Part shown: one piece after another, positions 1 through 64,000 of the stretch | Layout of the letters: the number at the start of each line of letters is the position of its first letter | Position numbering within the stretch: position 1 is the first letter of the stretch | The notes under the pieces: generated by a model | The model's database searches: none | What the model was told of the DNA's origin: nothing | Seen by the model: only the letters and a program-made list of their open reading frames with translations | NCBI GenBank assembly: GCA_964499705.1 | Contig: CAZCME010000018.1 | Coordinates: forward strand, 1-64,000 | Direction of reading: 5' to 3' | Length of the DNA: 64,000 nucleotides | Origin: an uncultured bacterium | GTDB taxonomy: Bacteria; UBA8481 | Position numbers and translations under genes: made by a program

Positions 1-2860
1 CTCCAAGTACCACGCCGGAATCGATGGCGTCCACTAGGAGATAGACGTTCGAGATGCCGCCGCCCGTATCGATAGCATTGATGCCGAAGAGGGCGATTTC
101 ATTGGAGCGGAAGACCGTCTTGGGACCGATAATGAGGTTGGTCAGGTTCACCGCAATGCCGCCCGTGATGGAGAGGACCTCCGTCCTCATTCCGTCGGCC
201 GACAAGGCTGCTCCATAAGTCGGACGATTTTCCAGGTCCAATATGAGTCCGATGAGGGATCGTGGAATGTTCAGATCGGCGTCTAAGTATGTTCGATGGT
301 CGAAGCGTGTGAAGAACCCGCTTGCAAAGACCTGGTCAAAGGCCGTGAAGAGTGCGGGGGCCGTCTCAAAGCCGATTCCGCCCGTGTATACGTTTATCAC
401 GGTGCCGTCGATATCGCCTACGACTACGCGAAACTTATCTCCGGGAGTGATCGACGCGGAGGTTCTGCAGACCAGAAAGTAGTCATCGCCCGCATACGCA
501 TTGAGATCATTGGGCGGAATCACCGGGCTATCGTTTGGCTGCATGAGCCGGCTTGCATTTCCAGTGTCGAGGAAAAGAGCGACCATGAGTGGCTGGTTGA
601 CGGCGCCATAGGGAGAAAGCGTCGATGCGGGATAAGCATTGCCGATGGGAACATAGCGCGAAGTCGCGGCGGAAATACTTTCGAACTGGACAAACGAATC
701 GATTCCCGGATCGAAGACGCCGTTGGTATTCGAAGGGTGGCTGTCATTGTCCCTGTAAAGCGCCCATCCGGATGTGCTATCGAAGGCCAATGCCCTGAAG
801 TCGGCCTCGTGGATCGGACCTCCCCCCTGGCTGACCGCATCCATGACGAAAAACACCATTCGGTCGAGGAGCGTTCCATAGCCGCTGTCCTGCATGTTGA
901 ATCCTGCGACCGCCGTGGGCTGCGAACTGGGAGGAAGAGACTGTCCACTCGTCGTCAGATCGCGGAATATGACTGGCATTCCAAACGTGAGCCTAGCGGT
1001 GTCCACGAGAGGAATTGGCGGAATAAATGGCGCCGTTGCCGTAAATCTCGCGCTGTCCACATTCAGGAATCCCTGAACCCATGTATCCGATCCCGAACAG
1101 AGCGCATACGGATGAGTTTCATACATACTGAGACCGCTGAGAAATTTGATTCCTGCCGGAGGAATTTCAAAGGTGAGGGAATCTCCGAAACGAGCATAGA
1201 TCGATGGTTCGACGCCGATCCACACCCTCGGATAGTCCGTGTTCGTACTACGAATCTTCATAGACTGGTCGGTTGAAAGCGGCATGAAACCGGAAATGAC
1301 GAGATCCACGGTCGTGGTTGATGGAGAAGTCCGAGTGATTAAAGTCTGCGAAACGTCCAGCGGATAGAGCGGATCTGACATGGAATAGGTTCCATCGGTT
1401 GTCGAGCGAATCTGCAATCCGGATTGCTCGGTCTGATCGATGCGTCGCAATGGAGAAGTCTCGCTGTTCAGATCGACATACGGCGGATGATGAACATTCA
1501 AGCGGATCGAGCGAAGACCCTGGGCATTTCCGGGGCCGCCGAGAAGCGTCAGAGATATAAGAGGACGATATGCGATGAAATCCAGATCACTCAGATCGTT
1601 ATATGCAGAATTGGTCACATCCAGGTGCGGATGCGCGAGCCGATTTCTCGGTTCGACATACAAGCCCAGATAGCAGATTGGCGTATGAGTGCTGCTATCG
1701 TACAGGACGCCGTTCCTGGTATTCTTCAGGAAATTCGATCCCGAGACGGACAAGGAAAGCGACATCGTATCGTAGGAGGTAAAAAAGGCGTCTCCCGGAA
1801 CGAATCCGCCGGGATTGGGCAGATCGCTGATGTAGGCGTTGGTATTGAACGTGAAGTCGAACTGCTGCGTGGCGCCCGCGGCAACCGTCGTTGCGGTATC
1901 CAGGCCGATGGAGATGCGGTACAGCGTATCGGCCGTGCTCCAGGCACGAAGCTGATTCGCGGTCGCCGTCCCTCTCCTGTTGAAGTCATGATTGACTGCT
2001 CCAACCGTATGAGTGAACTTCTCGATGTCGCCGGTAAATCCAAGGGGCGTCAGATTGCTGAAAGACTGGGCTCCGGGAACGAAACCGCGCACGTTCGAGC
2101 ATGTAATGTTGCTGCCGGTTACGGTGATCGTTCCAGATGTTCGCGGCACGATATTCCAGTCGTAAAGTTTGAAGGGCCCGGAATTGGCTCCGACTACGAA
2201 GATATCCCCGCCCGGCGTGTTGTCCCGACGATTCATGACCGGCCGGACGATCTGAAGGTCCATGGAATTGATGCTGTGAGCCGTCATAGTCGGCCCTGTG
2301 ATGGCGACTCCTCCGGTCGCCGTCGTACTGACTGTCAGGTCAAAAAGGGTCTGCTTGGATTCGGTGTCCGAGGTGGCGATAACAAGGTAGAAAAGTACCG
2401 AAGAACTCGTGTCCATGCGCTGCAACCCTGGGGTGCTAATCGTGATCACGGTTCCAGGACCTGCGCCGCCGGCGGTGAATCCGACGGGAACTCCTGCTGA
2501 ATCAAGCACCATGAAATACTTGAGCATGGTGCCGTTGACGGAGAAGAAATCGGAGGCTGGAGCCGCGGCGATGTTGTTGTAGATGAAGCTGACGCTCGCC
2601 AAGTCGGCCGACAGACCCGTGTCGTTGTTCGTAACCGTGAAAGGAATCTGGAAGGTATCGCCGGGAAGGACGGCGTCCTGAAATGTTCCGCCTGCGGTCG
2701 TAAAAGAATTGGCTGCGACAATAGCCTGCGCGTATGCCGGATTCGAATTCAGTCCCAGCAGGACGCCGCACAACACGAAAGGCGTTGCGCGAAGCGCGAA
2801 GGGATTAAGAAGACAGCCGATCAGCCGTCCGATGGAGCTTGCACACGGTTGCATGAACAT
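1..2860 (-). CDS. Large secreted/surface protein, Ser/Thr/Gly-rich and probably beta-rich (>950 aa; 3' end outside the window)
   Basis: Absent from the ORF track because it runs off the edge. Hand translation from ATG 2860 gives MFMQPCASSIGRLIGCLLNPFALRATPFVLCGVLLGLNSNPAYAQAIVAANSF... (signal-like, AYA|Q). It was open wherever I read it (2860 to ~1220 and the window start). The + strand ORFs 296-1276 and 1424-2500 are its in-register antisense shadows. Confidence 0.75.
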   Translation of the reverse strand, partial: MFMQPCASSIGRLIGCLLNPFALRATPFVLCGVLLGLNSNPAYAQAIVAANSFTTAGGTFQDAVLPGDTFQIPFTVTNNDTGLSADLASVSFIYNNIAAAPASDFFSVNGTMLKYFMVLDSAGVPVGFTAGGAGPGTVITISTPGLQRMDTSSSVLFYLVIATSDTESKQTLFDLTVSTTATGGVAITGPTMTAHSINSMDLQIVRPVMNRRDNTPGGDIFVVGANSGPFKLYDWNIVPRTSGTITVTGSNITCSNVRGFVPGAQSFSNLTPLGFTGDIEKFTHTVGAVNHDFNRRGTATANQLRAWSTADTLYRISIGLDTATTVAAGATQQFDFTFNTNAYISDLPNPGGFVPGDAFFTSYDTMSLSLSVSGSNFLKNTRNGVLYDSSTHTPICYLGLYVEPRNRLAHPHLDVTNSAYNDLSDLDFIAYRPLISLTLLGGPGNAQGLRSIRLNVHHPPYVDLNSETSPLRRIDQTEQSGLQIRSTTDGTYSMSDPLYPLDVSQTLITRTSPSTTTVDLVISGFMPLSTDQSMKIRSTNTDYPRVWIGVEPSIYARFGDSLTFEIPPAGIKFLSGLSMYETHPYALCSGSDTWVQGFLNVDSARFTATAPFIPPIPLVDTARLTFGMPVIFRDLTTSGQSLPPSSQPTAVAGFNMQDSGYGTLLDRMVFFVMDAVSQGGGPIHEADFRALAFDSTSGWALYRDNDSHPSNTNGVFDPGIDSFVQFESISAATSRYVPIGNAYPASTLSPYGAVNQPLMVALFLDTGNASRLMQPNDSPVIPPNDLNAYAGDDYFLVCRTSASITPGDKFRVVVGDIDGTVINVYTGGIGFETAPALFTAFDQVFASGFFTRFDHRTYLDADLNIPRSLIGLILDLENRPTYGAALSADGMRTEVLSITGGIAVNLTNLIIGPKTVFRSNEIALFGINAIDTGGGISNVYLLVDAIDSGVVLG

Positions 2861-2983
2861 GAGAGACACGTATTCTACAATTCGATCAGGCATCGTCAAA
2901 TCAAATCCGTCGAAGTTTTTCCACCCGCATACGTAAAGAATTTCAGTGTTCGGCGGCGCGTATCAGGGTGTATAATAGCCGCC

Positions 2984-3763
2984 ATGCTGCTCTCTTCTGT
3001 GCTCGCGATATGTCTCTCCTGCGGCATCGATTCCGGAATTCAACGCGCTCTTGCGCCGATTCATCCCGCGTCCGCCGGTGAAGCCATACTTCTGGAACGT
3101 AAGGACGGCGCGATTTTCATCAGAAGCGGCAGCAAGACCCTTATCTTCGCCCCCTTTGACCGCGGGCGCATCGGACGGGACGGCACGCTGTCCATCACCG
3201 GCCGATTTTTTCCGAAAATCTCGAAAGACCTCTGGGGATATGCGGATCAAATCATTCTTGGAAGATCGCGGGACAAACTTCTTGGCCTCGAAATCACCGA
3301 CAGCATCCGCGATCCGGACGCCGTTCTCCATGAATTTAAAGTCTGGTCTGAAACCACGGTGGGAATTGCCTGGCCATCATGGAACAATTGGCTTTCCGCG
3401 AATATTTCACCGGTGCTCCTATGGGATCCAGCGGTCTCGCTCTGCCTTGCCACGAAAGTCGCGCCCTGGATGAACAATGCTGTTCTGGACGTTGCGCAGC
3501 GCGGGGACGAAGTCCTCTTCAGGGCAATTTCCGTCGGCGAAGTCGGAGTAATGCAATCTGTCACGGTGGCCGTGCGCATTCGACCCGATCATGAAAAAGC
3601 CAATGATCTCGCGATCGAAATTGCTCCTTTCGGTTCCAGCGTTTTTCGTTTCACGACCGACGTTTATCAGGCGCGCGTTGAAGCGACTCCGCCGCTCGGT
3701 GAATCTGAACTCCAGGGTTGGTTGAGATCCTTCTCCAGCATCCTGATGCAAAATTATCCGTGA
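2984..3763 (+). CDS. Hypothetical protein, possibly exported or a lipoprotein
   Basis: ORF 2849-3763. Likely start ATG 2984 (MLLSSVLAICLSCG...), 7 nt after TATAAT. No family recognised. Confidence 0.5.
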   Translation: MLLSSVLAICLSCGIDSGIQRALAPIHPASAGEAILLERKDGAIFIRSGSKTLIFAPFDRGRIGRDGTLSITGRFFPKISKDLWGYADQIILGRSRDKLLGLEITDSIRDPDAVLHEFKVWSETTVGIAWPSWNNWLSANISPVLLWDPAVSLCLATKVAPWMNNAVLDVAQRGDEVLFRAISVGEVGVMQSVTVAVRIRPDHEKANDLAIEIAPFGSSVFRFTTDVYQARVEATPPLGESELQGWLRSFSSILMQNYP

Positions 3764-3771
3764 ATTGCTCC

Positions 3772-4329
3772 CTATTCTTCCCTCCCCAAAAGCATCACGC
3801 ACGGCAACTCACTCCCCTTCGGCACATACACGGTCTCCTCCTCCGCCATCAATAACCCGTCCGCGTCCAGGAGCGACATCGTGATCGCGGAACCCTGCTT
3901 CGGGTTCGTCGGCAGCGCCGTGTAGTTTCTTCCCTCCCGCTCCAGTTTCACTCGGATATATTCCGGCCGGCCCGGCTGTCGCCGTATCTCCCAGCCTAGC
4001 GTCACGGGGATGATCGGGCGGAAGAGACGATCGTGGCCCATCATCTTTCTCAGGGCGGGTCGCACGAAAAGCTCGAAAGTGACGTGCGTGGAGACGGGAT
4101 TGCCCGGGAGGCCGAAGACGGGCTTGCCGGGCTTCATGTTGATCCGCCAGAACTTGATCTTCAGGCCTTCTTCCTCCAGCACGAGCCTCATCAGGTCGCG
4201 GTCCCCGACCGACATTCCGCCTGTCGTCACGACCGCATCGGCGCGGCGGGAAGAACCAGTTCGTCGCCGCTCGTGAAGACCGCGACCACGTTCGCCCCCG
4301 ATCTCCTTCGCCAGTCCGGCGGCGATCAG
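3772..4329 (-). pseudogene. moeA: Fragmentary second copy of moeA (3' half plus two short upstream pieces, with internal deletions)
   Basis: ~3908-4128 is identical to moeA ~5141-5361. It has a 30-bp deletion and pieces matching ~5645-5697 and ~5965-5998. There is no N-terminus. Confidence 0.85.
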
Positions 4330-4502
4330 CGGGGCGAGCGATCGGCTAACTTCTTCAATTCCTCCGGCGACGTGATTTTAGGGTTCGTACTGTTTTTTTC
4401 TTTTTCTCGAAGTCGCTCGAAATATCGGTGCAGATCGTTACCGCACTCCTCGAATATTTTCCTGCGAATCTCACGGACTTCCTCTACGACAGGATCATTC
4501 AT
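4326..4502 (-). CDS. Small (58 aa) putative antitoxin partner of the PIN toxin
   Basis: MNDPVVEEVREIRRKIFEECGNDL... resembles the small proteins commonly found downstream of this PIN subfamily. ATGA overlap with the full-length toxin frame; GAGGAG RBS upstream. Confidence 0.65.
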   Translation of the reverse strand: MNDPVVEEVREIRRKIFEECGNDLHRYFERLREKEKNSTNPKITSPEELKKLADRSPR

Positions 4503-4990
4503 GGCGCGGGCCCCTCCTCTTGTGATCCCAACAATTCTTCCGGAGTGCAGATGACGGGCGTCCACGCACCACTTTCCGCATTCAAGCGGTAAAGTTCGCT
4601 CATGATCTACGCATTCGCGATATGTTTGCAATTCCAAGTTACAAGGTAATCGACGCGATAAACACATGCATAGGCAAGATGGGCTTCATCGGTCGCGGCG
4701 CGCGCTGGAATTCCCAATTCCTTGCTGTATCGAACCGCAAGATCTTCAACTTCGACGGTCTTTGACAGCATGAATAGATTCCGGATCAACGCCAATCGTT
4801 GGCTCGCGGCCTCCGGATCGCCTTCGCCACATTCATCCAGCACGGGCTGGGATATAACCAGCTTGTAGTTTGACCTCCGCGTCGCCCACCAGAATCGAGT
4901 GATTTCCTGATGCGCCAGAATGACGATATCGCGAACGGGTCGGGCCACCAGATAGCTGGGAACAGTGGTTTCAAGATAAACTGTCTTCAT
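4499..4990 (-). pseudogene. PIN-domain (VapC-like) toxin interrupted by an in-frame TAG at 4607-4609
   Basis: MKTVYLETTVPSYL...D.AH...DYLVTWNCKHIANA*. The frame continues IMSELYRLNAESGAWTPVICTPEELLGS..., the typical 'ICTPEEL' C-terminus, to TGA at 4499. Confidence 0.8.
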
Positions 4991-6234
4991 GACAGCTCGA
5001 TCGTATCACACTCTTTCCCCTCCAACATCACGCACAACGCTTCGCTTCCGCGTGGAACCAGGACGGTGTCTGCTTCCACCATCAATAACCCGTCCGCGTC
5101 CAGGAGAGAGGTCGTGATCCCTGACCCCTGCTTCGGGCTGGTCGGCAGCGCCGTGTAGTTTCTTCCCTCCCGCTCCAGTTTCACTCGGATATATTCCGGC
5201 CGGCCCGGCTGTCGCCGTATCTCCCAGCCTAGCGTCACGGGGATGATCGGGCGGAAGAGACGATCGTGGCCCATCATCTTTCTCAGGGCGGGTCGCACGA
5301 AAAGCTCGAAAGTGACGTGCGTGGAGACGGGATTGCCCGGGAGGCCGAAGACGGGCTTGCCGTCCAGCAGGCCGAACAGGACGGGCTTGCCGGGCTTCAT
5401 GTTGATCCGCCAGAACTTGATCTTCAGGCCTTCTTCCTCCAGCACGAGCCTCATCAGGTCCCGGTCTCCGACCGACATTCCGCCTGTCGTCACGACCGCA
5501 TCGGCCCGACGGGCGAGCTGGATTCCCTCGCGGATCTGCATCTTCTCGTCCTTCGCGATTCCCAGGTCGACGACGTCGCAGCCCGCATCGCGCAGCATCG
5601 CGGCGACGCAGAGCGAATTGGAATTGCGGACGAGGCCCGGTTTCATCGGCGCGCCGGGAAGGACCAGCTCGTCGCCGCTCGTGAAGACCGCGACGACCGG
5701 GCGGCGGTGAATCTGGGCGCGGGCGCGGCCCGCGGATACCGCGACCGCGAGCGCCCCCGGAGTCAGCTCGGTTCCACGCCTCAATACGGTCTGGCCCGCG
5801 GTTATATCCTCCCCGGCTCTCCGGATGTGCTGACCCTCCGATACCGCCTCTTCGAAGAGGATGCTCTCCCCTTCCACTTTAACATTCTCGATGGGGACGA
5901 CGGCGTCGGCTCCGGACGGGATCATGGCTCCGGTCATGATCTTCGCCGTCGTGCCGTGAGCAATCCCGATCTCCTTCGCCAGTCCGGCTGCGATCAGATC
6001 CGGAATCACGCGCAGGCGGATCGGATGGTCCGGAGCCGCCGACTTCAGTTCCTCGGAGATGACGGCGTATCCGTCCATCCCGGAATTGTCCGTGAAGGGA
6101 ACGTCGTCGATGGCGGTGATGTCCTCGGCCAGGACGCTGCCCGCCGCTTCTTTCAGGGTAAGCTCGACGGTCTCCAGCGGAGCAATCGAATCGAGAATCG
6201 TCTCGATCGCCGTGCGGACCGCGATGGCCTTCAT
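4987..6234 (-). CDS. moeA: Molybdopterin molybdotransferase MoeA (gephyrin-like)
   Basis: Motifs SGMDGYA, IMTGA..P.GADAVV, SGDEL, TTGG.SVGD.D, KPGKP, GLPGNPVS. Confidence 0.95.
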   Translation of the reverse strand: MKAIAVRTAIETILDSIAPLETVELTLKEAAGSVLAEDITAIDDVPFTDNSGMDGYAVISEELKSAAPDHPIRLRVIPDLIAAGLAKEIGIAHGTTAKIMTGAMIPSGADAVVPIENVKVEGESILFEEAVSEGQHIRRAGEDITAGQTVLRRGTELTPGALAVAVSAGRARAQIHRRPVVAVFTSGDELVLPGAPMKPGLVRNSNSLCVAAMLRDAGCDVVDLGIAKDEKMQIREGIQLARRADAVVTTGGMSVGDRDLMRLVLEEEGLKIKFWRINMKPGKPVLFGLLDGKPVFGLPGNPVSTHVTFELFVRPALRKMMGHDRLFRPIIPVTLGWEIRRQPGRPEYIRVKLEREGRNYTALPTSPKQGSGITTSLLDADGLLMVEADTVLVPRGSEALCVMLEGKECDTIELS

Positions 6235-6241
6235 GAACGCG

Positions 6242-7111
6242 TCAGACGACTTCGCCGGTCAAGGCCGCCTCGGCCGCGATAACGGTATTCTCCATCAGCA
6301 TCGCCACGGTCATCGGCCCGATGCCGCCCGGCACCGGTGTCCACGCATACGCGACCTCCTTCACGGACGCAGCGACGTCTCCCACGACGCGAAATCCGCG
6401 CGGGCTGCCGGAGTCCGGCACGCGGTTGATGCCCACGTCAACGACAACCACGCCTCTGGTCACCATCTCCTTCGTGACAAGTCCCGGCCGGCCGACTCCG
6501 ACGACGAGGATCTCCGCCCGGCGCGTGTGCGCGGCGAGATCCTTCGTCTCGATGTGGCAGACGGTGATCGTCGCCATCCTCGTCAGCATCAATCCCGCCA
6601 GCGGCTTGCCGACGATCTTCGACGCTCCCACAATCACGGTATCCTTGCCTTTGCAGTCGATCCCGAATTCATCCAGAAGCCGGACGATTCCCTTCGGCGT
6701 GCACGATGCGAATCCTCCGACACCCGTCGTGACTCTCCCGACATTGAAAGGATGAAATCCATCCACGTCCTTGGAGGGATCTATGGCCTCGATGACCGCC
6801 TGCGTGTTGATTCCCGCAGGAAGCGGAAGCTGGACGAGAATTCCACTCGTCTTCGGATCCGCGTTCTCCTTCGCGATCATATCCAGGAGTTCGGCTTCGG
6901 ACGTCTTATCGTCCATCACCACGGAGTGCGAATGGATCCCGACTTCCTCGCAGGACTTCATCTTCCGCGAGACATACAGTTCCGAGGCGGCATCGGCTCC
7001 GACCCGGATCGCCGTCAATCCCGGCGTCACGCCCTTCTCCGAGAGCCGCGCGACGCGACGCGCGAGTTCCGTCTTGATTTTCCGGGCCGTTACTTCACCG
7101 TCGAGAATCAC
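6242..7111 (-). CDS. folD: Methylenetetrahydrofolate dehydrogenase/cyclohydrolase
   Basis: Motifs GILVQLPLP, KDVDGFHP.N.G, CTPKG, DVGINR, TPVPGGIGPMT. Confidence 0.97.
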   Translation of the reverse strand: MILDGEVTARKIKTELARRVARLSEKGVTPGLTAIRVGADAASELYVSRKMKSCEEVGIHSHSVVMDDKTSEAELLDMIAKENADPKTSGILVQLPLPAGINTQAVIEAIDPSKDVDGFHPFNVGRVTTGVGGFASCTPKGIVRLLDEFGIDCKGKDTVIVGASKIVGKPLAGLMLTRMATITVCHIETKDLAAHTRRAEILVVGVGRPGLVTKEMVTRGVVVVDVGINRVPDSGSPRGFRVVGDVAASVKEVAYAWTPVPGGIGPMTVAMLMENTVIAAEAALTGEVV

Positions 7112-9651
7112 GGCCAGTAGTTCGGGTCGTTGGAGATCTTCTGCTCGTACGGAGCCAGGAGTTTTCGTTCCTCGGAGATGTCGATGTAGAGCCGCTCCGC
7201 AGCGTCCAGGAGGCCCAGGAGGCTTTCATACAGTCTCCGGTCGCTGGTTTCGAGAACGGCACCGATCATGGTCATTCCCTCGCCCTTCAGGATCGCGTAG
7301 ATGACCTCCTGCGCGTATTTCGCCTCGATGACCGCTCCGTCCTCCTGCATCGTCCGGAGCGTCTGGAGGAAATCGTCGAAGGCGCGGCTGTTGCGGCCGG
7401 CGATCCTCAGGGCGGCGGCGATCCGGTCGATCTCGGCGGAGAACGCCGTCGAAACGGCCTTCCGGGTGATCATGACGCCGAAGCGTCCCAGGCGGTGTTC
7501 GAGGCGGCGCGCTTCCTCCTTGCGTCCGCTCCGGATGTGCGCGGTCCATACGAAATCGGCGATGGCCGTGAGAAAATTCATGAAGAACGGATCGGCGGAA
7601 ATGTGGAGGATTTTCGCGAGGTCCAGGACGGGCTCGATCGTGTTCACCGCATTGCGGCAGATGAGGTCGAGATCCTGTTCCGCCTTGCGGGCTTCCTGCA
7701 GGAGCAGGAGCTTTGTTTCGGACCGGAAGAGATCCTTCAGCCCGAGGGGGACGCATCCTTTTCTTTCCGCCACGATGGGACGAATCTTCGCCCAGGGCCT
7801 TCCGCGCGGATCGCCACCCGGCCACCGGAACGTGGCGCCGATATCGAAGATGAGCGTCTCGGGCGGCATGCTGAACCGGCCGACCCATCCGTACCGCTTC
7901 TCGCTGTCCGTCCGGATATCCCGGACGCGGGCCGATCCACGGCCGAGCGTTATTCCGGAGATGGCGGGTGCCGCGTACAGGGACGACTCATCCACCACTT
8001 CCTCGTTCTCATGCCAGAACGCTTCCCCTTCGAACTTCACCACGTATCGGCCCCGCCCGTGATCCTTGATTCCGGCGTGGCTGGACAGAAGCGCCTGCGA
8101 GAGGATTCTCAGCTTGGCGGTCGTCTTCGGATGCGTGATATGCCTGTAGATCTTCGCGCCGTCGCCCTGCCCGGGATCGTTCGATTTCGCGTCCTTCATT
8201 CTCTTGACGAATTTCTCCTCGAGGCCGTGCGGCGCGAGATCCCCCAGGACGTGAATCGCCCGCGAAGCGTAAAGCATCAGCTGGCGCGGCTCGATGCTCG
8301 ATATGTCATCGAAGAACCATCCGCACGATGTGTACATCAGCATCGCGTTTCGCTGCGACTCCAGGAGCTGCCAGGCCTGGACGTGATTCTCATCGGCCCC
8401 CTTCCTGAAATGCTTCGCGACGAACGCGGCGCGCTCCTTCTGGTCGAAATGCGCCAGGATGATCCTGATGTATTCGTTGCGGGCTGACCACGGGTCCTTC
8501 ATGAGCCTGGCGCCCTCGGTTTCGAATGTTTTTCTCAGGGCGTCACGGAGCGCATCGAGCCCCTCGCGCAGGGGCTTGCGCCATTGCTGGTTCCAGCCGT
8601 TCGACGGATTCGCCTTGCATCCGCAATCGGCCCGCCACCGCTCCACGCCATGGGAGCAGCTCCATGAGGATGCGCCGGGCTTCAGCGTCGCTCCCAGCTT
8701 CGCCGGATGGCGCTCCAGCCACGACGCGTAATTCGTGATGCGGACCGGACGCGTCACGCGACCCGATCTCCCGGAGAAATGCTCCGCGTGCGAATGCGCG
8801 ATGCACATGTCGCCGAACGGCTCGTGATGGCCGTAGATCTCGCCGTCGGTCGCGATGGAAATAAGGGACGTCGCCCCGTACGACGCCAGGATCTTGTCGG
8901 CGAAACCTTCCGAGGAGCGAAGTATATGGTTGAAGGAAACATCCGCGGACAGGGCGCCGTGATAGAAAAAGACGGGGATCTTTCCGGCGGGTGTCGTCAC
9001 GAGATACGGAACGGAAATATCCATCCGGCCGTCCGTCACCTTCTTCATCTTGCCGTCGGAGCCCTCGTATTCGGCGCACTGGAACGGCGAGAGGATCGCG
9101 TATTTCATCTTATAGCGCAGCAGCATCGCGAGCGTATCGAGATCGACGGCGGTCTCGGGCATCCACATGGCTTCGGGTTCCCGGCCGAAGCGATGCCGGA
9201 AGTCGGCGATGCCCCAGAGAATCTGCGTCTCCTTGTCCCTGTCGTCGGCCAGGGGCATGATCATGTGGTTGTAGCTCTGCGCGATCGCGTTGCCGTGCCC
9301 GTTGTTGCGGGCCTGGCTCTCGCCGTCCGCCCGCACCAGCTCCGCGAGCGTCTCCGGATCGTTCCGCTCCATCCACGAGAGAAGCGTCGGCCCGAAGTTG
9401 AAGGAGAGCCATGTGTAATTGTTCGCGATGGAGCGGATACGGCCGTATTCGCCGAGAATCCGGGAGTGCGCGTTTGGGCGATAGCATTCCGCGTGAATCC
9501 GCTCGTTCCAGTTCGAAAACGGCGCCGCGGACGGCTCGCCCTCGATCTCCTCCGTCCACGGATCTTCGCGCGGCGGCTGATAGAAGTGACCGTGGATGAT
9601 GAGCTCCACCGGGGAACTATCCGGCAGGACCGCCGGAGCCGATGACGTCAT
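7108..9651 (-). CDS. Glycoside hydrolase family 57 / DUF3536 protein (alpha-glucan metabolism)
   Basis: Motifs HGHFYQPPRE.PW, SFNFGPTLLSW, ATDGE.YGHH, SWSCSHGVERW..DCGC, MYTSCGWFFD. Start set at the ATGA overlap with the upstream gene. Confidence 0.88.
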   Translation of the reverse strand: MTSSAPAVLPDSSPVELIIHGHFYQPPREDPWTEEIEGEPSAAPFSNWNERIHAECYRPNAHSRILGEYGRIRSIANNYTWLSFNFGPTLLSWMERNDPETLAELVRADGESQARNNGHGNAIAQSYNHMIMPLADDRDKETQILWGIADFRHRFGREPEAMWMPETAVDLDTLAMLLRYKMKYAILSPFQCAEYEGSDGKMKKVTDGRMDISVPYLVTTPAGKIPVFFYHGALSADVSFNHILRSSEGFADKILASYGATSLISIATDGEIYGHHEPFGDMCIAHSHAEHFSGRSGRVTRPVRITNYASWLERHPAKLGATLKPGASSWSCSHGVERWRADCGCKANPSNGWNQQWRKPLREGLDALRDALRKTFETEGARLMKDPWSARNEYIRIILAHFDQKERAAFVAKHFRKGADENHVQAWQLLESQRNAMLMYTSCGWFFDDISSIEPRQLMLYASRAIHVLGDLAPHGLEEKFVKRMKDAKSNDPGQGDGAKIYRHITHPKTTAKLRILSQALLSSHAGIKDHGRGRYVVKFEGEAFWHENEEVVDESSLYAAPAISGITLGRGSARVRDIRTDSEKRYGWVGRFSMPPETLIFDIGATFRWPGGDPRGRPWAKIRPIVAERKGCVPLGLKDLFRSETKLLLLQEARKAEQDLDLICRNAVNTIEPVLDLAKILHISADPFFMNFLTAIADFVWTAHIRSGRKEEARRLEHRLGRFGVMITRKAVSTAFSAEIDRIAAALRIAGRNSRAFDDFLQTLRTMQEDGAVIEAKYAQEVIYAILKGEGMTMIGAVLETSDRRLYESLLGLLDAAERLYIDISEERKLLAPYEQKISNDPNYWP

Positions 9652-10079
9652 GGATGATTTGGTGCAGGCAGCGCTTCCGCCGGAAGACCGTCGGCCACGG
9701 GCGCGGTTCCATGAAGGCGATCCAGGATTGCATCGGCACGCTCCGCGGCTTTCGTCCATTCCGGAGCGCGCGCCTGGAGCTCCGCGATTTTCGCGGGCGT
9801 TTTGTCCTCGCCCGGCTCCGTGATCCCGAGCTTATGCTCCTCCGCTTTCCTCCGCGCCCGCGCCCGTGCGAATTCCAGCGCCGCAAGGCGCGCATTGATT
9901 TCGGATTCGAGCCCGTCCATGGCTTTCATCACCTGCTCCGGTCTGTCGGAATGTTCCGTGACCACATCCCAGTTCGCGGGCAGGTTCACATTGAGCACGA
10001 CGCCCATCGCAATCACCGCAACCAGGGATGCGATGGACATGAAGACGCCGATGCGATGCCATTTGTCAGGTTCAGCCAT
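9648..10079 (-). CDS. Hypothetical membrane-anchored coiled-coil protein
   Basis: N-terminal hydrophobic helix followed by an Ala/Glu/Arg-rich helix. Its stop overlaps the GH57 start. Confidence 0.65.
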   Translation of the reverse strand: MAEPDKWHRIGVFMSIASLVAVIAMGVVLNVNLPANWDVVTEHSDRPEQVMKAMDGLESEINARLAALEFARARARRKAEEHKLGITEPGEDKTPAKIAELQARAPEWTKAAERADAILDRLHGTAPVADGLPAEALPAPNHP

Positions 10080-10167
10080 GCGGCGAAAGATAGCACAGTT
10101 GCCGCGTGTTTGAAAATTCTAGTTTGGCCGTTCCTCCCCGCCTGTGGAAGATTTTACCGGGCGGGAC

Positions 10168-10353
10168 TCAATCCACCAGGAGCGTCCGCAGCTTCTGGAG
10201 CTGATCTTCGAGCTTTCTCACTTCCACGAGGGCCGCGACGGCCGCTTCCCGCGCCATGGCGTCAATCCGGGGATTGTCCGCGATCACCTCGACATTGATG
10301 ACGAGCGACCCGAGGGTGTTGTTGATGTCATGAAACGTTTTGGATAGTGACAT
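10168..10353 (-). CDS. Stand-alone HisKA-like phosphoacceptor micro-protein (61 aa)
   Basis: H-box-like FHDINNTLGSL followed by a second amphipathic helix; no HATPase domain. Divergent from a response regulator. Confidence 0.55.
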   Translation of the reverse strand: MSLSKTFHDINNTLGSLVINVEVIADNPRIDAMAREAAVAALVEVRKLEDQLQKLRTLLVD

Positions 10354-10359
10354 GGGAGA

Positions 10360-10432
10360 AGTATGCTGGATGGTGGATCAAGGTTGAAGACATAATTTTT
10401 TTCTTCATCCTTCATCCTTCATCCTTCATACT
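10360..10432. repeat. Imperfect palindrome of TTCATCC heptamers with outward-facing CATACT at both ends
   Basis: Right arm TTCATCC x3 + TTCATACT (~10404-10432); degenerate mirror arm AGTATGCTGGATGGTGGAT from 10360. Confidence 0.7.
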
Positions 10433-10441
10433 TGCCGTTCT

Positions 10442-11833
10442 ATGGCTTCCCGCATACTTCTTGTGGAGGATGACGCCGGGTTCGGAGATTCCCTGGAACG
10501 ATCGCTCCGCATGGACGGTTACGAGGTGATCCGGAGGGCGACGCTGGCGGGGGCCCGCACCGAAACGATGACGGAAATCGATGCGGCGATCCTCGACCTG
10601 GAGTTGCCTGACGGGAGCGGAATCGAGCTCCTGAAGGAATGGCGCTCGGCCCATGCGGATTTACCCGTCATCTTCCTGACCGGCACCCCCACGCTGGAAT
10701 CCGCCGTGGAGGCGCTTCGAGGCCGAGCCTTCGATTTTCTCCGCAAACCCATCTCACGCGACGCGCTCGGCGCCGTTCTGCAGCGCGCCATCGAATCGTC
10801 CCGGCTCCGGCGGGAAGTCGTCCGGCTCCGCGATGCGCTCGGCGCGGAAACTCACCCGCACGGAATCGTGGGCTGCTCCCAGGCCACCCGCACGCTCCAA
10901 TCGCGCATCTCCGCCGTGGCGGCGGCTCCGACGACCGTCCTGATCCAGGGCGAAACCGGCACCGGCAAGGAGCTCGTCGCTCAGGCGCTGCATCTCACTT
11001 CCGGCCGCAAGGGGCCTTTCGTCGCGATCAATTGCGCGGCGCTTCCGGAGATGCTTCTCGAAGCCGAGCTCTTCGGCCACCGGCGAGGAGCCTTCACCGG
11101 AGCCACATCCGACCGCCGCGGGCTCGTCGCCGAAGCCGATGGAGGCACGCTCTTTCTGGACGAGGTCGGAGAACTTCCGCTGCCGCTGCAGGCCAAGCTG
11201 CTGCGGCTCGTGCAGAACCGGGAATACCGCCCGCTCGGCGAGAACCGGGCCCGGCAGTCGGACATCCGGATCATCGCGGCGACCAACCGGGATCTCCGCA
11301 ACGAGCTCGGATCGCACGGAAAATTCCGCGACGACTTGTACTGGAGGCTGGCGGTGGTGACGTTCGAGATCCTGCCGCTCCGCGATCGCCGCGAAGATAT
11401 CGGCGATCTCACCCTCCATTTCATCGCCCGGCATTCCGCTAGACTGGGGAAAACGGTCCGCGGCCTGAGCCGCGACGCGCTGGCCGCGCTCGAAGCGCAC
11501 GATTGGCCCGGCAACGTCCGGGAGCTCGAAAACGTAATCGAGCGCGCCGTTCTCCTGGGAGCCGGCGAACAGCTCGGCGCCGACGATCTCAGCATTCAGC
11601 AGTCGCGCGCGGCGAAGGCGCGACTGGATTCCGATACCCCTGAAATTGCGTTCGACGCTTCGACGCTCGATGACGGAGTGGACGCATTCGAGCGAAACAC
11701 GATCATCAGGCTCCTGCAGGAACATAACGGAAGCGTGGCCCGGGCCGCGCGAGCCGCGGGCCGGAACCGGACCGCGTTCTATGCCATGATGAAACGGCTC
11801 GGCATTTCGAAAGAGGCCGTCTCCGCCGACTGA
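10442..11833 (+). CDS. Sigma-54-dependent response regulator (NtrC family: REC-AAA+-Fis HTH)
   Basis: REC (ILLVEDD, ILDLELPD), GETGTGKE, ELFGH..GAFTGA, LFLDEV, WPGNVREL, C-terminal HTH. Confidence 0.95.
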   Translation: MASRILLVEDDAGFGDSLERSLRMDGYEVIRRATLAGARTETMTEIDAAILDLELPDGSGIELLKEWRSAHADLPVIFLTGTPTLESAVEALRGRAFDFLRKPISRDALGAVLQRAIESSRLRREVVRLRDALGAETHPHGIVGCSQATRTLQSRISAVAAAPTTVLIQGETGTGKELVAQALHLTSGRKGPFVAINCAALPEMLLEAELFGHRRGAFTGATSDRRGLVAEADGGTLFLDEVGELPLPLQAKLLRLVQNREYRPLGENRARQSDIRIIAATNRDLRNELGSHGKFRDDLYWRLAVVTFEILPLRDRREDIGDLTLHFIARHSARLGKTVRGLSRDALAALEAHDWPGNVRELENVIERAVLLGAGEQLGADDLSIQQSRAAKARLDSDTPEIAFDASTLDDGVDAFERNTIIRLLQEHNGSVARAARAAGRNRTAFYAMMKRLGISKEAVSAD

Positions 11834-11943
11834 CGCGGCTTTCTCGTCTTCGTGGTCCGACATCCTGTCATCGAAACCCGACATTTTTTCCCGCGTTGCG
11901 TCTTCTTCGCCTCAGTGCAGGTTTTTCGGCTCCTCCGCGTGAC

Positions 11944-11959
11944 TGGCACAACACTTGCT
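11944..11959 (+). promoter_or_regulatory. Sigma-54 -24/-12 promoter
   Basis: TGGCAC-AACAC-TTGCT matches the TGGCAC-N5-TTGC consensus. It lies 40 nt upstream of ATG 11999 and just downstream of an enhancer-binding-protein gene. Confidence 0.85.
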
Positions 11960-11998
11960 CACTCTTTCAGACAGATACAAAAAAAGAAGGAGGGCACC

Positions 11999-13138
11999 AT
12001 GAACGAGACACCGGCCGGGGAATGCGATGCGAATGCGATCAGGTCCAAGGAGGAACCGCTCCGGATTCTCGTCGTCGACGATGACGATGGATTTCTCCAG
12101 GCGATGAAGCGGCTCTTCCATTCCAGCGGATACAACACGCACATCGCGCGCGACGGGATCGAAGCCATCGAGATGGCGCGCAAGAACACGTACGATGTCG
12201 TCTGCCTCGACCTCTGGATGCCGGGCCGCAACGGAATGGAGACGCTCCAGTCGCTGCGGGCCATCCATCAGGATCTCCCCGTCATCATGGTGTCCGCCAT
12301 GGGCACGGCCTGCACGCAGGAAGCCTGCGCGAAGATGGGGAGCTTCCGATACCTGCAGAAGCCGTTCGGATCCGGCGAAATCCTCAGGACGATCGAGGAA
12401 GCGGCGCGGCTGGCGGAGGACAAGCTCGACTCGGAAGCGCGCGGCGCGAACCGCGGAGTGATACTCCTGGCCGACGACCACGACACATTCCGCGCGACCC
12501 TGGGGCGACGACTGCGCGGAGAAGGTTTCATCGTGGATGAAGCCTCCACCGGTACCGGCGCCGTGGCAGCCTGGCGGAAACGCCACTACGATCTCGGGCT
12601 GCTGGACATGCACATGCCGCAGGGTTCCGGAACGGAAGCGGCGAAAACGATCCACGAGTTCGACCCGACCGCGGTGCTGGCCTTCATGACCGGCGAAGCG
12701 ACTCAGAATGAGATCGACTCCAGCATCCATCACGCCATCGGCATCTGCCTTTCCAAGCCTCTCTCTTTCGAAAAGATCGCGCAGAAAGTAACGTTTCTCA
12801 TCGATGTCGGCCGTCGAACGCGCATGAGGCGCGTCTCGTTCGACAATTACGAAAGCCTCTCCGCCCTGTCAAAAGGCCTGCATCAATTGAAACATTCCTA
12901 TCGGAAATTCCATCGGACGGGACGCGACAAGCTGATGGCCTTCGTCGTCGTGGCCTCGACGCTCCTGTCGCTCCCCTTTCTCCAGGCGATCGATTCCATC
13001 CAGCGCGCCAACCTGGATCGCAGCTTCGGCAACCAGAAGCCGGCTCACACGACACTGGCCGAAATGGTGAGGGATCGACTGTCCGACGGGCAGGGAGAGA
13101 GCATGGAGGAGAAGCTGCTGAAGCTGGCGCAGGAATAG
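11999..13138 (+). CDS. Tandem receiver-domain (REC-REC) protein with a C-terminal hydrophobic segment
   Basis: REC1 (ILVVDDD, CLDLWMPG, QKPF), REC2 (ILLADDH, LLDMHMPQ, SKPL), TM-like LMAFVVVASTLLSLPFL. AAGGAGG RBS before ATG 11999. Confidence 0.85.
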   Translation: MNETPAGECDANAIRSKEEPLRILVVDDDDGFLQAMKRLFHSSGYNTHIARDGIEAIEMARKNTYDVVCLDLWMPGRNGMETLQSLRAIHQDLPVIMVSAMGTACTQEACAKMGSFRYLQKPFGSGEILRTIEEAARLAEDKLDSEARGANRGVILLADDHDTFRATLGRRLRGEGFIVDEASTGTGAVAAWRKRHYDLGLLDMHMPQGSGTEAAKTIHEFDPTAVLAFMTGEATQNEIDSSIHHAIGICLSKPLSFEKIAQKVTFLIDVGRRTRMRRVSFDNYESLSALSKGLHQLKHSYRKFHRTGRDKLMAFVVVASTLLSLPFLQAIDSIQRANLDRSFGNQKPAHTTLAEMVRDRLSDGQGESMEEKLLKLAQE

Positions 13139-13243
13139 GGGACATTCTCCAACATTCCAACATTGGCGATGTTGGAGTTATGTCGTCGGATTTGTAAGAC
13201 TATTATTTTGAATGTTGGAATGTTGGAGAATGTCCCCTATTCC
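13132..13243. repeat. Perfect 33-bp inverted repeat (46-nt spacer) between convergent genes; MITE-like, likely bidirectional terminator
   Basis: GGAATAGGGGACATTCTCCAACATTCCAACATT (13132-13164) and its exact reverse complement (13211-13243). Confidence 0.9.
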
Positions 13244-14184
13244 AAAAAGAGAGAACTCACGGATTCGCTGTGGTGGATGCGGCGGATGGCTTCGCCGAGG
13301 AGCTTGGCGACCGAGAGTTGCTTGATCTTCGCGGGAGCTTTCTCCGTGAGAGGAATCGTGTTCGTGACGATGAGTTCCTCCAGAATGGAATTCTCGATCC
13401 GGTCGAGCGCGGGGCCGGAGAGAACGGCGTGCGTCGCGACGGCGCGGACGGTGCGGGCGCCGGCCTGCTTGATGGCGTTGGCGACGAGCATGAGGGTTCC
13501 GGCCGTGTCGATCATGTCGTCGACGATGATGGCGTCGCGGTCGGTGACATCGCCAATGACGTGGTGGATTTCAGCGACGTTCGGCTGAGGACGGCGCTTG
13601 TCGACGATCGCAAGCGGAAGCCCCTTCAAACGCCGCGCGAAACCGCGGGCGCGCTCGACGGCGCCGGCGTCGGGCGAGACGACCACGGCGTCGGGACCGG
13701 CCAGGCCCATCAGGGCTTCGATGAGCATCGGCGCGGCGTAGAGATGATCGACGGGAATGTCGAAGAAGCCCTGGATCTGATCGGCGTGGAGATCCATCGT
13801 CAGGACGCGATCCGCTCCGGCGGCCGTGATGAGATTGGCCACGAGCTTGGCGGTGATCGGAACGCGCGGCCGATCCTTGCGATCCTGGCGAGCGTATCCG
13901 AAATACGGAATGACCGCCGTGATCCGCTTGGCGGATGCGCGTCGCGCGGCATCGATGAGGACGAGGAGTTCCATCAGGTTCTGGTTGACTGGAGAGCAGG
14001 TCGACTGGATGACGAAGCAATCGACGCCGCGGATGTTCTCCTCGATCCGTACCTGGATCTCCCCGTCTGAAAACGCGCCGACCTTGACGCGCCCCAGCTC
14101 CAGCCCGAGAAAATCGGCGATCTCCCCGGCGAGCACCGGATTGGAATTGCCGGTGAGAAGTTTTATGTGATCGGCGGGCTGCAC
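13237..14184 (-). CDS. prs: Ribose-phosphate pyrophosphokinase
   Basis: Motifs [46 protein letters not shown]. Confidence 0.97.
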
Positions 14185-14193
14185 CGGAGAAGT

Positions 14194-14952
14194 CTAAACT
14201 TCGCTCCCGCGTCTGACAAGATACCTTTCCACAACCCCCAGCTCATCCGGAGTATTGACGCCCAGCATCTCGCCGGGATCCCCTGCGATGACTCCCGCGA
14301 CCCTGCCGTCATGCAAAGCGCAATCGCGGACGACATCCGTCAGGTAATATTCCTGCTGCGCGTTATCGCTTTTCAGGGACGATAGGCCCCGCAGGAGATC
14401 CGCGCGGCGAAAAACATAGGTCCCGCTGTTGACTTCGTTCACGGCGAGTTCCTCCGGGGCGCAGTCGCGCGCCTCGACGATGCGTTCCACACAGGAGGAA
14501 TCGGTCTTCGAGCGAATGATGCGGCCGTAAGCGCCCGCATCATCGAGCACCATCGAGAGCACGGCCGCGGCGGCGTCATCCCTGCGGCGCGCTTCAGCGA
14601 GATTACGGAGCGTTGCAGCCGAGATGCACGGGACATCACCGCAGAGAACAAGGACTTCGTCGGCGTCCGAGAGGAGCGGTGCGGCCTGCTGCGCGGCGTG
14701 ACCGGTTCCGAGGCGTTCCCGCTGAATGACGGTCTCGAATCCCCGGAGGTGCTCCGCTTTTTCCGCGTCGGTCATCTCGGGACCGACTACCGCGATGAAC
14801 TTCGACGCGCCCGCGCCCCGGGCCGCATCGGCGACCCAGCGGATGAGAGGCTTGCCCGCGGCCTGGTGGAGCACTTTCGGCAGGGCCGACTTCATGCGCT
14901 TGCCGAGCCCGGCGGCGAGAATCACGGCAAAAAGCTTCGCGTCGCGCGCCAT
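14194..14952 (-). CDS. Sugar-phosphate nucleotidyltransferase, GlmU N-terminal (uridylyltransferase) domain only
   Basis: Motifs ILAAG.GKRMKS..PKVLH, LGTGHA, GDVP, YGRI, EVNSG.Y, EYYLTD, GVNT. Ends at 252 aa without the acetyltransferase beta-helix; sits in the glmU-prs position. Confidence 0.88.
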   Translation of the reverse strand: MARDAKLFAVILAAGLGKRMKSALPKVLHQAAGKPLIRWVADAARGAGASKFIAVVGPEMTDAEKAEHLRGFETVIQRERLGTGHAAQQAAPLLSDADEVLVLCGDVPCISAATLRNLAEARRRDDAAAAVLSMVLDDAGAYGRIIRSKTDSSCVERIVEARDCAPEELAVNEVNSGTYVFRRADLLRGLSSLKSDNAQQEYYLTDVVRDCALHDGRVAGVIAGDPGEMLGVNTPDELGVVERYLVRRGSEV

Positions 14953-16880
14953 CAGCGTCGCTCCGCCGGATGTCCGGCCGGCACGGCCGAAACCGGTTCG
15001 CGCACCTTCCGCAGCTCGCCCGCGATCCTGTACAGCGATCCCGTCTCGTGAGCGGCATACTCAAGGGCAAGCGCGGCCGTCACGTTCTTCTCTTTTTTCG
15101 CGCAGGCATCCAGGATCCCATGAAGATTTCCCGGCTGCATGCGCGCCAGGATCAGGTAGTGATATTTCCGGATCGCGGGATCCTTCTCGTGCAGCGCGGC
15201 GCCGGCCACCCACTCGGAGGAAATATCCTGGAAATTGTCGATCCGGAGGAGCGACTCCAGGGCGCTTCTCCTCGCGATAGATCCCCGCCCGTGCGAGGCG
15301 AATTCCCAGAGCGGACGGGCGGCGCGCCTGTCGCCCAGCTCACCCAGAGCCCACGCCGCTTTCGCGCGGATCAGTTCCGGCCTGCCATCGTCGAGGTAGC
15401 CGGATATTTTTTCAAAGGCATGCGGCATGGAGATGAAGGCGCTGATCGCGAGCGACGGATCGAGAATCCAGGGATGATCCATCAGCATCCGGAAGATCGG
15501 TTCCACGCGGTCGCAGCGCATCATCGCCATCCGGGCCGCGAAGAAACGGAGCGCGAAGATGCGGCCCTTCATCTCCTTCTTCGACTGGCCGCGGACGTCG
15601 CCCAACTGGCCGTAGGCTTCGCGCGTCAGGCGTTTGACAAGGCCATGCAGTTTCGCCACGTCCCGCATGAATCCCGGGTTCCTGCGGACGAAATCCTCCG
15701 CCCACGTCCTCATGCCGTGTTTCTCGATCCCGAACAATTCCACGTCGGGAATGTTCAGTCGGACGGGATGCAGCCCGCGACCGCCCCGCTCCGGAAGCCA
15801 CTGCGAACGAGGCCCGTTCGAGCGGATCGTGAGGATTCGCTGCGCGAGCCAGTCGGTGGAGACATGGATGCCCAGCCATCGAAGACCGCGAGCATACCAC
15901 TTGAGAAATCGCTCCGGTTCGCGGTGGAACCGTTCGAGAAGCCTGCCGTCGAGCCGATACAGAGAGCCGTACACGCGATCGAAGAGCCGCGCGGCATACT
16001 CGCGCTCGCCGCCCGGCGCGCCGCGGGCCAGAGGATCCCGCGAGTAGCCGATCTCCGATTTGACGGCGTCGTGCAGGCGGAGGCTGAAGCGCGAGGCCAG
16101 AATCCTGGAGAGGCTGTGATGCGCGCGGCGGGCGGCGGCGCTTGTTTTCGCGAAGAAGAACATGTCGTCCACATAGCGGCAGAAACGTCCTCCAGCTTTC
16201 CAGCGATGCTTGACGGTCTCGTCGAGCGGAAAGAGATAGAGGTTTGCAATGAAGCCCGAAACGACGGGACCTGCGGGAATGCCATAACCGGGCGACAGGA
16301 GCGGACAGCGCTGATGATTGAGATCGCGAAAGAAATCGTGGATCGGGTCGCGAGGGAGAATGCGAGCGAGCGTCGCGTCGAGCTTTCGGAGCGGAATCTC
16401 GGGATAGAAATTCTTCACATCGGTGCGGAGGTTCCACGGCGAGCGTCGCGCGGCGCGGCCGCACGCGCGGGAGAAGGAGTCCCAGGCACGATCCCATGGG
16501 ATGAAGAAGCGGTCCGATCCGCGCGCCTTGTCCAACCGGTTCCCGAACGAGACGGCGCCGCCGGCGTCCATGGCGCGCTCCAGGCGCGGCGCCAGCGCCA
16601 GCGCCGCGGCGACCGTCGCCACTTCATCCGCGAACGTGCGATAGGCGTATTTTCGCGACGACTTGATGTCCTTCGGGATGTAATACCCCGTCAGCTGGTC
16701 GAAGCGATATCCTTCCAGCATCCGTCGCGAAAGGTCTCCGATATTCCGCTTCAACCGCCACTCGAAGAGCTTGATCTCCACGGTGTCGTAATACGGCTGC
16801 TCCCAGAGCCAGGTCCGGGCTTTCAGGAAAGCCTGGTGAATCGTCGCATGCCGGGCGGCGATATCGATCGTGGAGGACAT
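14952..16880 (-). CDS. Reverse transcriptase with C-terminal HEAT-like repeats (UG/Abi-like)
   Basis: RT motifs YIPK...R, SFGNRL, TDVKNFYPEI, GIPAGPVVSGFIANLYL..LD and RYVDD (16164-16175). C-terminal HEAT-like IRAKAAWALGELGDRRA and ARRSALESL. 642 aa, uninterrupted. Confidence 0.9.
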   Translation of the reverse strand: MSSTIDIAARHATIHQAFLKARTWLWEQPYYDTVEIKLFEWRLKRNIGDLSRRMLEGYRFDQLTGYYIPKDIKSSRKYAYRTFADEVATVAAALALAPRLERAMDAGGAVSFGNRLDKARGSDRFFIPWDRAWDSFSRACGRAARRSPWNLRTDVKNFYPEIPLRKLDATLARILPRDPIHDFFRDLNHQRCPLLSPGYGIPAGPVVSGFIANLYLFPLDETVKHRWKAGGRFCRYVDDMFFFAKTSAAARRAHHSLSRILASRFSLRLHDAVKSEIGYSRDPLARGAPGGEREYAARLFDRVYGSLYRLDGRLLERFHREPERFLKWYARGLRWLGIHVSTDWLAQRILTIRSNGPRSQWLPERGGRGLHPVRLNIPDVELFGIEKHGMRTWAEDFVRRNPGFMRDVAKLHGLVKRLTREAYGQLGDVRGQSKKEMKGRIFALRFFAARMAMMRCDRVEPIFRMLMDHPWILDPSLAISAFISMPHAFEKISGYLDDGRPELIRAKAAWALGELGDRRAARPLWEFASHGRGSIARRSALESLLRIDNFQDISSEWVAGAALHEKDPAIRKYHYLILARMQPGNLHGILDACAKKEKNVTAALALEYAAHETGSLYRIAGELRKVREPVSAVPAGHPAERR

Positions 16881-16889
16881 GATGGGACG

Positions 16890-16953
16890 AGTATGAAGGA
16901 TGAAGTACGAAATGGAAATATTTCTTCTTACTTTATCCTTCCTGCTTCATACT
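16890..16953. repeat. Imperfect palindrome of the TTCATCC/TTCATAC family between the divergent RT and queE genes
   Basis: AGTATGAAG pairs with CTTCATACT; AAGGATGAAGTA pairs imperfectly with TACTTTATCCTT. Confidence 0.7.
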
Positions 16954-16962
16954 TTTCCTTCC

Positions 16963-17646
16963 ATGTTGAGCGTGAAGGAAATCTACAAGTCGATCCAGGG
17001 CGAGACGAGCCGCGCGGGACTGCCGTCGGTCTTCGTCCGCCTTGCCGCCTGCGACCTGCGCTGCTCCTGGTGCGATTCGGAATACGCCTTCACCGGCGGC
17101 GAGATGATGGAGCTCGATGAGGTCGTTTCGAAAGTCCGCGAACTCGACGCGCGCGTCGTGACCATAACGGGCGGCGAACCGCTCCTGCAGGATGACGTCT
17201 TCCCTCTCATATCGCGCCTCGCCGACGACCGGCGCGATGTGCTCGTGGAAACGAGCGGCGCTCATGACATCGCTCCGATCGATCCTCGCGCGACCGTCAT
17301 CATGGATGTGAAGTGTCCGTCCAGCGGCGAGTCGAAGGCGAACAGGGAAGCCAATCTCGCGAACCTGAAATCCACGGATGAAGTGAAATTCGTAATCGCG
17401 TCCCGCGAAGATTATGACTGGGCTGTTCGCGCCGTCCGTGAAAAGAAGCTGGACGAAAAGTGCCATATCCTATTCACGTGGGCCGCGCCGGTCCCGGAAA
17501 GCGCCGAGCTGAAACCATTTCCGGAAGACCATCGGCGGATCGGCTCCGACGAACTGGCGCGCCTCATCCTCTCCGACGGACTGGATGTGCGCTTCCTTCC
17601 CCAGATCCACAAGACCATCTGGGGTGAAACCGCGCGATCGAGATAG
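16963..17646 (+). CDS. queE: 7-carboxy-7-deazaguanine synthase (radical SAM)
   Basis: EIYKSIQGE...G.P.VFVRL..CDLRCSWCD, TGGEPLLQ, ETSG, PQIHK.IW. Confidence 0.9.
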   Translation: MLSVKEIYKSIQGETSRAGLPSVFVRLAACDLRCSWCDSEYAFTGGEMMELDEVVSKVRELDARVVTITGGEPLLQDDVFPLISRLADDRRDVLVETSGAHDIAPIDPRATVIMDVKCPSSGESKANREANLANLKSTDEVKFVIASREDYDWAVRAVREKKLDEKCHILFTWAAPVPESAELKPFPEDHRRIGSDELARLILSDGLDVRFLPQIHKTIWGETARSR

Positions 17647-17653
17647 GGGGAGC

Positions 17654-18928
17654 TCAGCCGCCCGTAACGAACCAGAACCTGTTCTGCGCCACAGCGTAGT
17701 CGGCGCGGGCGTTGATGACGGCCGCGTTGGACTGGGCGAGGTCGCTCTCGGCATCGATCACTTCCGTCCCGATCCCGACGCCCTCGTTGAACCGCAGCCT
17801 GGATATTCTGAGGTCTTCCTCCGCGGCCTTCACTCTCGCTTCGGCCAGCTTCAACGACTCCCTGGCCGTGGCCATCTGGAGACTCGCTTCGCGCACCTGG
17901 AGCCTGACTTCATCTTCCATGTCGCGCACGGTATGCCGCGTGGCGGAAGCCTTCGATCGGGCCGCATCGACCTGGTTGGCCGTGCGGCCCCAGTTGAAGA
18001 TCTCCCAGCTGCCCGACAGACCCAGCTTCCACGTCTCGTCGCCGCTTCGGGTTTCGTCATCCTGGTAGCTGACCGAACCGAACGCGGCCAGGCTCGGAAA
18101 ATATCCGGAGCGCGCCACGGTGACGCGCCCCTCGTCCGCTTCGGCTCCGAGTCGAGCCGCGCGCAGATCGGGGCGCGATGCGATCGCATGCCGCTCGGGA
18201 TCGTCGAGCGGCTTCTGGAGATCGGTATCGGGGAAGCCGTCGGCGAGCGCGAGCTGTTCCGTCGTGGGGAGACCCAGGTAATTCGCGAGGCGCGACAGGG
18301 AAAGATCCCGGCGATTTCGTTTCGACGCTTCGTCGAGAGCCGCCTCCTGGACGCGGACATCCGCGCGGATGACCTCCACGCCCGCCGCCACACCGGCGCG
18401 GACGCGCGCTTCCGCGTCCTTCCTGTGAGCCTGGCTGGAGAGAAGCGTCGTGACCGCGGCCTTATGCAGAGCATTCGCGCGGATGACTTCAAAGCAGGCC
18501 TCGCGGGCGCGGGCGACGATCTCGTTCTCCTTCGACTTCAACCGTAGCGATCCGCCGTTCCGCTCCAACCGCGCAATGTCGACCTCGGTCGTGATACGGC
18601 CTCCGGAGTAGATCGTCTGGTCGACCCGGCCGGTCACGTCCATCTGATCTTCGGCCCCGATTGCGACGCTCCTGCCGGCGAAGGTCGTGATCGGCAGCTT
18701 GCCGTTGTGCGTGTAGGACGACGTGGCCGTGACCGTGGGAAAAGCGTGCGTGCGCGCGGCGGTCAGCGATGAAGAGAGCACGGCGCGCTGATCCATGACA
18801 GCCCGGAGTTCAGGATCGGCTTTCACCGCCATGGCGACCGCGTCGTTCACGGTGATGACGCGCGGCGCCGCATCGGCATGCAGGGCGACGAACGCTCCCA
18901 TAAGGAAAATAACCAGAGACCGGCTCAT
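17654..18928 (-). CDS. TolC-family outer membrane efflux protein
   Basis: Signal peptide and two OEP-like repeats (QTIYSGG; SRPDL...YFPSL...WEIFNWG; RFNEGVG...EVIDAE). Confidence 0.85.
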   Translation of the reverse strand: MSRSLVIFLMGAFVALHADAAPRVITVNDAVAMAVKADPELRAVMDQRAVLSSSLTAARTHAFPTVTATSSYTHNGKLPITTFAGRSVAIGAEDQMDVTGRVDQTIYSGGRITTEVDIARLERNGGSLRLKSKENEIVARAREACFEVIRANALHKAAVTTLLSSQAHRKDAEARVRAGVAAGVEVIRADVRVQEAALDEASKRNRRDLSLSRLANYLGLPTTEQLALADGFPDTDLQKPLDDPERHAIASRPDLRAARLGAEADEGRVTVARSGYFPSLAAFGSVSYQDDETRSGDETWKLGLSGSWEIFNWGRTANQVDAARSKASATRHTVRDMEDEVRLQVREASLQMATARESLKLAEARVKAAEEDLRISRLRFNEGVGIGTEVIDAESDLAQSNAAVINARADYAVAQNRFWFVTGG

Positions 18929-18976
18929 AACGATAATAACGGCAGAAGAGAAGCGAAACTATAGACGGAGTGCGAC

Positions 18977-19468
18977 TTACTGCTTCACAAGCTCCACGCG
19001 CCGGTTCATGGCCCGGCCTTCCGGATAATCCTCGCCGGTCTGGTACGTGTTCGCGGCGACCGGCCGTGTCTCCCCGAAACCGCGGGCTGCAAGCCGCTCG
19101 GCGGCCACGCCCCTCTGAACGAGGGCATCGCGCACGGCCTTGGCGCGGCGCATGGAGAGCGAATAGTTGTATTGATCCGTGCCGATGTGATCGGCGTGAC
19201 CGTCGACGAAATAGGAGGCGGTATCGCTCGAGAGCATCATGTGCCACTTGGCGAGAATCGGCCCGGCGGTCGCCTTCAAGCGCGCGGAGTTGAACTCGAA
19301 GAGCATATCGGCGCGCGCGGTCATCTCCTCGCAAACCGGCGGGAAGTAACCTTCCGGGCCGATCCGGACCAGGTCAGTCTGCCCCGCGCAGACCGGCCCC
19401 GGCACGACGATGGGTCTTCCGGCGGCGACTGACATGAGGGAAACGAGAATGATGACGGCGGTTTTCAC
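18977..19468 (-). CDS. OmpA-family peptidoglycan-binding protein
   Basis: FEFNSA.L, GHAD..G...YNY.LS.RRA..V, GFGE.RP, NRRVE. Confidence 0.9.
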   Translation of the reverse strand: MKTAVIILVSLMSVAAGRPIVVPGPVCAGQTDLVRIGPEGYFPPVCEEMTARADMLFEFNSARLKATAGPILAKWHMMLSSDTASYFVDGHADHIGTDQYNYSLSMRRAKAVRDALVQRGVAAERLAARGFGETRPVAANTYQTGEDYPEGRAMNRRVELVKQ

Positions 19469-19597
19469 TAGGGAACAAGATATGTGACCGGAACGTCTCT
19501 CGTCAAGGGCCGCGGCCGAAATGCGCGGCTTTGAGCAGCTTTGTGCCGCTCTTTAATTCCGATTTCCCATTCCCGGTTTCACTTTTATGATTTCTCC

Positions 19598-20155
19598 ATG
19601 CGTCGATCGTCCCTCTCGTCCGGAGCCTACCTCCTGGATGAATTTATCTCTCCCCTCTCCCATCGCGTCGTCTCCGTGCATGAAGCGTCCGTTCCCGGAC
19701 TGGGCAGGATTCGAGCGGGAGCCACGGCCAGGGGCGTCTGCTTCATTGAATTGAAGCCGGAGACCGAGCAGACCGCGCGCCGATGGCGCGACGCGGGATA
19801 TGAAATCAGAAAGTCCGTCGCCCCCCTCCGGGAACTCTTCCGCCAGCTCCGGGAATACGGTTCAGGAAAACACCGGCAAATCGATATCGAGGTCGATCTG
19901 CCGCTGGAGACGCCGTTCACGCGCCGGATCCTGAAAGCCGTGGCCCGCATTCCCTACGGCAGCACGGTAACCTACGGAGAAATCGCCCGGCGCATCGGGT
20001 GCCCCTCGTCATCCCGCGCCGTCGGCGGCGCGGTCGGAAGAAACCCCGTGCCCGTCATCATCCCCTGTCACAGGGTGGTTGCTTCATCCGGGCTTGGAGG
20101 ATTCTCATGCGGTGTGGAGATGAAGAAGAAGCTGTTACTTCTGGAAGAGCGCTGA
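19598..20155 (+). CDS. ogt: Methylated-DNA--protein-cysteine methyltransferase
   Basis: IPYG.T.TYGEIA, RAVG.A..RNP, active-site PCHRVV. Start uncertain. Confidence 0.9.
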   Translation: MRRSSLSSGAYLLDEFISPLSHRVVSVHEASVPGLGRIRAGATARGVCFIELKPETEQTARRWRDAGYEIRKSVAPLRELFRQLREYGSGKHRQIDIEVDLPLETPFTRRILKAVARIPYGSTVTYGEIARRIGCPSSSRAVGGAVGRNPVPVIIPCHRVVASSGLGGFSCGVEMKKKLLLLEER

Positions 20156-20172
20156 CGAATTCCAAGGCTTTC

Positions 20173-20820
20173 CTAGTAAATATAAACTCTCGTCCCCGAA
20201 TCCACGGCGTTGAAGAGGATCTCCAGATCCTTCGCTCCGACGCGGATGCAGCCGTGCGAAACATAGCGGCCGATCGTCCACGGCTCGTCGGTGCCGTGGA
20301 TGCCGATGCCGTCGCGGAGATTCAACCGGTACTTGCCGAGATGGCCGCGGAAGGTGCGTTGCTCCAGTGTGAGATCCTCCGGAACGGTCTCCCCTTTTTC
20401 GTGCCAGTACCAGTCCGGAGCGATCCAGACCGGGTCGGTCTCCTTGCTGGTGACATGATACATGCCGGGCGGCGTTGCGAAATCATACGCGCGGCCGAAA
20501 ATCTTCAGCTTTCTGCCGCTTCCGCTGGCAACCTTGATCTCCCGGATCGCGTGCCGGCCTTCCATCAGGTACAGCTTGTTCTCCTTCACGGCGACGGCGA
20601 TATGCCGGGACGTGTCGTTGTTCGAATCGTTCTCCGCCTGCAGTTGGTCGACGGCCATCTTGAGATTTCCGACATCGTTGGAGAGACTCGTGACCTGCGC
20701 GGAAAGTTTACCGATGGTCACGAACTGGTGCTGGACGACGAAGAGGCCTCCCCCGACGGACAAGGCCAGGGCGATGATCAGGAGGACGACGGCGATACGG
20801 CTGTAGATGGGCAGATTCAT
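20173..20820 (-). CDS. L,D-transpeptidase (YkuD family) with N-terminal anchor and coiled coil
   Basis: TPPG.Y, IGIHGT...IG..VSHGCIR. Confidence 0.9.
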   Translation of the reverse strand: MNLPIYSRIAVVLLIIALALSVGGGLFVVQHQFVTIGKLSAQVTSLSNDVGNLKMAVDQLQAENDSNNDTSRHIAVAVKENKLYLMEGRHAIREIKVASGSGRKLKIFGRAYDFATPPGMYHVTSKETDPVWIAPDWYWHEKGETVPEDLTLEQRTFRGHLGKYRLNLRDGIGIHGTDEPWTIGRYVSHGCIRVGAKDLEILFNAVDSGTRVYIY

Positions 20821-20821
20821 T

Positions 20822-22327
20822 CTAAATTATAAGTGATTCACCTGTCATTTCGGCGGGTTGCGGAATTTTCATGAGAGATAAAATCGTCGGAGCGACGTCG
20901 GCGAGCCGGCCGCCCTCCCTCAGCTTGACGGATCCCGCTCCGCACACGGTGAATGTCACATCGAAGGTCGTGTGCTGGGTGTGCGGTTCGCCCGTCTCGT
21001 ACCAGATCATCTGCTCGGCGTTTCCGTGATCGGCCGTCACGAGCGCCGCGCCGCCCCGGGCCAGCACCGCCGGAACGATCTTCGCCAGGCCGGCGTCGAC
21101 GGCTTCCACCGCCCTGATCGCGGCTTCGAGGACGCCCGTGTGTCCGACCATGTCGCCGTTGGCGTAGTTCACGATGATGAAATCGAACTCGCCGGAATCG
21201 ATCGCATCGAGAACGCCCTGCGTCACTCCCTCCGCGCTCATCTCCGGCTGGAGATCGTACGTCGCGACCTTGGGAGAAGGAATCATCTTCCGTACTTCGC
21301 CCTCGTTCACTTCCTCGATGCCGCCGTTCAGGAAAAACGTGACGTGCGCGTACTTTTCCGTCTCCGCGGTATGAAACTGTTTCCTGCCGTTCTTCGCCAG
21401 CACCCGGGCCAGGACATTGTCGAGATTCTGCGGAGGATAGGCGATGGGCAGCGTGAAGGCTTCGTCGTACTGGACCATGCCGAGATACCGGAGCGTCGGC
21501 ATGCGCTCGCGCGCGAAGCCGGCGAATTCCGGATCCATCAAAGCCCGTGTCATCTGCCGGGCGCGATCGGGGCGGAAGTTCCAGAAGAAGACGGAGTCGC
21601 CGTCCTGGAGGCGGACCGCATCGCCGATGACGCAAGGGTCGACGAATTCGTCGGTGACGTCCTTCGCGTAAGCGGACTGCACCGCTTCCACGGCGGAAGA
21701 AAACACCGGGGCGTCTCCGTTCACCACGGCATCGTACGCGCGCTTCGTCCGTTCCCAGCGCTTGTCGCGATCCATGGCGTAGTACCGGCCCGACACGGTC
21801 GCGATCCGGCCCGTTCCGATCTTCGCGATGGCCGATTCCAGCTGCCGGACCAGGTCGATGCCCGACCTCGGCGGCATGTCGCGGCCGTCCATGAAACAAT
21901 GAATCGCGACGTTTTTAACACCCTTCTTCGCGCACGCCGAAAGAATCGCCTCCACGTGCCGGATGTCGCCGTGCACGCCACCCGTGGAGAGCAGTCCCAT
22001 CAGGTGAAGCGTTCCCTGCCCGACGCCCTCCAGGATTTTCACGATCTCCGCGTTGGAAGCGAACCTATCCTCGCGAATCTCCTTGTTGATGAGCGTCAGC
22101 GTCTGGTACACGACCCGGCCCGCTCCGATGTTCAGATGCCCGACCTCGGAGTTCCCCATGACGCCGGCAGGCAATCCGACATCCTCCCCGCTCGTCCTGA
22201 TCGCGGTCGTCGGGAAATCGCGCCAGATCTTCTCGATGAAGGGCTTCTTCGCCTGGGCGACCGCGTTATGGTCGGCTCGCGGATTGATGCCCACGCCGTC
22301 CATGATGACGAGCATGACGGGCTTCAT
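20822..22327 (-). CDS. gpmI: 2,3-bisphosphoglycerate-independent phosphoglycerate mutase
   Basis: MGNSEVGH.NIGAGR, GRYYAMDRD.RW, AETEKYAHVTFF, DMVGHTG, TADHGNAE. Confidence 0.97.
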   Translation of the reverse strand: MKPVMLVIMDGVGINPRADHNAVAQAKKPFIEKIWRDFPTTAIRTSGEDVGLPAGVMGNSEVGHLNIGAGRVVYQTLTLINKEIREDRFASNAEIVKILEGVGQGTLHLMGLLSTGGVHGDIRHVEAILSACAKKGVKNVAIHCFMDGRDMPPRSGIDLVRQLESAIAKIGTGRIATVSGRYYAMDRDKRWERTKRAYDAVVNGDAPVFSSAVEAVQSAYAKDVTDEFVDPCVIGDAVRLQDGDSVFFWNFRPDRARQMTRALMDPEFAGFARERMPTLRYLGMVQYDEAFTLPIAYPPQNLDNVLARVLAKNGRKQFHTAETEKYAHVTFFLNGGIEEVNEGEVRKMIPSPKVATYDLQPEMSAEGVTQGVLDAIDSGEFDFIIVNYANGDMVGHTGVLEAAIRAVEAVDAGLAKIVPAVLARGGAALVTADHGNAEQMIWYETGEPHTQHTTFDVTFTVCGAGSVKLREGGRLADVAPTILSLMKIPQPAEMTGESLII

Positions 22328-22346
22328 GGGAAAGAAAGTGCGCCGT

Positions 22347-23105
22347 TCACACCGCGGCCTTGACGATCGCCTCGAAGTCGTCCGCCTCCAGGGATGCTCC
22401 TCCGACCAGAGCGCCGTCGATATCCGACTGCCCTAGAAGGGTCTTCGCGTTGTCCGGCTTGACGCTGCCGCCGTACTGGATCCGGACCGAGGAAGCGACC
22501 GTGGGATTGAAGAGCTTCACGAGGCGGTTGCGGATGAAGACGTGAACCGCGTTGGCCTGGTCCGGAGTCGCGGTCTTGCCCGTTCCTATGGCCCAGACCG
22601 GCTCGTACGCGATGATGGTCCTCATCATCTCTTCCGCCGTCAGTCCTCCGAGGGATCCGTCGACCTGCGATCCGACCACTTCCTCCGTCTTGTTTCCTTC
22701 GCGCTGCGCGAGCGTCTCCCCGACGCAGACGATCGGCGTCAGCTTATTCGCATGTGCGGAACGCGCCTTCTTCAGGATGAGGTCGTCCTTCTCGCCGAAA
22801 TGCTCGCGCCGCTCGGAGTGCCCCAGGATCACATAGCGGCAACCGAGATCCACCAGCATGACGGGCGAAATTTCTCCGGTGAACGCGCCCTTCTCGGCGA
22901 AGTGCATGTTCTGCGCGCCGACGCCGATGTTCGAATCCTTCAGGACTTCCGTGACGGACGGCAGCGACGTGAACGGCGGGCAGATGCCGATCTCCACGTC
23001 CCTGACGCCGACGAACTTCACCTTGAGGCTCTTCGCGAGGCGCATCGCGTCGGAAACGGTCTTGTGCATCTTCCAATTGCCGACAATGACGGGTGTTCGT
23101 GACAT
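22347..23105 (-). CDS. tpiA: Triosephosphate isomerase
   Basis: GNWKM, GAFTGE, GHSERR, AYEPVWAIGTG, YGGSV, LVGGASL. Confidence 0.98.
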   Translation of the reverse strand: MSRTPVIVGNWKMHKTVSDAMRLAKSLKVKFVGVRDVEIGICPPFTSLPSVTEVLKDSNIGVGAQNMHFAEKGAFTGEISPVMLVDLGCRYVILGHSERREHFGEKDDLILKKARSAHANKLTPIVCVGETLAQREGNKTEEVVGSQVDGSLGGLTAEEMMRTIIAYEPVWAIGTGKTATPDQANAVHVFIRNRLVKLFNPTVASSVRIQYGGSVKPDNAKTLLGQSDIDGALVGGASLEADDFEAIVKAAV

Positions 23106-23131
23106 GGTTTTCTCCTGTCGATTCCGCGAAA

Positions 23132-24424
23132 CTATTTTCTCACGTCCAGCGCCGCGACGCCGGGCAGAACTTTCCCTTCCAGGAACTCGATCGATGCTCC
23201 GCCGCCCGTGGAAATATGGCTCATCTTCGATGCCAGCCCGAGCTTGGAGACCGCGGAGACGCTGTCGCCGCCGCCGACGATGGATATCGCTCCGGAATCC
23301 GCGATGGCCCGCGCGATTCCCAGCGTGCCCTCCGCGAAACGCGGCGTCTCGAAGACGCCCATCGGCCCGTTCCAGACGACGGTTTTGGCGGCGGACAGCC
23401 GGCCCGCGAACAAGGCCACGCTTTCCGGGCCGATGTCGAAACCGCCGACGCCGGGTTCGATCGCGCTCGCCTTCACGACGGTCGCCTGGTCGGGCGCGGA
23501 GAGCGAGGGCGCCACCACGACGTCCGTGGGCAGGAGGATGTCGACGCCGCGCGAGCGGGCCTCGTCGAGCAGTTCCTTCGCGAGCGCGATCTGATCGGGT
23601 TCGAGGAGCGACTTGCCGACTTCATGGCCCATCGCCTTCAGGAACGTGAAGGCCATGCCGCCGCCGATGATGATGGCGTCGCATTTCGTCAGGAGATTTT
23701 TAATGACGGGGATCTTGTCGGATACCTTCGCTCCGCCCAGCACCGCGACGAACGGCCGCGCCGGATTCGCCAGGGCCAAGCCGAGATACTTCAGTTCCGC
23801 TTCCATTAAAAGGCCCGAGACGGCGGGCTTGACGAGACCGGGCAGAAGCGCCGTCGTCGCATGAGCCCGGTGCGCGGCGCCGAAGGCGTCGTTGACGTAG
23901 ACGTCGCAGAGCATGGAGAGGTCGAGGACGAACGCGGTCTGCTTCCGCTTCATCTCCGCCTTCGCCGCGTTCTTCACGTCGTCCGGAGCATCCTTCGGGA
24001 GCTTCGCCTTGCCTTCCTCCTCCGGATAATACCGGACGTTCTCCAGCAGGAGGATTTCTCCATCTTTCAGGGCGCGGGACGCGGCCTGGACCTTCTCGCC
24101 GATGCAGTCATTGACGAAGAGCACCTGCCGTCCGAGCACCTCCGAGGCTTTCTTCGCGACGGGCGAGAGCGAGAACTCGGGCTTTTTCTCTCCGTCCGGG
24201 CGGCCGAGGTGGGACGCGAGAATGATCCGCGCTTTTTTCTCCACGAGCAGGTCGATCGTCGGCTTCGTGGCCCGGATGCGCTTGTCGTTCGTGACGACGC
24301 AGCCGGGGGAGCCCGCATTTTCGAGCGGAACGTTGTAATCCACGCGCACGAAGACGCGCTTGCCCGCCACATCGATATCCCGGATCGTCGCCCTCTCCGG
24401 CAACTCCGCCCCCGTGGCCTCCAT
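23132..24424 (-). CDS. pgk: Phosphoglycerate kinase
   Basis: RVDYNVP, SHLGRP, LLENVR, NDAFGAAHRAH, GGAKVSDK, WNGPMG, HISTGGGA. Confidence 0.97.
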   Translation of the reverse strand: MEATGAELPERATIRDIDVAGKRVFVRVDYNVPLENAGSPGCVVTNDKRIRATKPTIDLLVEKKARIILASHLGRPDGEKKPEFSLSPVAKKASEVLGRQVLFVNDCIGEKVQAASRALKDGEILLLENVRYYPEEEGKAKLPKDAPDDVKNAAKAEMKRKQTAFVLDLSMLCDVYVNDAFGAAHRAHATTALLPGLVKPAVSGLLMEAELKYLGLALANPARPFVAVLGGAKVSDKIPVIKNLLTKCDAIIIGGGMAFTFLKAMGHEVGKSLLEPDQIALAKELLDEARSRGVDILLPTDVVVAPSLSAPDQATVVKASAIEPGVGGFDIGPESVALFAGRLSAAKTVVWNGPMGVFETPRFAEGTLGIARAIADSGAISIVGGGDSVSAVSKLGLASKMSHISTGGGASIEFLEGKVLPGVAALDVRK

Positions 24425-24426
24425 CG

Positions 24427-27828
<3,402 letters not shown>

Positions 27829-27832
<4 letters not shown>

Positions 27833-29445
27833 CCTGCGTGTCCTTCCTCCGCCGCGTCCTCCCACTTTCTCTTCTTCTCCTGCTGGCAGCCGGAGCGCCC
27901 CAGGCAGCCTCCCTGGACGAAACAACCTCCGCGGAAAACCGCGGCATCGTTCATCTCCTCAACCGCATCGGCTACGGACCGCGCCCGGGCGACGTCGAAC
28001 GCGTGCGCTCGATGGGAGTGCCGGCTTATATCGAGGAACAGCTCCATCCCGAGACGATCGACGACGCTTCCTGCGAGGAAAAGTTGTCGGGACTGAAAAC
28101 GCTCGGGATGTCGATCCCCGAGCTGCTGCGGGAATATCCGAAGCCCGAGCCCAAGGCTGATACCCGCGACGAGAAGCCGCGCGGCATGGAGAACAACCGG
28201 CGGCCGGCGGTCATCATCATGGAACTGGCGGAGGCGAAGATGATCCGGGCCGTTCACAGCGAGCGACAGCTCCAGGAAGTCATGACCGATTTCTGGTTCA
28301 ACCATTTCAACGTCAACGCGGCGAAGGACGCCGGCCGCTGGCTCGCGACATCCTACGAGCGCGACGCGATCCGACCGCATGCGCTGGGCCGTTTCCGGGA
28401 GCTCCTCGGCGCCACCGCGAAACATCCGGCGATGCTATTTTACCTGGACAACTACCAGAGCGTGAAACCCGGCGGCGGGACCGGCCGACGGCGCGGCGGA
28501 GAAACCGACAGCCGCCCGCGCGGTCCTCGCGGCTTGAACGAGAATTACGGGCGCGAGCTGATGGAGCTTCATACACTGGGCGTGGACGGCGGATACACGC
28601 AGCGCGATGTCACGGAAGTTTCGCGATGTTTCACCGGATGGACGATCGACGACCCCAGGAAGGGCGGCAGTGGATCCTTCCTCTTCAGAGGTCTGATGCA
28701 TGACGAGGGATCCAAGGTCGTGCTCGGCGTAACGATCGCGGCGGGCGGCGGACAGAAGGACGGCGAGCAGGTGCTCGACATGCTGGCGAGCCATCCGAAG
28801 ACGGCCGCGTTCATCTCCAGAAAGCTCGTCAATTATTTCGTCTCGGATACGCCCTCCCCCGCTCTCGTCAAGCGCACAGCGGACGTGTTCAGGAAGTCGG
28901 GCGGCGATATTCGAGAAGTAGTGAGGTTGATCATCACTTCTCCGGAGTTCAACGCGGCGGGATCCTGGCGCGCCAAGATCAAGAAGCCGTTCGAGCTTGT
29001 CGCGTCCACGCTCCGCATCACCGGCGCATCGACGACGGCGCCGAACCAGCTTCCCCGCGTCGTCGGCCGGATCGGCGAGCCGCTCTACCAGTGCGAGCCG
29101 CCGACCGGATATCCCTCCCATGCGGCGGCGTGGGTCAACACGGGCGCGCTCCTCAACCGGATGAACTTCGCGCTCGCGTTCGCCGGGCGGAAAATTCCCG
29201 GAGTGACGGTGTCGCTGAAGAGCGCCTTTCCCGACGCGGAAGGCAAGGAACCCGGAGAAGTGCTGGAGATGATGATCGGGGAATGGCTCGGCGGTTCGGT
29301 CAGCTCCATCACGCGGCAGACACTGGAGACGGTCGTGAACGATCCCGAGCTGCGACGCGCGCGGCTGGACGATCGCCCCCGGAATGCCGACATGGTGCGG
29401 CTTGCGGCGCTCGTTCTGGGATCTCCGGAGTTTCAGCGCCGATGA
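27829..29445 (+). CDS. DUF1800 family exported protein
   Basis: HLLNR.GYG.RPGD, QL.EVM.DFW.NHFNV, HPAML.YLDN, NENYGRELMELHTLG, LGSPEFQRR. Confidence 0.92.
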
Positions 29446-30770
29446 AGCGAAAGATGGTGACGCGTCGCGTCTTCATGAAGGAGGGTGCCGCGGCGTTCGT
29501 GGGGATCGGCTCCGCATTCGTCCTTCCGCATTTTCTCATCCGTGCCGCCTACGCCGCCATGCCGGAAGGATCCACCCCGGACGCAAAACGAAAAACGCTC
29601 ATCGTCCTCTTCCAGCGCGGCGCCGCGGACGGCCTCTCCATGGTGATTCCTTTCGCGGAGGACATGTATTACAACGTCCGCCCCACGATCTCCGTGCCGC
29701 TCCCTCTGGCGGGCGTCTCCAACGGCGCCATCGATCTCGACGGCTTCTTCGCGCTCCATCCGGCTCTCGCGCCCTTCAAGGATCTCTACGACGGGCAGCA
29801 CCTCGCCATCGTTCATGCGGCGGGTTCTCCCGACAGCACGCGATCCCACTTCGACGCGCAGGATTTCATGGAGACGGGGACGCCGGGCGACAAGACGACG
29901 ATCGACGGCTGGCTGAATCGATATCTCCTGGCTCGCAAGCTTGACGCGGAGAAGAAGGAATCTCCGTTCCGCGCCGTCGCTCTCGGCCAGAGGCTCCCTC
30001 GTATTCTCCAGGGAGAATTTCCGGCCGTATCGATGCCGAGCATCAAGGCGTTCGACGTGCAGGGCGGAGGATCGACGCGCGGTCCGGCGCAAGCCGGCCA
30101 GGCGCGGGCGCGCAGTATGTCCTCGGGATTCGAGGCGATGTATGCCCAGGGCGTCCAGGATCTCCTGTACGGCACCGGCCGCGAAACCTTCGACGCGGTC
30201 AAGATGCTCCGCGCCGCCAACCCGGCGAAGTTCGAGCCTGACAACGGCGCCGTCTATCCGCGAGGAGCGTTCGGCGACGCCCTGAAGCAGATCGCGCAGC
30301 TCATCAAGTCGGATATCGGACTGGAGATCGCCTTCGCCGACAGCGGGGGCTGGGACACGCATGCGAACCAGGGAGGAATCCAGGGCCAGCTCGCGATTAA
30401 TCTGAGGTCGTTCTCGCAGGGTATCGCCGCGCTCCACCGCGATCTCGGCGACCGGATGAACGACGTCGTCATCGTCACGCTCTCGGAGTTCGGCCGCACC
30501 GTCCGCGAAAACGGCAACCGCGGAACGGACCACGGCCACGCCAATGCGATTTTCGTCCTGGGCGGCGGCGTCAAGGGCGGCAAGGTTTACGGCAGATGGC
30601 CCGGACTTTCGTCAGGGCAGTTGCACGAGGGAAGAGACCTCGCCATCACGACCGATTTCCGCGACGTTCTGGGAGAAATCGTCTCGCGCCACCTCGGCTT
30701 GAGCGAACTCTCAGGCGTTTTTCCGGGTCATGAGGTCAACACGCTTAACTTCCGCGGCATCATGGGCTGA
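29442..30770 (+). CDS. DUF1501 family Tat-exported protein
   Basis: Tat-like TRRVFMK, FQRGAADGL, RSHFDAQ, GGWDTH, SEFGRT..ENG.RGTDHG. Canonical partner of DUF1800. Confidence 0.92.
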   Translation: MKRKMVTRRVFMKEGAAAFVGIGSAFVLPHFLIRAAYAAMPEGSTPDAKRKTLIVLFQRGAADGLSMVIPFAEDMYYNVRPTISVPLPLAGVSNGAIDLDGFFALHPALAPFKDLYDGQHLAIVHAAGSPDSTRSHFDAQDFMETGTPGDKTTIDGWLNRYLLARKLDAEKKESPFRAVALGQRLPRILQGEFPAVSMPSIKAFDVQGGGSTRGPAQAGQARARSMSSGFEAMYAQGVQDLLYGTGRETFDAVKMLRAANPAKFEPDNGAVYPRGAFGDALKQIAQLIKSDIGLEIAFADSGGWDTHANQGGIQGQLAINLRSFSQGIAALHRDLGDRMNDVVIVTLSEFGRTVRENGNRGTDHGHANAIFVLGGGVKGGKVYGRWPGLSSGQLHEGRDLAITTDFRDVLGEIVSRHLGLSELSGVFPGHEVNTLNFRGIMG

Positions 30771-30799
30771 GGCCCGGCCTCAGTCACCCGGTCGTTACG

Positions 30800-31324
30800 C
30801 TACTGAGCCCGCAGAACGCTCGCGATGAACTCTTCCGGCAATCCCGCATCTCTCGCGCCCTTTTCGTAAGCGGCCAGGTAGCGCGCGCTGACTGGCCCGT
30901 CGTGCGCGACGCGCACCGGATTGGTGGTGAACGCGGTCGCCTCGACACGCGAACCGTCGGACCGCGTGACCATGACGTTCAACTCGACGGCGGCGCCGGT
31001 CACATGCCCTTCCTTATGCTGAATCATCGGCCACTCTTCGGAGCGAAGGGAATACAGCTTCCCGTACACGGCGTCACCGGGGGAAGAAACGAGACCGGGC
31101 GCCCGGCCGCCCCACCATCGCGAAGGAAAGTTGAAATCCATCTTCCAGTCCTGCGCCTTCACGATCTCGCCTTCCGGAAGGTTGAAGTGAGGATACCCAT
31201 GCTGCATCTTCCACTCCTCGAATGCCGCGCGATCCAGGACGCTCGAATACCCGAAATACAGCCGGGCCTGTCCCGCCGGCGCGCTCTTGATCCTGTCCAT
31301 CACCTGATTGTAATGATCGTCCAT
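30800..31324 (-). CDS. Gamma-glutamylcyclotransferase-family protein
   Basis: LYFGYSS (variant of YFAYGS), VYGKLY, KEG, P.S..YL....GA...GLP.E. Confidence 0.7.
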   Translation of the reverse strand: MDDHYNQVMDRIKSAPAGQARLYFGYSSVLDRAAFEEWKMQHGYPHFNLPEGEIVKAQDWKMDFNFPSRWWGGRAPGLVSSPGDAVYGKLYSLRSEEWPMIQHKEGHVTGAAVELNVMVTRSDGSRVEATAFTTNPVRVAHDGPVSARYLAAYEKGARDAGLPEEFIASVLRAQ

Positions 31325-31340
31325 GAACTTCACCTCCCCG

Positions 31341-31376
31341 CAATCGTCAATCGTTCCTCGCCGATCGTCAATCAAT
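31341..31376. repeat. AATCGTC-type heptamer repeat tract in a divergent intergenic region
   Basis: CAATCGTCAATCGTT...GATCGTCAATCAAT. Confidence 0.5.
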
Positions 31377-31392
31377 TTGCTATCGTGACCGC

Positions 31393-31776
31393 ATGCGGAT
31401 CCGGATCTATTACGAGGACACCGACGCGGGCGGCGTCGTGTACAACGCGAGCTACCTCCGTTTCTTCGAGCGCGCCCGCACCGAATGGCTCCGCGATCGC
31501 GGAATCGACCTGAAGGAGTGGATGGACCGCGACACGCTCTTCGTCGTCTCCGAGCTCGGGATGAAATTCCTCGCCCCCGCCGTCTACGGCGACCTCCTGG
31601 AGATGACGACGGAAATCACCGAGCTGAAGAAGGCGAGCCTCGTCTTCGAGCATTCCGCGCGGGCCCGCGGACACGAGATTGTGAGCGGAACGACCAGACT
31701 GGCCTGCATCGACCGGACGGGAGCGATCATCCGCATTCCGAAGGAGATTCGGGACGTGATCGGAGGAAAATCCTAA
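31393..31776 (+). CDS. YbgC/FadM-family acyl-CoA thioesterase
   Basis: RIYYEDTDAGGVVYNASYLRFFERARTE. Confidence 0.92.
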   Translation: MRIRIYYEDTDAGGVVYNASYLRFFERARTEWLRDRGIDLKEWMDRDTLFVVSELGMKFLAPAVYGDLLEMTTEITELKKASLVFEHSARARGHEIVSGTTRLACIDRTGAIIRIPKEIRDVIGGKS

Positions 31777-31847
31777 ATCCCAACATTGTCCTCCGCAGGA
31801 AGTATTTTGGAGTTCGGATTTGGGATTTGGGATTTCCCTCAGGATTT
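31768..31847. repeat. AAATCCN heptamer palindrome between convergent genes
   Basis: AAATCCTAAATCCCAA ... TTCGGATTTGGGATTTGGGATTT. Same family as 60876-61003. Confidence 0.8.
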
Positions 31848-32717
31848 CCCCGAGGTCGGAATACTCTTCGTCCGGTTCCCTCGCCACCAGGCCCGATACA
31901 TATCCACAACGGACCGGCTTTCCGGTTTCAAGGGGTCGATGCGGCCGAGGTGGAGGCGCGCATCGAGCGCATTCGTGATCAGCATCAGCGCGCCTGGGTC
32001 GCGCTCGCCCTCCAGGGCGTCGAGGAGCACCGCGACCGCCTCGGTTTCCTTCATCCTGCCTAGAATGGAATAAGCCATCGCGCGCGCCACGATCGAAGTA
32101 TCCGTGGCGATGGCGCCAAGTTCCGGGATGGCCATCTTTCCGAGGGCGACGAGTCGGCGGAACTGGGGCGCGTTGCTCGTCATCTTCATTCCCCTGGTCA
32201 GCTCCAGGAAGAGTTTCCGCGCGTCGGTCTCCCTGTCGCTCCCGCGCGGTCGCGGAAAATCCTTGTAGCCGGAGTGGTAAAGGCGGGCGAGTTCCTCCGC
32301 GTAATCCTTCCTGTGCCTCGACCACCACGCGCGGTAATCGTCCATGATCATGGAATCGGACTCGGATTCATAGACTCCGAACGGAAGGCAACCGTTCAGC
32401 GAATAAGTGGCCTCCCTGCGGATCGTATCCGACAGATCGTCGAGGCAGGCGATGATTGTCGGAAGCGCTGACGGCCGTGCCCGCATGCAGCTGATCGCGT
32501 TCACCCTCATGCCTTCCGGATAGGAGGCGTCGGACGCGATGCGCATCAATTCCGCGACCGCATATTCTCCCAGATCTTCGATCTGCTTCATGGCTGTCCG
32601 GCTTTCTGTGGAAGGCATGGGAACCATGGAGCGTTCCAGCAGGATTTCGACTTCCGATTTCTCCTTGCCGCATGCCGAGCCCAGGACGAGGAGGCCTATC
32701 AGGAGTGCGACTCTCAT
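31839..32717 (-). CDS. Lipoprotein with duplicated HEAT-like modules
   Basis: Lipobox LGSA-C. The two halves end DDYRAWWSRHR and DMYRAWWRGNR. Confidence 0.7.
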   Translation of the reverse strand: MRVALLIGLLVLGSACGKEKSEVEILLERSMVPMPSTESRTAMKQIEDLGEYAVAELMRIASDASYPEGMRVNAISCMRARPSALPTIIACLDDLSDTIRREATYSLNGCLPFGVYESESDSMIMDDYRAWWSRHRKDYAEELARLYHSGYKDFPRPRGSDRETDARKLFLELTRGMKMTSNAPQFRRLVALGKMAIPELGAIATDTSIVARAMAYSILGRMKETEAVAVLLDALEGERDPGALMLITNALDARLHLGRIDPLKPESRSVVDMYRAWWRGNRTKSIPTSGKS

Positions 32718-32721
32718 GCCA

Positions 32722-33534
32722 TCAAGGGTGCGCGTGTCGGTTTCCTCTCTGGATCGCCAGGAGCGCCGCGGTCCAGGTCAGGAGAAAGAGAAGTGAAAAA
32801 CGCGCGGAGGAGATCGCCTGGAGAGGCGTTGCCACTGTGGAGACCAGGACCTGGGGACGGCACAGGAGCTGGCCGCCGGTAAAATCGAGGTCGAGGATAG
32901 CGGAGGAGAGATACATTCCGCCGGCGGATATATCGGGCATTGGAAACTGCAGCCCGACGAAGATATGCCATTTCGCGAGCGGCCATTTTTCGACGACTCT
33001 CGGCTCGCAGCGAACAAGAAGCATCGCCACGAAGAGGACGAGGGCCGCATGAAGAAACGGGAGAATCCTGTGGGGATTGCCCTTGATTCTTTGCATAAGC
33101 CGGTATCCGATCGCCGCGCTGGCGGCAGGCAGCAGCCAGAGCGCGACACGGCCGAGCGGCATCACCCGGTCAAGGAACTCCGGGCCGACAGCGAGACCGA
33201 CAATAAGAAGCGCAGAATGCATGATCAGCCATCCGAGCGCGCCGATTTCCAGCGTCCAGGTGATGGCGCGCCGGCATGAGGGATCGCGTCGCAGGGAGGT
33301 ATCCGATTCCGCTACGCGTATATTCTCCGCAAATTCCTCCTCACTCCCGAATCCCCGGATGAGATCGCGAACGGCGTCCTTCGTCAGCGCCGTGTGCTCG
33401 AGGGAGGCGAGCTCGAAATGCGCCATGAGCTCGTCCGACCATTCGGTTCTGGCGGTTTTCGCGAGAGGGACTCGATCCAGGACAGAATCAACGAAGCGCG
33501 AGAATTCGGCCGAGTCAGCCCCGTTCTTTGCCAA
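32722..33534 (-). CDS. Membrane protein with an N-terminal permease-prefix/HAAS-like domain (PadR partner)
   Basis: EL.AH.E ... FG..EE.A motif followed by several TM helices; overlaps the PadR gene. Confidence 0.65.
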   Translation of the reverse strand: MAKNGADSAEFSRFVDSVLDRVPLAKTARTEWSDELMAHFELASLEHTALTKDAVRDLIRGFGSEEEFAENIRVAESDTSLRRDPSCRRAITWTLEIGALGWLIMHSALLIVGLAVGPEFLDRVMPLGRVALWLLPAASAAIGYRLMQRIKGNPHRILPFLHAALVLFVAMLLVRCEPRVVEKWPLAKWHIFVGLQFPMPDISAGGMYLSSAILDLDFTGGQLLCRPQVLVSTVATPLQAISSARFSLLFLLTWTAALLAIQRGNRHAHP

Positions 33535-33865
33535 GCTTCTTGCTCCCGAGGAGGCCGGCGATCGCGGTCGTCATGGCCTGGAGCAGAGAGGAACGCTCTC
33601 CCAGTTCGCGCCGGCCGGCGGGCGTGATGGTATACATCCGGACACGCCTCATGCCGCTCCCCTTTTCCCAGCGCCCTCGGATGAATCCGGAGGTTTCGAG
33701 CCGATGAAGGAGCGGATAGAGAGTTCCCTCCTTGACCGCGAGAATTCCACCGCCCGCGTGTTCCCTCAGATTTTTCATGATGTCATAGCCGTGGAGATCC
33801 TGCCGGGACAAAAGAGCGAGGACGGCGGTCTCGAACGAACCCTTCAATACTTCCGATCGCTTCAT
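33515..33865 (-). CDS. PadR-family transcriptional regulator
   Basis: LKG....VLALL....HGY.I, EGTLYPLLHRLE..G.I...W, Y.IT..GR. Confidence 0.92.
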   Translation of the reverse strand: MKRSEVLKGSFETAVLALLSRQDLHGYDIMKNLREHAGGGILAVKEGTLYPLLHRLETSGFIRGRWEKGSGMRRVRMYTITPAGRRELGERSSLLQAMTTAIAGLLGSKKLGKERG

Positions 33866-33885
33866 GAGAAAACGTTATGGCAGAT

Positions 33886-34935
33886 TCATTCCTGTTTCAA
33901 CCCGGAATTGAGCCATTGCCATAAAGGCGCGATCCCTCCATGAGGCCGTGACAAGGAAGGCGACTGCATTTTTCCGAGCGGAATGACGCTGCCGGCGATC
34001 GGTTCGCCGCGTTGCAGCTCCGTGAAACGTCGCGCGGAGGCCGCAACCCCGACGGCTTCGATGTGATGCGTATCGCGCTCGGTGACATCCCTCATATTTT
34101 CCCAGCGCTCGATCGGCTTGACCCAGACCGTGCGTTCCAGCGGAGTCGGCTCCAGCGTCGGCGAGTCATCGCAGAGAACGCTCCATGATGTATCCTCTTC
34201 GGACGAGAATACCAGGCCGTCGGGCCGCATCCTCACGTTCATTCGCAGGGCGCGGATTGCCAGGGACGCTGCCGGACTGACAGCTCGACGCGGAAGACGC
34301 TGTTGCCGTTCTTTGAGTTCTTTTGCGAGGTGTGCGGAAAAATCCCGCTCATGGCCGCCCACAACGAAGACGGCCTGCGGCGAAAGGCAGCCGGACTGGT
34401 CCCAGGCCACGATATCGTCCGCGGCCTTTGCAGCGGTTTTCCTGCTGACGTCCTCCACGTACGCCAGCGAGAACTTATGTCCGTAGCCGATGAAACCTTC
34501 GGATCGGCCTCGGGCTTCCCGCAGGAACGCCACGGTTTCATCGGACCCGAAGACGATCAGGTAGTCAGGATCGGCGGGATCGAATTGTTCCACGACGTCG
34601 ATCCGGAGCCCGGGAAAGTGCTTCTTCGCAAAATCCCGCCACGCGCGCGCAAAGTCCCGATCGATTCGGGAAGGCTTGATGAAGAGCGGGATGCCGGCCA
34701 GCCATGCTGATGCGGTCACGTTCATCATGGGCGCCGGTGAATTGGACGGCAACACCGATATCGCGGAACGATCGTCCCGCGGAGAGCGCGGTTCGCTCCA
34801 TCCCGCCACGTCTCCGGCCCACCCCTCGATCGTCCTCCGAAAGCTGAACTCGAAGGTCTGCGGAGTAAAATCCGAAGCGCGGGCGAGCGGAGTGATATCC
34901 GCCCGCATCAGATCATCAAGGATGGCGATCGACAT
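33886..34935 (-). CDS. Acyl-CoA reductase (LuxC-like)
   Basis: LPSN, KPS, VFGSDETV, GYGHKFS, DQ.GCLSPQ, LGKMQ.P....HGG. Confidence 0.75.
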   Translation of the reverse strand: MSIAILDDLMRADITPLARASDFTPQTFEFSFRRTIEGWAGDVAGWSEPRSPRDDRSAISVLPSNSPAPMMNVTASAWLAGIPLFIKPSRIDRDFARAWRDFAKKHFPGLRIDVVEQFDPADPDYLIVFGSDETVAFLREARGRSEGFIGYGHKFSLAYVEDVSRKTAAKAADDIVAWDQSGCLSPQAVFVVGGHERDFSAHLAKELKERQQRLPRRAVSPAASLAIRALRMNVRMRPDGLVFSSEEDTSWSVLCDDSPTLEPTPLERTVWVKPIERWENMRDVTERDTHHIEAVGVAASARRFTELQRGEPIAGSVIPLGKMQSPSLSRPHGGIAPLWQWLNSGLKQE

Positions 34936-34955
34936 TACAAAGCGCGCGGATCAGA

Positions 34956-36599
34956 TCACTCGACAAGTTCGTCCCAGGCGATCGAACGAATCTCGCCGCG
35001 GAAGGATATTTCGCGCACCTGGCCGGCGCCCGGCGACAGCCATTCGATGTGGATGAGCGGCGCCTTTTTCTGGTTCCCCTGGTGAAAACGGGTTTCCACG
35101 CGAAGACAGTCGAAGACGCCTGCCGGAGTCCTGATACGTTCCGCCGCCGTCACCGCGCGCTCGATTCTTTTTCCCCGGTTGAAGAGACCCGGCACGGTCC
35201 AGGCCACCCACGTGTCGCCGACAGCCATCGGAAACCTGTACATCATCGCGGGCCTCTCGCGAGAGATCATCTGGAGCCCTTCGATCTTTTCCAGGTAGAG
35301 ACACGTGTCGGAGGGCACGACGGAAATGACCGTCGTGGAATCGAACGCGAGCGGCGCCCTCGTGATCGAGAGACCGCTCCCGTTGGATTCGATTCGCACT
35401 TCCAGCGGCGTGCGGTAATCCTCCCGGCCCCGCACGGTGCGGACCATCTTCCGGACGCGGCCGGGCGACCACAGGAGGTCCTCGCGCATCAGGTGGAACA
35501 CAGCCTCCCCGGCCGGAATCGGCTCGGCGTCCAGCGGCATGCCGAGCCCCTGCGTGATGATCTTCGCGACGACGCGGTCCCTTCCCGGTTCCGAAGCTGC
35601 GGCTGCCGCCAGAAGCGCCAGTCCGCCACCGAGTTTCTCCACGGCGTCATCGAGGTGCTTTAGGCCTCTCTCCCGTTCCGCGCGTTCCTTGTCGGCGCGG
35701 TTCAGAATGAGCGTCGCCGAAAGCGCCGCGAACGGAGACAGCTTTCCGCCGATCAGGAGATCCCTCAATGTCTCCTCGCGCAGCTCGCCCTCGCGATCGT
35801 TGGCGATCATCTCCCGCGCGCGATCGACGCCGTTCCGGATCGTGGCGACGACGCGCGCGATCTTGGCGACGCCGGCATCCCGGAGATCGTCCTCGTGTTC
35901 TTTAAGAGCTTCGAGCGTTTCGCGTATCGTCTTCAGGATATTCTGCGTCAATTCCTTCCTGCGCTGAAGGGAATGACGCAGCAATCCGGAGATGCCCTCG
36001 ACGACGCGCTTCCTGTTCAACGTCAGCATGTCGCGCCGCTCGTTGCGCCATCGCTGGAACGAGGCCGCCGCCTCGGGCTCGCGTTCCGGCTGGATCCCGC
36101 CCTCGAACGACGCGGAGGCTCCTTCGCCCGCCGCGATCGCCGCGTCTCCCGCCGTCACGACTCCGGTATCGACATGGATGCGCGCTTCGCCCGACGGCAC
36201 GACCTCCACGGAAAACTCCGTGCCCCGGACTCCGGTTGTTATGACTGGCGTCGATATATTGAAGGATTCGTCCGCCCATCTCTGCGGATGCGTGACGGCG
36301 GAAAGCGAACCGCGCTTGAGGGAAACGGCCGTCGTGGAGACGCGCGAGCGCTCGATCTTCAGGATCGAGGAGGACGCCAGCGTGACCGTGGACGCGTCCG
36401 CGAGCATCAGGACGGCACGGCCGTTTGCGCCCGTCGTCACCTTCTCGCCGGGCGCCGCCTGCAGGCCTGACCGGGCCGCGCGACGGCCCGCCGTCCCCTC
36501 GATCCAGACCTCTCCTGTCGTGAACTTGATGTAGGCCTGTGCGAATGCCGGAGCGGACAGGATGAACAGGTAACAGAGAACGGCGCAGGATCTTCTCAT
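34956..36599 (-). CDS. Exported FecR-domain protein with a coiled coil and C-terminal beta domain
   Basis: Signal peptide, V.TG..G.A.L...D.S...L, TP....GVRGTEF.V, C-terminal TPAG.FDC. Confidence 0.75.
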   Translation of the reverse strand: MRRSCAVLCYLFILSAPAFAQAYIKFTTGEVWIEGTAGRRAARSGLQAAPGEKVTTGANGRAVLMLADASTVTLASSSILKIERSRVSTTAVSLKRGSLSAVTHPQRWADESFNISTPVITTGVRGTEFSVEVVPSGEARIHVDTGVVTAGDAAIAAGEGASASFEGGIQPEREPEAAASFQRWRNERRDMLTLNRKRVVEGISGLLRHSLQRRKELTQNILKTIRETLEALKEHEDDLRDAGVAKIARVVATIRNGVDRAREMIANDREGELREETLRDLLIGGKLSPFAALSATLILNRADKERAERERGLKHLDDAVEKLGGGLALLAAAAASEPGRDRVVAKIITQGLGMPLDAEPIPAGEAVFHLMREDLLWSPGRVRKMVRTVRGREDYRTPLEVRIESNGSGLSITRAPLAFDSTTVISVVPSDTCLYLEKIEGLQMISRERPAMMYRFPMAVGDTWVAWTVPGLFNRGKRIERAVTAAERIRTPAGVFDCLRVETRFHQGNQKKAPLIHIEWLSPGAGQVREISFRGEIRSIAWDELVE

Positions 36600-36648
36600 G
36601 GTCGTCCACGAGAATAGGAAGCGCCGGGATACTCGTCAAGGTCAGTTG

Positions 36649-36833
36649 CCCGGCTCCGGAAGTTCCCCGTCCGATGGCGGGATATTAACAGGATGAGCAG
36701 GATGGGCAGGATCTCTTTACATGCAAAGCTATTAAATGCCTCCGAAAGCGAGCCATTCTACTGTCAATCGATCCTGCCAATCCTGCCCATCCTGTTATTA
36801 CTTCTCGATGGGGAACTTCTGTCCCGGCTCCGG
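36649..36833. repeat. Nested palindromic element (9-mer CAGGATG(A/G)G arms) flanked by an 11-bp direct repeat; MITE-like
   Basis: Inner arms 36686-36712 and 36771-36797; outer arms GAAGTTCCCC / GGGGAACTTC; CCCGGCTCCGG at 36649 and 36823. Confidence 0.7.
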
Positions 36834-36836
36834 CAC

Positions 36837-37340
36837 TCAGTGATACGAAATGTGCGATGTTCCCATCGGTATCGTGAACTCGAAGATCTGCGGCTTCGCG
36901 AGCGCGATATAATCGGCATACCGCATCCGGATCACATCGTCGTGCGTGCCGGCGTTGAACGTGATCGATCCGTCGCTCTTGACCGCTGTGCTCAAGTAGA
37001 CAGGCATGTTATAGAGATTGCCGAAGGGCGGCTCCGCGCCCGTCTCGCAGTCCGCGAAGATGACGCGGATCTCGTCCTCGCGAGCCAGCCGGACCGAGCG
37101 CGCGTCGAGTTCCTCGCGCAACTTCTTCAATTCGACCTTGTGATGCGCGGGCAGGACGGCCATGGCGTAGTGGCCATCGACGAGAAGAACGACGGTCTTG
37201 GCGAATTCGCGTCCGGCGGTATGCGTATCGGCGGCCGTCTCCTGCGCCGTGTAGTCTCGTGAATGCGATATGGCCTGGTACTCCACGGTCTTCTGCTGCA
37301 ACAGGCTCCTCAGTCTCGGATTGATGGCTTGCATGGTCAT
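36837..37340 (-). CDS. YbaK/ProX-family aminoacyl-tRNA deacylase
   Basis: H....TAQE.A, AKTVVL, LA.E.E....F.DCE.GA.PPFG..Y, FNAGTH. Confidence 0.88.
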   Translation of the reverse strand: MTMQAINPRLRSLLQQKTVEYQAISHSRDYTAQETAADTHTAGREFAKTVVLLVDGHYAMAVLPAHHKVELKKLREELDARSVRLAREDEIRVIFADCETGAEPPFGNLYNMPVYLSTAVKSDGSITFNAGTHDDVIRMRYADYIALAKPQIFEFTIPMGTSHISYH

Positions 37341-37460
37341 GTCCTCCCCCGCGCTTCGAATTGATCCTCTGAAAAATAACTATCACACTCTCCGCCCCCT
37401 TTTTCGTCTTTTTTTGTCACATCAGGCAAAAAACAACGCGCGGCGGACTAGAATAGAAGT

Positions 37461-38306
37461 ATGGCAAAAAGTCTTCTGCTCTGCACCGATGGCTCGGAGT
37501 ATTCCCACACCGCCGCCGATTACGCGATTCTCCTCGCACAAGGCCTGGGCGCCCGCGTCGAAGCGCTCCACGTCATCGACGCGCGCCTCATGGGCGGGCC
37601 GTATCTTGCCGACATCGGCGGAGTGCTCGGCGCGCAACCCTACGAGGCGTTTCTGCCGCAGATGCAGGAGCTCCAGCAGGAGAAGGCCGCGCTCGTCCTC
37701 GATATGCTCCGGAAGAAATTCAGCGAGAAATCGATGGAGCTTTCGGCGGACGTCCGGACGGGTTCGCTCGTCGGCACGATCCTGGAGCATGAGACGCGGT
37801 GCGATCTTGTCATCCTGGGAAAACGCGGGGAGCACGCCCGCTACGGCGATGACGTCATCGGCTCGAGCGTGGAGTGGATCGTCCGAAAATCGGTGAAACC
37901 CTGCTTCGTTTGTCCCGCGCAATTTCGGCCGCTCCAGCGCGTCGTCGCCGCCTTCGACGGCAGCTCCCACGCGGAGAAAGCTCTCATGGGCGCCCTTGAC
38001 CTGGTGCTGGCCCTGAAACTTCCGCTGGCGATCGTCACGGTGGAACCCAATGCCAGCAGCACGGCGCTCTGGCGCGGCATCCTGAAGGACGGCGTCCTGA
38101 TGGCGAAGCAGCGGGGCGTCGAAGCGACGGAAATGCTCATGCTGGGAAATCCTGAAGAGAAGATCCTGGAGTATTGCAGGACGCATGAGGCCGATCTCCT
38201 CGTGATGGGCGCCTACGGCCACACCCGCATCCGCGAATTCCTGCTGGGCAGCACGACGTTTCACATCCTGCTTAAGTCAGATATCCCCCTCTACATGATC
38301 CGGTAA
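37461..38306 (+). CDS. Universal stress protein (tandem Usp domains)
   Basis: DGS..S, DLVILG.RG...IGS, AFDGS, DLLVMGAYGH.RIRE..LGSTT. Confidence 0.92.
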   Translation: MAKSLLLCTDGSEYSHTAADYAILLAQGLGARVEALHVIDARLMGGPYLADIGGVLGAQPYEAFLPQMQELQQEKAALVLDMLRKKFSEKSMELSADVRTGSLVGTILEHETRCDLVILGKRGEHARYGDDVIGSSVEWIVRKSVKPCFVCPAQFRPLQRVVAAFDGSSHAEKALMGALDLVLALKLPLAIVTVEPNASSTALWRGILKDGVLMAKQRGVEATEMLMLGNPEEKILEYCRTHEADLLVMGAYGHTRIREFLLGSTTFHILLKSDIPLYMIR

Positions 38307-38426
38307 CGCCGCTCCGTTATCATGCCGTTTGAAATTACGAAACTTTCATTCACGCCCTTTTCGGCCGTGAACGAAACCTGTTCACGACTATGTAAGAATC
38401 GAGTCCTCTGCTAGACTACTCTCATC

Positions 38427-38984
38427 ATGAAGAATCGTTTACCTCCTGGACAGAAGCTGACGGAGACCTGGCCGGTTCTGCATTACGGCAGCGTGCCTCG
38501 CGTCGATCAGGCCGGATGGACTTTCAAGGTCGTCGGCGAGTTGGCGGATCCGAGAATCATCACGTGGGAGGAATTCTCCGCGCTGCCCCGGAAGAAAGTC
38601 ATCTGCGACATCCACTGCGTCACGACCTGGTCGCGCTACGACAACACGTTCGAGGGCGTCTCCACGTCGGTCCTGGCGAATCTTGCTCCGCCGCATGCGG
38701 AAGCCGCGTATGTCATGATCCGGGGCGAGGCCGGGTATACGACCAACCTGCCGCTCAAGGATTTTCTCTCGCCCGATGCGCTCTTCGCCACGCACCACAA
38801 CGGTGCGCCGCTCTCCGCGGAGCACGGCGCCCCCGTCCGCCTGGTTGTGCCGCATCTCTATTTCTGGAAATCCGCGAAGTGGGTGACGGGCATGGAATAC
38901 ATGCGGCGGGATCGCGCGGGATTCTGGGAGCAGAACGGTTATCATATGCGCGGAGACCCGTGGAGCGAGGAACGGTTCGACTAG
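38427..38984 (+). CDS. Sulfite-oxidase-like molybdopterin oxidoreductase (YuiH-like)
   Basis: RLPPGQ, WPVLH.G, DIHCVTTWS, HGAP.RLVVP..YFWKSAKW, GFWE..GYH..GDPW.E.R. Confidence 0.9.
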   Translation: MKNRLPPGQKLTETWPVLHYGSVPRVDQAGWTFKVVGELADPRIITWEEFSALPRKKVICDIHCVTTWSRYDNTFEGVSTSVLANLAPPHAEAAYVMIRGEAGYTTNLPLKDFLSPDALFATHHNGAPLSAEHGAPVRLVVPHLYFWKSAKWVTGMEYMRRDRAGFWEQNGYHMRGDPWSEERFD

Positions 38985-40252
38985 GTTCTCGCCGCGCGTA
39001 CTGTCGGCTTCTCGACCTCGCCGTACAGGATCTCATCCTGGTACCGCGTCACGTTGAGAACGGAGTTATAGCTGCCGAATCCGTCCGGTTCCTTTCGAGG
39101 ATTATCCGGGTCGTGGGTCCAGATCATCTTCCGGGTCGGAGGCGCCGATGCCTGCTTCACGACAAATTTGTATGTCACCCGGCCGGTCGGCAGGAGCATC
39201 CGGCCCGTCCAGGAACCGTTTGCGTTCCTGACGAGCGGATTTGCCTCGGGCCGCCACGCGTTCCAGTCTCCGGCGACACTGACATAGTCCGCTTCCTCCG
39301 CGAGATATCGGAACGAGATCGGGCGGACGGATTCCACGCGGTCGCGACCGGCGCGTTTGGCCTGCAGGAGCGCCATGTCCGAGAATTGGATGAAGTGGTC
39401 GACATCCGCGGCATCCTCGGGTGAACAGGCGAACCCGATGGAGAGCGTGACATATCGTTCCGGATGATCATCGGAACTGATCCGGACGCGATGCAGAGCC
39501 TTTTGTATCCGGCCGGAGAGTTCCAGGGCATTCTCGCGCGATATGCCGGGCAGGATGGCCGCGAATTCTTCCCCGCCGTACCGCGCCAGGATGTCGCCGG
39601 CACGGAGCGACGACTGCATGGTCAAAGCCGCTTCCTTCAGGACACGATCTCCTTCGACATGACCATACGTGTCATTGACGGATTTAAATCGGTCGAGGTC
39701 CATCATCAGGAGCGCGACGGATGTGGCGCTACGCTTGGATCTGGCCAATTCAAGACGGAGCAGCTCCTGGAATTGCCTGTGGTTCCAGAGCCCGGTCAGG
39801 GGATCGCGGAGAGCGGCCTCGCGGGAGACCTTCAGGACGAAGTCGTAGTAGAATTTCGTCTTCACGGCGTTGCAGATCCGGCTCTTGATGAGAATCTGGG
39901 CGGTCTTCTTCCTGATGCAGTCTTCCGCGCCCGTCGTGATCATCCGGGCCACGGTATCGTCGTCGAGCACTTCGGAATCCGCCACGATGAAGACCGGGAC
40001 GCGGTGGAGGTGTTCGTCTCGCTTGAGAACGCGAAGCGCCTCGATGATCTTGTCGTTGTGCGGGGTATCGTCATGCCAGGGAAGAAAGATCGCGTCCGGA
40101 CCGGTATTCGACGCGGCGTTTATCAGTTCCTCCGATTGATCGGCGAGAACAACTCCAAATTCCAGGTCGTCTATGGCCTGACGCACGCGAATCCAGAGTT
40201 CATCGTCAGGGAGAAATCCCCGGGCGAGTACGATCGGTTTTGTGGCTCCCAT
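38981..40252 (-). CDS. Diguanylate cyclase: degenerate receiver + GGDEF + C-terminal CBM48/AMPK-beta-like glycogen-binding domain
   Basis: DPLTGLWN, DLDRFK.VNDTYGH..GD, RxxD I-site, ARYGGEEF, then VSVAGDWNAW...W.....L..G...YKFVV...W..DP.NP....DGFG..NSVL.V. Confidence 0.85.
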   Translation of the reverse strand: MGATKPIVLARGFLPDDELWIRVRQAIDDLEFGVVLADQSEELINAASNTGPDAIFLPWHDDTPHNDKIIEALRVLKRDEHLHRVPVFIVADSEVLDDDTVARMITTGAEDCIRKKTAQILIKSRICNAVKTKFYYDFVLKVSREAALRDPLTGLWNHRQFQELLRLELARSKRSATSVALLMMDLDRFKSVNDTYGHVEGDRVLKEAALTMQSSLRAGDILARYGGEEFAAILPGISRENALELSGRIQKALHRVRISSDDHPERYVTLSIGFACSPEDAADVDHFIQFSDMALLQAKRAGRDRVESVRPISFRYLAEEADYVSVAGDWNAWRPEANPLVRNANGSWTGRMLLPTGRVTYKFVVKQASAPPTRKMIWTHDPDNPRKEPDGFGSYNSVLNVTRYQDEILYGEVEKPTVRAART

Positions 40253-40466
40253 CCCTATTTTTTACCAGCCTGAGCGGATTATACGCGTCAATGCGCCCGC
40301 CCACCGTGCTTCAAGCCTCATTTCCACTTGAATTTTCCGTTTATCCACAGCCGCATATCTCCGCGGTCACATGAAGCATCCGGCGTTTTCAAATCGCGTA
40401 TCAAGCGCGCCGGTTATTTCATTACCGAATGGGACAAATATCCCGTATACTGCTTCGCCGCAATTT

Positions 40467-42140
40467 ATGGAATATAAACCGGAAAATCCCCTCGTGGTCC
40501 AGTCCGACAGGACAGTGCTGCTGGAAGTCAACCATCCCCGCTTCGTCGAGGCCCGCAATCACCTCTGCGCCTTCGCGGAACTGGAGCGATCCCCCGAGCA
40601 CATTCACACGTACCGCATCTCTCCCCTGTCGCTCTGGAATTCCGCGGCGGCGGGTCACGATCCTGCCGGCATCATCGCCACGCTGAAGACGCTCTCCAAG
40701 TTTCCCGTGCCGGCCAACGTGGAAATGGAAATCCTGAACTGGATGTCCCGGTGGGGAGCGATCCGCCTTCATCCTCACGAGAAGGGCTACATGATGGAAT
40801 GCAACACGCCCACGCTCCTCCGGGAAATCATGGCGCAGAAAGCCACGATGAAATACATCAAGGAGCAGCTCTCCAAGACGCAGGCGCTCATCGATCCCGG
40901 ATTCCGCGGGCACCTGAAGCTGGAGCTCATCAAGATCGGGTGGCCCGTGGAAGACCTGGCGGGATACCGCGACGGAGCGGATTTCAAGTTCGCGTTGCGT
41001 GATTCCTGCAAGGCGGGTCAACCCTTCGTGATCCGCGACTACCAGCGCCATTCGGCCGACGCGTTTCACGCCGGCGGAGGTCCCCGGGGCGGAGCGGGAG
41101 TCATCGTGCTTCCCTGCGGCGCGGGAAAGACGATCGTCGGAATCACGGCGATGCAGATGATCGGGAAGAAAACCCTGATCCTGACGACGAACATCGTCGC
41201 GGCGCGCCAATGGATCACGGAGCTTCTCGACAAGACCAGCGTGACCGAGGCCGACATCGGCGAATATTCCGGAGAAGTGAAGATCATCAAGCCGATCACG
41301 ATCGCGACGTACCAGATCCTGACGCACCGCAAATCGAAAGCCGACCGCTTCTCGCACTTCGATCTCTTCAACGCGGAGGACTGGGGCCTCATCGTCTACG
41401 ACGAGGTCCATCTCCTGCCCGCGCCCGTCTTCCGCGTCACCGCGGAGCTCCAGTCCCGCCGGCGCCTCGGCCTCACGGCGACGCTTGTCCGCGAGGACGG
41501 CAAGGAGACGGATGTCTTCAGCCTGATCGGACCGAAACGCTTCGACGTGCCGTGGAGAGATCTCGAAAGTTCCGGCTGGATCGCGACCGCCGAATGCCGC
41601 GAGTACCGCCTGCGGCTTCCGGATCACCTCGAGGAAACATACGCAATCTCCGGCGACCGGGAGAAGTTCCGGATCGCCTCGGAGAACGAGAAGAAGGAGG
41701 AGATCATCCAGGAGCTCGTCAGGAAGCACGAGGGCGATCACATCCTCGTCATCGGGCAATACCTCTCGCAGCTCGAACGAATCGCGACGCGCCTGAACGC
41801 TCCGCTCCTGACCGGCAAGACTCCCACATCGGAACGCGAGAAGCTGTATGACGACTTCCGCGTCGGGAGGATCGGCGTCCTCGTCGTCTCCCGCGTCGCC
41901 AACTTCGCCATCGATCTCCCGGATGCCAACGTCGCGATCGAGGTATCGGGTCTCTTCGGTTCGCGCCAGGAGGAAGCCCAGCGCCTCGGCCGGATCCTCC
42001 GGCCCAAGAACGGCGACAACCGCGCGATCTTCTACGTTCTTGTCTCCCGCAACACCTGCGAGGAAACCTTCGCGCAGAAGCGCCAGCTCTTTCTCGTGGA
42101 ACAGGGATACAAGTACGACATCGAGCTCGTCGATGCGTAA
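40467..42140 (+). CDS. DNA repair helicase XPB (bacterial Ssl2/Rad25-like)
   Basis: PL.VQSD.TVLLEV, FAELE.SPEHIHTYR, VLPCGAGKT, DEVH, LGLTAT..REDG, QRLGRILRPK. Confidence 0.93.
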   Translation: MEYKPENPLVVQSDRTVLLEVNHPRFVEARNHLCAFAELERSPEHIHTYRISPLSLWNSAAAGHDPAGIIATLKTLSKFPVPANVEMEILNWMSRWGAIRLHPHEKGYMMECNTPTLLREIMAQKATMKYIKEQLSKTQALIDPGFRGHLKLELIKIGWPVEDLAGYRDGADFKFALRDSCKAGQPFVIRDYQRHSADAFHAGGGPRGGAGVIVLPCGAGKTIVGITAMQMIGKKTLILTTNIVAARQWITELLDKTSVTEADIGEYSGEVKIIKPITIATYQILTHRKSKADRFSHFDLFNAEDWGLIVYDEVHLLPAPVFRVTAELQSRRRLGLTATLVREDGKETDVFSLIGPKRFDVPWRDLESSGWIATAECREYRLRLPDHLEETYAISGDREKFRIASENEKKEEIIQELVRKHEGDHILVIGQYLSQLERIATRLNAPLLTGKTPTSEREKLYDDFRVGRIGVLVVSRVANFAIDLPDANVAIEVSGLFGSRQEEAQRLGRILRPKNGDNRAIFYVLVSRNTCEETFAQKRQLFLVEQGYKYDIELVDA

Positions 42141-43713
42141 GATCGATCTCCGCAGCTACCTCGCGCCCGTGCCTCGGTCGCGGCTGCAGTCGATCGCGGA
42201 TGAGCTCGGCATGCCCGCGCAGAGGGAGCTCATACCGCGGATCGCCGCGACGCTCTCCGACGCGGTGAAGGTCGTGGGAATCCTGGAGGCTCTTCCGGCG
42301 GAAAGCCTCGAACTGCTGCGATCGGTCTGCTACGCCGGGCTCTACAATCTGAACATTCCCGACGACGAGCTCATCGCCAGGCCCGCGTTCCGCAAGCTCT
42401 ACGACCTCGGGCTCCTGGGCGTCGGCAAGGAATACTGGGGCACGGTCCGGATCGTGGTCCCGGAGGAAACCTCCATCATTCTCATCAATTTCTTCCGGAG
42501 CCGCGATCGCGACAGGCTTTCGGAGCTGGAAAACACGCCCGTCGATGCGGTCCGCTCCAACGCGGATTCGCTCGTCCGCAACATCACGACGCTCATCTCC
42601 ATCTCGGAGCTCCACGGGATCCCCCTGACGGCGCAGGGGGAAATCTCCAAGCCGTTTCTCGCCCGGAAGGTGCTTCCCTTCATGGAGACGGGCGCGTACG
42701 GCCCGACGGAGGACGGGCGGTATCCGCTCGACTTTCTGCACGCGTGGCGATTCTGCATGCGGTTCGATATTCTGAAGACGCAGAGCGGCGCGATCGTTTC
42801 CAGCAGCATGGCGGATTCCTTTCTCGAGGCCACCGACGAGGTGATCGGCGAAGCGCTGTTGACCTACGTCATGGAATCCCGCGACGCGCTCCCGATCGGG
42901 TGGTTCGTGGAAACGCTGAGGTCGCTCCCGCAGGCGAGATGGATCACGGTCTCGCGCATGCTCGAAGTCTGCAGCCCCGACAATCTCGGGAAGAAGGAAG
43001 CGGCGGAGTACACGCGCCTCTGGGAAGACGCGATTCTTCTCCTGGAGATGATGGGCATACTTGATACCGGCATGGCGGCGGACCGAAAGGTCATCTCGCT
43101 GGGGAGAATCTGGCGGCACGAACCCGAGCAGCAGCTGAGGACGAACGAGCTGATCCTGACGCCGGATTTCAAGATCTGCGCGCCCCGCAACCTGCAGCCT
43201 TCCATCCGCCGGATGATCTCCCGATTCGCGCTCTTCGTTAAATCGGACCTGATGGATCAGTGGGAGATCACGCAGGCGAGCGTCCTCCGGGCGATCGACG
43301 AGGGACTTGCCGCCGAGAAGATCATCACCGTCTTGAAGGATCATTCGACGTTCCCGCTTCCCAAGAACGTCACCGACAGTCTCCTCATCTGGCAGCAGAA
43401 TCACCAGGGCGTCGTGTATCATCACGGCCCCGTCCTGATTCTCGACAGCCCTTCCGACTCGAAGACCGTGCGCGATCTCCTGGAGAAATCCGGAGGCGTC
43501 CTCGCGAATCCCGCTCCGAATGTCTTCATCCTCCATCCGCACAAGGCGGATGACATTCTGCAGAAGATCAGGGCGCGCCGCACCGTCGGTCGGATCGCCG
43601 TGCCGCGCATCCGGAAATCGAGCGGTGACTTCTCCAGCGCTCTGACAGCCCGGATCGTCCGTTCCGTGTCCCAGTCGGACTCGCGAACGCACATCAACAT
43701 CATCTCGCTGTGA
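42133..43713 (+). CDS. XPB-associated protein with a C-terminal Helicase_C_3-like domain
   Basis: Overlaps the XPB stop. C-terminal LILTPDF...RFA......WEIT..SV.RA...G...E.I...L..HS..PLP.NV...L..W. Confidence 0.75.
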   Translation: MRKIDLRSYLAPVPRSRLQSIADELGMPAQRELIPRIAATLSDAVKVVGILEALPAESLELLRSVCYAGLYNLNIPDDELIARPAFRKLYDLGLLGVGKEYWGTVRIVVPEETSIILINFFRSRDRDRLSELENTPVDAVRSNADSLVRNITTLISISELHGIPLTAQGEISKPFLARKVLPFMETGAYGPTEDGRYPLDFLHAWRFCMRFDILKTQSGAIVSSSMADSFLEATDEVIGEALLTYVMESRDALPIGWFVETLRSLPQARWITVSRMLEVCSPDNLGKKEAAEYTRLWEDAILLLEMMGILDTGMAADRKVISLGRIWRHEPEQQLRTNELILTPDFKICAPRNLQPSIRRMISRFALFVKSDLMDQWEITQASVLRAIDEGLAAEKIITVLKDHSTFPLPKNVTDSLLIWQQNHQGVVYHHGPVLILDSPSDSKTVRDLLEKSGGVLANPAPNVFILHPHKADDILQKIRARRTVGRIAVPRIRKSSGDFSSALTARIVRSVSQSDSRTHINIISL

Positions 43714-43726
43714 CGACAAGCCGCCC

Positions 43727-45274
43727 GTGCTGACGGAGCTCGTTTCGGCCGAGGCGATGCGCCGGATCGACGCGTCGTGCGGCATCGCTCCGCTTTCCTT
43801 GATGGAAAATGCCGCGAAGGCGGCGGTCGCGGCCGTCGAGAAAATGCTGATCGGGCGAACGAAGCGACGCGTCCTTGTGGCGGCGGGTCGCGGTAACAAC
43901 GGTGGAGACGGATTCGCGCTGGCGCGTCTTATTTCCGGTACAACCCGCGTGCGCATCGTGACAACGGCTCAGGAAGCGGATTTGAAAGGCGAAGCTCTGG
44001 AGAATTTCCGACGGGCCCGCGAGAACGGGATCGAGTTTCTTTCCACCGATCGAGCGGGAGACGCCGTCAAGGAATCCGACCTTGTCGTCGATGCGCTCCT
44101 CGGAACCGGCGCGGCATCGCGCCCCCTGACCCCCGAGTTGTCCCGGCTCATCGAGAGCATGAACGGTGCTTCATCTCGGACGCATTGTATCCTTGCGCTT
44201 GATCTTCCGTCCGGCATCGATGCCGATACCGGTCGGATTCTCGCGGGAGAATCACGGCATGTGGTCCGCGCCGATGCCACCATCACATTCGGGCGCGCCA
44301 AACCCGGGCTGTATCTTTATCCCGGCGCGGCGATGGCGGGCGAAATCACCGTCGATCCGATCGGGATCCCGGATTCCTGCTTTGCGGACATGAAGGGCAG
44401 GCGACCGTCGGCGCGCGAGATCTCTCCCCTTCTTCCGCGCCGTAGCCCGATCGCGCACAAGGGATCGTCGAAACTTCTCGTCATCGGCGGCGCGGGCGGG
44501 ATGGCCGGTGCCGCGCTGCTGGCGGCGTATGCGGCACTGAAATCCGGCACCGGTTACGTCTTTCTCTCCATGCCGAAAGGCGCCGCCGATCACGGCTGGC
44601 CGGTGGAAGCGGTCCGCAAGCCGCTGCCGTCACGGGAACAGGCCGGCCTGGATGGAACCTACTTCGACAGAGCGGCCGACGCGGAATCGTTCAAGCTGGC
44701 GGAGTCGGTTCACGCCGTCGTCCTGGGCGGCGGACTCGGCCGCGGCGAGTCCGAGCGGATCATCTCCTCGCGCCTCACGCGGCTCATGAAGACCCCTGCC
44801 GTCATCGACGCCGACGCCATCCACCAGATCTCGATCCCCGATCTCTCCGAGGCCGGAGCATCCCGCGTCATCACGCCGCACATCGCCGAATTCGTCTCGC
44901 TCTTCGGAGGCCGCATCGACGACGTGGAGCGGGACCGGATCGCCGCGGCTCTTAAGGCCGCCGAGCGCGCCGCGCAGGTCGTCGTCCTGAAGGGTCGTCC
45001 CACGATCATCGCCGCGCCGGACGGGCGCTTCACCGTGAACGGCGCCGGCAACGAACTGCTGGCCACGTGTGGAAGCGGCGACGTACTTTCCGGCCTGATC
45101 GGATCACTTCTCGCTCAGGGGCTTCCATCCTACGACGCCGCCGTCTGCGGCGCGCATCTGCACGGGATGACCGCCGAGGAGTGGGGCCGCCCGGTCGGCC
45201 TGACGGCCACGAGCATCGCCGACCTCATCGCCGCCGCCTGGCTCCGCGTGCAATCTTCCACTCCCGGTATATAA
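43727..45274 (+). CDS. nnr: Bifunctional NAD(P)H-hydrate epimerase/dehydratase (YjeF)
   Basis: LMENA, GNNGGDG, DALLGTG, DLPSG, HKG, DADA, TPH..E, GSGDVLSG. Confidence 0.93.
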   Translation: MLTELVSAEAMRRIDASCGIAPLSLMENAAKAAVAAVEKMLIGRTKRRVLVAAGRGNNGGDGFALARLISGTTRVRIVTTAQEADLKGEALENFRRARENGIEFLSTDRAGDAVKESDLVVDALLGTGAASRPLTPELSRLIESMNGASSRTHCILALDLPSGIDADTGRILAGESRHVVRADATITFGRAKPGLYLYPGAAMAGEITVDPIGIPDSCFADMKGRRPSAREISPLLPRRSPIAHKGSSKLLVIGGAGGMAGAALLAAYAALKSGTGYVFLSMPKGAADHGWPVEAVRKPLPSREQAGLDGTYFDRAADAESFKLAESVHAVVLGGGLGRGESERIISSRLTRLMKTPAVIDADAIHQISIPDLSEAGASRVITPHIAEFVSLFGGRIDDVERDRIAAALKAAERAAQVVVLKGRPTIIAAPDGRFTVNGAGNELLATCGSGDVLSGLIGSLLAQGLPSYDAAVCGAHLHGMTAEEWGRPVGLTATSIADLIAAAWLRVQSSTPGI

Positions 45275-45294
45275 TTGCTCCGTCTCTACCAAAA

Positions 45295-45368
45295 GCGCCC
45301 GTAGCTCAGTTGGATAGAGCAGCAGCCTTCTAAGCTGTTGGTCGCAGGTTCGACTCCTGCCGGGCGCG
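45295..45368 (+). tRNA. tRNA-Arg (anticodon TCT); CCA not encoded
   Basis: Acceptor GCGCCCG/CGGGCGC, D-arm GCTCAGTTGGATAGAGC, anticodon loop CT-TCT-AA, T-loop GTTCGACTC. TATAAT lies upstream. Confidence 0.95.
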
Positions 45369-45516
45369 ACGAGCGAAGCGAGGAGCGACAGGCAGGAGTC
45401 GAAGGGCGCGCGCGCAGGATGCGCGAGGCCGACCGATAAGGGAGGCCGACTGGCGCGCCCCGCCTGACGAGGCGCGCACGAGGCGCGCCGAGGAATGGCG
45501 ACTCCTGCCGGGCGCG
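45349..45516. repeat. tRNA-associated mini-element: direct and inverted copies of the tRNA 3' end
   Basis: CGACTCCTGCCGGGCGCG at 45351-45368 and 45499-45516; inverted GGCAGGAGTCGAA at 45391-45403. Confidence 0.8.
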
Positions 45517-45596
45517 GACGGCCAAACGTATGAAATGTGCAGTGCTTCATTGGATGCGGCTCTACTTTTCGGGAAACAGAGCACAGAGAACATTGT

Positions 45597-45668
45597 TCAT
45601 CAGTCATCGTTCATTCGCCAACGTTCATTGAGTTATTTGGAAAATGGCGAATGAACAACGGCTGATGA
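45597..45668. repeat. Imperfect 24-bp inverted repeat built from GTTCAT-type units
   Basis: TCATCAGTCATCGTTCATTCGCCA / TGGCGAATGAACAACGGCTGATGA. Confidence 0.7.
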
Positions 45669-45759
45669 CGAATATCATTTCTACATGCTGATTTCCGCGG
45701 ATACCCTCTGCGACAACCTTCATATTTCATCCTTCATCCTTCTCGTATATCCTCCCCCC

Positions 45760-46500
45760 ATGATCACCCTCTCTACATCAGCTCCTTTCCTGGGCCACAT
45801 GCGCGTCGAGGTGACGCTTCCACCCGGATTCCGCGACCGGCGGACGCCGTTGCCGTTTTTAATCCTCTGCGATGCGCAGAACCAGGGGACGAATCGCGGA
45901 GCCTATGGCGGTTGGCATACGGATTCGATCGCGCTTTCGCTGATGCGCAGCCGGAAGCTGCGTTCGATCGTTCTGGTAGGATTGACTTCTCCGAGCAATC
46001 GCGACCGCGCCTATGCTCCGCCGCCCTGGGGGCGCGCCGGCCTGCTGGCGGATCATATCGCGAACTCCGTGATCCCGATGTTGCGTCCACGGTTCAAGCT
46101 GACGACCGATCGAAATCATATCGGAATCATCGGCGCCTCCTTCGCGTCCAACTTCGCCATCGAAGCCGGGCTCTTCAGGCCCGATACGTTCGGACTCTGC
46201 GGCGCCTTTTCCGCGGCGCCGCACGCGGGCGAGAGCCTGCATGCGATGGTCGCCAAGCGCCAGCCTCTCCCCTTCCACAGGCTATACATCGATTCGGGCA
46301 CTCTCTGGGCATACGACAACCCGCACGGCTTCGGCGGAGACAGCACGGTTTTCAACAGGCGGCTGATCGAGCTCGCAAAGTCCCGTATGCCGCGGGGGCA
46401 CTTCTGGGGTAGAATCTGCGCGGGGCATTATCACAACGAGGAATTCTGGCGCAAGCGAATCGGCCCCGCTCTTCAGTTTCTCTTTCGCCCGAATCCGTAG
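45760..46500 (+). CDS. Alpha/beta-hydrolase, putative esterase family
   Basis: V.LPPG, P.LIL.DAQN, nucleophile elbow IIGASFA, LYIDSG, HNE..W..R...AL.FLF. Confidence 0.75.
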   Translation: MITLSTSAPFLGHMRVEVTLPPGFRDRRTPLPFLILCDAQNQGTNRGAYGGWHTDSIALSLMRSRKLRSIVLVGLTSPSNRDRAYAPPPWGRAGLLADHIANSVIPMLRPRFKLTTDRNHIGIIGASFASNFAIEAGLFRPDTFGLCGAFSAAPHAGESLHAMVAKRQPLPFHRLYIDSGTLWAYDNPHGFGGDSTVFNRRLIELAKSRMPRGHFWGRICAGHYHNEEFWRKRIGPALQFLFRPNP

Positions 46501-46522
46501 CAGTCCCACAGGAGGTTTCACC

Positions 46523-47299
46523 ATGCGCACTCTCGCCATCGTCACTTTCGCGGTCATCGCGATCGCTCTGCCGTCCGCCGCTCTTCCCGAGCTGGGTTTC
46601 GAGGGAGGAATCGCGTTCGACGCCGCTCCGAAAGGAGACCGAGGATCGATGAAATATCTCGGTCCGCAGCAACCCGTCTTCGTGACCGGGTCCATCTCCA
46701 ACAAGGGCAACGCGCGCGCGACAAGCATCCTGGTGGAGCTCATCATCAATAATCGCATCATAGGAAGAGCGCTTCTCGGAGAACTGAAGGCGGGCGGCTC
46801 GGGTTCCTACAGCATCAAGTGGATTCCTGAAACGGCGGACACGTACCATATCACGGTCAAGATCGATCCGTCCGGCAGCGTCCGCGAGGAGGACAGGACG
46901 AACAACATGCTGCAGGAGCAGATCACAATCCGCTATAACGTTCCGACCGCGGAGATGACCGGAGATAATATCCCCCGGCCCGACCTGCAGTTGCCTTCCT
47001 TCAGCGTATCGCCGAATCCCATCGTGGCACGGCTCTCCAGCATCGCGTGCGATGTCCATAATTCCGGCGACGCCGTCGCGGAAAATGTCGACGTCACGAT
47101 CATGATGGATGGAGCGCGATTCGCGACGAAGACGATCGGGCCGATTCCGCCCGAATCCTCCCTCTCTGTCACCTTCTCTTGGACGCCCCACAAGCGGGGA
47201 AACGTGAAGATCCAGGCTCAGGCCGACATGGAAAACAAGATCATGGAATCCGACGAGAGCAATAACTCCGCGGAGAAAACCATGGAAGCGAAGAGGTAG
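46523..47299 (+). CDS. Exported protein with two CARDB (Ig-like) domains
   Basis: Signal peptide; N.G...IDP...V.E.DRTNN and PDL...N.G...AD..N.I.ESDESNN. AGGAGG RBS. Confidence 0.85.
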   Translation: MRTLAIVTFAVIAIALPSAALPELGFEGGIAFDAAPKGDRGSMKYLGPQQPVFVTGSISNKGNARATSILVELIINNRIIGRALLGELKAGGSGSYSIKWIPETADTYHITVKIDPSGSVREEDRTNNMLQEQITIRYNVPTAEMTGDNIPRPDLQLPSFSVSPNPIVARLSSIACDVHNSGDAVAENVDVTIMMDGARFATKTIGPIPPESSLSVTFSWTPHKRGNVKIQAQADMENKIMESDESNNSAEKTMEAKR

Positions 47300-47303
47300 G
47301 AGA

Positions 47304-47330
47304 AATAAAAGGGGTCAGACCCCTTTTATT
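47304..47330. terminator. Perfect palindrome AATAAAAGGGGTC-A-GACCCCTTTTATT; probable bidirectional terminator / REP-like site
   Basis: 13-bp arms with A/T tails between convergent genes. Confidence 0.7.
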
Positions 47331-48232
47331 CAGCCCAGCATCTCCCGGGCGCGCGCCACGTCCGCCGCGATGGCGGCTTGAAGGTCGCCGATTGACGCGA
47401 AGGTCTCCACGTTGCGCAGCTTCTCGACAAAGGTGATCTCGATTTCATCCGTGTCGGCCGGCGAGGGATTTCCTTCCAGCACGTGCACTTCGAACCTTCG
47501 CTCCTTGCTGCCCAGCGTCGGCCGCGGGCCGACGTGGCAGACGGCGGGACCGAAGGGCGACCGGACGGCGTAGACTCCGTCGGGCAGCGCCTCGGGCACA
47601 GGATAGAGATTCAGGGTCGGGCTTCCCATCGTCCGACCGATGCCATCGCCGGACCGGGGGGTCGCCAGGACCGAAAATTCCCGGCCGGTCATCCGGGCAG
47701 CCGCCGCCAGATCGGCGGTCGAGAGCAGATTCCGGATGCGGGTGGCGCTGGCCAATTCCCCTTCCAATGCCATGGGATCCACGACCACCACGTCTTCCCT
47801 GCCGTGCTGCCGCAGCATCTCGACGGTTCCGGTTCGGCCGCGGCCGAAGTGGAAATTCGGTCCGATGACGACCTTGCCGGTCGAGATGCGGGAAAAGAGA
47901 CGATCGAGAAATTCGCGCGGATCGAGAGAGAGCAAGCCCCGGTTCATTTCGAGGAGCACGATGACGGTGACGCCCCACTCCGAGAGAATCCGGTTTTTCA
48001 ATCGCGGATGAAGAATACGAACAGGACCATGCCCCGCCAGGAGAACTCTCGGGTGTTCCGTGAATGTCACGAGCGCGGCTCCGCTGCCGCGGCTTTCACG
48101 AACCAGGGTCTCGATGAGCGAGCGATGGCCGAGATGGAGCCCGTCGAAGACACCGATGGTCAATGCTCCTACTTCGATGAGCGGGTCCGCCGCCATCGGC
48201 TCCGCGGCAAGATCCAGGGTGATCGACTTCAC
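47330..48232 (-). CDS. ribF: Riboflavin kinase / FAD synthetase
   Basis: IGVFDG.HLGH, TF..HP, F.FG..R.G, S.T.IR, G.G.GR..G.PT.N, GVY, G.RPT, EVH. Confidence 0.93.
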   Translation of the reverse strand: MKSITLDLAAEPMAADPLIEVGALTIGVFDGLHLGHRSLIETLVRESRGSGAALVTFTEHPRVLLAGHGPVRILHPRLKNRILSEWGVTVIVLLEMNRGLLSLDPREFLDRLFSRISTGKVVIGPNFHFGRGRTGTVEMLRQHGREDVVVVDPMALEGELASATRIRNLLSTADLAAAARMTGREFSVLATPRSGDGIGRTMGSPTLNLYPVPEALPDGVYAVRSPFGPAVCHVGPRPTLGSKERRFEVHVLEGNPSPADTDEIEITFVEKLRNVETFASIGDLQAAIAADVARAREMLG

Positions 48233-49128
48233 AACGGCTGGAGTATTTTCCGGTCCATCAGCGTTCCGCCGATCCCGATTTTCGCGACGGCGATGAGATT
48301 TCCTTCCTCGTCGAGAACACCCGTCAGGAGCCCGGCCGGCTCAACAGGTCTTGTCTTGAAATCCGTGGCGCGGATCGGAATTCCGCGCCGCAGGTTCAAG
48401 GCTCCCCGCGCGTTCAACTCGAACACCGGCTGGCCCTCGAAGATCTTCGCTCCGTTCACCAGCCGCTCCCGCCAGTTCTCAAGTGTCAACTCCGCCAGGT
48501 TGACAGTCGGCTCAAAGGAGCCTATGCCCAGACGCCGGAGCGCCTTGACATGCGCGCCCACGCCCAGCATATGTCCCATGTCATGCGCGAGCGTGCGGAG
48601 ATAGGTCCCCTTGCCGCAACGCACGTAGACGGTGACTTCCGGGTTGGAAAACAATTCCAGGCGGAGCTCATGGATGATCGCCTCCCGCTCCGGCAGATCC
48701 TCCAGCTTCCCCTGCCGCGCCAGGTCATAGGCGCGTTTTCCCGCGATCTTCACCGCCGAATACGCGGGCGGCTTCTGCATGATGTTCCCCATGAACTTCG
48801 GCAGGATCGCCGCCACATTTTCTTCCGTGATACCGGATGCGTCCTTCTCGGCGACGACGGCGCCCATCGCATCATAGGTGTCGGTCTGAATGCCGAAACG
48901 GATGACGGCCCGGTAGATCTTCGGGAGCTGCATGACATGATCCGACAGGCGCGTCGCGCCGCCGATCAATATCACAAGGAGCCCCGTCGCGTCGGGATCG
49001 AGCGTGCCCGCGTGGCCGATCTTGTTCTTCTTCCCGATCAGCCGCGAAATCGAGCGGACGATATCCGCCGATGTCGGACCGCGCTGCTTGTCGATGAGCA
49101 GCAGCCCGCCCGGTTCCGAGACACTCAT
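48229..49128 (-). CDS. truB: tRNA pseudouridine(55) synthase
   Basis: IDK..G.TS, GHAGTLDP.ATG.L, Q.PP.YSAVK..G, C.KGTY.R.L..D.G. ATGA overlap with the DHH gene. Confidence 0.95.
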   Translation of the reverse strand: MSVSEPGGLLLIDKQRGPTSADIVRSISRLIGKKNKIGHAGTLDPDATGLLVILIGGATRLSDHVMQLPKIYRAVIRFGIQTDTYDAMGAVVAEKDASGITEENVAAILPKFMGNIMQKPPAYSAVKIAGKRAYDLARQGKLEDLPEREAIIHELRLELFSNPEVTVYVRCGKGTYLRTLAHDMGHMLGVGAHVKALRRLGIGSFEPTVNLAELTLENWRERLVNGAKIFEGQPVFELNARGALNLRRGIPIRATDFKTRPVEPAGLLTGVLDEEGNLIAVAKIGIGGTLMDRKILQPL

Positions 49129-50078
49129 CGTCCCGCCCTCAGGATCGTCATGACCTTCTCGTGGATCTCCTTCACACTGCCGCGGACCGTGCATCCCGCC
49201 GCAGCGCGGTGTCCTCCGCCGCCGAACGTTTCCGCGACGCGCGCCACATCCGTCCCGTCCTTGGATCGCATATTCACTTTGACCATCCCGTCTTTCTGCT
49301 CGCGATACAAGACCGCCACACGCACGCCCGTCACCGACCTCAGGATCCCGATGACACCTTCCGTATCGGCATCGGTCGCGCCGAGTTCCTCATAATCCGC
49401 GCGCAATAACGTCGACCAGCAGATGCCGTCCTCCACGACGGCGCGCGACGCCGCGCGGCCGCCGAGGCGGATCGAAGCGAGCCGTTTCTCCTCGAGAATC
49501 TTCATTGCTATGGAATACGGTTTCACGCCGGCGGTCATGAGTTTCGCGGCGACTTCATGCGCCCGCGCGTCCGTGTTCGTCTGCTGAAAGGACATGGTGT
49601 CGGTGAAGATCCCGAGATACAGCGCCGTCGCCAGCCGTTCCGTCAGCTCCACATGAAGCGCATCCATAAGCTCCGCGATCATGACGGTCACCGACGCGGC
49701 CGTGGAATCGATCCAGCTCACCTTGGAACAGCCGCCGTCCCCCTGGTGATGGTCGATGACGACGACCGGCATGGAGGCGAAGCGTGGCCATACCCGGCCC
49801 ACCCGCTCCGGCGCCGATGTGTCGATCACGATTCCGAGATCGAAAATATCGCTCTCGCCCACCGGCTCCGACAACGCCTCGATCCCGGGCATGAAGCTCA
49901 GCCACTCCGGCACAGGGCCGGCATTCACATAGCGCACGGTCTTGCCGGCCAGGCGCCCGGCTTCCGCAAGCGCCAGGGCTCCGCCCGCGGAATCGCCGTC
50001 GATGCCGACATGGGACGTGACGAGAATTCGATTCGCCGCGGTGAAAGCATCCGCGATCTTCCCCAGATCGGCGTTCAC
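49125..50078 (-). CDS. nrnA: DHH/DHHA1 phosphoesterase (NrnA-like)
   Basis: H...DGD, IDHH, DT..F, RS, GGGGH..AAG; canonical rbfA-DHH-truB position. Confidence 0.9.
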   Translation of the reverse strand: MNADLGKIADAFTAANRILVTSHVGIDGDSAGGALALAEAGRLAGKTVRYVNAGPVPEWLSFMPGIEALSEPVGESDIFDLGIVIDTSAPERVGRVWPRFASMPVVVIDHHQGDGGCSKVSWIDSTAASVTVMIAELMDALHVELTERLATALYLGIFTDTMSFQQTNTDARAHEVAAKLMTAGVKPYSIAMKILEEKRLASIRLGGRAASRAVVEDGICWSTLLRADYEELGATDADTEGVIGILRSVTGVRVAVLYREQKDGMVKVNMRSKDGTDVARVAETFGGGGHRAAAGCTVRGSVKEIHEKVMTILRAGR

Positions 50079-50091
50079 AGAGTCACGACTC

Positions 50092-50451
50092 TTAATCGAG
50101 ATCTCCTTCGACGCGCGCGCCGGGCTTCAGGAGCGCGCTGATCCGCGCGGCGCGTTCCACGGTCTCGTCGAGCTTGAACACAAGAGCCGGCACGATGCGG
50201 AGCTCAAGCCGCGGCATGATCGCGCGGCGAACGAATGCCGCCGCCTTGTTGAGGGCTTCGACGGAGGCTTTTCTCTCCTCTTCGTTTCCCATCTGACTGA
50301 TGTAGACGGTGCAGTTCTTGAGATCGGGCGCGGTGTCGACGGTAAGCACCGTGACGAATCCGATCGCGGGATCCCGCAGATCGTTCTGAATCACGGCGGC
50401 GACTTCCTCCAGGATCAACTGGTTGACCCGCTCCATGCGCCACCCGGCCAT
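50092..50451 (-). CDS. rbfA: Ribosome-binding factor A
   Basis: R.ERV...I, LRDP...VT......PDL, LR..P.L.F..D. Confidence 0.93.
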   Translation of the reverse strand: MAGWRMERVNQLILEEVAAVIQNDLRDPAIGFVTVLTVDTAPDLKNCTVYISQMGNEEERKASVEALNKAAAFVRRAIMPRLELRIVPALVFKLDETVERAARISALLKPGARVEGDLD

Positions 50452-50735
50452 CAGATCACCTCCACGGAGTAATCGTCGATCCGCACGTCGAAATTTTCCG
50501 CGGCGGTCGCGATGGAAGACAACTGGCGCTCGATGTGGGAGGTATCCGAACCGACGACGGCGGCCGCGACCATCGCGCGATCGTGAATGTCGTTCAGACC
50601 GATCTCCGCCGTGGACACGTGGAATCGCCGGCGCACGCTCTCCACGAGCGGCCGCAGGCGGGCGCGTTTGGCCTTAAGCGACGTGGCTCCGGGCAACGAC
50701 AATTCGAACGTGATGATTCCGACGCGGGCTCTCAT
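50451..50735 (-). CDS. DUF503 (YlxP) family protein
   Basis: SLK.KR..L......RRF.VS.AE....D; lies between infB and rbfA. Confidence 0.9.
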   Translation of the reverse strand: MRARVGIITFELSLPGATSLKAKRARLRPLVESVRRRFHVSTAEIGLNDIHDRAMVAAAVVGSDTSHIERQLSSIATAAENFDVRIDDYSVEVI

Positions 50736-50752
50736 GATTCACCGGCGCCGCC

Positions 50753-52909
50753 TCACAGCGTCGCCATCTCCTCCTGCGTCGTGTAGGCCTCGATCACATC
50801 GCCGACTTTGACGTCGTTGAAATTCTCGATTCCGATTCCGCATTCGAAGTTGACGCCGACTTCGCGGACGTCGTCCTTGAATCTCTTCAGGCTGGCGATC
50901 TTGCCGGTATAGATGATCTTGCCGTCCCGGACGAGCCGGACTCCGGCGTTCCGCTTGATCTGCCCATCGCGGATATAGCTGCCCGCGATCATGCCGATCT
51001 TGGAGATGCGGAACGTGTTCCGGACCTCCGCGTGCCCGATGACCAGTTCCGTCACCTTCGGAGCGAGGAGCCCCTGGAGCGCCAGCTTGATGTCGTCGAC
51101 CAGCTTGTAGATGATATCGTAGGAACGAATCTCCACGCCCAGCCTCCGCGCGAGATCTTCGGCGGAACCGATGGAGCGGACGTTGAAGGCGATGATGAGC
51201 GCGTTCGACGCCGCCGCAAGATTGACGTCGGTGTCGTTGATGGCTCCGACGCCCGCGTGCAGCAGGCGGAGCCGGACGCGCACGTCCGTGATCCGTTCCA
51301 CGACGTCCCGGATCGCCTCGACGGACCCTTGAGCATCCGCCTTGAAGACGATGGCAAGTTCCTTCGCCTCCTCGTCGCCCGCCCGGTTCAAATCGTCGAG
51401 ACTGACGCGCACGCTCTTCTGCTGGATATCGGCCCTCCTCAACTGGGCCCGCTCCGTCGCGATGGCGCGCGCTTCCTTCTCGTCCTCGGTCTCCTGGAGA
51501 ATATCTCCGACCGCAGGCACATCGTTGCATCCGAGAACGACGGCCGGCGTGGAAGGGCCTGCGTCGGTGAGGCGCGAGCCGTCCGACGCAAAGAGAGCGC
51601 GAACTTTGCCGCTTGCGGTTCCGCAGACGAAGGTGTCTCCGACGGACAGCGTTCCCGTCCGGACAAGAACCGTCGCGACGGGTCCCTTGGCCTTGTCGAG
51701 ATTGGCCTCGATCACGACGCCGCGAGCGGGCGCGTCAGCCGGAGCTTTCAGCTCCATGATTTCCGCCTGCAGGAGAATCATCTCCAGGAGCTTGTCGACG
51801 TTGGTTCCGGCCTTGGCGGAAACGGGCACCGTGATGGTGGTGCCGCCCCAATCCTCCGAAGAGAGATTGCGTTCGGAGAGCTGCTGCTTCACCTTGTCGA
51901 TATTGGCGGCGGGGAGATCGCACTTGTTGATCGCGACGATGATCGCGACGTTGGCGGCCTGCGCGTGATGGATCGCCTCCTCCGTCTGCGGCATGATGCC
52001 GTCATCGGCGGCCACGACGAGAACGACGATGTCCGTGACGCTCGCGCCCCGGGCCCGCATCGCGGTGAACGCCTCGTGACCGGGCGTATCGATGAACGTG
52101 ATCCGCCCGCCCGGCGTCTCCACGGTGTAGGCGCCGATGTGCTGCGTGATTCCTCCGGCTTCGCCCGCGACGACATTGGCCTTGCGGATATAGTCGAGGA
52201 GCTTCGTCTTGCCATGATCGACGTGGCCCATGATGGTCACAATGGGCGGGCGCGGTTGCGCCTCGCCGGAAGCGGACGTCGCCGCCTCCTTCAGTTCCGA
52301 TGCTTTGTAAAGCTCCTCCGACTTCGACTTGAATCCGAACTCCGTCGCCGCGAGTTCCGCGACATCCAGGGCGATCCTCTGGTTGATGGACGCCATGACG
52401 CCCATCTTCAGAAGCGTCTTGATGACGTTCGGCGCCGGAAGCGACATCTTGTCGGCGAGTTCCTTCACGGTGATGCCCTCGCGAAGAAGGATGACCGGCT
52501 TTTCCGCGGGCCTCTCTTCCGCGGGCGTCGTCGCGGACTCCGTCACCGAAGCCGGTTCCGGGATGGCGGGACGACCCCTGCGCCGCTGATTAAAGCGGCT
52601 GCCCCGGCGGGGCTGATGGGCGGGCGCGGGAGCCGCCTGAGGAGCGCCGGGACGCGGCGCGCCGGACGCTTGCGTCGGGGACGCTGGCTGAGACGCGACC
52701 GGCTGCGGCGCGGGCGCCGGAGCGACAGGCGCGGGCTCGACCTTCTTCATCTCGAACGCATCGGGCTTGAAGAGCTTGATGACCGCCTTCACTTCATCAG
52801 GAGACAGCGACGAGGCATGGCTCTTCACGACGATGCCCAGCTCCGGGAGCTTGTCGAGAACCTCCTTGTTCGAGACGTTCAATTGCTTCGATAATTCATA
52901 TATCCGCAC
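50753..52909 (-). CDS. infB: Translation initiation factor IF-2
   Basis: [56 protein letters not shown]. Confidence 0.98.
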
Positions 52910-52926
52910 TCTATATCACCACCTTT

Positions 52927-54489
52927 CTATCGATATCTCGCCATCAGATCGGCGATCTGAGAGGGAGTCATTCCAAGATTCTGCAACCAGATATGAAGAC
53001 CGTCGGACTGCAGCACCTGCTGCAGGACTTCGCCCGGGAGCGCATCGAGCGCCTCGGTCACTTCCTCCAGGTTCCGGACGACGACGCCCGAGGGCAGCGT
53101 GAACGGACCGGCGGGCACCGGCGCGGCCTTGGGTCGCTTCAGGCGACGCTTGCCGCTCATCCTGGATTCGGTGGCTTCCGCGAGCTTGGCCTGGAGTTCC
53201 GTCCAACGGGTTCGCGCGGTCTCGGCGACGGCCTTCGCGCCTTCTTCACCCAGGAATCCGGCCAGCAATTCCTCGGATGCCGATGCCACCGATTCGATGT
53301 CGGTCAGGCCGGCCTGCTCGAGGATCGGAGCCGTTTCCGGGCCGATGCCGATCGAAGCGAGTACTTCCGCCGGTGTCGAGCCGAATGTCAGGCGGATCAA
53401 TTCGTCCGCCTCCTCCTTCGCCGCGCTTCCCGCGCCGCGAATGTCGATCTTCCAGTTCGTGAGCTTCGCGGCGAGGCGGGCGTTCTGCCCTTCCTTGCCG
53501 ATCGCCAGGGAAAGATGATCGTCGGGAACGATCACTTCCGCGGTCCGGCGTTCCTCATGGATGATGACGCGGTCGCATTCCGCGGGAGACAGGGCATTCC
53601 GGATGAAGACCGTCGGTTCCGCGTCCCAATGGACGATGTCGATCTTCTCGCCGCCCAGTTCCTTCACGATCGTCTGGACGCGGATCCCCTTCTGTCCGAC
53701 GCAGGCGCCGACAGGATCGACCGCGGAATCGCGCGACGAAACCGCGACCTTTGTGCGGAATCCCGGCTCCCTCGCGATCGACTTGATCTCCACGGTCTTG
53801 TCGAAGACCTCGGAGATTTCCATCTCGAACAGGCGCTGCACGAGCCAGGGATGCGCGCGCGACAGGACGATCTGCGGACCTTTCGGTCCGAGGCGCACTT
53901 CCGTGATGACCGCCTTGATGCGCTCGTTCTCCTTGTATTTCTCGCGCGGGGGCAGCTCGCGGCGCGGAAGAATCGCCTCGACCTTCCCGATCTCGACGAT
54001 GAAATTGCCGTGGCGGATCCGCTGGATCTTGCCATGGACCATTTCGCCCTCGTGGCCCTTGTATTCCTCGTACACGAGGCGACGTTCCGCCTCGCGGATG
54101 CGCTGGCGGATGATCTGTTTGGCCAGGAGCGCCGCGACGCGGCCGAAGCCGTCGGGAATGTTGGAAGGAGAATTGATCGTGGATGAAGATACCTCGACGA
54201 GAACCTGCGATCCCAGGCCGTATTTCGCGGCGGCGGGATCGCTCTGAGCAATCTCCGTCAGAGGATCGGCCACGGTCTCGACCACCGTCTTCGCTCCGAA
54301 TATGGTGAACCTGCCGTTCCGCTCCAGCTTCGTTTTAACCGGCATGTCGACGTTGTAGTGGCGCTTGAAAGCCTCGGATACCGCTTCCTCGACGGCGCTT
54401 TCAATGGTGGTGGTGTCGAGCCCCTTCTCGGATGTGACCTCCTCCATCGCGTCGTGAACGCTGGGAGGTATATAGCGCTGCTTTACCAC
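52927..54489 (-). CDS. nusA: Transcription termination/antitermination factor NusA with a C-terminal extension
   Basis: FGRVAA..AKQ, SRAHP, AREPG.RTKVAV, D.VGACVG..G.R, SLAIGK.GQNARLA..LT. Confidence 0.95.
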   Translation of the reverse strand: MVKQRYIPPSVHDAMEEVTSEKGLDTTTIESAVEEAVSEAFKRHYNVDMPVKTKLERNGRFTIFGAKTVVETVADPLTEIAQSDPAAAKYGLGSQVLVEVSSSTINSPSNIPDGFGRVAALLAKQIIRQRIREAERRLVYEEYKGHEGEMVHGKIQRIRHGNFIVEIGKVEAILPRRELPPREKYKENERIKAVITEVRLGPKGPQIVLSRAHPWLVQRLFEMEISEVFDKTVEIKSIAREPGFRTKVAVSSRDSAVDPVGACVGQKGIRVQTIVKELGGEKIDIVHWDAEPTVFIRNALSPAECDRVIIHEERRTAEVIVPDDHLSLAIGKEGQNARLAAKLTNWKIDIRGAGSAAKEEADELIRLTFGSTPAEVLASIGIGPETAPILEQAGLTDIESVASASEELLAGFLGEEGAKAVAETARTRWTELQAKLAEATESRMSGKRRLKRPKAAPVPAGPFTLPSGVVVRNLEEVTEALDALPGEVLQQVLQSDGLHIWLQNLGMTPSQIADLMARYR

Positions 54490-54578
54490 GGAGTCGTGAT
54501 TTCCCGCGCGATCGCGCGGAACGGTTCGTTGTGTCTCAAAAAATTCTCCTTGCCCCGCCCCGGGTGGTGTTTAACGAA

Positions 54579-54610
54579 AGAGGGCGGCCCGGTTTTCCGG
54601 ACCACCCTCT
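54579..54610 (-). promoter_or_regulatory. Leader hairpin upstream of the nusA operon (rimP-leader-like position)
   Basis: Minus-strand AGAGGGUGGUCCGG-AAAA-CCGGGCCGCCCUCU. Both non-Watson-Crick positions are G.U pairs only on this strand. Confidence 0.55.
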
Positions 54611-54704
54611 CGCTTGGGGCTATGAGGTTGTTGCCGAAACTTTACCCCGGCTGCAAAACGAGCGCAAGCGAAATTAATGCACAGGAGAGAATACGCTCCC
54701 CTCT

Positions 54705-54929
54705 TCAGATGTTGTATTCCGGATCTTTTTTCCTGCCGAACGATATTTTCAGCCAGATGCGCTCATGGAGATAGAAAAGCGCGATCTTCGTGAAAAGCTC
54801 CGCGGCGCCGATCGAGAGCGCGATCTTCAGGGTGCCGCTTATGATCCAGGAAAGGATGATGGTATCCAGCGTGCCCGTGATCCGCCACGAGACCGCCTTG
54901 ATGACGCTTCTGAAATGGTCTTCGGCCAT
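54705..54929 (-). CDS. DUF2061 small membrane protein
   Basis: RS..KA.SWRI.GT.DT...S, K..L.Y.HERIW..I.FG. Confidence 0.88.
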   Translation of the reverse strand: MAEDHFRSVIKAVSWRITGTLDTIILSWIISGTLKIALSIGAAELFTKIALFYLHERIWLKISFGRKKDPEYNI

Positions 54930-55047
54930 GATAACCGGGGAGCATACACGATGGGGCGCCGACTCACCACCGCGATTGTCGGCGACAGATTCAGCCTGAC
55001 CGTTTTTTCCACCTCAAGCGGCGCATGATATGATATTTTCTCTAGCC

Positions 55048-55389
55048 ATGCGCACCATCATCGTTGACGGAGCGGCCTCCCAGCGCCGCATTCTCTCGCT
55101 CCTCCTGGAAACGGAATGCTCCGTTCATGCGGACTCCGTCGACTCGCCGGAAGCCGCGTCTCCCTATGCCGAATCCGACCGCGTTTTTCTCGACGCCTCT
55201 TTCTCCGTCGGGTCGGTCGCCCCAGCCGGCGTCATCGTCACCGGCGCCGCGAAGCAGGATGAGCTCCTCGCTCGGAGAATCCGCGAGGGCGCTTCCACAT
55301 TCCTGGTGAAGCCCTACATGAAGGAAACGTTCCTGCGCGCGCTGGACGAAGCCGCGCTCATGGCGAATGCCGCCGGGTCGAACTCATGA
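55048..55389 (+). CDS. Degenerate single-domain receiver (CheY-like) protein
   Basis: IIVD...R..L..LL, VFLD, GA..FLVKP. Shortened; stop overlaps the yicC start. Confidence 0.6.
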   Translation: MRTIIVDGAASQRRILSLLLETECSVHADSVDSPEAASPYAESDRVFLDASFSVGSVAPAGVIVTGAAKQDELLARRIREGASTFLVKPYMKETFLRALDEAALMANAAGSNS

Positions 55390-56285
55390 GGTCGATGACC
55401 GGGTTCGGCGGGAAGAAGCATACCGAAGGCGGCATCTCTGTGGAGGTCGAGCTGAAATCCTGGAACCACAAGGGGCTCGACGTCCAGATGAAGCTGCCCG
55501 AATCGTTCGCGCGCCTCGACGCGTCGCTCCGCGATCTCGCCTCGAAGAAAGCGGGACGCGGGAAAGTATTCTGCACGGTCCGCGTCCGCGGGAATTTCTC
55601 GGGCGAGGTGATCCTGAACGACACGCTCATCACCGGGGTCGTCGCGCCTTTCCGCAGGCTCTGCGAGAAGAACGGTCTTCCCGCCTCCGTCTCGCTCTCC
55701 GACCTGATGGATATCCCCGGCGCCGTGGAGATCGTGGAGGGGGAAACCGAGCCGGTGGAAGCGCTCATCCGCTCCACCATCGAGAATGCTCTCGAGGAAT
55801 GGGACCGGTCGCGTCTCGTGGAAGGCGAGCGGCTGCAGATCGCGATCCGCGACCAGGTCGCCTCTCTCGAATCGGCCGTCGCGATCATCGAGAAGCGCAA
55901 CGAGACCGCTCCGGCCGAACAGAAGGCGCGCATGAAGACGCGCGTGGCGGAATTGATCGCCGAGCACGCTCCGACGGCCACCGGCGAGACGGGCGTCGAC
56001 GAGAAACGGCTGGAACTCGAGCTGGCGCTCCTCGCCGAAAAGAGCGACGTCAAGGAGGAGATCGTCCGCCTGCATACGCACATCAGGGCGGCCCGGAAGC
56101 TGATCGACCAGGCCGGCGCCGCCGCGAGGGCGGTCGGCGCGGAGCTGGGATTCATCCTGCAGGAACTTTTGCGCGAAACCAACACCGTGGGATCCAAGAC
56201 GCAGGACATCGAGACCATCGGCGCCGTCATCGCGGGCAAGACCGCGATCGACAGGATCAAGGAACTGGCCGCGAATGTCGTCTAA
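55386..56285 (+). CDS. yicC: YicC/YloC family endoribonuclease
   Basis: MRSMTGFG, E.KS.NH..LD, D..EEI.RL..H, F..QE..RE.NT.GSK. Confidence 0.92.
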   Translation: MRSMTGFGGKKHTEGGISVEVELKSWNHKGLDVQMKLPESFARLDASLRDLASKKAGRGKVFCTVRVRGNFSGEVILNDTLITGVVAPFRRLCEKNGLPASVSLSDLMDIPGAVEIVEGETEPVEALIRSTIENALEEWDRSRLVEGERLQIAIRDQVASLESAVAIIEKRNETAPAEQKARMKTRVAELIAEHAPTATGETGVDEKRLELELALLAEKSDVKEEIVRLHTHIRAARKLIDQAGAAARAVGAELGFILQELLRETNTVGSKTQDIETIGAVIAGKTAIDRIKELAANVV

Positions 56286-56294
56286 TATCGGACC

Positions 56295-56383
56295 GTCATT
56301 CCAGCGCGCCGTCGCGTCCGGATGCGGGAATCGAGAGGGGGCGATGCAAGCTCGCCCTGGATCCCCGCTTCCGCGGACATGAC
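56295..56383. repeat. REP-like palindromic element (GTCATTCC...GCGGGAATC...CTGGATCCCCGC...ATGAC)
   Basis: Terminal GTCAT/ATGAC and two internal hairpin halves, between yicC and gmk. Confidence 0.65.
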
Positions 56384-56389
56384 ATTCTG

Positions 56390-57025
56390 ATGCGCCGACA
56401 CGGCATACTCTTCGTCATCTCAGCGCCTTCCGGCGCGGGAAAATCCACGCTCACGAAACTGCTTCTCTCCACGGTCAGCGGCATCGAATATTCGATCTCC
56501 ACGACGACGCGGCCCATCCGGCCCGGGGAGCGGGATGGAGTCGATTATCACTTCACGGATGTCGATACATTCAAACGGCTGATTACGGATGGCGCTTTCC
56601 TCGAACATGCCTATGTGCACGGCAATTACTACGGGACGCGGCGCGAAACCGTGGAGTCGACGCTCCGGAACGGCGTGGACCTCCTCCTCGACATCGATAT
56701 CCAGGGCGGCCGGCAGATCCGAAGGCATCTGCGCTCGGAGGAAGAACCTCCGTTCAGCTTTCCCCTGACCGCCGTCTTCGTCTTCATCATGCCGCCGTCG
56801 ATGAAGGCACTGGAGCTTCGTCTCCGGCAGCGAAAGACGGAAAGCGAGGAGGCCATCCGGCGCCGGCTGAAGAACGCCGAGGAGGAAATGCAGTCCGCCA
56901 AGGATTATGATTATGTCCTCGTGAACGAGGACGTCGAGGCCGCGGCGGCGCGGCTGGCGGAAATTGTCAAGGTGGAGCGGACGCGGGCCATGGGGATCGC
57001 GATCAGGAACGAGGCGGGACGATGA
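56390..57025 (+). CDS. gmk: Guanylate kinase
   Basis: SAPSGAGKST, S.TTR..RPGE.DG.DYHF, GNYYGT, DID.QG, FI.PPS. Confidence 0.96.
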   Translation: MRRHGILFVISAPSGAGKSTLTKLLLSTVSGIEYSISTTTRPIRPGERDGVDYHFTDVDTFKRLITDGAFLEHAYVHGNYYGTRRETVESTLRNGVDLLLDIDIQGGRQIRRHLRSEEEPPFSFPLTAVFVFIMPPSMKALELRLRQRKTESEEAIRRRLKNAEEEMQSAKDYDYVLVNEDVEAAAARLAEIVKVERTRAMGIAIRNEAGR

Positions 57026-58050
57026 GCGCTGATGCCAATGTCTGGGACAGGATCGCCGACGGAAATCTGGGCGTCTCGGCCGGCGAACGGTTTGTCGTGC
57101 TCCGGGACGAAGGCATCGACGTGCAATTCTGCGCGGCCGCGAACAGGCGCAGAGCCGAACTCGTCACCGCGCCCTCGACCGGCGGGCATGGCCGTGAGCC
57201 GCACACGGAAGTCTGGCGCGGCGTCTTCGGTTCGGCCGCCGTCGCCCGGCTCGAAATGGCCGGCGTCCTCGATCGGCTTCTCGCGAAGACGCTCGACAGC
57301 GACGACAAGTCGATGCTCGATGAATGGGCCCTGCAGGTCGCGCCGCTGGCGCCGAAGGCTGTTCTCGCGGTCACGCATTTTTCCACGTCGCACACCGCGT
57401 TCCGCAGGCTCCTGAATGCCGCCGGGGCGCGTTACGCATCCATGCCCCTGTTCCAGCCCTTCCTTCTCCGCAAGGACGGTCCGCTCGATCTCGATCCCGC
57501 CCTGCTGGCGGAACGCACGCAGCGGCTGGCCCGTCGCGTGGAGGGTGCAAAGCGGATCCGCATCACGACGCCTCGCGGCACGGACCTCCTGCTCTTCGTG
57601 GAAGGTCGACGCTTCCTGCCGGACGATGGCGTCCTCACCGCGCCGGGCAGCTTCGGCAATCTCCCCGCGGGCGAAGTCTACGTGGCGCCCCTGGAAGACA
57701 CCGCGGAAGGCACGATGGTTCTCGAATCGGAATCGCCCGGCGGCGACACGCGCCTGACGATCCGCGAGGGACGCATCGTCGAGATCACGCAGGGAACGGA
57801 GCTTATCGATCTCTTCCGCGAGCATCCCGAATATTTCCGGGTCGCGGAGCTGGGCATCGGCACGAATGACAAGGCATCGCGCGCCGACAATGTTCTCGAG
57901 GCGGAAAAGATTCTCGGCACAGTGCATGTCGCTTTCGGCGATAATTCGTCTTTCGGAGGCAAACAGCAGATTCCTTACCACGTCGATCATGTTCTTTATC
58001 AACCGACTCTCGATGTGGACGGGCAGATTATCGACCTGAACGCCTTATGA
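57022..58050 (+). CDS. Aminopeptidase (M29 / thermophilic metalloprotease-like)
   Basis: GT.L, GNLP.GEV..AP, AELGIG.N, E.EK..GTVH.AFG.N, H.D. Confidence 0.85.
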   Translation: MSADANVWDRIADGNLGVSAGERFVVLRDEGIDVQFCAAANRRRAELVTAPSTGGHGREPHTEVWRGVFGSAAVARLEMAGVLDRLLAKTLDSDDKSMLDEWALQVAPLAPKAVLAVTHFSTSHTAFRRLLNAAGARYASMPLFQPFLLRKDGPLDLDPALLAERTQRLARRVEGAKRIRITTPRGTDLLLFVEGRRFLPDDGVLTAPGSFGNLPAGEVYVAPLEDTAEGTMVLESESPGGDTRLTIREGRIVEITQGTELIDLFREHPEYFRVAELGIGTNDKASRADNVLEAEKILGTVHVAFGDNSSFGGKQQIPYHVDHVLYQPTLDVDGQIIDLNAL

Positions 58051-58078
58051 ATCCTCCTCACTACGGCCAATCGCTTTC

Positions 58079-58900
58079 ATGAAAATCTCCGTCCTCCAGG
58101 TCCGCTCCATCGATGATGAAACCGTCAACCTCGCCAAGCTCGACACCATGATCCGGACCGCCGCGGCGGAGGGATCGAAGCTCGTGGTTCTCCCCGAGGT
58201 CGCCTATTACCGAGGCAGAAGCTCGGAGGCGACGCCCGACCACCTCCCGGGCCGCGCGACGAAGTTCATATGCCATCTCGCGAAGGAACTGGGAATCTGG
58301 ATCCATGGAGGTTCCTTCGCGGAATCCATACCCGGATCGAATAAATGCTTCAACACCGCGTTTCTTTCCTCTCCGGAGGGAAACATCGCGTCCGTATACA
58401 GGAAGATTCATCTCTTCAATGTCGATCTCCCCGACCTGAGGCTGATGGAATCCGATACCTTCGATCCGGGCAGGGAGCTCATCACGGCGCCTGTGATCGA
58501 CGCGGACGGCGCGAATTCCTTCACGATCGGCATGCTCGTCTGCTATGACCTCCGCTTTCCGGCCGTCTGGAGCGCCCTGCGGGACCGGGGAGCAAACGTC
58601 TTCGCGCTGCCGGTGAACTTCACCTGGAAGACCGGCGAAGCGCACTGGGAAGTTCTGTTGCGGGCCCGCGCGATCGAGACGCAGAGCTATGTCGCCGCGT
58701 CGGCGCAATGGGGAGAACATCCGCACAAGAACTTCTCCGCCTACGGCCGCGCGATGATCGTCGATCCGTGGGGAGTCATTCTCGCGCAGGCGGGAACCGA
58801 AGGGGACATCGTGATATCGGCGGATATCTCCCTGGAATATCTCGAATCTGTCCGGCGCACAATGCCCGTGCATGGGCACAAGCGGAACGATATCTATTGA
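58079..58900 (+). CDS. Carbon-nitrogen hydrolase (Nit / deaminated-glutathione-amidase-like)
   Basis: Triad motifs LPE, YRKIHLF, CYDLRFP; TG.AHW..L.RARAIE.Q; IVDPWG. Confidence 0.9.
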   Translation: MKISVLQVRSIDDETVNLAKLDTMIRTAAAEGSKLVVLPEVAYYRGRSSEATPDHLPGRATKFICHLAKELGIWIHGGSFAESIPGSNKCFNTAFLSSPEGNIASVYRKIHLFNVDLPDLRLMESDTFDPGRELITAPVIDADGANSFTIGMLVCYDLRFPAVWSALRDRGANVFALPVNFTWKTGEAHWEVLLRARAIETQSYVAASAQWGEHPHKNFSAYGRAMIVDPWGVILAQAGTEGDIVISADISLEYLESVRRTMPVHGHKRNDIY

Positions 58901-58930
58901 CACTTCGACGTCTCCCGCTATCATTCGCTC

Positions 58931-59167
58931 ATGGAAATTTTCATTGAAAAACTGATCGCACAGGCCACCTCGAAGTACGCGCTCGGCATGATGATCGCCA
59001 AGCGCGCGAAAGAAGTGACGGCCGGAGCCAAGGTCTATGCCACCGATATCTCGGGCAAGCCCGACATGATCGCCATGCGCGAAATGACCGAGGGCAAGAT
59101 CAAGCTCGTCATCAAGCCGAAGGTCGAAAAGCCTGTCGCACCTGCGGAGCAGGCTCCGGTCCTGTAA
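58931..59167 (+). CDS. rpoZ: RNA polymerase omega subunit
   Basis: SKY.L....AKRA.E...KP...A..E...GKI; directly upstream of coaBC. Confidence 0.85.
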   Translation: MEIFIEKLIAQATSKYALGMMIAKRAKEVTAGAKVYATDISGKPDMIAMREMTEGKIKLVIKPKVEKPVAPAEQAPVL

Positions 59168-59179
59168 TAGTCGCGCTTC

Positions 59180-60571
59180 GTGAGCTCGACGAACGAAGCG
59201 GGAAACTCCTCTCCCCTCATTCTTCTCGGCGTCACCGGATCGATCGCCGCCTATAAGTCGCCCCAGATTCTCAGGCTCCTCGCGGACGACGGCCTCTCCG
59301 TCCGTGTGGCGATGACAAATGCGGCGACCAGGTTCATCGGACCGCTGACATTCGACGCCCTGGGCGGCGGCCCCGTCTACCTCGATCAACTATCCCTGGC
59401 CGCGCCGGGTACCTCGGCCGCGCCGCGTCCATCCGGGATCGAACACACCGACCTCACCGCCGTCGCGGAAGCCCTCCTCATCGCTCCCGCCACCGCCGAC
59501 ATCATCGCCAAGGTCGCGCATGGTCTCGGGGACGATCCTGTCTCCGCGCTGGCCCTGGCCATGAAACGCGACGCGGCTCTTGTTGTGGCTCCCGCCATGA
59601 ATCCCCGGATGTGGGCGAATCCCGCGGTCCGGGCCAACATCGCTCTGCTCCGTGAACGCGGCGCCATCATCGTAGGTCCCGCGGAAGGCGACATGGCCTG
59701 CGGAGACATGGGCACGGGCCGGATGAGCGAACCGGAGGAGATCGTCTCGTGGACGAGGCGGGCGCTTTCACGATCCCGAAAGCCGACGGAGCTGAGGGTG
59801 CTCATACTTTCCGGGCCCACGCGTGAACCGATCGACGATGTGCGCTTTCTTTCGAACGGTTCGTCCGGCCGGATGGGCCGGGCGCTGGCGGAGTCCGCTT
59901 TCGAGGCCGGGCACGATGTCACGGTCATATCCGGCCCCTCGGAAATTCCCATGCCGCACTGGATCAGGACGATCCGCGTCAACACCGCCCTGGAAATGCT
60001 CGCGGAATCGAAGAGAATCGCGTGCGATCTCGTCATCTCCCCCGCCGCCATCGCCGATTTTTCGCCCGCGCACCGCGAAACGGGCAAGCCGCCGAAGGAC
60101 GCCTCCGGCGCCATCGAATGGGTCGCTACCCCAGACGTCCTCGCCGCCCTGCAGAAACATTGGTCCACCGTAATTCGCTCGGCGGGGCCGGCCGCGGAGG
60201 ATCAAACGGCTCTGGCGAAGGCGAAGAAGTCCGGCGTTCTCGCCACGCCCATGGCCGTTTCCACCATGATGACGGCGACGGACAAGACCGTATCCGCGGA
60301 GCCCGATCTCGCGTCCTTGATGCGTAAATCTCCCGTCGTCGTCGCCTTCGCCGCGGAGGAGAGCGAAGATGATTTCGCGAAGGCCGTGGAGAAAGCCGGC
60401 CGGAAAGGCGCCCGCGCCATCGTCCTGAACGAGGTGTTGTCGACGATGGGTTCGACCGACGCGAAAGTGAAGTTCATCGACGTCCACGGCGGCTCCGTCA
60501 CCGCCATCGGTCCCGGCCCTAAAAAATTCGTCGCCCGTGAAATTCTCCGGCTTGCTACATCGAAGGCGTGA
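59180..60571 (+). CDS. coaBC: Phosphopantothenoylcysteine decarboxylase / synthetase
   Basis: LGVTGSIAAYK, APATA..IAK.A.G..D, PAMN..MW, ACG..G.GR, GPT.E.ID.VRFLSN.SSG.MG, FAAE. Confidence 0.93.
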   Translation: MSSTNEAGNSSPLILLGVTGSIAAYKSPQILRLLADDGLSVRVAMTNAATRFIGPLTFDALGGGPVYLDQLSLAAPGTSAAPRPSGIEHTDLTAVAEALLIAPATADIIAKVAHGLGDDPVSALALAMKRDAALVVAPAMNPRMWANPAVRANIALLRERGAIIVGPAEGDMACGDMGTGRMSEPEEIVSWTRRALSRSRKPTELRVLILSGPTREPIDDVRFLSNGSSGRMGRALAESAFEAGHDVTVISGPSEIPMPHWIRTIRVNTALEMLAESKRIACDLVISPAAIADFSPAHRETGKPPKDASGAIEWVATPDVLAALQKHWSTVIRSAGPAAEDQTALAKAKKSGVLATPMAVSTMMTATDKTVSAEPDLASLMRKSPVVVAFAAEESEDDFAKAVEKAGRKGARAIVLNEVLSTMGSTDAKVKFIDVHGGSVTAIGPGPKKFVAREILRLATSKA

Positions 60572-60585
60572 CATATACTTCACCC

Positions 60586-60855
60586 ATGATCGACAAGAAA
60601 GAGCAGGAACTGATCGACGCGGTGGCCAGCGCGCGCGCTCATGGAGATCTTTCCGAGAATGCCGAGTATCACGCCGCGCGCGAAGCGCTGGCGCTGTACA
60701 GGTCCCGCAAGGATGCGGACGAAGCGGCGCTGAAGGAAGAGGAACGGCGGAAGAGGAAGCTCGAGGAGGAGCGTTCCTCCGCGGTCGAGGAGCTGGTCGA
60801 GAGCGGCATGTCGATCGAAGAGATCAAGGCCACGATGCCGTGGATGTTTAAATAG
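60586..60855 (+). CDS. Small protein containing only the GreA N-terminal coiled-coil tip
   Basis: ARAHGDLSENAEYHAARE is the Gre acidic-tip signature. It is followed by a charged helix and lacks the FKBP-like C-terminal domain. Confidence 0.7.
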   Translation: MIDKKEQELIDAVASARAHGDLSENAEYHAAREALALYRSRKDADEAALKEEERRKRKLEEERSSAVEELVESGMSIEEIKATMPWMFK

Positions 60856-60875
60856 CCGGACTTATGCAAGTCCGG
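60856..60875. terminator. Hairpin CCGGACTT-ATGC-AAGTCCGG right after the stop codon
   Basis: 8-bp perfect stem between convergent genes. Confidence 0.5.
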
Positions 60876-61003
60876 AAATCCTAACCTCTAAATCCGAAAT
60901 CCGAACGAAATCCTAAATCCCAAATCCAAAACTCGTTTGGCCGTAATTTGGGATTAAGGATTTCGTTAGGATTTAGAAGTTCGGATTTAGGATTTAGGAA
61001 TTT
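60876..61003. repeat. Long AAATCCN heptamer palindrome
   Basis: Several AAATCC(T/G/C/A) units on the left mirrored by GGATTT units on the right. Confidence 0.85.
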
Positions 61004-62315
61004 TAGTCTCCTCTATCGATTCCTTCAATATCCCGCACATCTCTCTTAATTCTTTTTCTGTGGACGATAGAGGCGGCATGAAGACGATGACGTCGCCGAG
61101 AGGCCGGATGATCATGCCGCGCCGGCGGGCTTCAAGAATCACCTGGTGGCCCTTGCGCTCCGCGGGATCGAACGAGCGCTTCGTATGTCTGTCCGCCACC
61201 AGCTCGATTCCCACCATCATCCCGCACTGACGGATCTCTCCGACGTGCTCGTGATCCGCGAGCGATTTCAACTCCTCGCGTACGAGCATGATCTTGTCTC
61301 CCAGGGTCTCCAGGGTTTTCTCCGCAGCGAAAACATCCAGCGACGCCAGGGCCGCCGCGCAGGCCAGGGCGTTGCCGGTGTAGGTATGTCCATGGAGAAA
61401 ATGCCGGAACTCCTCGTGCCTGCCGAGGAACGACTCGTAGATCTCGCTCGTGAAGCAGGCGGCTGACAACGGCAGATACCCGGCCGTGATCCCCTTTCCC
61501 AGCACCAGCACATCCGGCCGGACGTCGTCATGCTCCACGGCAAACATCCGCCCCGTCCTTCCGAATCCCGTCGCCACTTCGTCGGCGATGAAGAGCACGT
61601 CCTGCTCGCGGGCTTTTCTCCGGACGGCCGCGAGAAATCCCGGAGGCTGAACGATCATCCCAGCGGCTCCCTGGACCATCGGCTCGATGATGACCGCGAC
61701 GATTTCATCCGCGTGTCCGGCGAGCAGCTCGTCGAAAGCCGCCAGCGATTCCTCCGCGCACCGATCGTTCGGCCAGCGATACGTGTACGGCGACGGCGCG
61801 AAGAGCGTTTCGAAGAGGAGCGGCTTGAAGATCGAATGGAAGATATCGATTCCCCCGACGGAGACCGCGCCGAGGGTATCTCCATGATACGAGTTCCTGA
61901 ACGCGACGAACTTCGTCCTCTTCGATCCGTGAGTCCGTTGCATGTATTGGAAAGCGACCTTCATCGCGATCTCGACGGCGGCCGCTCCGGAATCGGCGTA
62001 GAAAACATGAGGCATGCCCGCCAGGTCGGCGAGCCGCTCCGCGAGCCGGATGGAAGGAACGGACCCGAGTCCCAGCAGCGTGGAGTGCGCGACGCGATCC
62101 AGCTGATCCCGGATCGCCGCGTCGATCCGCGGATGCCGGTGGCCGTGGACGTTGCACCACAGGGAGGATACGCCGTCGAAATATTGTCGGCCCTCCGTAT
62201 CGTACAGGCGGACGCCCTCCCCACGTTCGATAATCGGAGCATTTTCCTCGGCGTAAGCCTGCATCTGCGTGAATGGATGCCAGAGGGTGGAATGATCGAT
62301 GCGGCGGAGCTGCAT
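60987..62315 (-). CDS. bioA: Adenosylmethionine--8-amino-7-oxononanoate aminotransferase
   Basis: WHPFTQM, DGVSSLW.N.HGH, YHGDT.GA.S, EP.VQGAAGM, DEVATGFGRTG, KG.T.GYLP, HGH.YTGN, RPLG. Confidence 0.95.
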   Translation of the reverse strand: MQLRRIDHSTLWHPFTQMQAYAEENAPIIERGEGVRLYDTEGRQYFDGVSSLWCNVHGHRHPRIDAAIRDQLDRVAHSTLLGLGSVPSIRLAERLADLAGMPHVFYADSGAAAVEIAMKVAFQYMQRTHGSKRTKFVAFRNSYHGDTLGAVSVGGIDIFHSIFKPLLFETLFAPSPYTYRWPNDRCAEESLAAFDELLAGHADEIVAVIIEPMVQGAAGMIVQPPGFLAAVRRKAREQDVLFIADEVATGFGRTGRMFAVEHDDVRPDVLVLGKGITAGYLPLSAACFTSEIYESFLGRHEEFRHFLHGHTYTGNALACAAALASLDVFAAEKTLETLGDKIMLVREELKSLADHEHVGEIRQCGMMVGIELVADRHTKRSFDPAERKGHQVILEARRRGMIIRPLGDVIVFMPPLSSTEKELREMCGILKESIEETKIPKS

Positions 62316-62317
62316 GA

Positions 62318-64000
62318 TCAGCGCAGCGGGATGACTCTCAGCGTGGCTCGCTTGGATGTGAAGTTCACTTTCTCCTGCGTGAAGAAAACGGCCTCCTGGC
62401 CTCGGGAGAGAGGATTGGCGATCGTGAAGCCCTTGATGATGCCGTTGAAGGTTCGGCTCTTCCATCGCTCGGAGAGTGCTCCGCCGGAAAACGTCAGCGC
62501 CACGATCCGTCCGGTCTTGTATTGCTGAATATTGGCCAGGCGGATGAATCCGGGCGACGATCCGCCCTCGAAGAGGTTCTGCACGACGAGAAGTTCCTCC
62601 ACGCCGTCGCCGTCGAGGTCGGCCGTCGCGATTCCCGTCTTCTCCTCGATCGTGGTGCGCTTGTCCGCCGATTCGATCTTCACGTCGGACCCGCCGTAGA
62701 AATCCGTGCCGGTCCAGACGATGTCGCCGGACTGGTTGTAGAGCCGGAGCTTATTCTCGTAATCGATGGAGGCGGTAAAGCCCGTGGTGCCGAGGGGTGC
62801 GAAATCGTAAACCGTGACCTGCGGCGGCAGACCGGCCGATGTGCCGGCCAATTTTCCGCCGTTGATCCTGTACTTCAGGATGCCTCGCTCGAAGGGCCTG
62901 TTGGAGCCGTACCGCTGGCCATAGAGGGCCGGTTGCCCGAGAGTCTTCATCGCCCGGAGAAACACATCGGACTCATGATGGAATTTCTCCAGCTTGCCGT
63001 TCGTCCAGCGGTACGCGGTGGAGCGGACATAGTTGCCGGGTTTCTCGATCACATAGATCTCCGCCTTGCCGTCGCCGTCGAGATCGCACGCCGTCAGGTG
63101 AAAGATGAGCGACGCCCAGCCCGTGGAACTCTTGCCGATCTCCTCGAGCGCGCCGTTCGCCTTGATGTGGTAGAAGTGGAGCGTTTTGTTCTCCGCGATG
63201 ATGATCTCATCGACGCCGTCGCCGTCGATATCGCCCGCCGTCAGATCGATGGGAACGTACGGGAGAGGCGCGGATATTTCGCCGGAATCGTGCGTGGCGA
63301 TGCGCTCGAAGGAGGAAGGGCCTGAGACATTCGGCGCGGCGACAGGTTGCGTCGCGACGACGGATGGCGTCATTTTTTCATCGGCCAGGTTCTTCATGTC
63401 GTCCGGCACCGGAATACGGAACGATTTCACGACCGCGGCCGACGACGTGTTCACGATCGATACCTCTATCTCGTCGCCCTCGACGCGCCCCATGACGGAA
63501 AGAGTGGCTTCCGGAAAACCGGCGGCCATGGTCGCCGCGGAGGAGACGGTTCCGTAATGAGACGGGCCGAGCTTCACGCTGGCACCCGGAATCCTGCTGA
63601 GCAGATCCGCCAGTTCGGCGTCGACGGCTTCCGTCAGCTTGGAGGGCGCGCCATCGGCATGCCGGATCGGATGGCGTACGATGACGGGTTCTTCGACAAG
63701 CCGCGCGGTGTCCTTGACGCGGATGCCGCCCTCGACGGGTGTCCCCAGAATTTTCGCGCGCGAAAATCCCGACTGGATCCACGTGATCTGGACCTCCGCG
63801 ACGCGCGTCGTCGCCTTGCCCAGGACCTCCCCGGTGACAGGATGCTTGATCTCCGCGCCGGGTCTCTCAACGACATACTTCTTCCCGACCGCCGCGCCGT
63901 TTTCCTTCGTGATGTCGAGATAGACTTCCTTCTCCTGGACGAAAATGACAAGCGCCTCCCGTGGAAGCGCCTCCTGCACGGCCTGCTGAATCCGCGCGGC
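62318..64000 (-). CDS. Exported FG-GAP/VCBS-repeat protein with an N-terminal FlgT-C-like beta domain (5' end outside the window)
   Basis: GDIDGDGVDEI, CDLDGDGKAEI, ADLDGDGVEEL; N-terminal HPVTGEVLG motif. Confidence 0.75.
   Translation of the reverse strand, partial: AARIQQAVQEALPREALVIFVQEKEVYLDITKENGAAVGKKYVVERPGAEIKHPVTGEVLGKATTRVAEVQITWIQSGFSRAKILGTPVEGGIRVKDTARLVEEPVIVRHPIRHADGAPSKLTEAVDAELADLLSRIPGASVKLGPSHYGTVSSAATMAAGFPEATLSVMGRVEGDEIEVSIVNTSSAAVVKSFRIPVPDDMKNLADEKMTPSVVATQPVAAPNVSGPSSFERIATHDSGEISAPLPYVPIDLTAGDIDGDGVDEIIIAENKTLHFYHIKANGALEEIGKSSTGWASLIFHLTACDLDGDGKAEIYVIEKPGNYVRSTAYRWTNGKLEKFHHESDVFLRAMKTLGQPALYGQRYGSNRPFERGILKYRINGGKLAGTSAGLPPQVTVYDFAPLGTTGFTASIDYENKLRLYNQSGDIVWTGTDFYGGSDVKIESADKRTTIEEKTGIATADLDGDGVEELLVVQNLFEGGSSPGFIRLANIQQYKTGRIVALTFSGGALSERWKSRTFNGIIKGFTIANPLSRGQEAVFFTQEKVNFTSKRATLRVIPLR

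Follow-up and report, generated by a model that had tools for sequence, protein, structure and literature searches.

Why should a bacterial chromosome carry a free-standing reverse transcriptase (RT) gene directly upstream of a glmU-like gene and prs? The window analysed here, a 64,000-nucleotide stretch of DNA from an uncultured bacterium, contains such an arrangement. A first-pass annotation had read the gene as an RT of the UG/Abi type whose C-terminus carries helical repeats, and had suggested that it may be functionally tied to the nucleotide-sugar and PRPP genes that follow it. In our analysis the class assignment holds, and the link to the downstream genes looks like an accident of position. 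The features of the locus are as follows.

13132..13243, 33-bp perfect inverted repeat with a 46-nt loop, 3' of prs (fold -58.5 kcal/mol, z-score -10.8)
13237..14184, minus strand, prs, ribose-phosphate diphosphokinase (315 aa, GTG start, 472.7 bits)
14194..14952, minus strand, GlmU-like gene (252 aa, ATG start), N-terminal sugar-1-phosphate uridyltransferase half only
14952..16880, minus strand, RT gene P0001 (642 aa, ATG start), from the ORF list and translation
15048..16010, minus strand, C-terminal helical/alphaRep (HEAT-like) solenoid of the RT (residues about 291-611), from AlphaFold2 and PDB profile matches
16011..16880, minus strand, palm and fingers domain of the RT (residues about 1-290), from invariant alignment columns and structural matches
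16881..16962, AT-rich divergent spacer from the RT ATG to the probable queE ATG, presumed promoter and leader
16900..17646, plus strand, queE-like radical SAM gene (Pfam Radical_SAM; TIGR04349, 252 bits), probable start 16963

The RT gene is intact and under purifying selection

The ORF list and translation agree with the earlier description of an intact 642-aa RT with catalytic motifs. These are SFGNRL (residues 111-116), TDVKNFYPE (153-161), GIPAGP (200-205) and RYVDD (235-239), with a G-x-P-x-GP..SG..AN motif at 200-213 of the palm/fingers. Pfam matched RVT_1 at residues 142-270 (E 1.9e-10) and HEAT_2 at residues 484-544 (E 1.1e-06). K70, R76, D154, Y236, D238, D239 and K274 were invariant in 13/13 family sequences, which span 37-81% identity, and the alignment of these sequences held more than 100 invariant columns, all catalytic residues among them. 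The frame was open at full length, with no internal stops, in all six RT-carrying genomes. An antisense ORF longer than the RT frame (14970..17120, plus strand, 716 aa) was rejected as a shadow of that frame.

The NG86 dN/dS of the RT was 0.225, compared with 0.184 for the glmU-like gene, 0.205 for iPGM and 0.306 for TIM. This value (0.23 when rounded) resembles those of the neighbouring genes and, together with the invariant catalytic residues, demonstrates purifying selection. The GC content of the RT (0.607-0.652 in 1-kb windows) was like that of its flanks (0.585-0.656), as the first-pass annotation had stated.

Fold and class of the RT

The AlphaFold2 model (pLDDT 79.2, pTM 0.81) showed an RT fold followed by an all-helical region at residues 291-611, with a low-confidence tail at 619-642. 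In a profile search, the C-terminus matched alphaRep/HEAT chains of the PDB with E values down to 1.1e-32. Taken alone, the RT domain was nearer in fold to templated RTs than to Abi polymerases, with Z 22-23 over about 255-290 residues against RTs of diversity-generating retroelements (DGRs) and group II introns. Full-length structural alignments gave Z 16.1 over 455 residues for AbiK and 14.9 over 449 for DRT6, and the model aligned to AbiA with Z 16.5 over 393 residues and to Abi-P2 with Z 14.7 over 395, in a range that helical repeats alone can yield.

The top PADLOC models were UG35 (146.7 bits), UG25 (112.6), UG21 (110.7) and UG19 (94.1), all of which are reported as Class 1 (Mestre et al. 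2022, PMC9226505). Because of its alphaRep architecture, the RT is assigned to the Class 1 UG/Abi RTs, with palm and fingers followed by a C-terminal alphaRep solenoid, apparently in place of the thumb of other RTs. Pfam, PADLOC, PDB profile and structural matches all agree with the UG/Abi reading, and the predicted structure is consistent with it. No effector domain was recognised in the protein.

Other kinds of RT were rejected. A group II intron RT/maturase was set aside on a TIGR04416 score of 65.6 bits (cut-off 300) and the absence of intron RNA in Rfam searches. For a retron RT, NF038233 scored 41.2 bits (cut-off 235), there was no Rfam match, and the spacer is short, at about 82 bp. A DGR was rejected for want of a TR/VR-type long direct repeat in 9-23 kb, where the longest repeats were 25-45 nt at 60-80% identity.

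The genes and signals around the RT

The annotated 1-nt overlap between the RT stop and the glmU-like start, with prs 9 nt farther on, was borne out by the junction sequence. At CGACGCTGATGGCG the TGA stop and ATG start have one base in common, and the prs GTG start lies 9 bases beyond the glmU-like TAG stop. A search of the window revealed no terminator-like site between these three genes, and their spacing, taken alone, suggests that they may be co-transcribed. The GlmU-like protein is the uridyltransferase half of GlmU, since its match to the GlmU models, which have roughly 450 positions, is limited to about 3-245; its orthologues in G001-G004 are of equal length. The inverted repeat at 13132..13243 is a copy of a dispersed palindromic element, which gives 109 matches over the two strands of the genome, and is a possible operon terminator.

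On the other side of the RT, the TIGR04349 match to queE does not set in until residue 23, so the probable queE start is the ATG at 16963 and not 16900. This start would make the divergent RT/queE spacer about 82 bp, not 19 bp. The spacer has weak hairpin potential (fold z-score -2.9). The pyrimidine-repeat leader before the RT is 80% like the leader before the gene at 10442 (family D2).

The first-pass annotation had reported no associated RNA, cas gene, integrase or defence neighbour, and Rfam, repeat and PADLOC searches gave the same picture. At gathering score, the only Rfam match in the whole window was a tRNA-Arg (45295-45368), and within 12-20 kb only microRNA models matched, at chance level. 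None of the 25 ORFs in 1-32 kb had a specific PADLOC defence match; three had generic-domain matches (a sigma54 AAA+ activator, a receiver domain and OmpA/MotB).

A small lineage seen in two candidate phyla

The family comprises 13 proteins, including the query, among 5.8 billion, and all 13 are 557-642 aa long. Among 1.84 billion representatives it forms two clusters (1112 and 904 bits), with the next match at 262 bits. The nearest proteins outside it (P0019-P0021) scored 253-262 bits on the family profile, and their best-scoring model was UG25. In a 65-row tree, built by a quick search with SH-aLRT as the only support and with outgroups spanning under half of the columns, clades A and B of the family joined in one clade (SH-aLRT 99) that was sister to UG25+UG35 (SH-aLRT 98). 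The two clades correspond to two candidate phyla. The RT thus represents a small unnamed lineage, known from these two phyla only. Protein and genome searches returned no family-level match beyond clades A and B.

Nine genomes in all underlie the presence counts. The RT occurred in two of the five genomes of the window's phylum, being absent from G001, G002 and G004, and in all four from the Lindowbacteria phylum, which is a small sample. RT identity was 59-60% within the family and 38-39% between the phyla, roughly paralleling that of prs (74-75% and 54-55%). No record of the phage collection matched the family; the plasmid collection gave one record at 16% coverage, which was no family-level match, and the best IMG/VR match was likewise not family-level (27% identity, RT domain only). 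The lineage appears to be chromosomal and vertically inherited in the two phyla.

By UG-model scores, tree position and the PADLOC neighbour scan, the RT lies outside characterised DRT clades and outside defence islands, as had been proposed. The first-pass annotation had named a pair of observations that would speak against its own reading, namely absence of the RT from this locus in close relatives and homologues in a characterised DRT clade; the former was found, in G001, G002 and G004, and the latter was not.

Synteny across relatives

In G001, G002 and G004, queE and glmU-prs face away from each other across spacers of 126-150 bp with no RT between them, so queE is the ancestral divergent neighbour of glmU-prs. 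In G003, the RT and glmU are set apart by a spacer of approximately 75-110 bp that contains a perfect palindrome of 17 bp, and the RT start overlaps a different upstream ORF. All four Lindowbacteria genomes carry the RT after a Minf_1886-family gene, away from glmU and prs, with a CTG or ATA start codon that overlaps the stop of that gene. Two of these four loci encode RNase HII two genes upstream, and one has a UvrD gene on the opposite strand at a distance of 3 kb. In G059 and G079 the Minf_1886 gene is present with no RT, and in G000 it was not found. Regions downstream of clade B RTs were not conserved (47% mean column identity).

The neighbours of the RT thus differ between the window, G003 and the Lindowbacteria loci, with no fixed partner gene, and the gene always sits within ordinary chromosomal operons whose members in relatives are housekeeping genes by Pfam. 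The synteny therefore does not bear out the suggested tie to nucleotide-sugar and PRPP genes: the glmU-prs pair exists without the RT, and in G003 and Lindowbacteria the RT is set apart from it. The RT-glmU/prs linkage looks like a local accident of the insertion site rather than part of a system.

What the RT may do

The reading that we favour, in which we place about even confidence, is a stand-alone Class 1 UG/Abi polymerase that would make protein-primed, untemplated single-stranded DNA and would most likely serve as a single-gene anti-phage sentinel. In the window's lineage, the RT gene would have been inserted into the old divergent promoter region between queE and glmU-prs, which is how it would come to head the glmU-like/prs operon. 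It would probably be expressed at a low, coupled level, and the sentinel would have become fixed in the lineages that carry it. Class 1 DRTs are reported to catalyse untemplated synthesis (PMC13174585), and by analogy with AbiK, Abi-P2, AbiA and DRT4 we infer that the enzyme most likely needs no template and primes from a residue of its own. AbiK Tyr44 and Abi-P2 Tyr61 are described as priming from the fingers alpha2-alpha3 loop (PMC9508834). In our model this loop comprises residues 26-32 (WEQPYYD), between helices 11-25 and 33-41, which makes Y30/Y31 the candidate priming residues; they are nearly invariant, being conserved in at least 90% of alignment rows. The loop has 7 residues here versus 37 in AbiK, and on the model it may be unable to reach the active site. 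Counting against a defence role are the lack of defence neighbours in the PADLOC scan, the lack of family-level matches in the phage, plasmid and IMG/VR collections and, in protein and genome searches, beyond clades A and B, and the presence of the gene in 4/4 Lindowbacteria; its absence from three of five genomes of the window's phylum counts against an essential role. Mestre et al. (2022, PMC9226505) reported defence prediction as inconclusive for UG25 and UG35.

A less probable but serious alternative is a domesticated polymerase with a non-defence cellular role, for instance in repairing or tolerating DNA damage or in another nucleic-acid transaction, whose vertical inheritance would go back beyond the split of the two phyla. 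Such an enzyme would still be a protein-primed, untemplated Class 1 polymerase, kept at low dosage by translational coupling: by CTG/ATA reinitiation after the Minf_1886 gene in Lindowbacteria and by its place within an operon in the window's lineage. It would fit the universal presence and conserved position in the Lindowbacteria genomes, the split of clades A and B between two phyla, the parallel divergence of RT and prs, the housekeeping-like dN/dS, the lack of mobile-element or defence context and the nearby RNase HII in half of the Lindowbacteria loci. It also has a precedent in the G2L4 RT, reported to act in double-strand-break repair (PMC12337344; 10.1101/2022.03.14.484287). However, the loci of G001, G002 and G004 are intact without the RT, no partner or pathway context is conserved across lineages, four of four is a small sample within nine genomes, and the characterised enzymes closest to it in architecture act in defence. 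If this reading is true, Class 1 would have its first member outside defence.

That the RT, in the manner of Class 2 DRTs, copies an unrecognised RNA such as the leader or mRNA of its own gene seems unlikely. The fold of its RT domain is closest to templated RTs and the 5' leader could form a hairpin, but Rfam gave no match, the spacer offers just some 82 bp, with no gap between RT and glmU, the regions downstream of clade B RTs are not conserved, and the alphaRep architecture is that of Class 1, described as untemplated (PMC13174585). Still less likely is functional coupling to GlmU-like and Prs, by which the RT would sense or use nucleotide or PRPP status. The stop/start overlap and the tight operon in the window, in which no terminator-like site was detected, would favour it; against these stand the older glmU-prs pair without an RT in three relatives, the spacer, palindrome and different overlapping ORF in G003, and the placement of glmU-prs away from the RT in Lindowbacteria, with clade B RTs near neither gene. 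That the gene is left over from an old insertion and is now decaying or neutral, as the patchy presence in the window's phylum might suggest, is very improbable given the six full-length open frames, the invariant columns including all catalytic residues and the dN/dS of 0.225.

Comparison with known systems

UG35 is the best PADLOC model for the RT, spans both the RT and alphaRep regions and lies in the sister clade. However, the match covers only profile positions 329-887 of 938, so the UG35 N-terminal domain is absent; it is reported as a methylase (Mestre et al. 2022, PMC9226505), a label that rests on that paper, as Pfam detected no methylase in the relatives tested. The UvrD-like helicase partner is missing among the window neighbours, UG35 members score 381-1348 bits on their own model versus 131-149 for the RT family, and the family falls outside the UG35 clade. 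For UG25, the second-best model, the match begins at profile position 270 of 870, the N-terminal extension is absent, and no DUF1848-type gene was found among the RT neighbours scanned with Pfam. On the UG25 model its members reach 509-1167 bits versus 112.6 for the RT, which again lies outside their clade.

AbiK, Abi-P2 and AbiA, protein-primed and template-independent polymerases marked by trimer or hexamer assembly, share the single-gene design and, to judge by the model, may share a bilobal arrangement of palm/fingers plus helical solenoid (Z 14.7-16.5). The conserved tyrosines would fall in the counterpart of the loop used for priming by AbiK and Abi-P2, which is much shorter here. In contrast, sequence identity is 11-13%, the AbiA model scored 21.5 bits against a cut-off of 250, and the RT has no plasmid or prophage context. 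DRT4 (UG15) and DRT6 likewise combine RT and helical domains in one polypeptide, with Foldseek/VIA-align matches over about 450-590 columns, and DRT4 is reported to make random ssDNA without a template (PMC12783706). Yet NCBIfam Drt4 scored 25.9 bits against a cut-off of 450 and PADLOC Drt6 44.2 bits, and the RT has no recognised effector domain and is not in a defence island. The G2L4 RT differs in its group II-like lineage, its thumb and its lack of alphaRep, and its structural match (9d4s) is limited to the RT domain, with Z 21.9 over 268 residues; it is nonetheless described as another bacterial RT that stands free on the chromosome and belongs to no retroelement.

An intact reverse transcriptase gene upstream of glmU-like and prs

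The reverse transcriptase (RT) gene encoding P0001 and the two genes 3' of it were located in the window as follows.

14952-16880 (-): RT, ORF of 642 aa, ATG start, no internal stops
14194-14952 (-): glmU-like, ORF of 252 aa, matched by GlmU models in its N-terminal uridyltransferase half only
13237-14184 (-): prs, ribose-phosphate diphosphokinase, ORF of 315 aa, GTG start

The RT translation contained SFGNRL, TDVKNFYPE, GIPAGP and RYVDD, and Pfam matched RVT_1 (E 1.9e-10) and HEAT_2 (E 1.1e-06). One base is common to the TGA stop of the RT and the ATG of the glmU-like gene, whose own stop lies 9 bases before the prs start, and this spacing implies that the three genes would be co-transcribed. 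GC content was even over the RT region and its surroundings. Rfam at the gathering score returned a single distant tRNA and no other family, no TR/VR-like repeat was found around the RT, and the 25 ORFs between 1 and 32 kb gave no specific defence match. As the ORF, motif, junction, Rfam, repeat and defence checks agree, the first-pass annotation was correct in describing an intact RT with glmU-like and prs, of even composition and lacking RNA, TR/VR or defence neighbours. The gene is real and intact; an antisense ORF longer than the RT (14970-17120, +) was discarded as a shadow of the RT frame.

The queE model match begins at residue 23, so queE probably starts at ATG 16963, and the AT-rich divergent spacer between RT and queE is therefore ~82 bp. 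Pyrimidine-rich short repeats of the CCTTCAT type lie directly upstream of this ATG (16921-16965). A second stretch, 80% like it, lies directly upstream of a sigma54-activator ATG (10400-10444), and CTCCTCA repeats occur at the corresponding queE position in G002, another genome of the phylum (L017 ~4470-4540); these may represent a common leader or regulatory motif. In a hairpin 3' of prs (13132-13243), two inverted arms of 33 bp match perfectly around a loop of 46 nt (fold energy −58.5 kcal/mol, z-score −10.8). Its ~110-nt palindromic element is dispersed in the genome (109 matches, both strands counted) and looks like a MITE/REP-like repeat. GlmU was a uridyltransferase half only, of 252-255 aa, in all five genomes of the window's phylum (window 14194-14952; loci L010-L013), and ~700 bp separate the glmU-N match from prs in Lindowbacteria (loci L135-L137), leaving room for an acetyltransferase half.

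The RT family is a small lineage beside UG25 and UG35

The best PADLOC match to the RT was RT_UG35 (146.7 bits, profile positions 329-887 of 938), followed by UG25 (112.6 bits), UG21 (110.7 bits) and UG19 (94.1 bits). These four groups are reported as Class 1, i.e. RTs fused to alphaRep/HEAT-like repeats (PMC9226505). Against the NCBIfam models for group II maturases, retron RTs, Drt2-4 and AbiA, the RT scored far under the cut-offs. An AlphaFold2 model from a 13-row family alignment (pLDDT 79.2, pTM 0.81) contained an RT domain to ~residue 290 and then a helical solenoid to residue 611, and the sequence profile of the C-terminus matched designed alphaRep proteins. The closest structures to the RT domain alone were DGR and group II intron RTs (Z 22-23).

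When 5.8 billion proteins were searched by word index, 14 matched, 13 of them members of the RT family including the query (38-80% identity, 557-642 aa); the fourteenth was an unrelated HEAT-repeat protein. In a profile search against 1.84 billion cluster representatives, two matches were at family level (1112 and 904 bits), and the next scored 262 bits. PADLOC classification covered 78 of the 150 listed profile matches (28 + 50; the other 72 include ~20 with HEAT repeats only), and nearly all RT matches among these 78 were UG25- or UG35-type, most with 270-350 extra N-terminal residues. On their own models these relatives scored 381-1348 bits (UG35) and 509-1167 bits (UG25), whereas the RT family scored only 131-149 bits.

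We then built a 65-row tree (14 family rows, 41 UG25/UG35-type and 10 others) using IQ-TREE in quick mode, with support given as SH-aLRT only and a root on outgroup rows filling less than half of the columns. Clade A, which is the window's lineage (10 rows), and clade B from Lindowbacteria (4 rows) formed one clade (SH-aLRT 99), which was sister to UG25+UG35 in this quick tree (SH-aLRT 98). Among Class 1 UG/Abi RTs, the P0001 family is a small new lineage whose architecture is minimal, with RT and alphaRep only.

UG25 and UG35 are reported to carry an N-terminal methylase (Mestre et al. 2022, PMC9226505). Pfam found no methylase in any of six extended UG25/UG35-type proteins at E <= 0.001, so this label comes from the paper only, and what was tested for P0001 is that it lacks the extension, not what the extension is. 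Among the papers searched, Mestre 2022 was the only relevant source for 'UG35' with RT terms, and its supplement might already bin family members; 'Lindowbacteria' with 'reverse transcriptase' occurred in a single unrelated paper. A metagenome scan returned distant RTs only, plus two contigs. L040 (16-951) gave a partial C-terminal match (34% identity over residues 297-616) and might be a third sublineage of the family; L041 (1149-4127) encodes an N-terminally extended protein of 992 aa and 26% identity.

The RT is the only constant element of its loci

In the window's phylum, the RT was present in two of five genomes, G000 (that of the window) and G003, which belongs to another genus and whose RT is 59-60% identical. 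In G001, G002 and G004 (86%, 88% and 94% complete), the queE-like gene faces glmU-like/prs across 126-150 bp with no RT between, and no RT was found elsewhere in these genomes. A four-protein species tree joined G001 and G002 (100/100) and did not resolve the position of G000 and G003 relative to this pair; the pattern needs no more than one gain, or one gain and one loss. No conserved ncRNA was evident here: queE-side spacers from G000, G001, G002 and G004 did not align (41% mean column identity), and the leader hairpin at the RT 5' side was weak. In G003, the RT is preceded by a CxxCxxCC-domain ORF whose stop overlaps the RT ATG (ATGA). The RT-glmU spacer (L020:1178-1250) holds an AT-rich palindrome that is perfect over 17 bp and has 5 nt between its halves. 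This palindrome appears operator-like, which suggests that glmU-prs there may have its own regulated promoter.

Four further RT carriers were found in the genome collection, two of them titled Candidatus Lindowbacteria. Together they are all the genomes of the Lindowbacteria phylum in the collection, so the RT was present in 4/4. The Lindowbacteria RT is not near glmU or prs but follows a 136-170-aa Minf_1886-family gene (TIGR04138, 108-111 bits), with RNase HII upstream of the latter in two of the four loci; its wider neighbours are ordinary and varied. In one locus (L025:2672-6258), the opposite strand carries a UvrD-type helicase gene and a PIN-PhoH gene at 2-5 kb upstream of the RT. The glmU-prs pair also occurs in Lindowbacteria, away from the RT, and is older than its RT linkage. 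The sole constant element over the loci of all lineages is the RT. The functional tie to glmU/prs proposed in the first-pass annotation was therefore rejected as a conserved feature, since the pair is RT-less in G001, G002 and G004, separate in Lindowbacteria and divided from the RT by a spacer in G003; the link is incidental. A link to queE (7-deazaguanine) was rejected because the queE-glmU adjacency predates the RT. Minf_1886 was likewise discarded as an obligatory partner: two unrelated genomes (G059 and G079) have it but no RT, and a 3-row profile did not detect it in G000, although this empty answer shows little as the profile had no positive control.

Lindowbacteria RTs lack a canonical start codon

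No in-frame ATG, GTG or TTG was found in the conserved RT N-terminus in any of the four Lindowbacteria loci; one first occurs 65-100 codons further downstream. At the homologous start position, three loci have CTG and the fourth has ATA.

L022:7998, L023:7986, L024:7995, L025:7998: RT starts, non-canonical codon

Because the RT has no canonical start codon, one publicly annotated protein, P0015 (557 aa), lacks part of its N-terminus. The CTG/ATA start overlaps the Minf_1886 stop by two bases, which suggests expression by termination-reinitiation, probably at low dosage. As the RT frame is open upstream, we also considered whether Minf_1886 and the RT might be fused by a programmed −1 frameshift. 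Reinitiation was preferred because the stop/start overlap is common to all four loci, while an A-rich run occurs only in L025. No conserved ncRNA was found downstream of clade B RTs.

Predicted activity and role of the RT

Class 1 DRTs are reported to perform untemplated synthesis (PMC13174585). In the Abi-type polymerases AbiK and Abi-P2, ssDNA is bound between the RT and helical lobes, the priming tyrosine is on the fingers alpha2-alpha3 loop, and assembly as a trimer or hexamer is needed (PMC9508834). In the RT model this loop is short (residues 26-32, WEQPYYD), and Y30 and Y31 are nearly invariant. Given Class 1 behaviour and these tyrosines, we propose with moderate confidence that P0001 would catalyze protein-primed, untemplated ssDNA synthesis, although copying of a template is conceivable.

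Architecture and kinship favour a single-gene, stand-alone anti-phage system, a reading to which we give about an even chance. Domestication as a polymerase with a cellular role seems less likely. In favour of such a role, the RT is restricted to two lineages, keeps its position, has no mobile or defence context and is present in 4/4 Lindowbacteria genomes. An essential role is disfavoured, as three close genomes lack the RT. The ecology of the family is unusual, being chromosomal, lineage-bound and inside ordinary operons. No record in the phage collection matched the family, the plasmid collection gave one generic RT (16% coverage) and the best IMG/VR match had 27% identity over the RT domain only, neither being family-level. 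NG86 dN/dS between G000 and G003 (dS ~0.7-1.7, partly saturated) was 0.225 for the RT, 0.184 for glmU-like, 0.205 for iPGM and 0.306 for TIM. RT identity was 59-60% inside the family and 38-39% across phyla (prs, 74-75% and 54-55%). The family is confined to two deep uncultured lineages, and its rate of evolution is that of housekeeping genes. Sister genomes that differ in the presence of the RT at one locus offer a clean natural experiment on its function.

Comparison with known systems

Over the whole chain, the RT aligned structurally with AbiA (Z 16.5, 393 residues), AbiK (Z 16.1, 455 residues), DRT6 (Z 14.9, 449 residues) and Abi-P2 (Z 14.7, 395 residues). UG25 is reportedly associated with a DUF1848 gene and UG35 with a UvrD-like helicase (PMC9226505); in the RT family, a UvrD-type gene was nearby in one of the four Lindowbacteria loci. 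UG25 and UG35, the nearest named groups and themselves still uncharacterised, have an N-terminal extension, whereas the P0001 family does not. A defence role would make the family a new and compact system of one gene, in which the UG25/UG35 core occurs in a naturally minimal form. Without such a role, it would add untemplated protein-primed polymerases to the domesticated bacterial RTs, for which G2L4 is the known case so far.
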